Positions 1 to 51,581 of a stretch of 51,581 nt of DNA are shown in pieces. The stretch is from positions 1 through 51,581 of the forward strand of contig JAWAFI010000004.1 of NCBI GenBank assembly GCA_038890615.1, read 5' to 3'. Positions within the stretch are counted from its first letter, which is position 1, and each line of letters begins with the position of its first letter. The stretch is from Candidatus Anstonellales archaeon (GTDB lineage Archaea; Micrarchaeota; Micrarchaeia; Anstonellales; J096). The notes beneath the pieces were generated by a model, which saw only the letters and a program-made list of their open reading frames with translations, made no database searches and was not told the DNA's origin. Made by a program: the position numbers and the translations under genes.

Positions 1-1848
1 TTCAACATTTGTTTTGTTCGTACCAAAAACAAAAAGAGTTTCAATTAAGGATGTTTCTTCGCTTCCAATTTTAGAATACAAATCCTTAACTTTAATATCT
101 CCTCCTTTTTTCAATAAGTTTAATCTTTTTCTCTTATTTTTTATTGGTTCTATTCTTACTCCCCTCCCTATGGATTGAATTACATATTTTTGTGCATCTC
201 TTTTTCCAATATTTATAAAAATCATAACATTTGGCCTATTAGAATCCCATCCTTCATAAAAAGCTCTAGACCCCATTAAGATATTAACAAAATTGTTATC
301 ATGGCTGATCGTTTCAAAATAACTTTTATTATCGTAGGACTCAGACACTTCATAATTATCTAGTTTGTTTTTTAACCATGTCGAAATATCTCCTATTTTA
401 ATTAAAGCAAAAGGTTTTTCAGATGTTTTAAGTTTAAAAATTAATTCTTCTTTGTTTTGTGGTATTTTTATTACTTCTATTTTTCCAAAAGATGAAGTAT
501 TAAATACGTAGTTTAATATTTCTTTAACATCTACCTTTTTTATTAGATCTTCATTTAAAATTAATTCTTCACTACCAAAAATATATTTTCGATGTTCTTT
601 AAATTCTTTAAGCAATTCTTCTTTTGCTTTCTCTAGAATATCTTTTTGGATATCTCCGATAGCTATTTTTTCAAGCTGCTTGAAGAAAATTTCTAAATCA
701 GAATCCTCGACATTTACTGAATTAACTAATGAAACTAAAAGAGGGTTATGGTAAATTTTTTCCTTTGTTTTTTCACTAATTTTCTCCTTCGCTTTCTTTG
801 TAATTGTTAACAAGATAAGGGATTTAATAACTATTTTTTGCTTATCTATACTATTAAAATCTTCTTTATCTTGAAAAGCATTTAATTCTTGCTGAGATAA
901 ATAAACATTTTTTCCATATCCTCTACTTATGAATGTGTCTAAATTGAAATTGTAAACCGTAGTTAATACGTCCCAAATATCAGTAAATGTTGCTGAAAAA
1001 TTAAATAAAAAACCGTCTCTTGTTAATATTGAATAATAAATTTGTCTTTTTGAATCCTCCTTATCTCCCTTATGTGCTTCATCAAGAAAAACATACCATC
1101 TTCCATTGTTTTCTATATCTTCAAAACTTAAAAGCTTCTCTTTTGTTTGATCAGATATCAAATCAGATCTATAAATAAAAACATTAATATTTTCTTTAGA
1201 TGCTAAAACATTTCCGTTTTTTACATCATCATATTTTGTTAAATCCCAAAGCTCAATTTTTCTATTGCTTATTTTGTTAAATTCATTGATATGAGTTTTT
1301 ATCTGTGATATTAAGTCTTCTCTATGTGTTAAAATCAAGATATCATTTTTAGGTATCAAATTCGCAGCCATAAGATTATCTATAACCTCTATTAGTTTTA
1401 CTAAAACAAGAGTTTTACCGGAGCCTGTGGCCATCCAAAAACACATTCTATTTAAAAAATTAAGAAAACTTATTTTTTCATGAGAATTTTCTTGTGTTGC
1501 TTTATAATATTCTTTTAGCTTATTAAACAACTCTCTATCTTTTTTGTTTGTTCTTCCTAAAGAATCAATTAAATCTCTTTCATATTTTCTTATTTCATTA
1601 TACAATTTCTTTTTTCTTTCAATATGCTCTTGGTAGGTTTCATTGTTTTCGTACTTTTGTAAAGATTCAAAATAATAATATAACAGTTTTATTGCTTTTT
1701 TTAGAGCTTCTTGTTGATAATCATACAAATCTATTTTATCAGAAAATTTAATCAGATTGGTTTTAATCCATTCTGATGGTAAGCTTTCAAAGTTTATTTC
1801 TTCAGCTATTTCTTCATAAATCAAAGGTATTTTATTGCTATTGCTCAT
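1..1848 (-). CDS. res: Type III restriction enzyme Res subunit (SF2 helicase), runs off the left window edge
   Basis: Manual translation from ATG at 1848 (MSNSNKIPLIYEEIAEE...) shows LYDYQ (Q motif), MATGSGKT (Walker A) and FLDEAHKG (DEAH box). It starts directly after the Mod stop. It is missing from the ORF track because no stop falls in the window. Confidence 0.9.
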   Translation of the reverse strand, partial: MSNSNKIPLIYEEIAEEINFESLPSEWIKTNLIKFSDKIDLYDYQQEALKKAIKLLYYYFESLQKYENNETYQEHIERKKKLYNEIRKYERDLIDSLGRTNKKDRELFNKLKEYYKATQENSHEKISFLNFLNRMCFWMATGSGKTLVLVKLIEVIDNLMAANLIPKNDILILTHREDLISQIKTHINEFNKISNRKIELWDLTKYDDVKNGNVLASKENINVFIYRSDLISDQTKEKLLSFEDIENNGRWYVFLDEAHKGDKEDSKRQIYYSILTRDGFLFNFSATFTDIWDVLTTVYNFNLDTFISRGYGKNVYLSQQELNAFQDKEDFNSIDKQKIVIKSLILLTITKKAKEKISEKTKEKIYHNPLLVSLVNSVNVEDSDLEIFFKQLEKIAIGDIQKDILEKAKEELLKEFKEHRKYIFGSEELILNEDLIKKVDVKEILNYVFNTSSFGKIEVIKIPQNKEELIFKLKTSEKPFALIKIGDISTWLKNKLDNYEVSESYDNKSYFETISHDNNFVNILMGSRAFYEGWDSNRPNVMIFINIGKRDAQKYVIQSIGRGVRIEPIKNKRKRLNLLKKGGDIKVKDLYSKIGSEETSLIETLFVFGTNKTNVE

Positions 1849-1849
1849 T

Positions 1850-4279
1850 TTACCACCATACTAGAGGTTTAATTAATTTAAAATCAATGTTATTAAACTC
1901 TATTTTTGTGTTATCTTCAAATTCTACATATTCTTTAGTTATTTTCTTTATCCATTTTCCTGTAAGATTTGATAGTGTTTCAGCTAAGTCAATATTTGGG
2001 TAAATTTTTGAAAAGTCAATTTTTATTTTATCATTTTTATAGTCAAGTTCCATTGCTTCTAATAGCTTTAAATCTTTCATAAAAACATATTGCTGATTAA
2101 TAGATTTGTCTTTTAAATCTAGGAATGGTTCTGATGGTTTATATTTACATTTTTTAAGTGTTTGTTCATACTGCTCAAGTTCATAGTATTTAAAGAAGCC
2201 GCCAGCTGTTTTTTCATTGTATTTTTCTTTTACATCTTTCTCTTTTGATATTCCTGATTTATCATAAGCTAAAACTTTCTTCATTCTTGGTAAAACCACG
2301 CTGTAAAAATGTTCTCCCATTTCAACACCAATCCATTTTCTACCAAGTTTGTGTGCTACGGCTGTTGTAGTTCCACTTCCTAAAAAGAAATCCATAACTA
2401 AATCTCCTTCATTGGAGGTGGATTCTATGACACGCTTTAAGAGGATCTCGGAGTTTTCTGTAGGGAAGTTCCAGTTTCTTGAATATCCTTGATAATCTAT
2501 CCAAACATCTTTTAACGGTTCTACATAAGTGATTAAATACCATTTATTATTCTCAAACACTAGTCTATTTTCTTGTATTAATTTGTCAATGTCCTCTTGT
2601 TTTACTCCCCATTTTCTCCCTTTTGGAGAGTAAATTTTCTTCCCCTTTATAATCCTGTAATCTTGAAAAGTTTTGCCATTCATAGGCAAAAAAGGTTCAT
2701 ATTTTGAAGGATCTTTTTTTTGCTTGAATATTAAATTAAATGTTAAATTATCCGTTTTTGAAAAGAAAAATAAACTTTCTGATTCCTCAGAAAATTTCTT
2801 AATATGCTTCATTGTTTTGAAAAACTCTTTAGTTTTTGCTATGGTTATCTCATTCCTAAAATTATCTTCTCCAAAGATGTTGTTCATTAAAAGTCTCACA
2901 TACATGTTTCCGTTGTAATCACATCTAACAAAAATGCTTCCTTTTTCGTTTAAACAATCTCTTGCTAAATGTAATCTATTCTCAAGTAGAGTTATCCATG
3001 AAGCATCTTTGTAGTTAACATTATACAAAAAGTCTGCATTCGTTCCTAAATTGAACGGCGGATCAATATAAATCGTCTGTACTTTTTCTCTAAATTTTGG
3101 CAATATTGTTTTTAGTGCTTGATAGTTTTCAGAGTGAATTAACCAACCATCTAAGGCATTATCTAAATCTTCGAATTGTGATAGTATTTCAAGTTTGATT
3201 TCTTCATCAAAATATTTTGTGTCTATGGGTAGTTTTGAGTATTCTTTGTTTAATTCCTTGCCTTTTAGCGTTTGTGTAAAAAGCTTATCTTTTTCAAATT
3301 TTTCTAGAATCCCTAACTCTTGCCATTCTTCGCATTGTTTTTCAAAACCTTTGTGTTTTATTATTTTTTCTATTAATTTTATGTCTTTAATTCTATCTAA
3401 AGTTATAACATAGTTAGAGTTCAAAACAAACTTCGGTTTATTCCAAATCTTTATTAATTCGTCTTCGAATTGTGCAACAAAATCAATTACTTTAAAAGCA
3501 ATCTCTTTTAAAACTTTTAATTCTTTTAGCCTTTTCTCATCGAATATGCTTTTTTCATCTAATACATAATCTTTTAGCCATAATTCGAATTGTTCTTTTA
3601 AGAATTTCTCAGCATCTTTGTTTATAAAGTAATCCACTTCATTTTGTTTTTCAAAAATTCTAAATATTTTGTTTAATCTTTCTTCATCAAGAAAGATTTT
3701 GTTTTTCTTAAACTCTTTTAGAATCTCATCTGTTTTTGTGACTTTTCCTTTTTCGGAGTAAATAACTTTGAAAGTAATTTCTTTATCTTTAATTGATTTT
3801 AGTTCATAAATAATATCTCTTTTTTCGTTTGCTTTTTTATGCTCTAACTTAGATACATCAAAATTAATCTTATACTTAACTCCTTCTTCATCAAAATCTA
3901 CTGTTAAATTATGCCATATCTTATCAGTTTTTACATAATATAACATCTGAGTTTTCCAAAAAAGAGCTACGTCTTTGTTATTAGTATAAACTTTCTCATA
4001 AATTTTAGATTTTAATGGTGTATAACTAAAGTAAATACTTCCTGATTCTGAGAAGTAGGTTTTAAAGAAAGTATAAAGCTTATCAAACATTTCTTCCTTA
4101 AAATCAGAAAATTCTTTTGTCTTTTCTTGAATTTCTTTTTGCAATTCTGAGAATATAATGTCGAAATAAGAAGATTTTATTCTCATTAAATTAATAAAAC
4201 CAGATTCGCCTTCTATTTTCGCTCCTATAAATATGTCCTTGATCTTATCAAAGAATAGTTTTTCTTTTTGATTTGTCAT
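1850..4279 (-). CDS. mod: Type III restriction-modification Mod subunit (beta-class amino DNA methyltransferase)
   Basis: IYIDPPFN catalytic motif precedes the DFFLGSGTT SAM-binding motif; ENYQAL motif; adjacent to Res. Confidence 0.92.
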   Translation of the reverse strand: MTNQKEKLFFDKIKDIFIGAKIEGESGFINLMRIKSSYFDIIFSELQKEIQEKTKEFSDFKEEMFDKLYTFFKTYFSESGSIYFSYTPLKSKIYEKVYTNNKDVALFWKTQMLYYVKTDKIWHNLTVDFDEEGVKYKINFDVSKLEHKKANEKRDIIYELKSIKDKEITFKVIYSEKGKVTKTDEILKEFKKNKIFLDEERLNKIFRIFEKQNEVDYFINKDAEKFLKEQFELWLKDYVLDEKSIFDEKRLKELKVLKEIAFKVIDFVAQFEDELIKIWNKPKFVLNSNYVITLDRIKDIKLIEKIIKHKGFEKQCEEWQELGILEKFEKDKLFTQTLKGKELNKEYSKLPIDTKYFDEEIKLEILSQFEDLDNALDGWLIHSENYQALKTILPKFREKVQTIYIDPPFNLGTNADFLYNVNYKDASWITLLENRLHLARDCLNEKGSIFVRCDYNGNMYVRLLMNNIFGEDNFRNEITIAKTKEFFKTMKHIKKFSEESESLFFFSKTDNLTFNLIFKQKKDPSKYEPFLPMNGKTFQDYRIIKGKKIYSPKGRKWGVKQEDIDKLIQENRLVFENNKWYLITYVEPLKDVWIDYQGYSRNWNFPTENSEILLKRVIESTSNEGDLVMDFFLGSGTTTAVAHKLGRKWIGVEMGEHFYSVVLPRMKKVLAYDKSGISKEKDVKEKYNEKTAGGFFKYYELEQYEQTLKKCKYKPSEPFLDLKDKSINQQYVFMKDLKLLEAMELDYKNDKIKIDFSKIYPNIDLAETLSNLTGKWIKKITKEYVEFEDNTKIEFNNIDFKLIKPLVWW

Positions 4280-4328
4280 ATTATCCCTTGTTTACATAAA
4301 TTGATTTATAATATTTAAATTTATTTTT

Positions 4329-4454
4329 TTACATTAATGCTACTTTTTCATGTTTGTCTTCCCAAACAATGCCGTATTTCTTTTGCTTCTTGAATTTTTC
4401 CAATTCTCTAATTAACTATTCTTTTGTCCAGTTTGAATAGTTTTTTTTGTCCAT
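4329..4454 (-). pseudogene. Remnant of the N-terminus of a second Mod-type DNA methyltransferase
   Basis: Translates MDKKNYSNWTKE*LIRELEKFKKQKKYGIVWEDKHEKVALM*. The KKYG(L/I)VWE motif is typical of Mod-family N-termini. In-frame TAG at 4416-4418. Confidence 0.6.
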
Positions 4455-4635
4455 ATTTTAACCCCTTATATGCTCTTGCTAGGTATTACACTTTATTAAA
4501 TTTATTCTTTTTAAAGCCCCTCCCGCAAAAATAAGAAAAAAATTTTGTTGGATGAAAATTGCGTAGCAGTTTCATTATCTCTTTTCCTCCTATGAAGTTA
4601 AACGAAGGCAACAACATCGTCATAATTTACAGTCT

Positions 4636-4650
4636 CCTTTCTATGAAAGG
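4636..4650. terminator. Small hairpin downstream of nusA, possible end of the rpo operon transcript
   Basis: CCTTTC-TAT-GAAAGG perfect inverted repeat about 30 nt after the nusA stop. Confidence 0.25.
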
Positions 4651-4678
4651 CAGGTTTTCTAATTGCACACAACATGAA

Positions 4679-5134
4679 TCAGGCCTGCTCTGCCGCCTTC
4701 TCGCTCTCCAGCTCTGATTCTGTGACCACCCTTACATCCATGTTGAACTTCTTCTTTGTAACATGCTTTGTTGTTTTTATCCTCTCCCCGCCTTTCCCTA
4801 TGGCATCCTTCCTCTGCTCGTTCTTGACTATAAGCAGTGCCTCATCCTTGTCCTCCCCCCTCTTATACTGTATATCCACTATGTCAATGTCCCTGTAAAC
4901 ATCCCTTATAAACTGCTCTACCGATTCAGGCACTGGGAGTATGAATACCCTTTTCTTTACCTTTTTCTCCAGGATCTCTATATTCCTACCTTTTTTTCCA
5001 ACCGCCTTGCCTACGCTGTTGCTTGCAACAAAGAAAAGCATGCCATATTCGGTGTCATCAATCTCCTCTGCTTCCATCCTTGTAACTTCTTGGAACAGCT
5101 TAAGCAGGCCTATTTCCTTTTCAGAAAGCTCCAT
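4679..5134 (-). CDS. nusA: Archaeal NusA (KH-domain transcription factor)
   Basis: Two KH GxxG motifs (AVGKKGRNI, AIGKGGERI); canonical position after rpl30e. Confidence 0.93.
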   Translation of the reverse strand: MELSEKEIGLLKLFQEVTRMEAEEIDDTEYGMLFFVASNSVGKAVGKKGRNIEILEKKVKKRVFILPVPESVEQFIRDVYRDIDIVDIQYKRGEDKDEALLIVKNEQRKDAIGKGGERIKTTKHVTKKKFNMDVRVVTESELESEKAAEQA

Positions 5135-5138
5135 AGAA

Positions 5139-5483
5139 TCACTTAAGGAAGCTGAGTATCTTTGAGTTGCCTTCTGCTTTTATGCCAATCACTGAAACCA
5201 AGTAAGGCTTTCCGCATACAGTGCCCAACTGCTTACTAGTGCCTTCGTACTCAAGTGCTGGCACTTTGCTAAGCTTAGCATAATGCAGCAGCGAATCTTT
5301 CTCGAATTTAGGCGCATTTGAAGCAATAATCACTCCTTTTATTTCGCCTTTCATCAGCGCCTTCCTATTGCTGTTTCTGCCCAATATTACCTCCCCGCTT
5401 TCTATGCATAGCCTTATCTCTCTGTCTATTACATTCTCTTCCTTCTTTTTCCTCCTTCTCACAGGTTCCTTTTCCTTCTTCAT
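5139..5483 (-). CDS. rpl30e: 50S ribosomal protein eL30
   Basis: GEVILG...IIASNAP...LGTVCGKPYLVSVIGI...GNSKIL; operon position. Confidence 0.95.
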   Translation of the reverse strand: MKKEKEPVRRRKKKEENVIDREIRLCIESGEVILGRNSNRKALMKGEIKGVIIASNAPKFEKDSLLHYAKLSKVPALEYEGTSKQLGTVCGKPYLVSVIGIKAEGNSKILSFLK

Positions 5484-5488
5484 CTAAA

Positions 5489-6499
5489 TTACCTCTTTTT
5501 TGATTCTTTGTATTCCAACTCTATCCTCCCTGTGCCTACAGGGATTACCTGCCCTACTATGATGTTTTCCACTATTCCTTTAAGCATATCTGCCTCTGCC
5601 TTGGATGCTGCTTTTGTTAGGTGCTTTAAGGTTTCCTCGAAAGCTGCCCTAGCCAGCACTCCTTCTTTGTTGCCGCTCAGCCCATACCTGCCTGCCCCCA
5701 TAACCTTTCCGCTAAAGCACATTGCGTCTGCAATAAGAAGGGCATGCCTTACGTCCACTGTTAGCTTCTGTAGGTCCATCACTTGCTTTACTTCCCTTGC
5801 AATGGCATTCCTTGCAGCCTCTATCCCGAAAACCTTTTCTATCATCTTTATGTCGTTGGTGTAAATTCGGTTTCCATCTACTGCTTTGTGCTTCATTGCA
5901 TCAACTATGTTTGAGCCCTTCATCCTTATGAAGTATTCCTTACCCTCCTTTACCACTACCCCCTTGCTCAAGCCTTCAACCCCAGATATCCTAAGCTTCT
6001 TAAGCTTCAGGAATGCCCTCCTTATTTCTCTAAGCGGCACATCCTTCTTGAAGATTATCCTGCCTTCCTTGTAGCTTCCCTTGTCTCCTATTGCCTTCTG
6101 TACTGCCTCATCAACATCGCTTTCCTTTACAAGCTTTCTTGACATCTCTTTTTTGTTGAGCTCTATGCTTATCGTCCTCTTTCTAAGCTCTTCCCTTATT
6201 TTTGCTATATCGTTCATATTTACTTCCTCAATTTCCAGAGCAACCTTTTTTGCCTTCTCTTCGTCTTCAGCATACCCTTCTTTTAGATGAATCTCTATCA
6301 AGGGCTTTTTTGGCTGTGCCTTTGCATCAACAATCTCTATCAGCCTAGGAAGGCCTGTTGGAACATGCTCAGCTACTCCTGCGTAGTGGAAAGTCCTCAT
6401 CGTCATCTGCGTGCCTGGCTCCCCCAAGCTCTGCGCTGTTATTATCCCCACTGCCTCAAAAGGCGCAATCCTGTCATCCACTTTTTTTGGCTTTTCCAT
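5489..6499 (-). CDS. rpoA2: DNA-directed RNA polymerase subunit A'' (Rpo1C)
   Basis: [27 protein letters not shown] (trigger loop), [23 protein letters not shown]. Confidence 0.97.
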
Positions 6500-6507
6500 G
6501 CTACCAC

Positions 6508-8946
6508 CTACGCTGCTGTGTCCACATCATCCATCTTGACGCTTACCTCAAACCTGCTGCTTGCTGAATACATTGGGTCCTTGCCATCCCCTCCGTAAAG
6601 CGTCTGCACAATGTTGCCTGATGCGTCCCTGACGCTTAGGTCTTGTTCCACCACAAGGTCATTGAGCGCGTTTATCAGCCTCCTTTGCATATACCCTGAC
6701 CTTCCAGTCCTTATTGCCGTGTTGACTAAAGATTCCCTGCCTCCCATTGCATGGTGGAAGAATTCCTCTGGCCTGAGCCCTTTCCTGAACGAGCTTCTCA
6801 CAAAACCTTTCTCTATGGCCCCTTCCTTGCCTTTTTTGAAGAATACAAGATTCCTTCCCTTGTAGCCCCTGTTCGGCCTTTTGCTCCTTACTGCCTGCTG
6901 TGCTACCAATGCGCTCATCTGCGTGGCGTTCAGCAGCGATCCCCTTGCTCCAATTAGGGCCATCACTACAGAGCTGTTTTCAGTGCCGAGGTCTTCTTTT
7001 ACTATTGTCTCTATCTCATTCCTTGCTTTTGAGGTAGTGCTCATTATCAAAGACTCAAAGGTGTCTTTCAATGTAGTTCCTGGCAGCCTCTCCAATGTTT
7101 TCTTTTGATATTCTGTAATTATGTGCTCTATTTCCTTGTTCATCCTTCCTATTACTTCTTCAATCCTTTTCTCTGCTTCCTTGGAAAGGGCATAGTTCCT
7201 TAGGCTCACTGTTATCCCTTTTAATGTAAGCGCTTCTATGCCCATCCTTACGGCAGAGTCAAGGAATTTCCTTGTTTCCTCGCTTCCTCTATGGAGGAAG
7301 ATGTTTTCTATTATGTCTTTGTCCATAACCTTGCTGTCTATGCTTCCGTGCAAAAGCTCCCCTTTTTCTATTGCCACATTTTCCCCGAAGCTTGTTTTTG
7401 TCCTTACGCTCAAGCTTTTTGGTAGCAACAGGCTGAATATCTCCTTTCCATCATACATTCCTTCTTTGTCTGGCTTTGGGAGCTCATAAATGCCTCCTGC
7501 TGCAGCTATTCTTGTTGCTTCTGTTTTGTTGAACTTGTTTTTGGTCAAATAGTATATTCCTGTTATGTAATCCTCCTGCGGCTTTATTATTGCATGCCCG
7601 TTCCTTGGAGAAAGTATGTTTTTCTCCACAAGCATAAGCTCCAATGCCTCTGCCCTAGCTTCCTCGCTCTGTACCACATGCAGGTTCATTTCATCCCCAT
7701 CAAAATCAGAGTTGTATGGAGGGTTTACCAAAGGGTTTATCCTGAAGGTCTTTCCTGGAAGCACCTTGACTATATGCGTCATCATCGAAATCCTGTGCAG
7801 GGAAGGCTGCCTGTTGAATATTACTATATCACCATCCTTAAGCTGCCTTTCAGCAATCCAGCCCGGCTCTATCTGCTTAAGTATATCTTCCCTTGTTGAG
7901 TCAGTCACCTTCACCCTTTTGCCATCGTTCCTTATGACATACAAAACTGATGGATATTCCTTCCTCTCTATGTAGCTTTTCACCAGCTCTATGTTCCAGT
8001 CAGTTACATTCACTGGCACCGTAAGCTGCTCTGCGATCGCCCTAGGCACTCCCACCTCATTTAAGCTTATGTTTGGGTCAGGGGATATTACTGTCCTCGC
8101 AGAGAAGTTAACCCTCTTTCCGCTTAGGTTGTACCTGAACCTGCCCTCCTTGCCTTTAAGCCTCTGCGCAAGGGTTTTAAGCGGCCTGCCGCTCCTGTGC
8201 CTTGAAGGCGGGGTATTTGGCGATTCATTGTTGAAGTAGGTTGTTATGTGGTACTGCACAAGCTCCCACATGTCTTCTATAATCAGCTGTGGCGTGCCTG
8301 CCTCTATGTGCGCCTCAAGCTTCTGGTTTGTCCTTATAATGTCCACAAGCTTATGCGTCAAATCATCCTCGCTCCTCTCTCCTGTGTGGAGTATGATCGA
8401 GGGCCTTATGTTTGTCGGAGGCACAGGGAGCACTGTGAGAACCATCCATTCAGGCCTTGCGTATTCTGGGTTGTAGCCAAGCTTTTCTACATTGGCATCG
8501 CTTATGTGCGAAAGCCAGTCCCTTATGTCAGTAGGGAGAAGCACGTCGTTTCCAGAGTAAAAGGTCGTTGGCTTCACGAATTTTATTGGCGCAATATCAG
8601 CCCCGCAGTGGGGGCACTTTTGCGTCTTTTTCTTTATTATTTCGTAGCACTTTGGGCATGTTGATGAAAGTATGTAGTATATGTCCCTTGCGAAGGATGG
8701 ATGTATCACAGGCCTTACAAGCTCTATGTGGCCAAAATGCCCAGGGCATTCTTTTGGCTTGCCCCCACAAGTCTTGCAAGCCAGCCCTGGGTCAATCACA
8801 CCCATCCTTAAGTCCATAAGCCCATTGTCCAGAGGGTAGCCATCATCGTCATAAGTGTCTGGCTGGGTAACCTTTACTGCTGATAGCTTCCTTATTGTCT
8901 CAGGAGAATAAAGGGAAAAAATTATTTTTTCTATTTTTTTCTTCAT
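6508..8946 (-). CDS. rpoA1: DNA-directed RNA polymerase subunit A' (Rpo1N)
   Basis: [52 protein letters not shown]. Confidence 0.98.
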
Positions 8947-8947
8947 C

Positions 8948-10753
8948 CTACCACCTGTCCTTAACCTTTACTCTTGGGAATATGTATAGTGACCTTAATT
9001 CATCAAGAAGCAGCTTGAAGGCATAGCTTATCTCAACCTCCTCAACGTCGCTGTCACTGCATATTGGGCAAATAGCCCTCTTCTTAATCCTGTCAAAGTA
9101 AGCCCCTCCTCCGCAGTTTTTGCAGACAAGGTAAGTAGTTTTATCGCTTTCTTCAAGCAGCCTTTCTTTTATGAGCATGCTTGCCCCATGCCCTATCAAG
9201 GTATCCCTCTCCATTTCTCCAAACCTCAACCCACCTTCCCTTGCCTTTCCTTCTGTAGGCTGCTTGGTGAGCAGTTGCACTGGCCCCCTGCTCCTCGCAT
9301 GCATCTTGTTTGAAACAAGGTGGTGAAGCCTTTGGTAGTATACCACTCCTATGAAGATTTTTGCTTTTATAGCTTCTCCAGTAACCCCATCGTAAAGCAC
9401 TTCCTCCCCATATTCCTCAAACCCATGCTCTTTAAGCGCTCTTGTATATTCTTCTTCAGGCGTTCCCCTGAATGGCGTGCCGTCAGCCAGTATGCCTCCT
9501 ATCACAGATGCCTTCCCTCCGAGCATTTCAAGCAAGTGGCCTGCTGTCATCCTGCTTGGTATTGCGTGGGGGTTTATTATCAGGTCAGGGACAATCCCTT
9601 CTTTTGTGAAAGGCATATCCTCATGCGGCACGAGCATGCCAACAACCCCTTTCTGCCCATGCCTAGAGGCAATCTTATCCCCTATCTCCAAGTCCTTCAT
9701 TGACCTTACCCTTACCTTAACCAGCTTCTCCCCTTCCGGGGATATGGAAATGAGCACCTTGTCAACAACCCCTTCTTCATTAGGCTTTAGAGCTACGGAG
9801 CTTTCCCTCCTCTTTTCTTCTACAACCCCAAAGATCGAAATCTCCTCAAGGAATCTTGGAGGGGATGTTTTGCCTATGAGCACATCCCTTCCCTTCACCC
9901 TTGCGCCTGGGGCTATTATCCCTCCGTCCCCTAAATGCCTGTAAAGCTCCTCTTCCCTATAGCCAACGATTGTTGGGTTGGGCTTCTCTATTTTATCCCT
10001 CTGCCCGCCTGGGTACATTTTCTCTTCTGTTTCATATGTCCTGAACATCATCACTTTGCCAAAGCCCCTTTGCGCTGCCCCTTTGTTTACTACTATAGCA
10101 TCCGCTAAGTTGTAGCCCCTGTATGACATGAGCGCAACAACTGCGTTTTGGCCTGCTGCCCTTTTCTCAAAATTGAGCATCTTGTATATTGAGGTTGATA
10201 CAATTGGCTTTTGAGGATAAAACATTATGTACGAGCGCGTGTCAAACCTGTTGTCAAAATTTGTTGCGTAAACCCCCAAGCTCTGCTTTGCCATTGCAGA
10301 TGCCATGGTAATCCTTGGGGATGAGTTGTGCTCTTGGTAGGGGAGGTTTCCTACTGTTATGCCGAATATAGAGGCAGGATCTATCTCAAGATGCGTTGTC
10401 TTCTCGTTGACATCCTCTTCCCTTATAGCTACCAAGGCGTTTTCCTCTTCTTCTGCATCAAGATATTCTATTATGCCATTGCTTATCAGGTCCTTCCACT
10501 TCATCGTTCCTGCATTGAGCTTTTCAATTATATCGTTAGTTAATGCTACCTTTCCCTTGTTGACTACTATATAGGGCTTCCTAACCCTGCCTGCGCTTGT
10601 GTTTATGAACACCTCATTTGTGCTTTTGTTATAGTATATGTTAACCTCGTGGTTTATCCTGCCTTGCCTCCTAAGCTCCCTGAATTTCTTGGCAAAGTTC
10701 TTCCCGTTTTTCACTTCTCCTACAAGCTTTCCATTTATGTATACGAGGCTCAT
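8948..10753 (-). CDS. rpoB1: DNA-directed RNA polymerase subunit B' (Rpo2C)
   Basis: GDKIASRHGQKG, NPHAIPSRMT, GGLRFGEMERD, C-terminal Zn finger. Confidence 0.98.
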   Translation of the reverse strand: MSLVYINGKLVGEVKNGKNFAKKFRELRRQGRINHEVNIYYNKSTNEVFINTSAGRVRKPYIVVNKGKVALTNDIIEKLNAGTMKWKDLISNGIIEYLDAEEEENALVAIREEDVNEKTTHLEIDPASIFGITVGNLPYQEHNSSPRITMASAMAKQSLGVYATNFDNRFDTRSYIMFYPQKPIVSTSIYKMLNFEKRAAGQNAVVALMSYRGYNLADAIVVNKGAAQRGFGKVMMFRTYETEEKMYPGGQRDKIEKPNPTIVGYREEELYRHLGDGGIIAPGARVKGRDVLIGKTSPPRFLEEISIFGVVEEKRRESSVALKPNEEGVVDKVLISISPEGEKLVKVRVRSMKDLEIGDKIASRHGQKGVVGMLVPHEDMPFTKEGIVPDLIINPHAIPSRMTAGHLLEMLGGKASVIGGILADGTPFRGTPEEEYTRALKEHGFEEYGEEVLYDGVTGEAIKAKIFIGVVYYQRLHHLVSNKMHARSRGPVQLLTKQPTEGKAREGGLRFGEMERDTLIGHGASMLIKERLLEESDKTTYLVCKNCGGGAYFDRIKKRAICPICSDSDVEEVEISYAFKLLLDELRSLYIFPRVKVKDRW

Positions 10754-12237
10754 TCATCCCACTCCTTCTTTACACCCAATTCTCCTGCTATTGCTTCAAC
10801 ATCATCCGCATCTGCTTCCCCTGTGGTTATTTGAGCATACAGCGCCATATTCTTTACAAGGGAGGCAGAAGGTCCTTCTGGCGTTTCGCTTGGGCATATC
10901 TTCCCCCAATGGGTGCCGTGAAGGTCCCTTGCCTTGAAATGCGGGTGCTTCTTTGAAAGCGGTGAAATAATCCTCCTAAGATGGGAAAGGGTGCTCATGT
11001 AGCTTACCCTGTCAAGCAGCTGGCTTATCCCTGTTTGGCCGGCAACCCAGTTTCCTGTTGCCATTGCGTACCTAATCCTGTCTGAGAATGTGTTTTGCCT
11101 TACTAGCGTTGGCACGCTAAGCTTCCTTCCTCTTGCCTCTGCCCTGCTTGCCTGGTAAATTATGTCCCTTATTAAGTATTGCAATGCATACCTGAAGAGC
11201 TCTTCCATAAGCATGCCTGCGAGCTTTACCCTTTTGTTCCCATAGTGGTCTCTGTCGTCTGCTTTCATCTTCCCATAGGCAAGCTTCCCAACCCTTTCAG
11301 CCATCCTCATTAGGTAAAGGGCTTTTGCCTTCCTGTCCTTTTCCTCAATTCCTAAGTGTGGAAGTAGGTAGTTGTTGATTACAAGCTCATACCTTTTCAT
11401 CCTGTATTCCTCTGGCTGGCCAGGCGAAAGCCTCTTTGAAAGGTTCTCTATTACCTCATCCTTGCCCATGTTCTCAAACGGCTCCATGTTCAGGAGCATG
11501 TCGTTTATGAATTCCTTATCTTTTTGAGGCAAGGACTCAATGAACTTTTCGTCGTTTTGGTAGCTCAGCGCCTTAACAAGGAGCACAAGCGGGACTTCCT
11601 TGAGCAATGATGGAAAATCAACAGTGTAAAAGCCCTCCTTGTTCCTCCTTACTACGCACTTTGCCCTGAAGCCTTCCCTAAGTGAAAGGACCCTTGCCTC
11701 TGTTTTTTCTGTTTCTTTGCTTAAAAGCACCTTGTTTGGCACCAGATCCTCGACGCTGACCAGCACCCTTTCGCTGCCATTGATTACGAAATAACCTCCA
11801 GGGTCATCAGGGTCTTCGCCTGCTTTTATTAGTTCCTCCCTTGTCTTGCCAAACAATAGACAAAGCTTTGATTTGACCATTACTGGGATCTCCCCAATGA
11901 AAACATCATGGGGCACATGGGTCAGCTCAACGCCGTTTATTACCCCTGCCATCTTCAGGAAAACAGGGGCGGTATAGCTTAAGTTCCTCCACTTTGCTTC
12001 CATGGGAAGTATCTCCCTGTATCCACCCTTGACTTCATAATGCCTTGGGTTTGCAACCCTGACATCTTTTATGTGTATCTCGAACCCCTCAACATTTGTC
12101 TTTATTACTGAAGAGGATGCAACAACCTCCTTTATCTTCCTCTCAACAAAAAGGTTGTATGAGTCAATCTGCTGCTTCACCAAACTATTCTCGTCGAAAT
12201 AAGCTTTCATGAGCGCTTCGTATGCCTTGTTTTCCAT
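10750..12237 (-). CDS. rpoB2: DNA-directed RNA polymerase subunit B'' (Rpo2N)
   Basis: DPGGYFVINGSERV, DDRDHYGNKR, ARDLHGTHWGKICPSETPEG. Confidence 0.98.
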   Translation of the reverse strand: MENKAYEALMKAYFDENSLVKQQIDSYNLFVERKIKEVVASSSVIKTNVEGFEIHIKDVRVANPRHYEVKGGYREILPMEAKWRNLSYTAPVFLKMAGVINGVELTHVPHDVFIGEIPVMVKSKLCLLFGKTREELIKAGEDPDDPGGYFVINGSERVLVSVEDLVPNKVLLSKETEKTEARVLSLREGFRAKCVVRRNKEGFYTVDFPSLLKEVPLVLLVKALSYQNDEKFIESLPQKDKEFINDMLLNMEPFENMGKDEVIENLSKRLSPGQPEEYRMKRYELVINNYLLPHLGIEEKDRKAKALYLMRMAERVGKLAYGKMKADDRDHYGNKRVKLAGMLMEELFRYALQYLIRDIIYQASRAEARGRKLSVPTLVRQNTFSDRIRYAMATGNWVAGQTGISQLLDRVSYMSTLSHLRRIISPLSKKHPHFKARDLHGTHWGKICPSETPEGPSASLVKNMALYAQITTGEADADDVEAIAGELGVKKEWDE

Positions 12238-12246
12238 TAAACCACC

Positions 12247-12492
12247 TTAAACTACAATCCTGTAGTAAACGTATGAGCCAGTTGGGTCCTTCCTCTTGAT
12301 CTCAATTATATCCCCCACCTTAGCCCCCAGTGCCTTGGCAGCCGGGTCCTTTTCAAGCATTTTCGGAAGCTGGCTCTCGCTGGCCTTGAGCTTCTTAAGC
12401 GCCTCTTCCCTCTCCCCTTTGGAAAGTACTTTCATTTTAGGAGTCAGGAAATGCTCTAGCGGATTAATGGCTGCTGGCTTCTCTTTGCTCAT
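12247..12492 (-). CDS. rpoH: DNA-directed RNA polymerase subunit H (Rpo5)
   Basis: HFLTPKM...QLPKM...DPAAKALGAKVGDIIEIKR...YYRIVV. Confidence 0.96.
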   Translation of the reverse strand: MSKEKPAAINPLEHFLTPKMKVLSKGEREEALKKLKASESQLPKMLEKDPAAKALGAKVGDIIEIKRKDPTGSYVYYRIVV

Positions 12493-12613
12493 CCCGTTCT
12501 TACTTCATTCTACCGAAAACTATTTAAATGTTTGCATTTTTGTTGGTTTTCACGACTTTTATGTTTTTTTCAAATACATAAACTATTTTAAGCTTTCTTT
12601 ATGAACATCCTAT

Positions 12614-14305
12614 ATGAACACAAAGACTATTCCATCCATTCTAGTTTTTTTGGTTTTTCTTCAAACTATTGCCTATGCAGGCCAGCCAGACTTATATGGC
12701 AGTTGGCAGGCGGAGCCAGGAGGGCACAACAATGTAAGCTCAACCACAACAATCACAGCAACGGCTCACAATGGCGGGGATGCGCCTGCAGGGGCTTTCC
12801 ATGTTTCTATATACTATAAGACTTCATCCACAGGCTCTCCTATTTCCCTAAAAGAGTACGATATATCTTCCCTTGGTGCTGGCCAGAGTTATTCTACAAC
12901 AGCTACCTTTACCTGCAATTCAGAAGGCATTTTTTACATAGGCATGAAAGTAGATACCTATAACACTGTTGCTGAATCTGACGAGAATAACAATGTCGCT
13001 GAATACGCTTATGGCTGCTGGTACCCAAAGCCCAACCTTAAGGCTTCAATCAGTTCCTACCCCAATTCTGCATGCTATGGGAAGGCGATTAATATTGCTA
13101 TAATCACATCAAATGAAGGTGAAATAACAGCTAATTCATCCATTACGCAGCTTACTCAAAAAGTTTCTGGCTCAACATCTGAGCTTGCCCTATTCAACAT
13201 CCCTTCGCTTCAGCCAGGCTCAACCCATACCTCAAGCTATTCCTACATTTGCAATTTCACTGCCAACTCTACATCTATTCAGCTGACAGCTTTTGCTGAT
13301 TACAACAACAGCGTGAATGAATCAAGCGAAGGCGACAATAAGAATAGCATATATGTTTTTTGCCACGGGCCGCAATCATCTGCTTGCGCACAGCCTCCAA
13401 GCAACTACTCGTGCTCTATTTCCCCATCTTCTGCAACCATTACTTTCACAGGCTCGCAGAGCTTTACAATAAACTGCTTCTCAAACAACACCACCATAAA
13501 CTGCTCAAACATAACCTCCTCCTTCTCTATATCAGCCCCTTCATTCATCTCCATAAACCAAACCTCCTCGGCTTCATTCATTGCAAAGCCGACCTCAACA
13601 GCGCAGGGGGGCAACGCAGGCATAATTACAGCAACTGCAACTCTCTCGAATGGCTCCTCAATAAACTGCTCAGCGCAAATCGCAATAGCAGACACTGTAA
13701 ATGCCTCATGCAGGCTTCCTTCTATCATCACATTGCCAATAAATACCACTGTAAGAGTAAATGTAGCGTGCTTCAACGGCTCTCAGGCTATCAACTGCAC
13801 CTCTTTGCTTCTCCAGCCATTTGAATGGAGCATCTGGCCAACTTCCTCGCCTTATATAACAATAGCCTACCTTGACTCTTATAGAACATCAGCAAACATA
13901 ACCGCTGTCCAGCCTGATCCAAACAAATCCTTGTTAGTTTTAGGAAAGGATTTAGACAACAACGCATTTGCATGCGCTTCGAACATAACCTTCAGCCAAA
14001 CACTACTTGAAAAATGCCTGATACTGCCTGTTGAGGTTATAACAGGGCCTGTGGGTACTGCCATACCATCAGTGAAGTATGAAGCAAGGTGCATAGACTT
14101 CTCCTCAAATTCCTTACAGCAGTGCAGGGAGCCGCACCTATTAAGGGTTATAGGTTTAGAGGCCTCTCCCTCTCCTTCCATTTCGCTTTCCCTTGCCATG
14201 CCTTCTCAGCCACCTTACGCTGGCTTCCTCATAGTTTCTGAAGATGGGCAATGCTCAAGCTTCTTCCATGTGCTTCTTATGAGCCCCATAAGGTATAGGC
14301 AATAA
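12614..14305 (+). CDS. Secreted protein with two CARDB (cell-adhesion Ig-like) domains and three Cys-rich Ig-like modules
   Basis: Signal peptide (MNTKTIPSILVFLVFLQTIAYA); CARDB ends VDTYNTVAESDENNN and ADYNNSVNESSEGDN; many N-x-S/T sequons. Confidence 0.8.
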   Translation: MNTKTIPSILVFLVFLQTIAYAGQPDLYGSWQAEPGGHNNVSSTTTITATAHNGGDAPAGAFHVSIYYKTSSTGSPISLKEYDISSLGAGQSYSTTATFTCNSEGIFYIGMKVDTYNTVAESDENNNVAEYAYGCWYPKPNLKASISSYPNSACYGKAINIAIITSNEGEITANSSITQLTQKVSGSTSELALFNIPSLQPGSTHTSSYSYICNFTANSTSIQLTAFADYNNSVNESSEGDNKNSIYVFCHGPQSSACAQPPSNYSCSISPSSATITFTGSQSFTINCFSNNTTINCSNITSSFSISAPSFISINQTSSASFIAKPTSTAQGGNAGIITATATLSNGSSINCSAQIAIADTVNASCRLPSIITLPINTTVRVNVACFNGSQAINCTSLLLQPFEWSIWPTSSPYITIAYLDSYRTSANITAVQPDPNKSLLVLGKDLDNNAFACASNITFSQTLLEKCLILPVEVITGPVGTAIPSVKYEARCIDFSSNSLQQCREPHLLRVIGLEASPSPSISLSLAMPSQPPYAGFLIVSEDGQCSSFFHVLLMSPIRYRQ

Positions 14306-14386
14306 AATTTGCCTAAACATGCAAAAGTGCCCAAAAACAAACATTTAAAAGCACTTTATAGCACTATTATATTAGGTGAAAATGAT

Positions 14387-17300
14387 ATGTGCGCACAGGC
14401 TTTAATGCAGGAGGAGCCAGATGTTGTTAATAAAAACAACAAAGAAACAATAGATGGAGCTATTAAGAAAGTTAAGGACGGTTTTAGGATTTTGGATAAA
14501 TATCTTCCACAGACAGAGGATAACCCTCTTTTGAATTACGCCTTGGGGCCTCTTAAAGATCTTAAACCCGAAGAACCAGGCACGTTTCAATATTACACAT
14601 TAGGTTATTCCACAGATTTCTCTAAAAACCCTTCGCTAGCCCTAAACAACCCGCTAACGGTCTTGGAATATTTGAGGAGGGTGATGGATGAGCATTTAAA
14701 AACTCTTAAGGAAATAAGAACCATCCAAGGCTTTGAGAAAAACCTTACTATATGGGTTGGGGGAAAAGATGATCCTTATTCTAAGAACCTGGAACTTTAC
14801 TCTAAAATTTTTATGGATAATAAGGAAGCATTAAAAGAGAAAATAAAACAAGCCAAAAAATCAGCAACCGGCAACACTAAATTGGCCTTTGATGCAGTTG
14901 AAGCCTCAGCAAAAGCAATTTCAGAGAAAAACCCGAATCTGAAAGAAGAGGATGTTGAGGCAGCAATATGGTTCCAATTGCTAAAAAGGAACGGAGGGTT
15001 CTCAGCAAAGGAAGGGGAGGACAAGGAAGTAATTGAAAAAAGAGTTCTGTATTGTTTCGAAGGTTTAGTTAAAGGGATGAATGAAGGGTGGGCATTCAAC
15101 ACTGTGTATGGCGGAAATGTCAATCAAATAAAGAAAGAACTTACTTCAACGATGCTTAGTTATTTGATATCGGATGAACGACTTAGGCAGGAAGTTTCTA
15201 AAAACCTGAAAGAAAAGGAAGTTCTTGCATTAGTTGTTAAGGATGTTACTGTAAACAAAGACGGCTCCTTCACTTATACAGTAACAGGAGTCATTTTCAA
15301 GGATGAAGAGAATGGTGGCTTAAAAGCTTACCTTTTCGATGAAGGAAAAACAATGGAATTTACGGCTAAAGAAGTTGGTGGGGTTAAGCCTTCTTATTCT
15401 TCATTTGGGTTTGGCCAGCTTTCGCCAATGTATGTGCACTCTATTTACTATTTGATTATGGACCAGATTATCCTGCATGCAAATTTAAAGACAAAAGGAG
15501 AAATTGCACCACCTCCTGCACCTCCTCAAACTCAGGAAATTCCAAAAAAAATGACATCCTTGAACCTTGAACGTGCTAAGCCAAGGGTGCCCAACACCGC
15601 ATTTACTGAGCATGAAGTTACTTGGTCATTAAAAGTTTCTGATAAAGGAGCTTCAGATAAGGCCGAAGAAGACCAAATGCTCAAAACAGCCTTGAACTTT
15701 TTCATGACAAACGGAATAACTATTTCAGTTTTTCATGGAACAGAGAAGAGTAAAGAGCAGAAGCCCGGAAAGAGAGAAGACATACAGATTGGCGGCGAGG
15801 CGCAGAAGGGAATAAACCAGATTAATTTGACTGAAGAACAGAAGAAAGCCCTTTTAGAGGGGCATCATGTAAAAGTCACAATATGGAAAAGGGAGTTTGC
15901 GGGCGTTGACTGGCTTCTTAAGGATGCAAAGGCTGAATTATGGCTTACAGAAAGGAATGGCGAGGTAATGCTACACATTAGGACGAAGGTGCCCCTACTG
16001 GGAAAGAATAAAGTGATGACTACTTATACTATACCTGATAACCTTAAATCAGCTAATGTAAATGCCAACGAGCAATATAAACTGCCTCTTGACGAGAAGG
16101 GCAAGCCGATAAACTCCTTGCAAGTAGACCAGTACGCATTCAGGCAGACCATTGAAGTCCAAAAGGTTTTAGTGAATAACGAACAAATAAAATTAGGGGA
16201 AAACAATGCGCTCATTCAACTTTACCAGGGGCTTGGCATCATTGATCAAAGTACTGGCGAGCTTACAGATGAGGCTAAAAAATACATACAGCAATTTACT
16301 AACGACCTCTTTATGGTCCTTGTTCTTCCCGGAGACAGCCCGGGCAGGAAAAAAGCTGCATATGATTTGCTCACCCTCTTAAACACCTATGAATCTTTGA
16401 AGAAAAATTTTGCTATAACAATCGGTGTTGGAGAAAATGTATTAATGGATAAACTAACGAATCTCTATGAGGGTGACTACAAGCAGTGGGACTCTTTTGT
16501 AGAAGGAAACAATTCTTTGAAAACGATAAGAGATAATTGGCAGACTTCTTTAAATCAGCAACTTGGGGAAGGTCGTCAATTATTAGAAGTTTATCTCCCT
16601 GTTTTAGACGTAAAATTAGCCGCAGGGTCTGTGTATTTGGACAAAAACAAATCTTTGAGGCTTAGCGGAACAATGGGATTGATGTTTCTTGACAAGCTAG
16701 GCTATGAACTCTATTACGATCCACAAGAGGGGCTCACAATAAAAACTAAAAAAGACAGGATTGAGAAGCTCTATGCCACCGTGGAACTTACCAAGGAAGG
16801 AGCTTCGGGAACTGTGTCAGTTAGCATTGGCACAGATCCATCAAGCAGATTCGGAAAGAAATACTGCTCAGCCAAATTCCAGACAGCGCAAATTGGCGTA
16901 GGCGGGGTTTATGGGAGTCTTGGAGGGGAAGTAACTCACTCATTAAAAACAAATGAAACCATCTTATCTTTCATGTTTCCATTGGTTTTCCCAGTGAGCG
17001 ATTCAGTAAACATTTCAGTGACTCCTTATAAATATAAAGTCTATAAAGGTGGCAAAGGCACCAAGGTAAGTGATTTTGGCATAGATATGGGTATTGAATT
17101 TTACAGCAATACTAGTGAGGGGGAAAATAAAAAGGTGGGCAGACTTACCTTTGGTTGGTTAAAGGGGCCTACTGACATAGCCACTTTACCAACCTTCAAT
17201 CTCAACATACGAGATGCGAATGACAATCTGCTGAGCTATCCACAAACACCAATACCATTCACTGATATAAAAGGAGAAATCATTAAAGGCAAGGAGTTAG

Positions 17301-17410
17301 AGAGGTTTGTGATTGGTTGGGAAGCGGAGAATTGGTTTATAAAAGTTTGGAGATATTTGATTGGCAAAGGAAAATGGGGATTAGGTTTAGGTTTTTATGG
17401 TGAGCTTTGA
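14387..17410 (+). CDS. Large hypothetical protein (~1007 aa) with a beta-strand-rich, barrel-like C-terminal region
   Basis: Long ORF. ATG at 14387 is preceded by the SD-like AGGTGA (the track start, TTG 14309, is less likely). Pro linker APPPAPPQ; ends WGLGLGFYGEL. Confidence 0.8.
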   Translation: MCAQALMQEEPDVVNKNNKETIDGAIKKVKDGFRILDKYLPQTEDNPLLNYALGPLKDLKPEEPGTFQYYTLGYSTDFSKNPSLALNNPLTVLEYLRRVMDEHLKTLKEIRTIQGFEKNLTIWVGGKDDPYSKNLELYSKIFMDNKEALKEKIKQAKKSATGNTKLAFDAVEASAKAISEKNPNLKEEDVEAAIWFQLLKRNGGFSAKEGEDKEVIEKRVLYCFEGLVKGMNEGWAFNTVYGGNVNQIKKELTSTMLSYLISDERLRQEVSKNLKEKEVLALVVKDVTVNKDGSFTYTVTGVIFKDEENGGLKAYLFDEGKTMEFTAKEVGGVKPSYSSFGFGQLSPMYVHSIYYLIMDQIILHANLKTKGEIAPPPAPPQTQEIPKKMTSLNLERAKPRVPNTAFTEHEVTWSLKVSDKGASDKAEEDQMLKTALNFFMTNGITISVFHGTEKSKEQKPGKREDIQIGGEAQKGINQINLTEEQKKALLEGHHVKVTIWKREFAGVDWLLKDAKAELWLTERNGEVMLHIRTKVPLLGKNKVMTTYTIPDNLKSANVNANEQYKLPLDEKGKPINSLQVDQYAFRQTIEVQKVLVNNEQIKLGENNALIQLYQGLGIIDQSTGELTDEAKKYIQQFTNDLFMVLVLPGDSPGRKKAAYDLLTLLNTYESLKKNFAITIGVGENVLMDKLTNLYEGDYKQWDSFVEGNNSLKTIRDNWQTSLNQQLGEGRQLLEVYLPVLDVKLAAGSVYLDKNKSLRLSGTMGLMFLDKLGYELYYDPQEGLTIKTKKDRIEKLYATVELTKEGASGTVSVSIGTDPSSRFGKKYCSAKFQTAQIGVGGVYGSLGGEVTHSLKTNETILSFMFPLVFPVSDSVNISVTPYKYKVYKGGKGTKVSDFGIDMGIEFYSNTSEGENKKVGRLTFGWLKGPTDIATLPTFNLNIRDANDNLLSYPQTPIPFTDIKGEIIKGKELERFVIGWEAENWFIKVWRYLIGKGKWGLGLGFYGEL

Positions 17411-17422
17411 AAGGTGTGAAAA

Positions 17423-20400
17423 ATGAGAAAAAACATATGGTTTTTGGCCCTCTTCCTTTTTTCCCTAGCATATGCAGCAGTGCCTCTATCTAGCTCTGGG
17501 TCATTCAGCCTCTATTACCCAAGTTGCTCCTACAACTTCTTGAAAGTAAGTGGAAACTATGAGCTCCAATGCACGATGAAGTATTCTACTACAGGAATTT
17601 CGCTTACTGGCAACGCCGAGGATATAAACAACAACGACTATGTTTGCCCTGGCTCCCTTACTGCTGCCTGCTCTGGTTCTGTGAGCTTATACAATTTGGA
17701 ATCCTTTCTCCCAACATTGCCTCCTTCAGGCTCAACGCCTACCTGCACTCCTTCTATGTCAAGCAAAGGCTCTGTATGCCCATCAATAAGCACAAGCACT
17801 TACAATTCCTACTACATGACGTATTACTCCTCAAGCAGCGTAGGTTCTTCGTTCTACATGCCAGCAGACCTTTATGTTTATGTATCTTCTTCTTCCCCAA
17901 GTTGCACTAATTATAAGAGCCCTTCAGGAGCCCTTCTAAAAGAAGTAGTCATTTCAGTCAAGAAGAATGGGCAGACCTACAGCACAGTTGTTTCAGAATT
18001 GGGAGGGTGCGCTCAAGGCACTGCCACTTTTGGTATTGGAAATGGAAACAATGGGGAAACAATCCAGCTAACAGACCACAAGTTTCAAGTTAATGGCCTT
18101 CTCATAAATGGTGAAGACAGCTATGGCAACTATTTTTACCACAGCAGCACCCAGTGCGGCTCTTACAGCCAGTTCAGCAAATCAGCCTCTTCTGCTTCTA
18201 CATTGACTTTCCGTGTAGTAGACCAGCGCAATGTTTATGGTCCAAATGGGGATGTGACAGTTTGGGCAGAGCCATCTCCTATAACTTTTGATTCAAACAA
18301 GCAGGCCGCAGTAAGTATTAAGGGCAGAATAACTGACGCGTATGTTCCTGTAATTGTTAATGTATCTGTTATTACTCCTAATATACAGGTTATTAGCGTC
18401 GAAAACAACAACCAAATATGGTCTCCTGACAACAACCATGTAATAAATTTCCATGTTGATTATGTAATTGCTTACACAGGCTCTTCCCCACCTTCAGAAG
18501 TAAAGTTCAAGGTTGACATAAAAACAGTAAGGGAGGTTTGCACAGGCTATCCTGCTACTTATTCAACTGTAGTCACTGTGCCTGTAACCCCGCCGTCCAA
18601 CCCAGTAGCAACATGCATATTGAACATAAACTACTGGAACAATGGGCAGGCCGGCCCTTCAGCAAATCCCTCTTCATTAGCAGAGGATCAGCAGTATGTA
18701 ATTTGGGCCCAATGCAAGGATTCAAATGGCAATTTAGTTGGCCAGGATGGAAACTGCAACGGCTATCTATCTGGCAACGGCTTCTCTTGGAGCGTAACCC
18801 CATCTTTCAATCCCTTTGATATAAGCTGCGTAAACAACAGGTGCAGAGGCATATATCCCCGAACATGCCCTCTTTCAGGCTCAGCAACAGCAACTGCTAC
18901 AACCACAGACAGCAGGCAGATACAGTGCTCAACGAACCTGCAGGTTACTGGCTGCGCCTCGCATACGCTTACCTGCTCTGTTTCTCCTCAGACAGCTAAC
19001 ATATATGTTGGCCAGACGCAGCAGTTCACAAGGACATGCCTTTATGATGGAGCTTCTGTAGATTGCTCAGGCACCTGGAGCCTTTCAAACCCATCAGATT
19101 TCTCAATTGTTTCTCAGAACAGCCAGCAGGCGGTTGTTCTCGCAAATGACGATGGGACTACTTCAGTAATCTATTCAGGCTCTTACGCAGGGCTTACTAC
19201 CCAATGCTCGGCAACCTCGCTTACTGCAACCTACAACATAAACCCATCATGCACAATATCGCCCAACCCAGCCACAATAATTATACCCCCTGGTTCTACA
19301 ACCCTAACTGCAACATGCTTCAATTATTCAACCCAAGTGCCTTGCAGCTCTATTATAGAAGGGGATTACTTCCAATGGAGCGTGCAGAGCGGCTCTGCTT
19401 CTGTATCAAGGCAGGGCTCCTGGCCCTACGCCTCTGCTCTTCTCTCTGCCTCCAGCCCAACTTCAGGAAATGTTAGGGCAGTGGCAAGGGATCTTAATAA
19501 CAACCAATTCCAATGCACTGCATCCTACTCTGCAGCATACCAAACAGCCCCTTACTACTGCACTATTACTCTTTCCCCTCCAGTAATCTACTCAGGAAGC
19601 CAGAACAACAACGCAACAGTGCGTTGCTTCAACTCAACCTCAAACCAACAGGTAAGCTGCCAGAATGTTGTCACTAACTCATTCAGCTGGACGCGCAACC
19701 CAACAAGCGCCTTCAGCTATTGGGGAGTAAGCGGAGCTCTTAACCAGAACGCCACATTTGGCATATACCCAACATTCACAGGAGGCCCTGTGGTCATTAG
19801 CGCATCAGCGCCAACCAACTTCGGCTACAACCTTAACTGCAGCGTGCAGTTCATGGTGCAGCAGCAAACAACCGATTTTGCCTGCAGGATAATACCACAG
19901 GTAGTAAACCTGCCCCAGGGAAGCTCGCAGAACTTTAGCATAGAATGCTACAATTCCACAACAGGAAGCCCAATAAGCTGCACTAGTGCGGATTCTCCTT
20001 TTGCTTGGTCCTACAATCCTTCTGTATTCTCCTCTTTTGTGGTTTCAGGCCCATACAACATAAATGCTGCAACAACTGTTTCACCAACGGCTCCGCTAGG
20101 CGCAACAACAATAGGAGCCTCAACAACCTTCCAATCAATCCCAGTGCAGTGCACTGCATCCTTGGCAACAGTCGTGCCTCCTTTAACCACTGATTTTGCC
20201 TGCAGGGTGCTGCCTCCTTCAGTTGACTTGCCTCAGGGAGGCTCCCAAATTTTCAATGTACAATGCTACAATGCAACCACTGGAAGCCTAATAAGCTGCG
20301 GAGGGGCCGATAGGCCTTTCTCATGGACCTATTCCTCGGCTGTTTTCTCCTCATTCGTGGTCTCAGGCACAATGAACACAACTGCAAACACAACAATCTC

Positions 20401-22153
20401 CTTAACAGCCCCATTGGGCACAACAACAATAGGTGCCTCAACCACTTTCCAAGGCATATCAGTAATTTGCACTGCCTCAATAAGCACAGTGGTGCCTCCT
20501 CTTGATTCTGGGCTTGGCTGCAGGATATTGCCCCCTGAAGCCAATATACCCCCTGGAGAATCAGGGAACTTCAACATACAATGCTTCAACTCAACTACAG
20601 GCGGCATAGTCAGCTGCTCAATTGTTGACAGGCCGTTCTCATGGACATACAACCCGTCAATCCTTTCCTTGGTTGTTTCAGGACTAGTAAATGACTCAGC
20701 AGTTGCATCAGTGCTTGCCACAGTGCCGATTGGCACCTCAACTAATTTAGGGGCAAGCACCACCTACCAAGGAATACCATTGGTTTGCGAAGCAGCGATA
20801 GTCAATGCAATAAACATAAGCGATTTCAGGTGCGCCATACAGCCGCCTGAGATAAATATGCTCCCTGGCTCTACGCAGGAATTCACAATCCTCTGCTATG
20901 ACACTGTGCAGAGCAACCCAGTTGACTGCGGCTTTGCTGATTCACCTTTTGATTGGGATTACAACAGCGCCTTGATGTCATTGCTCACTTCAGGCCCAAT
21001 GAACGAAGAAGCACAGGCAACAATATTCCCATCAGTGCCTCTTGGCACTTCAACCCAAATAACAGCAAGCACCACTTACAATGGCGAGCAAATAATGTGC
21101 GAAGCTGCTGTGCTTACAATAGGCAACATAAGCGACTTCGAGTGCGAGATAAACCCAAGCAGGAGAAACATTGCCCCTGGCAGTTCAGGGCTTTTCACCA
21201 TAGAATGCTTTGATGGCGCCACTGGGAACGCAGTAAGCTGCTCTGCGGCTGATGTGCCATTTACCTGGACATACGACCCATCAAGCCTTTCCTTGACTAT
21301 CTCTGGCATATACAATATTAATGCAGAGGCATATGTGTTCCCGAGCGTTCCAAACAACACAGCCCTTGATTTAGGGGCATACACTTACTTTGAAGGCGAG
21401 CTTGTTGAATGCGCTGCAGCAATAATAAATGCTACCTCTGGGGGAGGAGGCGATGACGATAAATATTCTTGCGCAATACAGCCAAGCTCTGTTAACACCA
21501 ACCCAGGCTCAACCACTTCTTTCGTTGCTGTTTGCTACGAAGATGGTCGCTTGCGCGATTGCGACCTTGTTCTCAGGCCCTCATCCCTTTTCAGCTGGTC
21601 GCTCAGCGACCCGCTTAACTTTGACATAACAGGCACAGGAGGGGTCAAGAACGAGTATGCAAACGTGACTGCAAACCCAGGAATAAGAGGCGTCTCAACA
21701 TCAATAATGGCTTCTGCTGAGGCAAGGAACGGCCATGACCTAACATGCACTGCTGCAACGCTTAACATACCAGAGAATGCTTCATTCTATTCTTGCTATA
21801 TAATCCCAGGCATGGTGAATGTGCTCAGGGGGGCTCAAGTAACCTTTGAGATAAGGTGCAGGGACCCTGATGGTGCGCCTGTGTCGTGCCGCAGCATAGT
21901 GCTTAATGGAGACGATTCTGACCCTGACAATGACAACCCATTTGATTGGACGCACAATTCCCAGCAGAGCGTTACGCTGAGCCCGTATGGCCCGATAAAC
22001 CTGTTTGCTCACCTCTATGTTCCATTGGCTCTCCATGAGGAGTGGTTCTCAATAACAGCTACAAACAAAGACATAGACAACAATGACCTGTTCTGCAACG
22101 CAGCAGTGCACATTCTCAACCAAAGCATTGAGGACTGCATAATCTACCTCTAA
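17423..22153 (+). CDS. Secreted 1576-aa surface protein with 11 tandem Cys-rich Ig-like repeats
   Basis: Signal peptide MRKNIWFLALFLFSLAYA; repeats of C-x-I-x-P...C(F/Y)...C...F-x-W...C-x-A. Confidence 0.88.
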   Translation: MRKNIWFLALFLFSLAYAAVPLSSSGSFSLYYPSCSYNFLKVSGNYELQCTMKYSTTGISLTGNAEDINNNDYVCPGSLTAACSGSVSLYNLESFLPTLPPSGSTPTCTPSMSSKGSVCPSISTSTYNSYYMTYYSSSSVGSSFYMPADLYVYVSSSSPSCTNYKSPSGALLKEVVISVKKNGQTYSTVVSELGGCAQGTATFGIGNGNNGETIQLTDHKFQVNGLLINGEDSYGNYFYHSSTQCGSYSQFSKSASSASTLTFRVVDQRNVYGPNGDVTVWAEPSPITFDSNKQAAVSIKGRITDAYVPVIVNVSVITPNIQVISVENNNQIWSPDNNHVINFHVDYVIAYTGSSPPSEVKFKVDIKTVREVCTGYPATYSTVVTVPVTPPSNPVATCILNINYWNNGQAGPSANPSSLAEDQQYVIWAQCKDSNGNLVGQDGNCNGYLSGNGFSWSVTPSFNPFDISCVNNRCRGIYPRTCPLSGSATATATTTDSRQIQCSTNLQVTGCASHTLTCSVSPQTANIYVGQTQQFTRTCLYDGASVDCSGTWSLSNPSDFSIVSQNSQQAVVLANDDGTTSVIYSGSYAGLTTQCSATSLTATYNINPSCTISPNPATIIIPPGSTTLTATCFNYSTQVPCSSIIEGDYFQWSVQSGSASVSRQGSWPYASALLSASSPTSGNVRAVARDLNNNQFQCTASYSAAYQTAPYYCTITLSPPVIYSGSQNNNATVRCFNSTSNQQVSCQNVVTNSFSWTRNPTSAFSYWGVSGALNQNATFGIYPTFTGGPVVISASAPTNFGYNLNCSVQFMVQQQTTDFACRIIPQVVNLPQGSSQNFSIECYNSTTGSPISCTSADSPFAWSYNPSVFSSFVVSGPYNINAATTVSPTAPLGATTIGASTTFQSIPVQCTASLATVVPPLTTDFACRVLPPSVDLPQGGSQIFNVQCYNATTGSLISCGGADRPFSWTYSSAVFSSFVVSGTMNTTANTTISLTAPLGTTTIGASTTFQGISVICTASISTVVPPLDSGLGCRILPPEANIPPGESGNFNIQCFNSTTGGIVSCSIVDRPFSWTYNPSILSLVVSGLVNDSAVASVLATVPIGTSTNLGASTTYQGIPLVCEAAIVNAINISDFRCAIQPPEINMLPGSTQEFTILCYDTVQSNPVDCGFADSPFDWDYNSALMSLLTSGPMNEEAQATIFPSVPLGTSTQITASTTYNGEQIMCEAAVLTIGNISDFECEINPSRRNIAPGSSGLFTIECFDGATGNAVSCSAADVPFTWTYDPSSLSLTISGIYNINAEAYVFPSVPNNTALDLGAYTYFEGELVECAAAIINATSGGGGDDDKYSCAIQPSSVNTNPGSTTSFVAVCYEDGRLRDCDLVLRPSSLFSWSLSDPLNFDITGTGGVKNEYANVTANPGIRGVSTSIMASAEARNGHDLTCTAATLNIPENASFYSCYIIPGMVNVLRGAQVTFEIRCRDPDGAPVSCRSIVLNGDDSDPDNDNPFDWTHNSQQSVTLSPYGPINLFAHLYVPLALHEEWFSITATNKDIDNNDLFCNAAVHILNQSIEDCIIYL
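18614..22130 (+). repeat. Intragenic tandem repeats of about 276-360 bp (11 units)
   Basis: First-Cys codons at 18614, 18974, 19250, 19559, 19883, 20201, 20519, 20831, 21143, 21470 and 21794. GATTTTGCCTGCAGG recurs at 19874 and 20192 (318 bp apart). Confidence 0.8.
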
Positions 22154-22215
22154 TCTTATTCCGTTCCTCAAGCCAGAGCCCAAACTTTTTAAAGCCAGAG
22201 TTATATCTATGTTGG

Positions 22216-23484
22216 ATGGTTATTATGGACAGGGGGAAAAACTACGAGGTTAAAGACCTTAAGCTTGCAGGGCAGGGAAAGATGAGCATAGAGCTTGCAG
22301 AGAGAAGAATGGGCATAATGGGGATAATAAAGAGAAGATTCGCCAAGGAGAAGCCCTTCAAGGGTTTGGGCATAGGGCTTGCCCTTCACGTTACCAAGGA
22401 AACAGCAGTGCTTGTTCGCACGCTTTTAGCAGGAGGGGCAAAAGTATCAATAACTAGCTGCAACCCACTCTCAACTCAGGATGATGTAGCCGCTGCCCTT
22501 GCTAAGGAAGGGGTTTCAGTTTATGCCTACAAAGGGGAAAGCAATGAGGATTATTACAGGTATCTTGCTAAGGTTGCTGATTCAAAGCCGCAGCTAACTG
22601 TTGATGATGGGGGGGATTTGGTTGGGCTTATCCACACAGAGCGCCCTGAGCTTGTAAGATCCATCATAGGCGGCACTGAAGAAACAACAACAGGCGTAAT
22701 AAGGCTTCGCGCAATGGAAAAGGACAGTGCATTGTGCTATCCAGTTATTGCAGTAAATGACAACAAGACCAAGCACCTCCTTGACAACTATTATGGCACA
22801 GGCCAATCGACTCTTGACGGCATTCTCAGGGCAACAAATATACTGGTTGCTGGAAAAACAGTGGTGGTTGCCGGCTATGGCCCTTGTGGAAAGGGGGTTT
22901 CGTTAAGGGCAAGAGGCCTTGGTGCGAGAATAATAGTAACTGAGGTTGACCATTTCAGGGCTCTGCAAGCAGTTCTTGATGGCTTTGAGGTGATGCCCAT
23001 GAAGGAGGCTGCTAAAATAGGCGACATATTCATCACAGTTACAGGTAACAAGGATGTGATTGCTGCCCAGCATTTCAAGCTGATGAAGGACAACGCAGTC
23101 CTTGCTAACAGCGGCCATTTTGATGTTGAGATAAATGTCAAGGACCTCCAAAAGCTTGGAAAGAAAAGGCGCGTGAGATGGCAGCTAGACGAGTATTCAA
23201 TAGGGGAAAAGAAGATTTACCTCTGCGCTGAAGGGCGCCTTGTAAATCTCGCTGCTGCAGAAGGGCATCCAAGCGAAGTGATGGCAACAAGCTTTGCAGG
23301 GCAGGCGCTTGCATTGGAATACCTTGTAAAGAACAAAGGCAAGTTGCCTCCAAAAGTCCTGACACTCCCAGAGCCAATTGACAATGAGATAGCCAAGATG
23401 CAGCTTGAATCCATGGGTGTAAGGATAGACAAGCTAACAGAAGAGCAAAAGAGATACCTTTCAAGCTGGAAGGAAGGCACTTAA
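22216..23484 (+). CDS. ahcY: Adenosylhomocysteinase
   Basis: SCNPLSTQD, DDGGDL, EETTTG, GYGPCGKG, NSGHFD, GRLVNLAAAEGHP. Confidence 0.97.
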   Translation: MVIMDRGKNYEVKDLKLAGQGKMSIELAERRMGIMGIIKRRFAKEKPFKGLGIGLALHVTKETAVLVRTLLAGGAKVSITSCNPLSTQDDVAAALAKEGVSVYAYKGESNEDYYRYLAKVADSKPQLTVDDGGDLVGLIHTERPELVRSIIGGTEETTTGVIRLRAMEKDSALCYPVIAVNDNKTKHLLDNYYGTGQSTLDGILRATNILVAGKTVVVAGYGPCGKGVSLRARGLGARIIVTEVDHFRALQAVLDGFEVMPMKEAAKIGDIFITVTGNKDVIAAQHFKLMKDNAVLANSGHFDVEINVKDLQKLGKKRRVRWQLDEYSIGEKKIYLCAEGRLVNLAAAEGHPSEVMATSFAGQALALEYLVKNKGKLPPKVLTLPEPIDNEIAKMQLESMGVRIDKLTEEQKRYLSSWKEGT

Positions 23485-23485
23485 G

Positions 23486-24193
23486 CTACCATTCTTCAAG
23501 AATCCCATCTACTATTTTTTTAACCTCGCCTGCTTTTCTCTCCATCATGTCATAAACTTCTTTTTGGCTTAGCTTCCTTCCCTTAATCCCTGCAGCATAG
23601 TTGGTGAAAACGCAAAGGGATGCAAAGTCAATGCCAAGCTCTGCTACAAGGGAGGCTTCGTAAGAGTGCGTCATGCTTATGGCGTTTGCCCCTAGCCTTC
23701 TGAAAGCCTCTATCTCTGCAGGGGTTTCGTACCTCATCCCCCTTGATGTTCCTACTACAACACCTTCCTTAACTGTTATTTTCCTCTTATTTGCTATCCT
23801 AATAATCCTCTTGTTGACCTTCTCTGAATAGACGCTTGCATCGCAGTGGGTTTCAGCCCCATCAACAGAGTCGTAAAAGCTAGGGGTATCAACAAAAAGG
23901 CCTATGAAATCAGTTGCTAGCCCCAAATCCCCTGGCTTGAACCTGGTTATTGCCCCAACTGCATTTATACCTACTATGAGCTCGCAGTTTTTCAGTGCAT
24001 ACAAATTAGCCCTGTAATTTATCCTGTTGGGCGGTATTGAGTGCGTTGCCCCATGCCTGCTCACAAATTTCCAGCCCCTTCCCTCAAAAACATCAGCAAC
24101 CCCATAGGGAGTTTGTACAGGCCTGAACCTTCCGCTCATAAGCCTCTCAACACCGCTCCCGCCAATGATTCCTATCATGAATTCATAACTCAT
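23486..24193 (-). CDS. MTAP-family purine nucleoside phosphorylase (probably methylthioinosine-type)
   Basis: IGIIGGSG, SRHG, INYRANLYAL, YETPAE, ISMT, VFTNYAAG. Confidence 0.88.
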   Translation of the reverse strand: MSYEFMIGIIGGSGVERLMSGRFRPVQTPYGVADVFEGRGWKFVSRHGATHSIPPNRINYRANLYALKNCELIVGINAVGAITRFKPGDLGLATDFIGLFVDTPSFYDSVDGAETHCDASVYSEKVNKRIIRIANKRKITVKEGVVVGTSRGMRYETPAEIEAFRRLGANAISMTHSYEASLVAELGIDFASLCVFTNYAAGIKGRKLSQKEVYDMMERKAGEVKKIVDGILEEW

Positions 24194-24227
24194 AACATAT
24201 TTAAAGTTTTATGCGCTTCACTATCTT

Positions 24228-24524
24228 ATGAAAACTGTGTTTTTCGTTAAGCCAGCGCAGAAAAAAGATTTTGAGGCATTCGTTGAAAAAACCAAGTATG
24301 AGCCTGGATCTCTTGCAAGGATAGGCTATATACCTGTTGATGGAAAAACAATAGGCAAGCCAGAAGGCCTTTATATAATAGTAGATTGTGAGCCATCCTG
24401 CATAGAAAAGCTGAAGCCCCAGCTAAATAGCTTTGCAGAGGAGGCAAAAGCAGATGACATAATAAAGGCAGTTGAGGAGAGCCAGAAGAAGGCAGAGGAA
24501 GGCTTTGGGGCACTTTTCGGGTAA
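24228..24524 (+). CDS. Small hypothetical protein with a ribosomal P-stalk-like C-terminal tail
   Basis: 98-aa ORF ending EESQKKAEEGFGALFG; divergent from the phosphorylase. Confidence 0.75.
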   Translation: MKTVFFVKPAQKKDFEAFVEKTKYEPGSLARIGYIPVDGKTIGKPEGLYIIVDCEPSCIEKLKPQLNSFAEEAKADDIIKAVEESQKKAEEGFGALFG

Positions 24525-24528
24525 TAGC

Positions 24529-25026
24529 ATGGAAGTAAAAAAAGGGTTCAAGTCTGAGGCCTCGCTCTACCTTCCTGCCCATTACAGCCAAGAGATAAGG
24601 AAGTTTGAGGATGATGATGAAAGGCCAACCCGCAACCTGTGGAATATAGAAGAAATCCTTAATTTCGTATTCCCAAAAAATTACCAGCAGCGCTACTATG
24701 AATCTGCCCTTGCGCTTATGAGGAGGCTTGCTTCATCACCTTATATAAGCAGCTCTGAGATACCTAAGCTCATAAAGGAAAACAACATTTCAAAAGCTAC
24801 ATTATACAATAGAGTAATCCCGAAGATGAAGCGCTTTGGGCTGATAAAGGTAGAGCGCGAAGCAGCCCTAGAAGGAAAGCCAAGGAAGTTCAAAATATCC
24901 CTTAGCAAATCCTTTGGCAACTATCTAATGAAAATCTCTGACTCCTGGCTTGCGTTTGTTGATGATGCGAGGAGCAGCAGGGAGCCCCCTCCTAGCCCTT
25001 CACCACCAGAATCGGCTTCAGCCTAG
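24529..25026 (+). CDS. Hypothetical winged-helix protein
   Basis: ATG 4 nt after the upstream stop; HTH-like NISKATLYNRVIPKMKRFGLI followed by a wing. Confidence 0.65.
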   Translation: MEVKKGFKSEASLYLPAHYSQEIRKFEDDDERPTRNLWNIEEILNFVFPKNYQQRYYESALALMRRLASSPYISSSEIPKLIKENNISKATLYNRVIPKMKRFGLIKVEREAALEGKPRKFKISLSKSFGNYLMKISDSWLAFVDDARSSREPPPSPSPPESASA

Positions 25027-26419
25027 CAACTGCCTTGCTTATCCCAGCACCAACAACGCTCCTAACAACTTCGTCGACATCCTTGTAAGCTCCAGGCGCC
25101 TCTTCTGCAATAAGCCGCTGGTCAACAGCCCTAAGGTATATGCCTGCTCTTGCAAGCTCACCTGCTATATTTCTGCCCCTATGCACTTCTATTGCCTTGC
25201 TCCTTGACATAGCCCTTCCGCTCCCGTGGCAGGAACTCCCGAATGAAAGCTCAAGCCCCCTCTCCTGCCCAACAAGCACATAGCTTGCAGTGCCCATGCT
25301 TCCTGGGATTATGACTGGCTGCCCAACCTCCTTATAGATGCTTGGCAGCTCAGGCCTTCCCTTCGGGAAAGCCCTTGTAGCCCCTTTCCTATGGACAAGG
25401 AGCTTCCTCTTTTTCCCATCTACAATATGCTCCTCTTCCTTTGCTATGTTGTGCGCAACATCATAGAGAAGCGGTATATCGCCTCCATCCCCGAAAACCT
25501 TGTAGAATGCCTCCCTTGCGAGCCCTGCGATTATCTGCCTGTTTGCAAATGCGAAGTTCACTGCTGCCTTCATTGCGCCAAGATACCTCTGTGCCTCTGG
25601 CTCATCCAAAGGGGCATAAACTAATTCCCTGTCAGGAAGCTCTATCCCCCTTCTTCTCACTGCTTTCATCATTTCTACCAGATAGTCAGAGCATACTTGG
25701 TGGCCAAAGCCCCTTGAGCCAGTGTGCACCATTATTGTTGCCATCCCTTTCTTAAGGCCAAACCTTTCAGCCACCTTTTCATCCATAACCGTTTCAATCT
25801 CCTGCACTTCTATAAAGTGGTTTCCAGCACCCAAGGTGCCAAGCTGGTTCTTGCCCCTCTTTGATGCCTGCGCTGAAACATTCTTTGGCTCAGCCCCTTG
25901 CATCTTCCCCCCTTCTTCAATCTTATTCAAATCCTCTTTTTCCCCAAAACCATTCTCAACACCCCATTCTGCGCCCATCTCCATTACCTGCTCCATCTCT
26001 CCTGCGCCAAGCCTTAACTTTCCCTCAGAGCCAACCCCGCTCGGTATTGCTGCAAACAGCACTTCCACAAATTCCTTTGCCTTTTTCCTAATCTCTTCTG
26101 CGCTTACTGGAAGCAGAAGGAGCCTTACCCCGCAGTTTATGTCATACCCTATTCCTCCTGGAGACACTACCCCTCCATCAATGTCAAATGCAGCGACCCC
26201 TCCTATCGGGAATCCATATCCTTCATGCCCATCAGGCATTACAGCAGGCTTGCCTGCAACTGGAAGGGAGGCAACATTGCACAATTGCCACAGGGTCCTG
26301 TCTGCCTTTATCTTTTCAATGAGTTTTTGAGAAGCAATTATCAGCGCATCCTCTTTCATCCTTCCCTCTTTTTTTATTCTCCACACCATTTCCTCAAGCT
26401 TGCTTATTTCCATAGCCAA
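24992..26419 (-). CDS. rtcB: tRNA-splicing ligase RtcB
   Basis: MPDGHEGYGFPIGG, GYDINCG, GNHFIE, HTGSRGFGH, HRKGATRA, HGSGR. Confidence 0.97.
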   Translation of the reverse strand: MAMEISKLEEMVWRIKKEGRMKEDALIIASQKLIEKIKADRTLWQLCNVASLPVAGKPAVMPDGHEGYGFPIGGVAAFDIDGGVVSPGGIGYDINCGVRLLLLPVSAEEIRKKAKEFVEVLFAAIPSGVGSEGKLRLGAGEMEQVMEMGAEWGVENGFGEKEDLNKIEEGGKMQGAEPKNVSAQASKRGKNQLGTLGAGNHFIEVQEIETVMDEKVAERFGLKKGMATIMVHTGSRGFGHQVCSDYLVEMMKAVRRRGIELPDRELVYAPLDEPEAQRYLGAMKAAVNFAFANRQIIAGLAREAFYKVFGDGGDIPLLYDVAHNIAKEEEHIVDGKKRKLLVHRKGATRAFPKGRPELPSIYKEVGQPVIIPGSMGTASYVLVGQERGLELSFGSSCHGSGRAMSRSKAIEVHRGRNIAGELARAGIYLRAVDQRLIAEEAPGAYKDVDEVVRSVVGAGISKAVARLKPILVVKG

Positions 26420-26460
26420 AGAAGGGAAAGCAAATTTAAAATGGTTGCCCTTATTTATTC

Positions 26461-27462
26461 ATGATAATAAAGAATGAAGAGGTATTTTCGCTTAACTACA
26501 TTCCTAAGACACTTCATGGCAGGGAAAAGGAGATCTCAACAATTTCATTTGCTATGAATGATTTTTTTAAGAGGGGAAGAGGAGGCATAGGCATAATAGA
26601 GGGCCCTTCTGGCGCTGGAAAAACAGCGGTAATGCGCTCCCTGCTTGAGGCAAGCAATCGCGCCTTTTCAATAGTGAATTGCTCTTTTGAATACACTCCT
26701 AGCGCAGTGATCACTTCTATCTCCGACCAATACAAGATAGTGCAGGCAAGGAGGGGGAAGGCGTTTGATGAGCAGTTCTCGTTCTTTGTAAGCAATGTTG
26801 GAGTGAAAAAACTCATGATCGCTTTTGATGAGGCGGACAACCTATGGGCGCGCAACAAGGATGCCCCTTTGATAATATACAACTTCGCCCGCCTCCATGA
26901 GATAAAGCCAATATCTTCTTTCATATTCCTCATTTCAAATGACAAGGCGTTCACTGCAAGGCTTTCTGACAAGCTTCGCAGCATGGTTTCCTTCTCTTTG
27001 GAGTTTGAGCCATACAAGCCAGATGTGCTCCGCAAAATAATAAAGGACAGGGCAATGATTGGGCTAAGGAGCTACGATGAATCTGCTGTTGATAAGTGCG
27101 TGGGCTATGCAGCAAAAACAGGGGATGCAAGGATGGGCATAAGCCTGCTTTACAGGGCTGCAGTTATCGCTGAAAACAAAGGGAAAGAAAGGCTTGACAT
27201 AGAATCTGTTGATGAGGCGAAGGAGGAGCTGAAGAAATCTATTGATGAGAAAAAGCTCACAGGGCTAACTGACATCCAACTCAAGATTTTTGAGGAAATA
27301 AAGAGAAACGAAGGGATAACCAGCGGTGAGCTCTACAAGGCAGTTGGAATAAGCGAAAGGACAATGCGGGAAAATATCTCAGTGTTGGAGGAAAAGCGCC
27401 TTATAAGGGCAGAATACAAGATGGGCAGGGAAGGGAGAACAAGGTGCTTCTACACTTTCTGA
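26461..27462 (+). CDS. cdc6: Orc1/Cdc6-family AAA+ ATPase
   Basis: YIPKTLHGREKE, GPSGAGKT, AFDEAD, FEPY, GDARMG, C-terminal winged helix. Confidence 0.85.
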   Translation: MIIKNEEVFSLNYIPKTLHGREKEISTISFAMNDFFKRGRGGIGIIEGPSGAGKTAVMRSLLEASNRAFSIVNCSFEYTPSAVITSISDQYKIVQARRGKAFDEQFSFFVSNVGVKKLMIAFDEADNLWARNKDAPLIIYNFARLHEIKPISSFIFLISNDKAFTARLSDKLRSMVSFSLEFEPYKPDVLRKIIKDRAMIGLRSYDESAVDKCVGYAAKTGDARMGISLLYRAAVIAENKGKERLDIESVDEAKEELKKSIDEKKLTGLTDIQLKIFEEIKRNEGITSGELYKAVGISERTMRENISVLEEKRLIRAEYKMGREGRTRCFYTF

Positions 27463-29189
27463 GGAGCCCTTATCTTCTCCACTATCTCCTTGCCTATTTC
27501 TTTTTCTTTCTTCTTGAATTCCAAAAGCAGGGGCTCCAGAACCTCCCTTGCCTCTTGTACCACTTCATCCTTTGTCTTCTTACCTGCCTGTATTGCCTCT
27601 ATGTCCTGCTCAAGCCTCCTTGTCATGTTTTCGCTTATCAAGTCAGGCACGTAATCCTCTATTGCTGAATATACTGCTTCGCCAAGCGGCGTTACCTTGA
27701 CTTGCGCACCAATTATGTATTTTCTCAAATACAGTGTGCTAACAACCACTGCCCTTGTGCTCTTTGTCCCTATCTGCTTTTTCTCCATCTCCTTTACCAA
27801 TGATGCCTGGTTATACCTTGCAGGTGGCTTTGTTTTCCCTTTCTTCCTTGACTTCTTTACTTCCACTTCCTCCCCTTCCTTGAAATCAGCCATTGCTTTT
27901 TCCTCAACCTTGTAATATGGATAAACGCTGTTCCACCCCCTTTCTATAACTCTTGCACCCTTTCCAATGAACTCAATTCCTGCTTCCATGCTTACCATCC
28001 TTTCAGCAACAACCTCGTCATCCATGAACGCGCTTAAAAACCTCCTGGTTATCAGATCATACACCTTCTTTTCCTCTGCCTTCATTTGCCCTGTAAAACC
28101 AGTTGGGTGTATTGCAGGATGCGCAGGGTCCTCCTTTGCCCCCTGCCTTGGCCTGAATTCCCCCTTCTCCAATATCTTCCTTGCTTCTTCCTTATAATCC
28201 CCTGCCTCTGCTAGCTTGCCCAATATGAACTTCAGGTTAAGTGAAGGAGGGAGCTTCTGCGAAGAAGTCCTCGGATAAGAAATCAAGCCATTTTCATAGA
28301 GCGCTTGTGCAATGCTGAGCGTCTGGGTTGGGCTTATCTTGTGCACTTTATAAGCTTCTGTCTGAAGCGTTGTAAGGTCAAAGGCAGGAGGCGCCCTATA
28401 CCTGACTTCCTTGTCCTCAACTTTCACAATCATTCCTGTTTTCCCAACCTTCTCAAAAAGCTTGTCTGCTTCTTCCTTCTCCCACACAGGGTTTCTTGCG
28501 TAGTCAAATGATGAGCCCTTTGCCTCTGCATGTATTGTATAATATTCCCTTGGCACAAAGTTCCTTATCTGAAGCTCCCTTTCCATCACGAATGAGAGCG
28601 TTGGCCCCTGCACCCTCCCTGTGCTCATTATAAGGTTCATACCAGCGCTCCTGACTGCAGACATAAGGGCCCTGCTTACATTTATCCCATAGTACCAGTC
28701 AACAATATGCCTTGCCTCGCCTGCATATGCGTTTAAGTAGTCAAAAGCACCCATGTTCTCATATGCTTCCTTAAGGTCATAAGGAGTCACTGTGGAGAAT
28801 TTCATCCTGTAGCCCTCCCTGCCATGAAAGAGGTGCCTCATTACATTGAAAGCTATAAGGCTTCCCTCAACATCGTAGTCGCACGCAGAGACAAAAGTTT
28901 CTGCCCTCTCACCAAAATATCTAAGTGTGTCTATATAGGCCTTTACATAATAGCTCTTCTTGTTCACTTCGTGCGATGGCTTCCACTCAACATCAAAAAC
29001 AGGGTAGCCCCTTTCCTTTCCCTTTTGCACAAGCCCGAATATATGGCCCACAGCTGGGACTATTACAGAATCTATGTCTTCAAGAACATAGTAGCTTACT
29101 TTGTTGAACGATTTCCTTACTGCCTTTTTTGAAAGCGCTGAAGCTATCTTCTGCGCAACCCTTGGCTTCTCCGCGACAATTAGCTCCAT
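27450..29189 (-). CDS. topA: DNA topoisomerase type IA
   Basis: Toprim AEKP and ACDYDVEG, GRVQGPTL, catalytic ISYPRT, AHPAIHPT, IGTKSTR. Confidence 0.95.
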   Translation of the reverse strand: MELIVAEKPRVAQKIASALSKKAVRKSFNKVSYYVLEDIDSVIVPAVGHIFGLVQKGKERGYPVFDVEWKPSHEVNKKSYYVKAYIDTLRYFGERAETFVSACDYDVEGSLIAFNVMRHLFHGREGYRMKFSTVTPYDLKEAYENMGAFDYLNAYAGEARHIVDWYYGINVSRALMSAVRSAGMNLIMSTGRVQGPTLSFVMERELQIRNFVPREYYTIHAEAKGSSFDYARNPVWEKEEADKLFEKVGKTGMIVKVEDKEVRYRAPPAFDLTTLQTEAYKVHKISPTQTLSIAQALYENGLISYPRTSSQKLPPSLNLKFILGKLAEAGDYKEEARKILEKGEFRPRQGAKEDPAHPAIHPTGFTGQMKAEEKKVYDLITRRFLSAFMDDEVVAERMVSMEAGIEFIGKGARVIERGWNSVYPYYKVEEKAMADFKEGEEVEVKKSRKKGKTKPPARYNQASLVKEMEKKQIGTKSTRAVVVSTLYLRKYIIGAQVKVTPLGEAVYSAIEDYVPDLISENMTRRLEQDIEAIQAGKKTKDEVVQEAREVLEPLLLEFKKKEKEIGKEIVEKIRAPQKV

Positions 29190-29226
29190 TGCCCTTATAT
29201 GTTCTACAAATGTTTAAAATCCTTGC

Positions 29227-29934
29227 TTATCTAAAGCTGCTGAACGCGTAGCAGAACTCTTCATCCCCTTCAAGCACCACTGCAAGGAATCTGCTCTTCC
29301 ATTCCCTGCTCCTAACGATAAGCCATTCGTAATTCTTCTTCCCAATGCCAAACCTAACCGACTCTGCCCTTTTCTCAAACTGGATTGCAGACCTGCTTCC
29401 TCCCTTAACTAAATGGAGCTCCTCTTTACCTGCGAACGCTCCTTTGCCGTTGCCAATGCTTATTATCCCAATAACTTCCCCTGCATTGTGCTTTGCCCTG
29501 AAAACCTTTCTTGAGCATAGGCAGTATTCTTCAGCATTGGCTGCAATTATAGTCCCTTCCCTGAAATCGATAAGGCCTTCCCCAACAGGGAATGGAAGCT
29601 CAACCTCTGTTTTCCTGACCTCCATCCCCCCTTCCTTTCCCTCAAGCTCAAATATGAAAACGTTTTCACTCTTCTTTGAGAACAAGTATGCCCTAATACC
29701 ATTTCCATTCTTTTCCGCTGCGAGCGTCCAGCTGCTGTCAAGCATCAGCCCTTCTTTTTTTGGCAGAAGCGAAAATTGCTCTGTCTTCTTATCCTTGAAA
29801 TAGAGGATGCCATCTTCAACTGCAACCTTTATGCCGTTGAATTCTACCTCATTGCCCCTAGCAAGCCGCTCCTGCTCTGACTTTATCCAGCCCTCTACTT
29901 CCCTTGCTTCAAGCATTTCCTTTGATTCGCCCAT
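29227..29934 (-). CDS. Hypothetical protein
   Basis: 235-aa ORF with host-like composition, co-oriented with its neighbours. Confidence 0.65.
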   Translation of the reverse strand: MGESKEMLEAREVEGWIKSEQERLARGNEVEFNGIKVAVEDGILYFKDKKTEQFSLLPKKEGLMLDSSWTLAAEKNGNGIRAYLFSKKSENVFIFELEGKEGGMEVRKTEVELPFPVGEGLIDFREGTIIAANAEEYCLCSRKVFRAKHNAGEVIGIISIGNGKGAFAGKEELHLVKGGSRSAIQFEKRAESVRFGIGKKNYEWLIVRSREWKSRFLAVVLEGDEEFCYAFSSFR

Positions 29935-29942
29935 GCTCTCCC

Positions 29943-30857
29943 CTATTCTTTACTTTTGAACATCTCAAAAGCCCTTTCCAAAAGGCTTCCTTTCACCTGC
30001 TTCTCATAATCCTTCAGGAACTTTTTTATTTCCTCTGTTTTTGCAACTTTTTTGGGTGTTTGCCCGTTGAAATCCTTCACAAATGGATCTGCCCCTTTCT
30101 CTGCAAGCAGCCTCACTATATCAATATCCCCTGCCTCTGCTGCAAAGAATAGTGCGTTTCTTCCTTCGGAAGTTGCATTCACATCAGCCCCTCTTTCTAT
30201 TAGCATTTTTGCCCCTTCATAATTCTTTGCCATTGCGGCGTACATTAGAGCTGTCATCCCCCGTTCGTCAGTTGCGTCAACTGAAACCCCCCTGCCCAAA
30301 AGCTCGGCAGCCATCTTGTTCTGTTTGTAGCATATTGCATGCATTAGCGCCTTATCCCTCATTTTACTTTCTAAGCCGCGTTTTTCTGCTGCCTCCAAAA
30401 TCTTCCTGAAAATGTCCATGTTCCCTGTCCTTGTTGCCTCAATGAGAGGGGTGGTGCTGTGTGATGAGTAGTAGCTTCTTGTATTTGGGTCAGCTCCCAT
30501 ACTTAAAAGAAGGTCAACTGCCCAAGCATCCTCTTTTTGAATTGCGTGCAATATCGCCGGCTTTCCCCATCTGTCACTTCCATTTGCATTCGCACCCTCT
30601 GCAAGCGCCCTTAAAACCATGCTGTGGTTTCCGCTCTTTATCCCCCTAATCAGCTTTAAGTCAGGGCTCCTTTTTTTCCTGCTTGCGAGGCAATTTGCTG
30701 CTTTTTCATTTATTTCTTTTAGCTCCTTAACTGCCTTTGGCTCAATGCTTTCCATAAGGTTATGCTCCCATAAAGAGTTGGCCTGGTTTGATCGCTTAAT
30801 CTCTTTTTTTAGCTCTGCTGCAAAAGGGAATTCCATCTGCACCAGCTTTTTTGCCAT
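29943..30857 (-). CDS. Ankyrin repeat protein
   Basis: GADPN..TPLIEA, GMTALMYAA, GADVN..GRNALFFAA, GQTP. Confidence 0.9.
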   Translation of the reverse strand: MAKKLVQMEFPFAAELKKEIKRSNQANSLWEHNLMESIEPKAVKELKEINEKAANCLASRKKRSPDLKLIRGIKSGNHSMVLRALAEGANANGSDRWGKPAILHAIQKEDAWAVDLLLSMGADPNTRSYYSSHSTTPLIEATRTGNMDIFRKILEAAEKRGLESKMRDKALMHAICYKQNKMAAELLGRGVSVDATDERGMTALMYAAMAKNYEGAKMLIERGADVNATSEGRNALFFAAEAGDIDIVRLLAEKGADPFVKDFNGQTPKKVAKTEEIKKFLKDYEKQVKGSLLERAFEMFKSKE

Positions 30858-30906
30858 GGAAATTCTTAGCTACAATAAATTTAATAGTTATCTTCCTCCT
30901 GCTTAT

Positions 30907-32148
30907 ATGGAATTGTGCATAAGAGGAGGGAGGATTCTCAAAGGGAGCGGCACCCTGCGTGCTGACATCCTTGTAAAGGATGGCGTGATAGAGGATATAA
31001 GGAAGGAGATTAAACACGAGAATTCCCTTGATGCCTCTGGCTGCTTTGTAATACCCGGCTTTTACAACAGTCATACTCATGTTGGAATGAGCATCCTTCG
31101 CGGCTATGCAGAGGGCCTTGACCTACACCAATGGCTCACCACCAAGATATGGCCTGCTGAGAGGAAGCTAACTGAAGAGGATGTATACTGGGCTTCGCTG
31201 GTTAGCATTGCTGAAATGCTCCATTCAGGCACGGTTTTCTTTGCTGACATGTACTTCCACACCGACTCAATAGCCAAAGCAGTGCTCAAGTCAGGCATTC
31301 GCGCTTCGCTTGGCCACCACATAGTTGATGCAAACAAGAAAACAGAGATGGGAAAGGCACAGATGCTTCTGAAAAAATATAGAAGCAGCAGCCAGGTCTT
31401 CCCTGCTGTTGCCCCGCATGCCACATATTCCTGCTCAAAGGAAACTTTTTTGGAGTGCAAGTTCCTCTCATCACAATACGGCGCAAAGCTTTTTACCCAT
31501 GTTTCTGAAACTCGAAGGGAAGTTTATGAGTTGTGGAGGAAGGAAAGGAAAAGACCAATAGAATACCTGCATTCCTTAGGGATTTTGGACAGCTCCTTGC
31601 TTATGGCGCATGCATCATGGGCAAGCATGCGGGAGATAAGGATGGCAGGGTCTGCAGGCTCTGGCATAGCGCACTGCCCAACGAGCAACCTTAAGCTTGC
31701 AACGGGAGGCATCTGCCCTGCTAAAAAGTATATTGAAAGCGGTGCAAAGCTTATGCTTGGGACAGATGGCCCTTCAAGCAACAACAGCCAAGACATAAGG
31801 CAAGAGATAAAGCTTGCTTCGCTTCTCCAAAACCACTACTTCTGGAAGGCAAATTCCCTTTTGCCTGAAGAAGCCCTTTCATCAGTGACCTCAACCCCTG
31901 CCTCATTCTTCAACACTAATGGGGGCTCAATAGAAAAAGGCAGATATGCAGAGCTCTTGGTTGTGCCCCACACTGCCTCACTTTCAGCCCTCCACTCACT
32001 TACAACTTCATTAGTTTATTCCTCTTATACCGTGCGCGATGTGGTAATAGGAAGCAAGCTGGTTATGGAAAACCATAAGATTATTACTTTCAGCGAGCAG
32101 AGGGCAATAGAAGAAAACGAGAAAAGAGCCAGAAGGGTGGCAAAATGA
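30907..32148 (+). CDS. Amidohydrolase, MTA/SAH/5'-deoxyadenosine deaminase family
   Basis: PGFYNSHTH, APHATYSC, HVSET, HCPTSNLKLA, LGTDGPSSNN. Start taken as ATG 30907 (MELCIRGG); the upstream extension in the track overlaps the ankyrin gene. Confidence 0.9.
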   Translation: MELCIRGGRILKGSGTLRADILVKDGVIEDIRKEIKHENSLDASGCFVIPGFYNSHTHVGMSILRGYAEGLDLHQWLTTKIWPAERKLTEEDVYWASLVSIAEMLHSGTVFFADMYFHTDSIAKAVLKSGIRASLGHHIVDANKKTEMGKAQMLLKKYRSSSQVFPAVAPHATYSCSKETFLECKFLSSQYGAKLFTHVSETRREVYELWRKERKRPIEYLHSLGILDSSLLMAHASWASMREIRMAGSAGSGIAHCPTSNLKLATGGICPAKKYIESGAKLMLGTDGPSSNNSQDIRQEIKLASLLQNHYFWKANSLLPEEALSSVTSTPASFFNTNGGSIEKGRYAELLVVPHTASLSALHSLTTSLVYSSYTVRDVVIGSKLVMENHKIITFSEQRAIEENEKRARRVAK

Positions 32149-33137
32149 GAATCCTTAAGCAGGACAAAAATAAGAATTTAACAGTTCTCCTCATTGACAC
32201 TCCTGATGACTTGTGGTACCTTTCCAAAATCCTGAAGAAAGGAGATAAGGTGAGCGGCACAACCTTCCGCACAATAGCCCTTGAGTCAGGGGAGAAGGAT
32301 AGGAAGAAGGTTTGGGTTGAGCTTATCCTCTCTTCCATCAAGTTCCAAAAATATTCCAATGAGCTAACGCTCACTGGGGAAATAATTGCAGGGAGCCCAG
32401 AAGAGTATGTGCAGAAAGGGCGCCAGCAGAACATAAACCTAAGGGTGGAGGACTCAATAGGGATCGTTAAAGAGTGGGGCAATTATGAGAAGGACCTTCT
32501 AAAGCGCGCAGTAGAGAGCGCAAAGCGGAAGGTTGCCTATGCTGTCCTTTTGGACGACCGCTCTGCGTATTGCTGCTGGCTTAGGGAAATAGGCATTGAA
32601 GAGGATGCCCCTATTTACTTAGAAGGGAGCAAAAGGGCTGGTGATTATGAGAAGAAGCAGAAGGAATTCTTTGATGAGCTTTACAAACGAATCTCAGATA
32701 AGGAGATAGTTATAGTAGGGGGGCCGGGCTTCTCTGCAAGCCAGTTCCTTTCCTACATAGAGCAGAAGAAAAAGCCGCCTATAATACAGGCAAAAGCTTC
32801 TTCTGCTGATATAACAGGCTTAAGAGAGCTCATTTCAAACAATCCAAATCTTTTAAAGGAGGCCTCTGCCTTGCGCGAGGATGCTTTGCTCCAGCAGTTC
32901 CTGCTTGGGCTTCAAAAAGGAGGGGTTGTTTACGGCCTTGAGGAAGTAAAGAACGCAGTGGAGCAGAAGAACGTTAAGCTGATCTTAGTCCATCATTCCC
33001 TACTTGAAGAGAGCCAAATACGCGATGTTCTTGAAAGAGCTGAGAGGGAGGCAAAGGCAGAGGTTGCAGTCCTTTCAGACAGCCCTGCTGGAGACCAGCT
33101 TAAGCATTTTGGGATTGTTGCTTTTCTCTATTATTAG
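32145..33137 (+). CDS. pelA: mRNA surveillance protein Pelota
   Basis: DDLWYL, GGPGF, YGLEEV; eRF1-like three-domain size. Confidence 0.9.
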   Translation: MRILKQDKNKNLTVLLIDTPDDLWYLSKILKKGDKVSGTTFRTIALESGEKDRKKVWVELILSSIKFQKYSNELTLTGEIIAGSPEEYVQKGRQQNINLRVEDSIGIVKEWGNYEKDLLKRAVESAKRKVAYAVLLDDRSAYCCWLREIGIEEDAPIYLEGSKRAGDYEKKQKEFFDELYKRISDKEIVIVGGPGFSASQFLSYIEQKKKPPIIQAKASSADITGLRELISNNPNLLKEASALREDALLQQFLLGLQKGGVVYGLEEVKNAVEQKNVKLILVHHSLLEESQIRDVLERAEREAKAEVAVLSDSPAGDQLKHFGIVAFLYY

Positions 33138-34074
33138 AATCTAAAAGAACTTTTAATACTTCAGTTTTACCGTATTTTGAGGCGAACATCATTGCAGTCC
33201 ATCCTTTGTATGGCCCCTCTTTTACAGCGACATTCACATCAGCCCCTGCTTCAATCAATAGCTTTGCTACATCTGCGTGGCCACTCCAAGCAGCCCTTAT
33301 CAAAGCTGTTTCGCCCCACTTATTTGCTGTGTTAACATCTGCCCCTGCCTTAATGAGCATATCTACTATTTCAACATGCCCTTCATCAGATGCAAGCATT
33401 AGAGGAGTCCATCCTTCCATCATGCCTGCCCTTTTTAGGACAAAGTTGGCATTTGCCCCTGCTTCTAAAAGAGCTTTTGCTACTTTTTCCCTCCCTCTCT
33501 TTGAAGCTACCATCAAGGGGCTCCATCTGAACCAATACCCACTTCCAATAAGCTTGTTAACATCTGCCCCTAGCTCTATAAGTTTTGCAACCATTAAGTC
33601 ATCACCATTTTCAGATGCTATTGCAATAGGAGTCCATCCTTTATGCTTCCCCCCTGCTTCGCAGTTTACATCTGCCCCTGCCTTTGCGAGCGCTTCAACT
33701 ACACGTAATCTTCCATTCTCTACAGCGGCAACAATAGGCTCTAAGCCTTTATATTCGCCTTTTTTCATAACCTCAGTTAGCCTTGCTCCTTCAGAGATGA
33801 GCGTTATCACCTTTTTCAAATCCCCCTCTGCGCTCTTTTCTACAAGCTCAAGGCCCATTTTTTTTGCGTTCCTTCTACTGGCTACTCGATTTTTCTTGTT
33901 GATTGCTTTCAGCTTATCAAATGCTTCCTTGCCTTCCTTTCCCTCTTCAATGGCTTTGAGTGCCATTTCTGCTACTTCCGCAGCTTCTTTCGTCCTTTCC
34001 TCGTCTAATACTTTTTTTGTTAGCTTAACCTCAAAAATTCGCTGTATCATTGACTTCTTTTTTTCTTTATTCAT
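33100..34074 (-). CDS. Ankyrin repeat protein
   Basis: Repeated GADVN...GWTP/GWTA units. ATG at 34074 has GGTGG upstream; the track uses GTG 34083. Confidence 0.9.
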   Translation of the reverse strand: MNKEKKKSMIQRIFEVKLTKKVLDEERTKEAAEVAEMALKAIEEGKEGKEAFDKLKAINKKNRVASRRNAKKMGLELVEKSAEGDLKKVITLISEGARLTEVMKKGEYKGLEPIVAAVENGRLRVVEALAKAGADVNCEAGGKHKGWTPIAIASENGDDLMVAKLIELGADVNKLIGSGYWFRWSPLMVASKRGREKVAKALLEAGANANFVLKRAGMMEGWTPLMLASDEGHVEIVDMLIKAGADVNTANKWGETALIRAAWSGHADVAKLLIEAGADVNVAVKEGPYKGWTAMMFASKYGKTEVLKVLLDSNNREKQQSQNA

Positions 34075-34123
34075 ATTTTCCACCTTTTCTGAATGACAAA
34101 TTACTTGCGTTTTTATCCCTTCT

Positions 34124-34148
34124 CTTAACCTCCATAATTTATCTTTCC
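34124..34148. repeat. 25-bp direct repeat, copy 1 (copy 2 at 51052-51076)
   Basis: CTTAACCTCCATAATTTATCTTTCC is identical at both sites, each at the 5' end of an ankyrin gene. Confidence 0.85.
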
Positions 34149-34228
34149 CTAAAACCTTTTAATACTTTATTTATCTTCAAATTCTTTATACGCAATCTTT
34201 ATATTTTTAATTAATGCCCAATCTTATT

Positions 34229-34741
34229 ATGCGCCTCTTTGTCGCCATTGATCTCCCCCCTTATATGAAGGATGCAATCTACTCCTCTCTTTATCACCTG
34301 TTGCCTTCGCAAGCCAGGGTTGTGCCTAAGGAAAACTTTCACATTACCCTGCATTTTATTGGCGAAAGGGATGAAAGCGAGCTTTCAGAGATAAACAAAA
34401 GGCTTTCATCCATATCCTTCTACAAGTTTCATATAGAGGTTTATGGGACAGGTGTTTTTCCCAACCCAGCCAGGCCAAGGGTGCTCTGGATAGGTGCTAA
34501 TGCCAATGAGCTTCCTATCCTTGCCTCCAGCATAGTTTCGTCACTTGGCTCTACTTCTGAAGAGCCTTTTGTAGGTCACATAACCTTGGCAAGGCTGAAC
34601 CATTGGGCAGATGTTTCAGGGTTTCTTTCCCAAAAGCCATCATTCGGCTCCTTTTCACCCTCGTCCTTCACTTTAAAGCAAAGCATTTTCTCTGGAGGCG
34701 GAGTAACCTACACAAACCTTTTTAACTATTCCTTGCTCTAA
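34229..34741 (+). CDS. thpR: RNA 2',3'-cyclic phosphodiesterase (2H family)
   Basis: MRLFVAI start, two HITL motifs, GVFPN..RPRVLW. Confidence 0.92.
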   Translation: MRLFVAIDLPPYMKDAIYSSLYHLLPSQARVVPKENFHITLHFIGERDESELSEINKRLSSISFYKFHIEVYGTGVFPNPARPRVLWIGANANELPILASSIVSSLGSTSEEPFVGHITLARLNHWADVSGFLSQKPSFGSFSPSSFTLKQSIFSGGGVTYTNLFNYSLL

Positions 34742-34744
34742 ATT

Positions 34745-34806
34745 TTCAGTGATGACAGAGGTGATCGCTGAGCATTGCCATGATGATAGATGGGCTGTCT
34801 GAGTAA
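34745..34806 (+). ncRNA. Box C/D guide sRNA
   Basis: C box GTGATGA 34749-55; 12-nt guide; D' CTGA 34768-71; C' ATGATGA 34780-86; 12-nt guide; D CTGA 34799-802. All four boxes match consensus with canonical archaeal spacing. Confidence 0.9.
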
Positions 34807-34844
34807 ATTATTATAAACTTGATCAAATTATAGGTGGCTGAGAA

Positions 34845-34919
34845 GCTCCTGTAGTCTAGCCCGGACAAGGATACTGGCCTTTCGAGCCAGAGACCCGGGT
34901 TCAAATCCCGGCAGGAGCA
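34845..34919 (+). tRNA. tRNA-Glu(UUC)
   Basis: Acceptor GCTCCTG/CAGGAGC, anticodon arm CTGGC-CT-TTC-GA-GCCAG, T arm GGTTCAAATCC; TTATAAA about 30 nt upstream. Confidence 0.96.
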
Positions 34920-34930
34920 CTGGTGGTAAA

Positions 34931-35533
34931 ATGGAAATGGATAAGAACACTGCTGAAATAGTGAGGAAGAAGCTTAGCGGCATGAAAGGAAAGGTCACTA
35001 TAGAATTCTATGGCGGAGATGCAGAATACTCTGAGGAGATGAAAGGCCTGCTTCAGAAGCTCAGTGAATTAAGCGGCGGCAAGGTTGAGCTAGTTGAAAA
35101 AAAGCCAACAAAAGAAGTAATAGGCTTTCCTGCAATCAGGGTGCACAGCAACGGGAAGGGCTATTGGTTTACAGGAATACCAAGTGGCTATGAATTCAGC
35201 ACCTTCATAGAGTCATTCTTGGCAGTACAATCGCCTGAGCAGCACCTTCCTGAGGATATGGTAGATAGGATCAAGAAGCTTGACAAGCCGGTTGACATAA
35301 AAGTTTTCGTAACGCCTACTTGCCCTTACTGCCCTAGGGCTGCTTTCCTTGCCATAATCCTGTCTTCAATAAACCCAAAGATAAGTGCCAACATAGTGGA
35401 GGTTTCAGAGTTCCAGGATCTAGGGATGAAGTATCATGTTTACGGCGTGCCTAAGACAGTGATAAACGAGACGATATACTTAGAAGGCGCTTATCCTCCT
35501 GACATAGTGATCCAAAAGCTGGAAAACCTATAG
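34931..35533 (+). CDS. Protein disulfide oxidoreductase (tandem thioredoxin fold)
   Basis: FTGIPSGYEF, FVTPTCPYCP, VYGVPKTVIN. Confidence 0.88.
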   Translation: MEMDKNTAEIVRKKLSGMKGKVTIEFYGGDAEYSEEMKGLLQKLSELSGGKVELVEKKPTKEVIGFPAIRVHSNGKGYWFTGIPSGYEFSTFIESFLAVQSPEQHLPEDMVDRIKKLDKPVDIKVFVTPTCPYCPRAAFLAIILSSINPKISANIVEVSEFQDLGMKYHVYGVPKTVINETIYLEGAYPPDIVIQKLENL

Positions 35534-35565
35534 GAATTTAAATCTCAATAGCGAAAGTGTCTAAG

Positions 35566-37005
35566 ATGAAGCCAAAAAAAACCTCCTGGGATGATTTTGA
35601 GACTACAGCAGAAATAGAGATACCCAAGAACCCTCTTGAAAGGGTTATAGGCCAGGACGAAGCAGTCCGCATAGCAGGGATCGTTGCAAAGCAAAGGAGG
35701 CACTTGCTCCTTTTCGGCCCGCCAGGAACTGGGAAGAGCATGATTGCAGAGGCAATTGCCTCTTTGCTGCCCCCTCCTACAGAAGAGATATCAGTTCTCC
35801 AGAACCCAAGGAATGCTATGAGGCCTATCTTGGAGGTAAGGAAAAAAGGGCAGATAAAGAAGCCAAAAAAAGAGGAGGAATTTGGCAGGATAGTGGAAAT
35901 CCACGAAGTCCCTTTTTTTGTTGCAGAGGCGTTGCGCTATAGGTGCGAGAGGTGCGGCACAATAAGCCCTCCTATGGTTTCTGTGTGCACCAATTGCGGT
36001 GCCCAGAAGCCCCCTCCTTGGATACCTTCTGAGGACAATTATGCAAAGCTTGGAAGGAAGAAAGGCAGGATAGTTGCCTACAAGGTTGACCACACTGGTG
36101 GGGAGCAGAAAAACCAAAAGATTTACTATGAGAGATATGACAACACCCACATAAGAGTGCTTACAGAGGAAGAAGCCAAGAAGGAGGCAGAAGCTAAGGT
36201 TGGGGAAAAGCGCAATGTAATTGTTGCGCTCAACCGCTCCCAGTTTGTGCAATTGACAGGCGCAACAGAGGCAGAGCTCTTAGGCGATGTTGCCCATGAC
36301 CCCTATGGAGGCCATCCTGACATTGGGATTGAGCCCTATAAAAGGGTTATACCAGGAGCCATCCACGAGGCGCACGAGGGCCTTTTATACATAGACGAGA
36401 TTTCCACCTTAGGGCCGCTCCAGCGCTACCTGCTCACTGCAATGCAGAATAAGAATTACCCAATAGTAGGCAAAGGCCCGACAAGCACAGGGGCTGCAGT
36501 AAGGGTTGATTCAGTTCCTTGCGATTTTCTATTAGTAGGCGCAACAAACCTGAATGACATCTCCCAGATAATCCCTCCCCTGCGCTCAAGGATAAGGGGA
36601 GACGGCTATGAAGTGCTTGTCAACTCATGGATGCCTGACACAGAATTAAACAGGGCTAAATTTGCCCAGTTTGTTGCCCAAGAGATACAGAAGGACAAAA
36701 AGATACCTCACATGTCAAGAAAGGCGGTTTCAGAGCTGCTAAAATATGCAATCAGCCTTGCCAAAAGCATAGACAACGCTAATGGCATCACTTTGAGGCT
36801 AAGGCTTGTGGGAGGGCCGCTGCGCCTTGCAGGAGACCTTGCAAAGATGGAGGGCTCCCCAGTGATAGAACCAAAGCACCTTGAAAAAGCAATAAAGTCA
36901 GCCCGCTCTGTGGAAGAGCAGATAATGGAGCGTTATGGAAGCGAATGGAACGCCAACATAGCTGATTATTCAATAAAGAAGCAGAAGCATTCAGACACTA
37001 TGTAA
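35566..37005 (+). CDS. LonB-type AAA+ ATPase without a protease domain
   Basis: VIGQDEA, GPPGTGKS, LLGDVAHDPY, RVIPGAIHEAHEGLLYIDE, PLRSRIRGDGYEV. The ORF ends right after the AAA lid. Start ATG 35566 or GTG 35557. Confidence 0.85.
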   Translation: MKPKKTSWDDFETTAEIEIPKNPLERVIGQDEAVRIAGIVAKQRRHLLLFGPPGTGKSMIAEAIASLLPPPTEEISVLQNPRNAMRPILEVRKKGQIKKPKKEEEFGRIVEIHEVPFFVAEALRYRCERCGTISPPMVSVCTNCGAQKPPPWIPSEDNYAKLGRKKGRIVAYKVDHTGGEQKNQKIYYERYDNTHIRVLTEEEAKKEAEAKVGEKRNVIVALNRSQFVQLTGATEAELLGDVAHDPYGGHPDIGIEPYKRVIPGAIHEAHEGLLYIDEISTLGPLQRYLLTAMQNKNYPIVGKGPTSTGAAVRVDSVPCDFLLVGATNLNDISQIIPPLRSRIRGDGYEVLVNSWMPDTELNRAKFAQFVAQEIQKDKKIPHMSRKAVSELLKYAISLAKSIDNANGITLRLRLVGGPLRLAGDLAKMEGSPVIEPKHLEKAIKSARSVEEQIMERYGSEWNANIADYSIKKQKHSDTM

Positions 37006-37040
37006 TTTTGGCTTCAAGAGATTAATTATGAATAGGGAGA

Positions 37041-37092
37041 GGGCAGAGGAACCGAATGAATGAAGTTTGTGGGAGGTGTGGCCCCTCTGCCC
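37041..37092 (-). other. GC-rich stem-loop between convergent genes (candidate terminator or sRNA)
   Basis: As minus-strand RNA: a 13-bp stem (GGGCAGAGGGGCC/GGUUCCUCUGCCC, two G-U pairs) with a 26-nt loop. Confidence 0.55.
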
Positions 37093-37107
37093 ATGCTGGT
37101 CGTTTTG

Positions 37108-37533
37108 CTACTTTAGAGTGAAGTATACCTTGCGCCCTACCTGGCGCTTTTCCAGCACGCCCATCTGGTAGAGCTTGTTCAGTCTCATTGATGCGCCATT
37201 CTGCCCTTTGTAGCCGAACTCTGCCTGCACATCTTCTGCGCAGACCGCCTCGTTCTTTGCAATGTAATCAACAATCCTTTCCTCTAAGTCAGAAAGGAGC
37301 ACCTTTGATTCTTTTGGCTGCATTCCCTTGCTCTCTATTGCCTCCAGCTTCATTAGGATTGTCTTGAGCAGCCTGTTTGTATCCTCCCTCTCTTTCATTA
37401 CCTTGTAGTATATCTCGGCAAGCACAATAGGGTTCTTGAACGCTTCCAAATGCTCCTCGACATCCTCCTCTATCTCACGCTGGAGCTCGGGCTTGTAGTT
37501 ACCTTTATAATCCTTTGTTCCCTTATCTTCCAA
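37108..37533 (-). CDS. Coiled-coil plus winged-helix protein (putative regulator)
   Basis: TTG start with AGGTGA upstream; AEDVQAEFGY...ASMRLNKLYQMGVLEKRQVGRKVYF wHTH pattern. Confidence 0.75.
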   Translation of the reverse strand: MEDKGTKDYKGNYKPELQREIEEDVEEHLEAFKNPIVLAEIYYKVMKEREDTNRLLKTILMKLEAIESKGMQPKESKVLLSDLEERIVDYIAKNEAVCAEDVQAEFGYKGQNGASMRLNKLYQMGVLEKRQVGRKVYFTLK

Positions 37534-37550
37534 TCACTTCACCTTTTTCC

Positions 37551-37590
37551 ATCACACAAATGTGTGATATAATCATGACAATATCATGAT
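37551..37590. promoter_or_regulatory. Two tandem palindromes in a divergent promoter (candidate operators)
   Basis: ATCACACA-AA-TGTGTGAT (37551-68) and ATCATGA-CAATA-TCATGAT (37572-90), next to TTTAAAAA. Confidence 0.55.
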
Positions 37591-37623
37591 ACATTTAAAA
37601 AACTATGCTTTCATGAGATAAAT

Positions 37624-38151
37624 ATGGGCACTATTTTGGAATATTTTTCCAAAGCATCTGAAATCCTTAAAAAGAAAAACGGCAGGGATATGCGCGCACT
37701 TAACGACGATATTTTGAATGAGGCAATAGTCAATTTTAGCCCTGAAATGTACAGGATGGCAACCTTAACCTATGTTCTTTCTAAGATATTGAGCAAGCCC
37801 CGTTTCATACAGCATGCCTACTCAAAATTCTTTTACGAGATTTCAGAAGCGCTTGACAGAGGAGCAAGATCAAAAAATCTTCTTGCTGCACTTGATGAAA
37901 CTGAAAAAATTGTTGAGATGATGGATCACAAGGACAAGCGTTTTGTAAGGAGCTTGATTGACAAAGGGAAGGTGAAGATGGCTGCTGTGCTTTATGCAAA
38001 AGGGATGTCACTTGGAATGGCCTCCCAGCTTACAGGTGTTGACAAGCAGGAGATCCTTTCATATGCAGGCCAAACAATGATGTTTGACAGGGTCAAGGAA
38101 GAAGTTGGCTTGCGCCAAAGGGTAAAGGCAGCAGAGGGGTTGATAGAATGA
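37624..38151 (+). CDS. Hypothetical protein with a C-terminal HTH-like motif
   Basis: LYAKGMSLGMASQLTGVDKQEILSY; ATGA overlap with the PIN gene. Confidence 0.7.
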   Translation: MGTILEYFSKASEILKKKNGRDMRALNDDILNEAIVNFSPEMYRMATLTYVLSKILSKPRFIQHAYSKFFYEISEALDRGARSKNLLAALDETEKIVEMMDHKDKRFVRSLIDKGKVKMAAVLYAKGMSLGMASQLTGVDKQEILSYAGQTMMFDRVKEEVGLRQRVKAAEGLIE

Positions 38152-38819
38152 GCGAGATCCTCTGCGATTCCTCTTCTATAATAGCCCTTACTACCTCCTG
38201 CTTGGACAATGTGCTGCCTTTCTTAAATAAGCACGGCATAGATTTCATAGTGCCCTCTTTTGTAAAGTTTGAGATGGTTGAGAGGCCGCTTCGCATAGAA
38301 TCAAAGCCCTACCACATGTCAGCCCTTAAGATAAGGAGGCTCATAGAAACCAAAGTTCTCTTATTGGTTGATGCTAAAGAGGATCCTCTTGCTGACGAAA
38401 TTCTTTCCTATTCCAATTCCCTGCTAAAAGCAAAAGGGAAGTACATACACCTTGTGGACAAGGGGGAAGCAGCAATGATAGCAATGGCAAGGCGGCTTGG
38501 CATAAAAAACATACTAATGGATGAAAGGACTACGAGAATGGTAATAGAGGCACCTTATAAGCTGAAGGAGCATTTGGAGGCAGAGCTCCGCACAAAGGTA
38601 GACATAGAAGAAAGCTCGTTGCGCGAAATAAAGGACATTACCAAAGAGATGAAGGTTTTCAGGAGCTCAGAAATGGTTTACCTTGCTTACAAGCACGGCT
38701 TCTTCAGGGAGTGGAATGAAGCTGAGAAAGAGATAGCAGAGGCAGCCCTCTACCGTGTAAAATATGATGGATGCAGCATTGGCTTTGATGAGCTCAAGGA
38801 GTACGGAGACCTCCTATGA
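38148..38819 (+). CDS. PIN-domain protein
   Basis: ILCDSSSII, VKFE, DKGEAAMIAMA and ILMDE acidic motif set. Confidence 0.75.
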   Translation: MSEILCDSSSIIALTTSCLDNVLPFLNKHGIDFIVPSFVKFEMVERPLRIESKPYHMSALKIRRLIETKVLLLVDAKEDPLADEILSYSNSLLKAKGKYIHLVDKGEAAMIAMARRLGIKNILMDERTTRMVIEAPYKLKEHLEAELRTKVDIEESSLREIKDITKEMKVFRSSEMVYLAYKHGFFREWNEAEKEIAEAALYRVKYDGCSIGFDELKEYGDLL

Positions 38820-39481
38820 GCAAAACCCCAAAGGTTATCTGCGACAGCCGTGAAGATCCTGAGCTGATAGAGTTCATTAGGGACAGGGCAGATGTTGAGG
38901 TAAGGCAACTAAGCATAGGAGATTTCATTATAGGGGAAGTTGCGATAGAGCGAAAGACGAGGCAGGATTTTGAGGCATCTGTAATTGATGGCAGGCTTTT
39001 CAGGCAGCTTGCCGAGATGAAGAACGCATATAAAAAGTGCATCCTAATCATAGAGGGAGAAACTTCTTCTTCAATTCTGAAGCGTGAGGCCCTTCTTGGA
39101 GCTTATTCAAGCATAGTGGCTGATTTTTCAATTCCACTTATTTTCACCAGAGACAGGATTTCAACTGCTGATTTCCTAATCGCTGTTGCCAAGCACGAGC
39201 TTAGGGGCAGGCATATCCCGCGCATTGCAGAAAAAAGGGCGCTCACTGTTTCAGAAAGCGCAGTTGCCTCCCTTGAGCAGGCCCCTATGATAGGGCCTAA
39301 AATGGCACGGAGCCTTCTTCTGCATTTCGGCTCGCTTCATAGCATTGTGAACGCTCCTGAGGATGAGCTTGCAAAGGTTGATGGCATAGGCCCAAAAAGG
39401 GCCAAGGCAATTTTCCGCTTTTTCAGGGCAAACTATTTAAAAGAGGAAGACCGCTACATTGGTGAGGCGGATGATTCTTGA
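38816..39481 (+). CDS. XPF/ERCC4 structure-specific nuclease (short form, with HhH2)
   Basis: CDSRE, GDFII, IERKT..DF, GRLFRQ; two HhH motifs (PMIGPK, DGIGPKRA). Confidence 0.9.
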   Translation: MSKTPKVICDSREDPELIEFIRDRADVEVRQLSIGDFIIGEVAIERKTRQDFEASVIDGRLFRQLAEMKNAYKKCILIIEGETSSSILKREALLGAYSSIVADFSIPLIFTRDRISTADFLIAVAKHELRGRHIPRIAEKRALTVSESAVASLEQAPMIGPKMARSLLLHFGSLHSIVNAPEDELAKVDGIGPKRAKAIFRFFRANYLKEEDRYIGEADDS

Positions 39482-40280
39482 CTTTGGCAGCTTTTCCGTA
39501 GGGCTTGAGCAGAAGGCGGACATAGTTTTTGTAAGCCATGCCCACAGCGACCACTTGGTTCGCAAAGCTTCCAGAATAATAGCAAGCCCTGAAACCGTTC
39601 ACTTGGCAGGCCTTCCTGACTCTTATTTTTCCTCCCCTGAGCTGCGCATGGCTAATGCCGGCCACATTCTTGGGGCGAGGCAGCTTGTTGCTGACTTGGA
39701 CGGGGAGCGCCTTGTTTATACAGGCGATTTCCAGATGAAGGATAATATAATCACAAAAGCAGCAGAAGTAGTTGAATGCGACACACTGCTATTGGATGGC
39801 ACTTACAAGAACTTGGATGCGAAGTTCCCGGATCCATTCGAAGTATATGATGAGATGGTGAAATGGATAAACCAGAACCAAAACTCAAGCATAATAATAG
39901 GCGCCAACGCAGTAGGCAAGGCACAGGAGATAATAATGGCGCTCAATGAAGCAGGCATAGAGCCTGTTGTCTCTTCATATGTTTCGCGCTTCACTGAAAA
40001 ATACCGCGAGCTAGGGATCAACCTGCGCACCTCAAAAATAGAAGAAGTTGGCAAGGATTTTGTTGCAATAACAAGGTTGCATAGCTCAACGAAGCAGTTT
40101 GCCTTCTCCCTTTCCCAACTATATGGAAAAAAGTTCATTTCAGCGATAGCCACTGGGCTTGCAGCAAGATTTGAGTTCCCTGCACACAGGTGCTTCTTGC
40201 TGAGCAACCATGCAGACAAGGAAGGGATAGAAGATTACATAAACAGGAGTGGAGCAAAGAGAGTTGAATTTTTCTGCTAG
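39471..40280 (+). CDS. MBL-fold (beta-CASP-like) nuclease
   Basis: SHAHSDH, AGHILGA, YTGD, GKAQE, SNHAD; ATG 39471 with GGTGAGG upstream. Confidence 0.85.
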   Translation: MILDFGSFSVGLEQKADIVFVSHAHSDHLVRKASRIIASPETVHLAGLPDSYFSSPELRMANAGHILGARQLVADLDGERLVYTGDFQMKDNIITKAAEVVECDTLLLDGTYKNLDAKFPDPFEVYDEMVKWINQNQNSSIIIGANAVGKAQEIIMALNEAGIEPVVSSYVSRFTEKYRELGINLRTSKIEEVGKDFVAITRLHSSTKQFAFSLSQLYGKKFISAIATGLAARFEFPAHRCFLLSNHADKEGIEDYINRSGAKRVEFFC

Positions 40281-41239
40281 CCTTTTCTGCTTGCCAAGTA
40301 AGCTAAGAATGCTTCCAGCTGTATCCTTTCATCAGCCCCTTCCACGAGCCTGAAGTTTATTTCCCCTAATCTATCCATAAGGAATGCTTTTTCCCTCTCA
40401 TTTACGAGTTCAGAAGAAACTATTTCAGTGTAAATCTGGTACACTATGTCTTCTCCGCTAAGCCCGTATTTTACCATTAGCGTGTTGAGCTCCTTTCTTG
40501 CTTCCTCAAATTTTCCTGCTAGGGCTTTTGCCATCATGTCTTTTATCTCCTTTGGCCTTGCCTTTGCGCTTATCTTGTATATAAGGTCTTCCTCAATCGT
40601 TTTGCCGTGCATTGCAGCGCTCTGGAGCACATTGATTGCCCTTCTCATATCTCCTTCGCTTACATAGCAAAGCGCATCAACACCCTTGCTGCTTATTTTT
40701 AGCCCTTCCTTTTCGCATATATCTCTTATCACCTGCTTAATCTCTTCTTCCTTTAGCGGAGCATATCTAAACACTGAAGTCCTGCTTTGTATTGGCTCTA
40801 TTATTCGCGAAGAGTAGTTTGCGCTTAGTATGAACCTGGTGATTTCTGAATACATTTCCATTGTCCTTCTAAGCGCGTTCTGCGCATCAGCTGTTAAAGC
40901 ATCTGCTTCGTCCAAGAATATGATTTTGAACTTCACATCCGAAAGCGCCAAGCTCCTTGCAAAATCCTTTATCTCTCCTCTAACTACGTTTATGCCCCTG
41001 TCATCGCTTGCGTTGAGCTCCAAGAAGTTTCCCCTTATGTCATCATAGAGCTCATGGGCAAGCGCAAGGGCTGCCGTAGTTTTGCCTGTGCCTGGAGGGC
41101 CTGCAAATAGAAGGTGCGGCATGTTCTTTGCTTTTACAAATCCCTTCAGCACCTTCACTACTTCCTCCTGCCCCACTATTTCATCCAGTTTTTTTGGCCT
41201 GTATTTCTCAGTCCAAGGAGTAAAATCTGTGACTTCCAT
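40277..41239 (-). CDS. rfcS: Replication factor C small subunit
   Basis: PWTEKYRP, GPPGTGKT, ELNASDDRG, FLDEAD, IIEPIQSR. Confidence 0.97.
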   Translation of the reverse strand: MEVTDFTPWTEKYRPKKLDEIVGQEEVVKVLKGFVKAKNMPHLLFAGPPGTGKTTAALALAHELYDDIRGNFLELNASDDRGINVVRGEIKDFARSLALSDVKFKIIFLDEADALTADAQNALRRTMEMYSEITRFILSANYSSRIIEPIQSRTSVFRYAPLKEEEIKQVIRDICEKEGLKISSKGVDALCYVSEGDMRRAINVLQSAAMHGKTIEEDLIYKISAKARPKEIKDMMAKALAGKFEEARKELNTLMVKYGLSGEDIVYQIYTEIVSSELVNEREKAFLMDRLGEINFRLVEGADERIQLEAFLAYLASRKG

Positions 41240-41268
41240 AATAATGCAACTCATTTTTATATTTAAGT

Positions 41269-41527
41269 GTGGGCATCCCGGATAGCTGGTGCCTCCCTAT
41301 GCAGAGCCTTCTCCCATTGCCTCCCTGCTCTTGTCTTCCAAGCACGCTGTCTGCAGCTTAGGGCTGCTCCTTTCGGCCTGACCCGTTTCACTGCAGAAAG
41401 CGCCGTGAAAGGGAGCAGATCCACAGCTCCGGGAGGGGATGCATTGAAAGGCATTCAACACCCCGGGCATTCGGCCCGCCTGAAGGGGATTTGCGGTAAA
41501 GGGCCCCCTAGCCCCAGCCTAGCCCAC
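41269..41527 (-). ncRNA. ffs: Signal recognition particle (7S) RNA
   Basis: Terminal helix GUGGGC/GCCCAC, 5' Alu-like domain, long helix 5, helix 8 motif GGGUCAGGCC-GAAA-GGAGCAGCCC. Confidence 0.93.
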
Positions 41528-41655
41528 GTTATTTACAAGCTTATATATATTTTTATATGTTTTGGGAATTGTTTCATAAGGGGTTTTTGGGGCTTTAGGC
41601 TCTTCCAGAGCATAAAAAAGATACTTTTTTATATATTATTTTGCATCAACTTTGC

Positions 41656-43929
41656 ATGAACATTAGCAGTCATCTTCCATTATTCTTGCTGGTTTTTAGC
41701 TTTGTCCTATTAAGCTTTGTGGAAGCAGCACAGTACGAATGCCAAATAAGCCCTTCTTCTGCTTCAATGGAGTTTGGTTCTTCGCTTGATTTTCAAGTGA
41801 CTTGCAACGGCCAAAGTTGCGGACTAAAGACATACATGCTTGATTTGCCTTCTTTTCTGAAAAAGACATATTCCTCTCCTGATGGCTTTGGGATAACCAC
41901 TTCTTCAACTGCAGAGGGGGGTGATGGGGGCAGGATATATTTCTCTGGAGCAAATAACCAAGGAGACAAATTTCAGTGCTCAGCTGAAATTCTTATAGAG
42001 GACAAACATAAAACAGAGTGCATCATTCCTACTATAAATGCTCCTGGAACGGCAGCTGTAAATCTAGTTTGCTTTGACAATCATTTGCCGAACCAATGCT
42101 CAGAAACCCTGCTAAGCCCTTTCTCATGGATAGTGAGCCCAGATTCATCAGGAGTTTCAATAACGTTTAGGGATCCTTACTATTCTTCTGCAACAATAAC
42201 AGCTGATGAAAGTGCAGTGAACAAAAAAGTGGAGGTTGTTGGCAGGGATAAGGACAACAACTTGTTTTCTTGCTATACAGCAATTTTGCCTCTTTATAAG
42301 AAGTCAGAGAAGTGCCTCATATTCCCAAAATCTTACATATTGTCCCCTCCTTCAATAACCTACTCAGCAACATGCATGGACACTATTACTAACTTATTAA
42401 GGCCCTGCTCCAAAACCCATACATTCAAAGCATTTGGTTATTCCCAATCCTCATTTTCTGAGCTTACCCTGCCCTTGCTAAGGCAGGGAAAAGAACCTAA
42501 CGCTGGCTACTTATTGGTTTCAGATGACCAAGAGTGCTCATCTTATTTCCATTCCTTAATTTTTAATCCAGTGCTGCCTCCTAAGGAGCCACTGAGCTTG
42601 CAGTGCACAAAAGATTCAGATTGCCCTCCAAATAATATATGCATAGGCGGGAATTGTGTTTATATAACTAAAAGCTCATGTACCTTGAAGCTAGTAAAAT
42701 CCTTCAGCCACACAGATAGGGGCTCTTCTGCTCCAAGTCCTTTCCTAGGATCTTTAATAGAGATAAGGGACAAGCTTTATTTGGTAAATGTAGGATGGAT
42801 TAGCGTAATTGATATATCGCATCCTGATGACCCTCAATTCATGAAGCAAACCGCAACCTTAAATGCCTGCGGTGATGTAGATTTTCTAAGACCTGTTGGG
42901 ACAGGAGGGGGCGAATATTTTGAAGGTGACGACAAGCTCATAGTGCCTACCACCTGCTTGCATTATCAGGTTTGGGACATAGACAACCCTTCCCTCTCTC
43001 ATTGTTTTGGGGTAAGCAAGTCTCTACGCAATGTTTATTACAGGGCAATATTAGTAAGTTCTCAAGGGAACAGGTACCACCTTCATCCTCAGTGCAGAAT
43101 CCAAACCCCTAATGGAAATGTCTACGGAATTTGTTATACAAGGATAAACGATGAAGACTTAATCGCTGCAAAAACAGGGGAATTTGAAGAGTACTGCTCT
43201 ACTGATTCAAAAAGCATGCCTGATTTTGTGCCATGGCTTGACCACTCTGCATATGTGTTCGAGTCATTTAAGCACAACGGAAGGAGTTATTTGGCTTTAA
43301 ACACCGGAAGTATTTACTCAGAGAAAGGGTCATTTTTAGAGGTTTATGATGTAACTGATTTTCCGAATAATGTGATAAAGGTTTTTGAGAGGGATGTAGT
43401 TGGCAATGACATAGAATTCTATGGAGGAAAGCTGTATGTGCTTTCTTTAAAAGAAAGTGTTGATCCTCTTTGTTATGAGAACAAGACACCTAGGCCACCT
43501 TACCGCTGCCCTTCAGATATAGACTTGGGCAAAGGAGGCCTTTTTGTATATGATTTGAACACAAATGAGCTTGTAGGAAAATATACTCCTTCTCCTGAAG
43601 ATCCAGAAGTCTTTTATGGGTCTGCTTCTTCCTATGTTTTTGACCAATTAAAGGTAGATGGAAGGTATGCTTATGTGAGTTCTTTCAGCCGTTATGACCC
43701 TGATTTAAACAGGTATGTTACAGAAAGTTTAGGTATAATTGATCTAACAACAATGAAGCCTGTAAAGTCAATATCTGGGCTCTACGACAGCAATTATCAA
43801 GGAGATTACTTAGCCCCAATAGGATGGATTCATATACAAAAAGCTGGCCAAAAGACATACCTTTACTTGAACGGAGGCACAGGCTTTCCTGCTGGGGAAT
43901 TCCTTGTTTATTCAGTAGAATGCAAGTAA
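41656..43929 (+). CDS. Secreted protein: three Cys-rich Ig-like modules plus an LVIVD-like beta-propeller
   Basis: Signal peptide MNISSHLPLFLLVFSFVLLSFVEA. The N-terminal modules align by eye with the C-terminal half of 12614..14305. Blade-like motifs ISVIDISHP, LEVYDV, GLFVYDL, VDGRYAYV, LGIIDL. Confidence 0.8.
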   Translation: MNISSHLPLFLLVFSFVLLSFVEAAQYECQISPSSASMEFGSSLDFQVTCNGQSCGLKTYMLDLPSFLKKTYSSPDGFGITTSSTAEGGDGGRIYFSGANNQGDKFQCSAEILIEDKHKTECIIPTINAPGTAAVNLVCFDNHLPNQCSETLLSPFSWIVSPDSSGVSITFRDPYYSSATITADESAVNKKVEVVGRDKDNNLFSCYTAILPLYKKSEKCLIFPKSYILSPPSITYSATCMDTITNLLRPCSKTHTFKAFGYSQSSFSELTLPLLRQGKEPNAGYLLVSDDQECSSYFHSLIFNPVLPPKEPLSLQCTKDSDCPPNNICIGGNCVYITKSSCTLKLVKSFSHTDRGSSAPSPFLGSLIEIRDKLYLVNVGWISVIDISHPDDPQFMKQTATLNACGDVDFLRPVGTGGGEYFEGDDKLIVPTTCLHYQVWDIDNPSLSHCFGVSKSLRNVYYRAILVSSQGNRYHLHPQCRIQTPNGNVYGICYTRINDEDLIAAKTGEFEEYCSTDSKSMPDFVPWLDHSAYVFESFKHNGRSYLALNTGSIYSEKGSFLEVYDVTDFPNNVIKVFERDVVGNDIEFYGGKLYVLSLKESVDPLCYENKTPRPPYRCPSDIDLGKGGLFVYDLNTNELVGKYTPSPEDPEVFYGSASSYVFDQLKVDGRYAYVSSFSRYDPDLNRYVTESLGIIDLTTMKPVKSISGLYDSNYQGDYLAPIGWIHIQKAGQKTYLYLNGGTGFPAGEFLVYSVECK

Positions 43930-43944
43930 AAAAAGGAGTAAGAG

Positions 43945-46800
43945 TAGCTGTATGCTTAGCCCTTTAGTTGTGGCAGGCTGAAAAGCTCGCCGAAGCTTGC
44001 TTCTTACACCTCCACTCTATCTAACCCATCTGCTATGGGCGGGCTATGGTGCGTCGTCTTGGGAATGGCTTCGAGCTTAGATGCTTTCAGCTCTTATCCA
44101 TGTGGGGCGTAGCTGCCCGGCGCCCCCTTTTGAAGGACCGGTAAACCAGTGGCCCCGAAACCTCGTTCCTCTCGTACTAAAGGTTCCTTACCCTCACGCA
44201 CCAACGCTCCTAGCAGATACTACCGTACTGTCTCGCGACGTACTGAACCCAGCTCATGTGGGTCTTTAATGGATGAACAACCCAACCCTTGGCCGCTCCT
44301 GCACGACCAGGATGACCCAAGCCGACAGCGATGTACCAAACCGCGGGGTCGATGTGTACTCTCACCCGCGACGAGCCTGTTACCCCCGGGGTAACTTGTC
44401 TGCCAGATTAGGGCCTCATCACAAGGCCTCTAATGTTCTCTAGGCCCCTCTTTCGAGCCTGCATCCCACGCTTTTAGGGATACAGTCAGCCCTGCATTTG
44501 TCCTTCGCCCTCTACGGCGGATTTCTGACCCGCCTGAGCAGAGCATAGGGCACCCTTGTTGCTTTTTCGAGGGTGTACCGCCCCAGCCGAACTACCCATC
44601 TGCTGCTGTCCATTTCTGTGAGTAGCACAAACAGAACTAAGTGGTGTTTCACTTTCCCCTCCGCAGCTCCCGGAAGAACTGCATCGACGGGTCCCACTTA
44701 CTCTCGGTAGCCCCGCTCGTACTACAACAACAGACTGTAGTGAAGCTCCACGGGGTCTTCGTTTCCCGCTAGGAGTCCCCGGCATCTTCACCGGGCAGTG
44801 ATTTCACCAGGTCCAAACTAGGGACAGTGGGAGAGTCGTTACGCCATTCATGCAAGCCGCCAATTAAGCGGCGAGGTATTACGCTACCTTAAGAGGGTCA
44901 GAGTTACCCCCGCTCTTTACCAGCCCTTCTTCCCCTTGGATGGGGCTTTCAGGTACTGGCAGTGAGCAGGCGTCAGCCACCGTACACAGCCTTTCGGCTT
45001 TGCGGTGACCTGTGTTTTTGGTAAACAGTCGCTCTCCCCTTGTTACTGAGACCTGCCCTTTCAACAAGAGCAGGCACCCCTTCTCCTATAAGTTACGGGG
45101 CCAACATGCCGAATTCCCTTAGTCTGGTTCTCCTGACTCGCCTTAGCCTTCTCAGCTAGGGGCACCTGTACTGGTTCTTGGTACGAGCATTAAGGTTCGC
45201 TTTCTGCGTCCTTTTCAAGGGCTCCTGGCCTCAGGCAACTTGCGTGATTGGGCCTTTAGTCGGCTTCTCCTCATTATGAGACTCGACTGACCTATGGCCC
45301 TTCAACAGCAGAGCTGCTTGCCCTAGCCGGAAGCGTCAGACACAGAACTTTCTGTTGCCAGACCTACCTTAATGGGACAGGAATATTAACCTGTTTCCCT
45401 TTCGGACTTTCGGATTTACCTGAGTCCTTAGGATCGCCTAACCCTTGGCTGACAAACGTTGCCAAGGAACCCTTGCCCCTTCGGCGCCATGGATTCTCAC
45501 CATGGAATCGCTGCTACTAACACCAAGATATTTATTCCGACTGAGTCCACAAGAGCTCACGCCCTTGCTTCTGCCCCAGCCGGACACTCCCCTACTCCAA
45601 TCCTTTCGGATGGGCTAGGTATCGGGAGTTGGCTTAGTCCCGTGTATTTTGGGATCCTGTTTCCTAGGTTGGTCCGCTATTACGCGTTGCTTAGAGGATG
45701 GCTGCTTCTAAGCCTACCTCCCAACTGTATTAGGAAAGAAGATCCTTCCGAACACTTAGCCAACATTTAGGGCCCTTAACCCAGCGTACGGTCGTTTCCG
45801 TAAGGGCTTACAGGCTTACCCCGTAAAACCCGACTGCCGCCTTCTACGGAGCTAGTATGTTCGGAGTTTGAAAGGAAAGTGACCCCTTTCGAGGCCATTA
45901 TTTCCTATCAGTGCTCTACCATACCACCGTCCTCCAGCGACGCTGTCCTGAGAGACATTTCGGAGAGAACCCGCTATCCCCTGGTTCGAGTGGCCTATCA
46001 CCCCTAGACCAGTCTCACCTAAGCAGATATACTAGCACTAGTTGCTGGCCTCCACCACCTGTCAGGGTGGCTTAACCATGGACTGGTTTAGATCACCAGG
46101 ATTCGGGTCTGCTGTGTGTGATTAATCCCCAGTTAAGAGGACGCGCCTCGTTGCCTGCGCGCACTCGCTTTCGCTTCGCCTTTCGGCTCACCACACACAA
46201 TAACTCCTTGGCACTTGCTTCGAGAAGTACGTAAGAACACCGGTTCATGCGCATCGCTTTGCTCCTCTCGAAGCATCGCTTCTGCGCACTTCATTCCTTC
46301 CATGCCCTTACGAACTGTGACCATGCAGTTTCAGGTCCTTTTGACTCCGGTACCTCCGGAGCTTTTCAGCTTTCGCTCGCGCTACTAGTTCGCTATCGGT
46401 CTGCCTACGATATTTAGGCTTGGAAGATGATTCTCCCATCTTCATGCGCTCGTCCCGGAGCGCACTACTCAAGACCCTCTCCTCTTTCCTTCCCTTACAG
46501 GGCTTTCACCTCCTGTGGCGCTGCTTTCCAGCAGACTTCAGGTCAGAAAGAGGAATTCACATCTCCCTGAAAGTTGCCAATCAGGGATTCGGGATAGCCT
46601 TTTTGGGGTTCACTCGCGTTACTACCCAAATCTCTATTGATTTCTTTTCCTCCGGCTACTAAGATCCTTCTCTTCGCCGGGTGCTTGCCCTATCCTGGGT
46701 TCTCAGCTTGCGTGCAGCTAGCCCAGGCTTATCGCAGCTTGCCGCGGGGCAGATAGGCAGCCAAGCCATCCACTGCATGGTGTGAAGATGCATACAGCTA
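43945..46800 (-). rRNA. rrl: 23S rRNA, unlinked (ends approximate)
   Basis: Sarcin-ricin loop AGUACGAGAGGAAC, P-loop CUGGGGCGG, GAAGACCCCGUGGAGC, H69 region CUCUUAAGGUAGCG; complementary flanks 43941-43955 and 46790-46804. Confidence 0.97.
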
Positions 46801-46887
46801 CCCTTCATCCTCGTTAACATTCCTCCAACAGGAGCGAATGACATCTGCCCTAATTACACTAGGTAATAACCTATATCCAGGAATAGT

Positions 46888-46895
46888 TTTTTAAA
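46888..46895 (-). promoter_or_regulatory. TATA box of the 23S rRNA promoter
   Basis: TTTAAAAA on the minus strand about 90 nt upstream of the terminal stem. Confidence 0.4.
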
Positions 46896-46983
46896 GCTTT
46901 CCCAGACCTGACGGAGAATAGAGGAGATTTTTTTATTCATGAAGGTTCAAAAGCATTAAAAACTAACCACTAAATAAAATCTC

Positions 46984-48021
46984 ATGAAAAAACTTATTGC
47001 ACTTTTGCTGCTTTCATCATTGTTGTTTTTTGGCTGTGTTGCGCCCCCTCCTGAATACAACCAAACAATCCCAAACCATACCAACTACACCAACTTAACC
47101 CCTCCTTCAAATGCCACCCTTCCTGCCAACGATACTAATGTTACAAAGTCTACTCCTGACTACTGCTTCTCTTTGGAAAGCCCTGAACCATGCCTCTCTG
47201 ATTTTGAGGCATCTGATTGCCGTCTAACAAAGCACGAACTCCAATGCATCCTTTTCTTTGCAAAAAATGACATATTGCTCTGCCAGCTCTTGCCTGAGGA
47301 AATGCGCCTTGAATGCCAAATGGAATACTATGGCTGTTCTAATGATGTGTGTATGGCAGTTTCCACCAAAAATTCCTCCTACTGCACCACTGATTCTTGC
47401 ATAATAGAGTACGTGAGCGTCACAGGTGAGGATGTATGCAACTTTGAGCAGGTTTCAAAGCAGACAGCCTGCAAGTCACTCATAAAGGAAGACTTATGCA
47501 AGCATCTCGTTGGTGCTGTGAAAGATGAATGTTATTATTATGCTGCTATTTTCCAAGATTACCAAGGGTTCTGCTACATGATCAAAAGTGACTCCTACGC
47601 GCTTCCTTGCATTAAATACTTTGCGGTAAAGAACAATAAGCCTGAATTATGCGAGCACTTCTCCCTTGATACGCGATGGGCCTGCATAATAAATTACTCA
47701 ATAGAATCAGGTGATTTTGCCTGCTTGATGATAGACCAAAGGGCAAAGGTTAACCGTTTCAACTGCATCTACTACTTTGCAAAGAAGTACAGCAGGCCAG
47801 ATGTTTGCATCTATTTGGATGTTTCAGTAAGGGATACTTGTTATTCAAATGCAATATTCCAAGAAGGGCCACTAGAGGTTTCCCATTGCAGCGCAATGGT
47901 AGAGCAAGGATGGAAGGAGAAGTGCTACAGCTACGCTGCATACCGCAACAAGGACCCATCTCTATGCAATCTTGTTTCCTCTTCTGAGAAGCAGAACTGC
48001 GAGAAGCGCCTTCAGCAGTAG
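46984..48021 (+). CDS. Cys-rich repeat lipoprotein
   Basis: Lipobox LLFFGC; stalk dense in N-x-T sequons; repeats C...D-x-CY...A......C. Confidence 0.8.
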   Translation: MKKLIALLLLSSLLFFGCVAPPPEYNQTIPNHTNYTNLTPPSNATLPANDTNVTKSTPDYCFSLESPEPCLSDFEASDCRLTKHELQCILFFAKNDILLCQLLPEEMRLECQMEYYGCSNDVCMAVSTKNSSYCTTDSCIIEYVSVTGEDVCNFEQVSKQTACKSLIKEDLCKHLVGAVKDECYYYAAIFQDYQGFCYMIKSDSYALPCIKYFAVKNNKPELCEHFSLDTRWACIINYSIESGDFACLMIDQRAKVNRFNCIYYFAKKYSRPDVCIYLDVSVRDTCYSNAIFQEGPLEVSHCSAMVEQGWKEKCYSYAAYRNKDPSLCNLVSSSEKQNCEKRLQQ

Positions 48022-48077
48022 CAAAAATTGCCATAAACTTTTTTAATATTAATTCTCTAACTTCAAACAGTGATCTT

Positions 48078-48689
48078 ATGGACTATAGCCCATATGCATC
48101 TGTTAAGTATGAATTGCCTAAGCTTGAGTATGCTTATAACGCCCTTGAGCCAGTTATCTCTGCCAGGACTCTTGAATTGCATTATTCAAAGCACCATGCC
48201 GCCTATGTTAACGGCGCAAATGCAGCAGCAGAAAAGCTATCCAAGGCATACAAGGGTGAAGATATTGATGTTAAAGCAGCTATGCGCGATCTAAGCTTCA
48301 ACCTTAATGGCCACATACTTCATTCTCTCTTTTGGGAAAGCATGCGCACTCCTGTTGATAATAATTTCCCTGAGGGCGAAACAGAAGAAGCTATTAGAAA
48401 GGTTTTTGGCTCGTTTGATTCATTCAAGAAAGTTTTCAGCACAGCGGCGAAAAGCGTTGAGGGGAGTGGATGGGCTGCGCTCATAGCAAATGGCCAAGAC
48501 CTTCAAGTAATCCAGATTGAGAAGCACAACCTTCTATACCTAAACGGCTACAATATGCTCCTAGTTTTAGATGTATGGGAGCATGCATATTACTTAGATT
48601 ACCAAAACAACAGGAGTCAATTTGTTGACAGCTGGTGGAAGCTAGCCAACTGGGGCAAAGTGGAAAAAAGGCTCAAAGATATTCAATAG
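48078..48689 (+). CDS. sod: Fe/Mn superoxide dismutase
   Basis: LHYSKHH, NGHILHSLFW, GSGW, DVWEHAYY. Confidence 0.96.
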   Translation: MDYSPYASVKYELPKLEYAYNALEPVISARTLELHYSKHHAAYVNGANAAAEKLSKAYKGEDIDVKAAMRDLSFNLNGHILHSLFWESMRTPVDNNFPEGETEEAIRKVFGSFDSFKKVFSTAAKSVEGSGWAALIANGQDLQVIQIEKHNLLYLNGYNMLLVLDVWEHAYYLDYQNNRSQFVDSWWKLANWGKVEKRLKDIQ

Positions 48690-49518
48690 CCTTTTTGGCT
48701 GTTTTCTTATCGCAGACCATAAGGCTGTAAAGCAGGGCAAACTCCTTCTCTTTTCTTGATGCCAGGGCTGGAAACAGCCTTACCTTCCTTGCGCTTTTAA
48801 TAAACATTTTCTCATAATTCCTGATTTCTTTCACAATCTCTTTGCTAAATTTTTTCTCTTCTATTATGTCTGAAAGCAGTTTCCCTTCAGTCTCAATAAA
48901 TGGGTTAGCGTAGTGGCTCTCAAGGTACTTTATGCATTCCATGCTTTCATTTACTGCTGCTTCATATAGAGCAGTTAAGCCTACATCATCAGTGGAATTT
49001 GGGTTTGCGCCTTCTTCAAGAAGCATTTTAACTATTTTTTCTTTCTTGTGGGCTGCTGCCTTTATCAGTGCATCCCTACCTTGATCAACTGATGCAATCA
49101 CATGCTTAGGAAGCTCTATCTTCTTTTGAAGGTCTGCTCCTGCGTTTATCAAAAGCCTTACCAATGCTTCAGAATCTCTAAAGATTGCCAATATAATAAC
49201 AGGATAGCCGCTTACCTCCTTTTCCACTGCATTTGGGTCAGCGCCTTGGAGCAGGGCATTGAAAACACCCTTCTCAGAGCTGTTTGTTACCTCTTCAATA
49301 AGCTTCTTATCTACATCCTCCCTTTCCCTTTCGCTTAAGTTTTCCCTTCTTTCCCTGTTAAGAGCGCGGAAAGCATATCTAAGCTCTTCGCTGCATTTTT
49401 TTGATAATGCATTAAAAAGGCGCTCTTCATCGCTAAAGCAATTTTCAGCAAGTGGGCTTGAAAAGCGCCCCTCTTTTTTTGGCTTTTCCTCTTGAATTCC
49501 TTCCTTCAGCTTTTTCAT
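48673..49518 (-). CDS. Ankyrin repeat protein
   Basis: GADPN, GRDALIKAA, GANPN..GLTALYEAA. Confidence 0.85.
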   Translation of the reverse strand: MKKLKEGIQEEKPKKEGRFSSPLAENCFSDEERLFNALSKKCSEELRYAFRALNRERRENLSEREREDVDKKLIEEVTNSSEKGVFNALLQGADPNAVEKEVSGYPVIILAIFRDSEALVRLLINAGADLQKKIELPKHVIASVDQGRDALIKAAAHKKEKIVKMLLEEGANPNSTDDVGLTALYEAAVNESMECIKYLESHYANPFIETEGKLLSDIIEEKKFSKEIVKEIRNYEKMFIKSARKVRLFPALASRKEKEFALLYSLMVCDKKTAKKAIEYL

Positions 49519-49551
49519 TAATTATATTTGCTTAAAGATATTTAAAAGATA

Positions 49552-49645
49552 TGCAGGGAGTGGGATTCGAACCCACGTAGCCACTAAGGCACCAGATTGC
49601 CCGAACCCTTGAGTCTGGCGCGTTTGGCCGCTCCGCCATCCCTGC
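49552..49645 (-). tRNA. tRNA-Leu(CAA) with a 10-nt intron at 37/38 (intron 49598-49607)
   Basis: Acceptor GCAGGGA/TCCCTGC; anticodon arm CCAGA-CT-CAA-G[GGTTCGGGCA]A-TCTGG; long variable arm; T arm GGTTCGAATCC. Confidence 0.92.
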
Positions 49646-49690
49646 TGCTATTCCCACATATGATAAATTTAAAAAGGCACTGCTATATAT

Positions 49691-50140
49691 ATGAAAAGCA
49701 AAATTCTTGTGTTGGGGGGCTCTGACGAAAAGGACAATTTTATTATGTCGGTATTGCCTCTAGGGTATGAAGCAATAAAATGCCAAAACTTGAATTCTGC
49801 CTTAAAGAAACTTCCAGAGGCAGATGCAGTCATTTCCTTCCGTCATGTGCCTTTGGACTCTTTTGAAAACAAGGGTGATGGGGCCCAGCTTTACATAAAG
49901 GCAAAGGAGCTTGGAAAAGTTGCTGCGTTAATAGAAGAAGGGGGGTATGGAGAGGTTATTAAAGAAGAGATATTTATGACAGGCGAAAAAGGGTGGCAAC
50001 AGGCAACAAGAGAGGCAGTTGAATACCTTTTAAAAATGTTAAGAGCTAAAAAGATACCAGAAGAGGAGCATGACCTTCCTCTTCCTCACTTCAAGAAGAA
50101 GGTCCAAGATAGCAGGACTAAGCATAAAAACAAGATTTAG
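49691..50140 (+). CDS. Hypothetical protein, possibly a degenerate receiver-like fold
   Basis: KILVLGG...ALKKL..ADAVISF..P...DGAQL pattern. Confidence 0.6.
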   Translation: MKSKILVLGGSDEKDNFIMSVLPLGYEAIKCQNLNSALKKLPEADAVISFRHVPLDSFENKGDGAQLYIKAKELGKVAALIEEGGYGEVIKEEIFMTGEKGWQQATREAVEYLLKMLRAKKIPEEEHDLPLPHFKKKVQDSRTKHKNKI

Positions 50141-50187
50141 CTTTCAAAGCGAGCATACCTCTGATTAGATTGAATTAATCTTTTCTT

Positions 50188-51063
50188 CTAACTATTTATT
50201 AAAATATCTATAACATCTGCGACCATTTTGTCACATTTAGTTAACATAAATTTTATTGCATTTTCCATAAACTCTTTATCCTTTTCATTTAATTTTTCCC
50301 ACACTTTTTTCTCATTAACCAAATTTTTTATTTTTTTATTTAAAGCAAACATATAATCCTTTAGTATATTCTTTATTTCTTCATCACCATTATCACACGC
50401 ACAATCATATGCTGTTTTCCCGCTAGCATTAACAACAAATAGATTAGCATTATATTTTATAAATAAATTAACAAGGGGTTTACTTTTAAAAGCAACAGCA
50501 TGCATCAGTGGAGTAAAGTTGTAAGGAGTACCAACATCAACACAAGCGCCTGCTTTCAAAAGTATTTCAAGTGCTTCTGGTGGGTTTGGTTGGCAGCAGC
50601 CTACCATCTCATAAAGAATAGAGTTTCCACCATGGATCTTTGCATTTACATCAGCACCTGCTTCTACAAGTATCTTAATGCACTCAACATTAATATAGCC
50701 ACACCCAAAAGTACAGTATAGAGCTGTTCTTTCCATATCATCCTTAAAATTCACATCCGCCCCTTCCAAAATGAGCTTTACAACCCTTTCAATACTAGGG
50801 CTCTTTTCCTCACATTTCTCAATCAACTCTTTTCCCAACACCCTAGCCTTTTCCTCCCCTATCTCTTCCCTCCTTTCCCTGTTAATCCTCCTAAGCTCCT
50901 CAAAAGCCTCTTCATCTTCTTTCCTACTCCTAACACTCTCCAAAACCCTCCTAAATACCTCTTCCTCGCTTAGCCTCCTCTCCTCTTTCATCCCTTCCCC
51001 ACCAGCCTCTTTTTTCCCTCCTTTGCTATCAAACCCCTCCTTCTCTTTATCCTTAACCTCCAT
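50188..51063 (-). CDS. Ankyrin repeat protein
   Basis: GADVN x2, FTPLMHAV, GKTAYDCA. Confidence 0.88.
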   Translation of the reverse strand: MEVKDKEKEGFDSKGGKKEAGGEGMKEERRLSEEEVFRRVLESVRSRKEDEEAFEELRRINRERREEIGEEKARVLGKELIEKCEEKSPSIERVVKLILEGADVNFKDDMERTALYCTFGCGYINVECIKILVEAGADVNAKIHGGNSILYEMVGCCQPNPPEALEILLKAGACVDVGTPYNFTPLMHAVAFKSKPLVNLFIKYNANLFVVNASGKTAYDCACDNGDEEIKNILKDYMFALNKKIKNLVNEKKVWEKLNEKDKEFMENAIKFMLTKCDKMVADVIDILINS

Positions 51064-51076
51064 AATTTATCTTTCC
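51052..51076. repeat. 25-bp direct repeat, copy 2
   Basis: Identical to 34124-34148; contains the start codon of 50188..51063. Confidence 0.85.
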
Positions 51077-51094
51077 TCCAATCACTTTTTAACC

Positions 51095-51581
51095 CTAACT
51101 GCCCAGCATTTTCTCAATAAATATCTTTGCTTTCTTCTTATTGCATTCCTTAAGCGAAAACCTCAGTTGAGCCTCCCTTTTCATCCTCTTCTTAACCCTT
51201 TTATCCATCTTATCAACCAAGCCTTTCAAAAAACTCTTAGTTTTTTCATTTTCAGCCAAGCCCATTGCTGTTTTTCCTTTATTATTTTTCAAAAAAGGAT
51301 TTGCGCCATTGTCAATCAGCAACTTAAGAACTTCTTTTTCGTTACTCTCAGCAGCATACATCAGCGCAGTCTTTCCATCATTATCCTGCAAATCCACCTT
51401 AGCCCCAGCCTTTATCAGCATCTCAAGAACCCCCTTATGCCCATACCAAGCAGCCCACATCAGCGCAGTCTCTCCATCATTATCCTTCACATTCACATCC
51501 GCCCCTTTTTCAATCAATTCCTTTGCCAACCCATCCAGCCCTCCACAAGCAGCACATATAAGCATACTCATTCCATCCTTT
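51095..51581 (-). CDS. Ankyrin repeat protein, 5' end beyond the window
   Basis: GADVNVKDNDGETALMWAA, DNDGKTALMYAA; the frame stays open to the window edge. Confidence 0.9.
   Translation of the reverse strand, partial: KDGMSMLICAACGGLDGLAKELIEKGADVNVKDNDGETALMWAAWYGHKGVLEMLIKAGAKVDLQDNDGKTALMYAAESNEKEVLKLLIDNGANPFLKNNKGKTAMGLAENEKTKSFLKGLVDKMDKRVKKRMKREAQLRFSLKECNKKKAKIFIEKMLGS

Follow-up and report, generated by a model that had tools for sequence, protein, structure and literature searches.

Both guides of the sRNA considered here have their counterparts, set in the same register, in sR26 of P. furiosus (PMC4836650, PMC7089733). An inverted form of sR26 has been built, and the release of product was found to be governed by the strength of the duplex ends. 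That work used synthetic, fully complementary substrates, and 16S rRNA is mentioned not once in the accessible text of the two papers. Judged by its guides, sR26 would target C1402 and C1533 of 16S rRNA. Targets of this type are reportedly given in the early Pyrococcus screens.

A second sRNA, sR13 of N. equitans, bridges the 5' strand of helix 44 and the anti-Shine-Dalgarno (anti-SD) tail of 16S rRNA, and it has been proposed to pace the folding of the 16S 3' end and to replace KsgA (Seistrup et al., PMC5389701). Am1534 has been measured in the 16S rRNA of this organism, and methylation of the anti-SD sequence by a C/D sRNA is in this case already published. The same source reports Cm1533, measured by RiboMeth-seq, in the hyperthermophilic crenarchaeon I. 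hospitalis, with the guide stated as unknown; this is the exact position predicted below to be a target.

The other position, 1402, carries a ribose methylation in each of life's three domains (PMC7005279): m4Cm1402 in E. coli, Cm1376 in P. abyssi, Cm1639 in yeast, and Cm1703 in human (Table 4 of that paper). Its list of 44 modifications in P. abyssi, as accessible, has no Cm at the position of 1533 or elsewhere in the tail. The modification of 1402 is the work of protein alone in bacteria, whereas in the present genome a D guide is predicted to target the position. The eukaryotic guides for 1402 are, we take it, snR70 and SNORD43, and we know of no pairing of either with the tail of the rRNA.

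Double-guide sRNAs whose two targets lie more than 100 nt apart, as do those of the sRNA described here, have been suggested to serve as chaperones (Dennis et al., PMC4644070). In that survey, mismatches at the +5 position were read as pairing without methylation, and mismatched target sites were a minority (16 of 262 double guides). In the accessible portion of the survey, Table 3 does not list 1402 and 1533 as a pair, and the block of the 16S alignment that holds the tail, over seven species, is free of predicted sites. A string search through its sRNA supplement and that of PMC6009581, so far as these were available, returned no cassette combining a 1402 guide with a tail guide. In the openly accessible literature, we found no paper on a Micrarchaeota sRNA family or on the mismatch pattern described below. 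Nor did we find a publication describing duplexes kept weak or tail pairing retained and extended with a mismatch at C1533.

The window is the whole stretch of DNA that was analyzed, 51,581 nt of contig JAWAFI010000004.1 from a Candidatus Anstonellales archaeon (Micrarchaeota). A box C/D sRNA had been predicted in it from the letters alone, and comparison of sequences confirms the locus as a real gene of this kind, conserved across the phylum (Table 1). Boxes C, D', C', and D occur in that order, with both guides within 10-13 nt. Cassettes of the four boxes with zero mismatches number seven in the 846-kb genome and none in either of two shuffled genomes. The core of the sRNA begins 7 nt 3' of a LigT-like ORF and ends 42 nt 5' of a tRNA gene, and a T-rich, TATA-like stretch within the end of the upstream ORF might possibly be its own promoter. 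By eye, a weak A-U terminal stem is the most that could form (34741-45 with 34805-09), and the fold of the free RNA (z = -1.63) differs in conformation from the k-turn form. Rfam 15 has nothing at or above gathering threshold at the locus, and at 18 homologue loci the top score, to sR2, was 36.9 bits, below the threshold of 42. A reading in which the SD-like guide leads into a short ORF was rejected: the ATG, at 34780, sits 15 nt away and opens just 8 codons. Elsewhere in the window are the 23S gene (43945-46800), alone and unlinked from the 16S gene (on contig C3), an SRP RNA near it (41269-41527), and four ankyrin-repeat ORFs (33100-34083, 48673-49518, 50188-51063, and 51095-51571).

Table 1. 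Parts and surroundings of the sRNA gene, and the 23S site proposed for its D guide, in coordinates of the window
Feature	Position	Strand	Remarks
Box C/D sRNA gene	34745..34806	+	Core 34749-34802; from boxes and homologues
Box C, GTGATGA	34749..34755	+	Exact RUGAUGA
D' guide, 12 nt	34756..34767	+	Predicted antisense to 16S 1530-1538; duplex -16.3 kcal/mol
Box D', CTGA	34768..34771	+	Exact
D'-C' loop, 8 nt	34772..34779	+	Spans 3-149 nt across 96 homologues
Box C', ATGATGA	34780..34786	+	Exact RUGAUGA
D guide, 12 nt	34787..34798	+	Predicted antisense to 16S 1398-1407; duplex -14.0 kcal/mol
Box D, CTGA	34799..34802	+	Exact
T-rich, TATA-like stretch	34719..34726	+	23-30 nt 5' of box C; within end of upstream ORF
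LigT-like phosphoesterase / 2'-5' RNA ligase family ORF	34214..34741	+	Upstream neighbor; PF02834, E 7e-20
tRNA-Glu(UUC)	34845..34920	+	Downstream neighbor
23S site proposed for D guide	45609..45617	-	8 Watson-Crick pairs and 1 G-U; C at 45614

The genome encodes fibrillarin (E 6e-80), Nop5 (E 2e-46), and an L7Ae-family protein (E 8e-30), the three genes whose presence the original prediction had suggested be checked. It also encodes KsgA/Dim1 (PF00398, E 7e-37, in an open frame of 241 aa), and the idea that the sRNA replaces KsgA was rejected for this genome. The rationale offered for sR13, whose host is without KsgA/Dim1, is therefore not transferable. The two sRNAs differ in their targets as well: A1408 (D' guide) and A1534 (D guide) for sR13, as given in the accessible text, and C1402 and C1533 for the +5 bases of the window sRNA. 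The A1408 guide that N. equitans carries on sR13 is found here on a separate RNA, a second perfect C/D sRNA (C1:478867-478914, minus strand) whose guides address the two strands of the decoding site. It pairs with 16S 1404-1413 and 1493-1501, placing its +5 bases at the equivalents of A1408 and G1497. Another C/D sRNA, C3:11018-11070, has guides that pair over 10 and 12 nt with the tRNA-Leu(CAA) of the window (49552-49645), its D guide pointing to the wobble C.

The 16S gene lies on a separate contig (C3:18103-19591, minus strand) and ends ...GAUCACCUCC. Positions -2 to -10 of the D' guide form nine Watson-Crick pairs with 16S 1530-1538 (C3:18105-18113, minus), and the +5 base forms a G-C pair with C3:18110, the equivalent of E. 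coli C1533. A test for 10-12 nt of pairing with this tail had been proposed; the pairing stands, and its length is 9 nt. The tail is the best site for the D' guide among 47 stable-RNA sequences of the genome. Taken on its own, though, such a match is weak: when the guide was shuffled 5000 times, 373 of the products (7.5%) still made nine contiguous pairs somewhere within 8306 nt of stable RNA. Its significance rests instead on conservation. With conservation, the invariance of the tail, and covariation at position 1539 (all described below), the assignment of the guide to the anti-SD tail, +5 at C1533, is supported. The SD-like GGTG motifs that had been noticed before several genes of the window are evidently in use: of the 728 ORFs that reach 150 aa or more, 123 have GGTG 4-16 nt 5' of the ATG, as against 12 in a control window. 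Methylation and chaperoning of the tail are both plausible services of the D' guide.

The D guide pairs with its own 16S over 1398-1407, apart from position -3, where U faces C, and with U-G at -8; its +5 base forms a G-C pair with the equivalent of C1402 (C3:18231). In homologues the D guide is antisense to 16S 1398-1409, again with +5 at C1402. Covariation could be followed in 61 genomes with both sRNA and 16S (80 of 122 were searched, 64 matched, and 60 were fetched, to which our own was added). The guide tracks changes in 16S in 18 of 18 cases at 1404, 4 of 4 at 1405, 11 of 11 at 1406, and 3 of 4 at 1400. Over the 61 genomes, 493 of 610 positions are Watson-Crick pairs, as against 444.6 +/- 5.6 (maximum 468) in 5000 permutations, a test inflated by kinship, although several families and more than one type of base are represented among the changes.

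A pattern consisting of box C, the core of the tail guide, and box D' is present in 119 of 401 genomes of the phylum, at one locus each, and in none of the controls. Since this pattern imposes the guide core, two further tests were made. First, 96 homologue loci were retrieved, of which 93 belong to the 119 and 3 came from a DNA search, and all of them carry C' and D boxes, which the search pattern did not demand. Second, a pattern anchored on the D guide, leaving D' free, was found in 146 of the 401 genomes (control 0), and by eye the D' guide of these is of the tail type in 129 (one of them degenerate) and unrelated in 17. The guides are thus conserved, though these genome counts overstate the support, related genomes not being independent. 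One genome, G216, which is flagged as unpublished, falls within the 401, the 146, the 129, and the 43 given below and was left out of the 40; no claim depends on it alone. The DNA search, of 41 relatives with a 361-nt region, gave mostly tRNA matches, and 5 touched the sRNA.

In a scan of named genomes (at least 119 stretches), 65 of 80 loci among the matches listed are labeled Micrarchaeota or a sub-taxon, and 101 of 113 full cassettes among the matches listed have the same D guide. Four bacterial matches of the scan lacked box D and were set aside as chance. In Desulfurococcaceae, other Thermoprotei, and a single Heimdallarchaeota record there are tail guides that share the register but are joined to different partners, and such tail guides were found in 19 of 251 genomes sampled from a second phylum (that of the first hit, in Desulfurococcaceae), all with unrelated D guides. 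No 16S tail was found in the 5 genomes tried from outside the phylum. The linkage of tail and 1402 guides in one sRNA is not obligatory, given the 17 unrelated D' guides among the 146 and the 19 unrelated D guides in the second phylum.

The order of the guides differs from that of sR26, which (PMC4836650, PMC7089733, in their accessible parts) has the 1402 guide at D' and the tail guide at D. The window sRNA and the homologues found are swapped, resembling the engineered inv-sR26, and the full-cassette patterns could detect this order only. By eye, the window D' guide agrees with the sR26 D guide at 10 of 12 positions and the window D guide with the sR26 D' guide at 7 of 12. Judged by the likeness of the guides, the window sRNA may be regarded as a swapped-order counterpart of sR26.

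Several variants came to light along the way. Nineteen homologues of family f9 (L045, L048-L061, L067, L068, L074, L075) have a structured insert of 33-139 nt between D' and C'. Its internal loop, CC/UCUAAG ... CCACG/A, is conserved, and most of the inserts also form a hairpin with a GNRA-like cap. The loop presumably resembles the 11-nt tetraloop receptor, and the insert might fold the RNA or dimerize it. In 12 genomes of the second phylum (L321-L332), the D' guide complements the SD-type sequence in full, and its own 5' half can pair with the D guide (-7.6 to -10.4 kcal/mol, base changes in the two matching); these RNAs may mask their own SD-like segment. Finally, an expressed sRNA of I. hospitalis, IHOsR305 (supplement 1 of PMC4644070), contains the 12-nt tail guide of L144, L187, and L199. 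It has no clear box D' after the guide, and it is a candidate for the missing guide to Cm1533.

The most informative departures are those in which a +5 pair is lost. In 40 genomes (31 of family f13 and 9 of f14), the guide has an A opposite C1533, and C1533 itself is retained in all 31 of these genomes in which the 16S tail was found. Every one of the 40 guides has G at -10, a base found there in 11 of the 94 guides of canonical type. Position -11 in family f13 tracks 16S position 1539 (17 U-A, 5 C-G, and 2 U-G; n = 24), and in f14 it pairs with 1539 in only 3 of 7. For 14 of the C1533-mismatch guides, analyzed by script, the tail is the best site in the available 16S fragment (149 to 1526 nt), with a mean of -11.5 kcal/mol. 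The covariation with 1539 in f13 is the only tail covariation available from these alignments, and it arises where methylation should fail. By eye, the +5 pair is absent at D in 13 of the 129 tail-type sRNAs, at D' in 43, and at both in none. The comparative pattern hints that pairing is selected apart from methylation. The 16S of f13 and f14 also deviates from the near-universal sequence of 1400-1406 (U1404, A1405, C or G1406, U1400), and its tail is often one C short at the end. Separately, 12 genomes (f16, f17, f20, f31, f33) retain a 1402 guide mismatched to C1402 although the D' guide next to it is an unrelated one.

The duplexes are also weaker than they could be. Canonical 16S is present in 38 of the genomes (11 families), and in not one of them is the D guide perfect from -2 to -9: a single mismatch is seen in 33 and more than one in 5, at seven different positions. 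The mismatch is at C1402 itself in 11 of the 61 genomes compared. With variant 16S, the D guide is unbroken in 14 of 23. The mean D duplex on canonical 16S is -14.7 kcal/mol, against -22.7 for a perfect 11-mer, and the mean D' duplex is -13.6, against -20.5. The tail duplex is 8 bp in most relatives, and the full 10-nt SD complement occurs in 0 of 96 homologues, as against 14 of the 19 tail guides in the second phylum.

Perhaps the sRNA is simply an ordinary guide for double methylation of C1402 and C1533, its mismatches the product of drift and its guides with +5 mismatches either decaying or methylating by way of an A-C wobble. Most mismatches are indeed A opposite C, a single transition, and at least one +5 pair persists in each of the 129 tail-type sRNAs. 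The unbroken guides on variant 16S fit this explanation too, as does the minority of mismatched sites already known among double guides. Drift, however, should leave perfect guides, and on canonical 16S there are none. Strong duplexes are permitted, as other guides of this genome reach -21 to -24 kcal/mol. Moreover, the C1533-mismatch guides, far from decaying, have acquired an extra pair at -10 and show covariation at -11. On balance we hold an ordinary guide to be rather unlikely.

Much less probable is a D guide retargeted in this genome to C45614 of 23S rRNA, a site to which the original prediction had drawn attention. The pairing exists, and with nine contiguous pairs and -15.9 kcal/mol, against -14.0 for the 16S site, it is the best single site for the D guide here. 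But it falls in a variable stretch, and when aligned in family members (4 found of 5 searched) it fails in all four to pair with the guide of the same genome. The losses include G002, which has a nearly identical guide, and G006, in which the guide tracks a change in the 16S of that genome. The mismatch at -3 that weakens the 16S duplex is common, occurring in 8 of 12 family-f1 genomes compared. We judge the 23S pairing to be a chance match. On comparative grounds, the conserved, covarying target of the D guide is 16S C1402, and the predicted targets are corrected to 16S C1533 and C1402, away from 23S. Least credible is an SD mimic that binds mature 30S subunits and damps the initiation of translation: the commonest SD motifs of the genome do lie within the D' guide, but each of the four boxes is intact, the tail guide is in +5 register, none of the 96 homologues has the full SD complement, and the strand targeted by the D guide is, by the established structure, buried in the mature 30S. 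An analogy with the acetylation guides snR45 and U13 was set aside, since the cytidine of helix 45 is flanked by neither guide.

It seems reasonably likely, then, that the window sRNA is a dual guide that binds both edges of the 3' minor domain of 16S, methylating and clamping it, with duplexes weak enough for release. We infer that it is expressed and that it would assemble with L7Ae, Nop5, and fibrillarin. The resulting sRNP would bind immature 16S through its D guide at 1398-1407 (the entry to helix 44, at the P site) and through its D' guide at 1530-1538. Since both +5 bases are paired in this genome, the product would most likely be Cm1533 and, less efficiently, Cm1402. While bound, the sRNP would keep the decoding strand and the tail unavailable, and the weakness of both duplexes would then allow it to leave. 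The site of the C1402 guide overlaps that of the second decoding-site sRNA (C1:478867-478914), so the two would have to bind in turn, which would favor a weak first duplex. Since KsgA is present, the clamp would add to the KsgA checkpoint rather than replace it.

For the family as a whole, we suggest more tentatively that the conserved job may be the clamp itself, which during late assembly of the 30S subunit would hide the anti-SD tail, together with the strand of the P site, until release. Methylation at either site would be dispensable, and a mismatch of shifting position would confine the duplex strength to a narrow range. This might well be the native role of sR26.

Studies of single genomes have led to the idea of rRNA chaperoning by archaeal C/D sRNAs (PMC4644070, PMC5389701), a role that is hard to separate from methylation. 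The present family offers natural separation-of-function alleles, in which pairing with the tail is kept, extended, and covarying while the +5 pair at C1533 is lost; other lineages show the same for C1402. The guides match those of sR26, the standard substrate of C/D work in vitro, and this makes the idea testable in existing reconstituted systems. If the clamp is real, these archaea would possess an RNA-based checkpoint of ribosome maturation, working beside KsgA.
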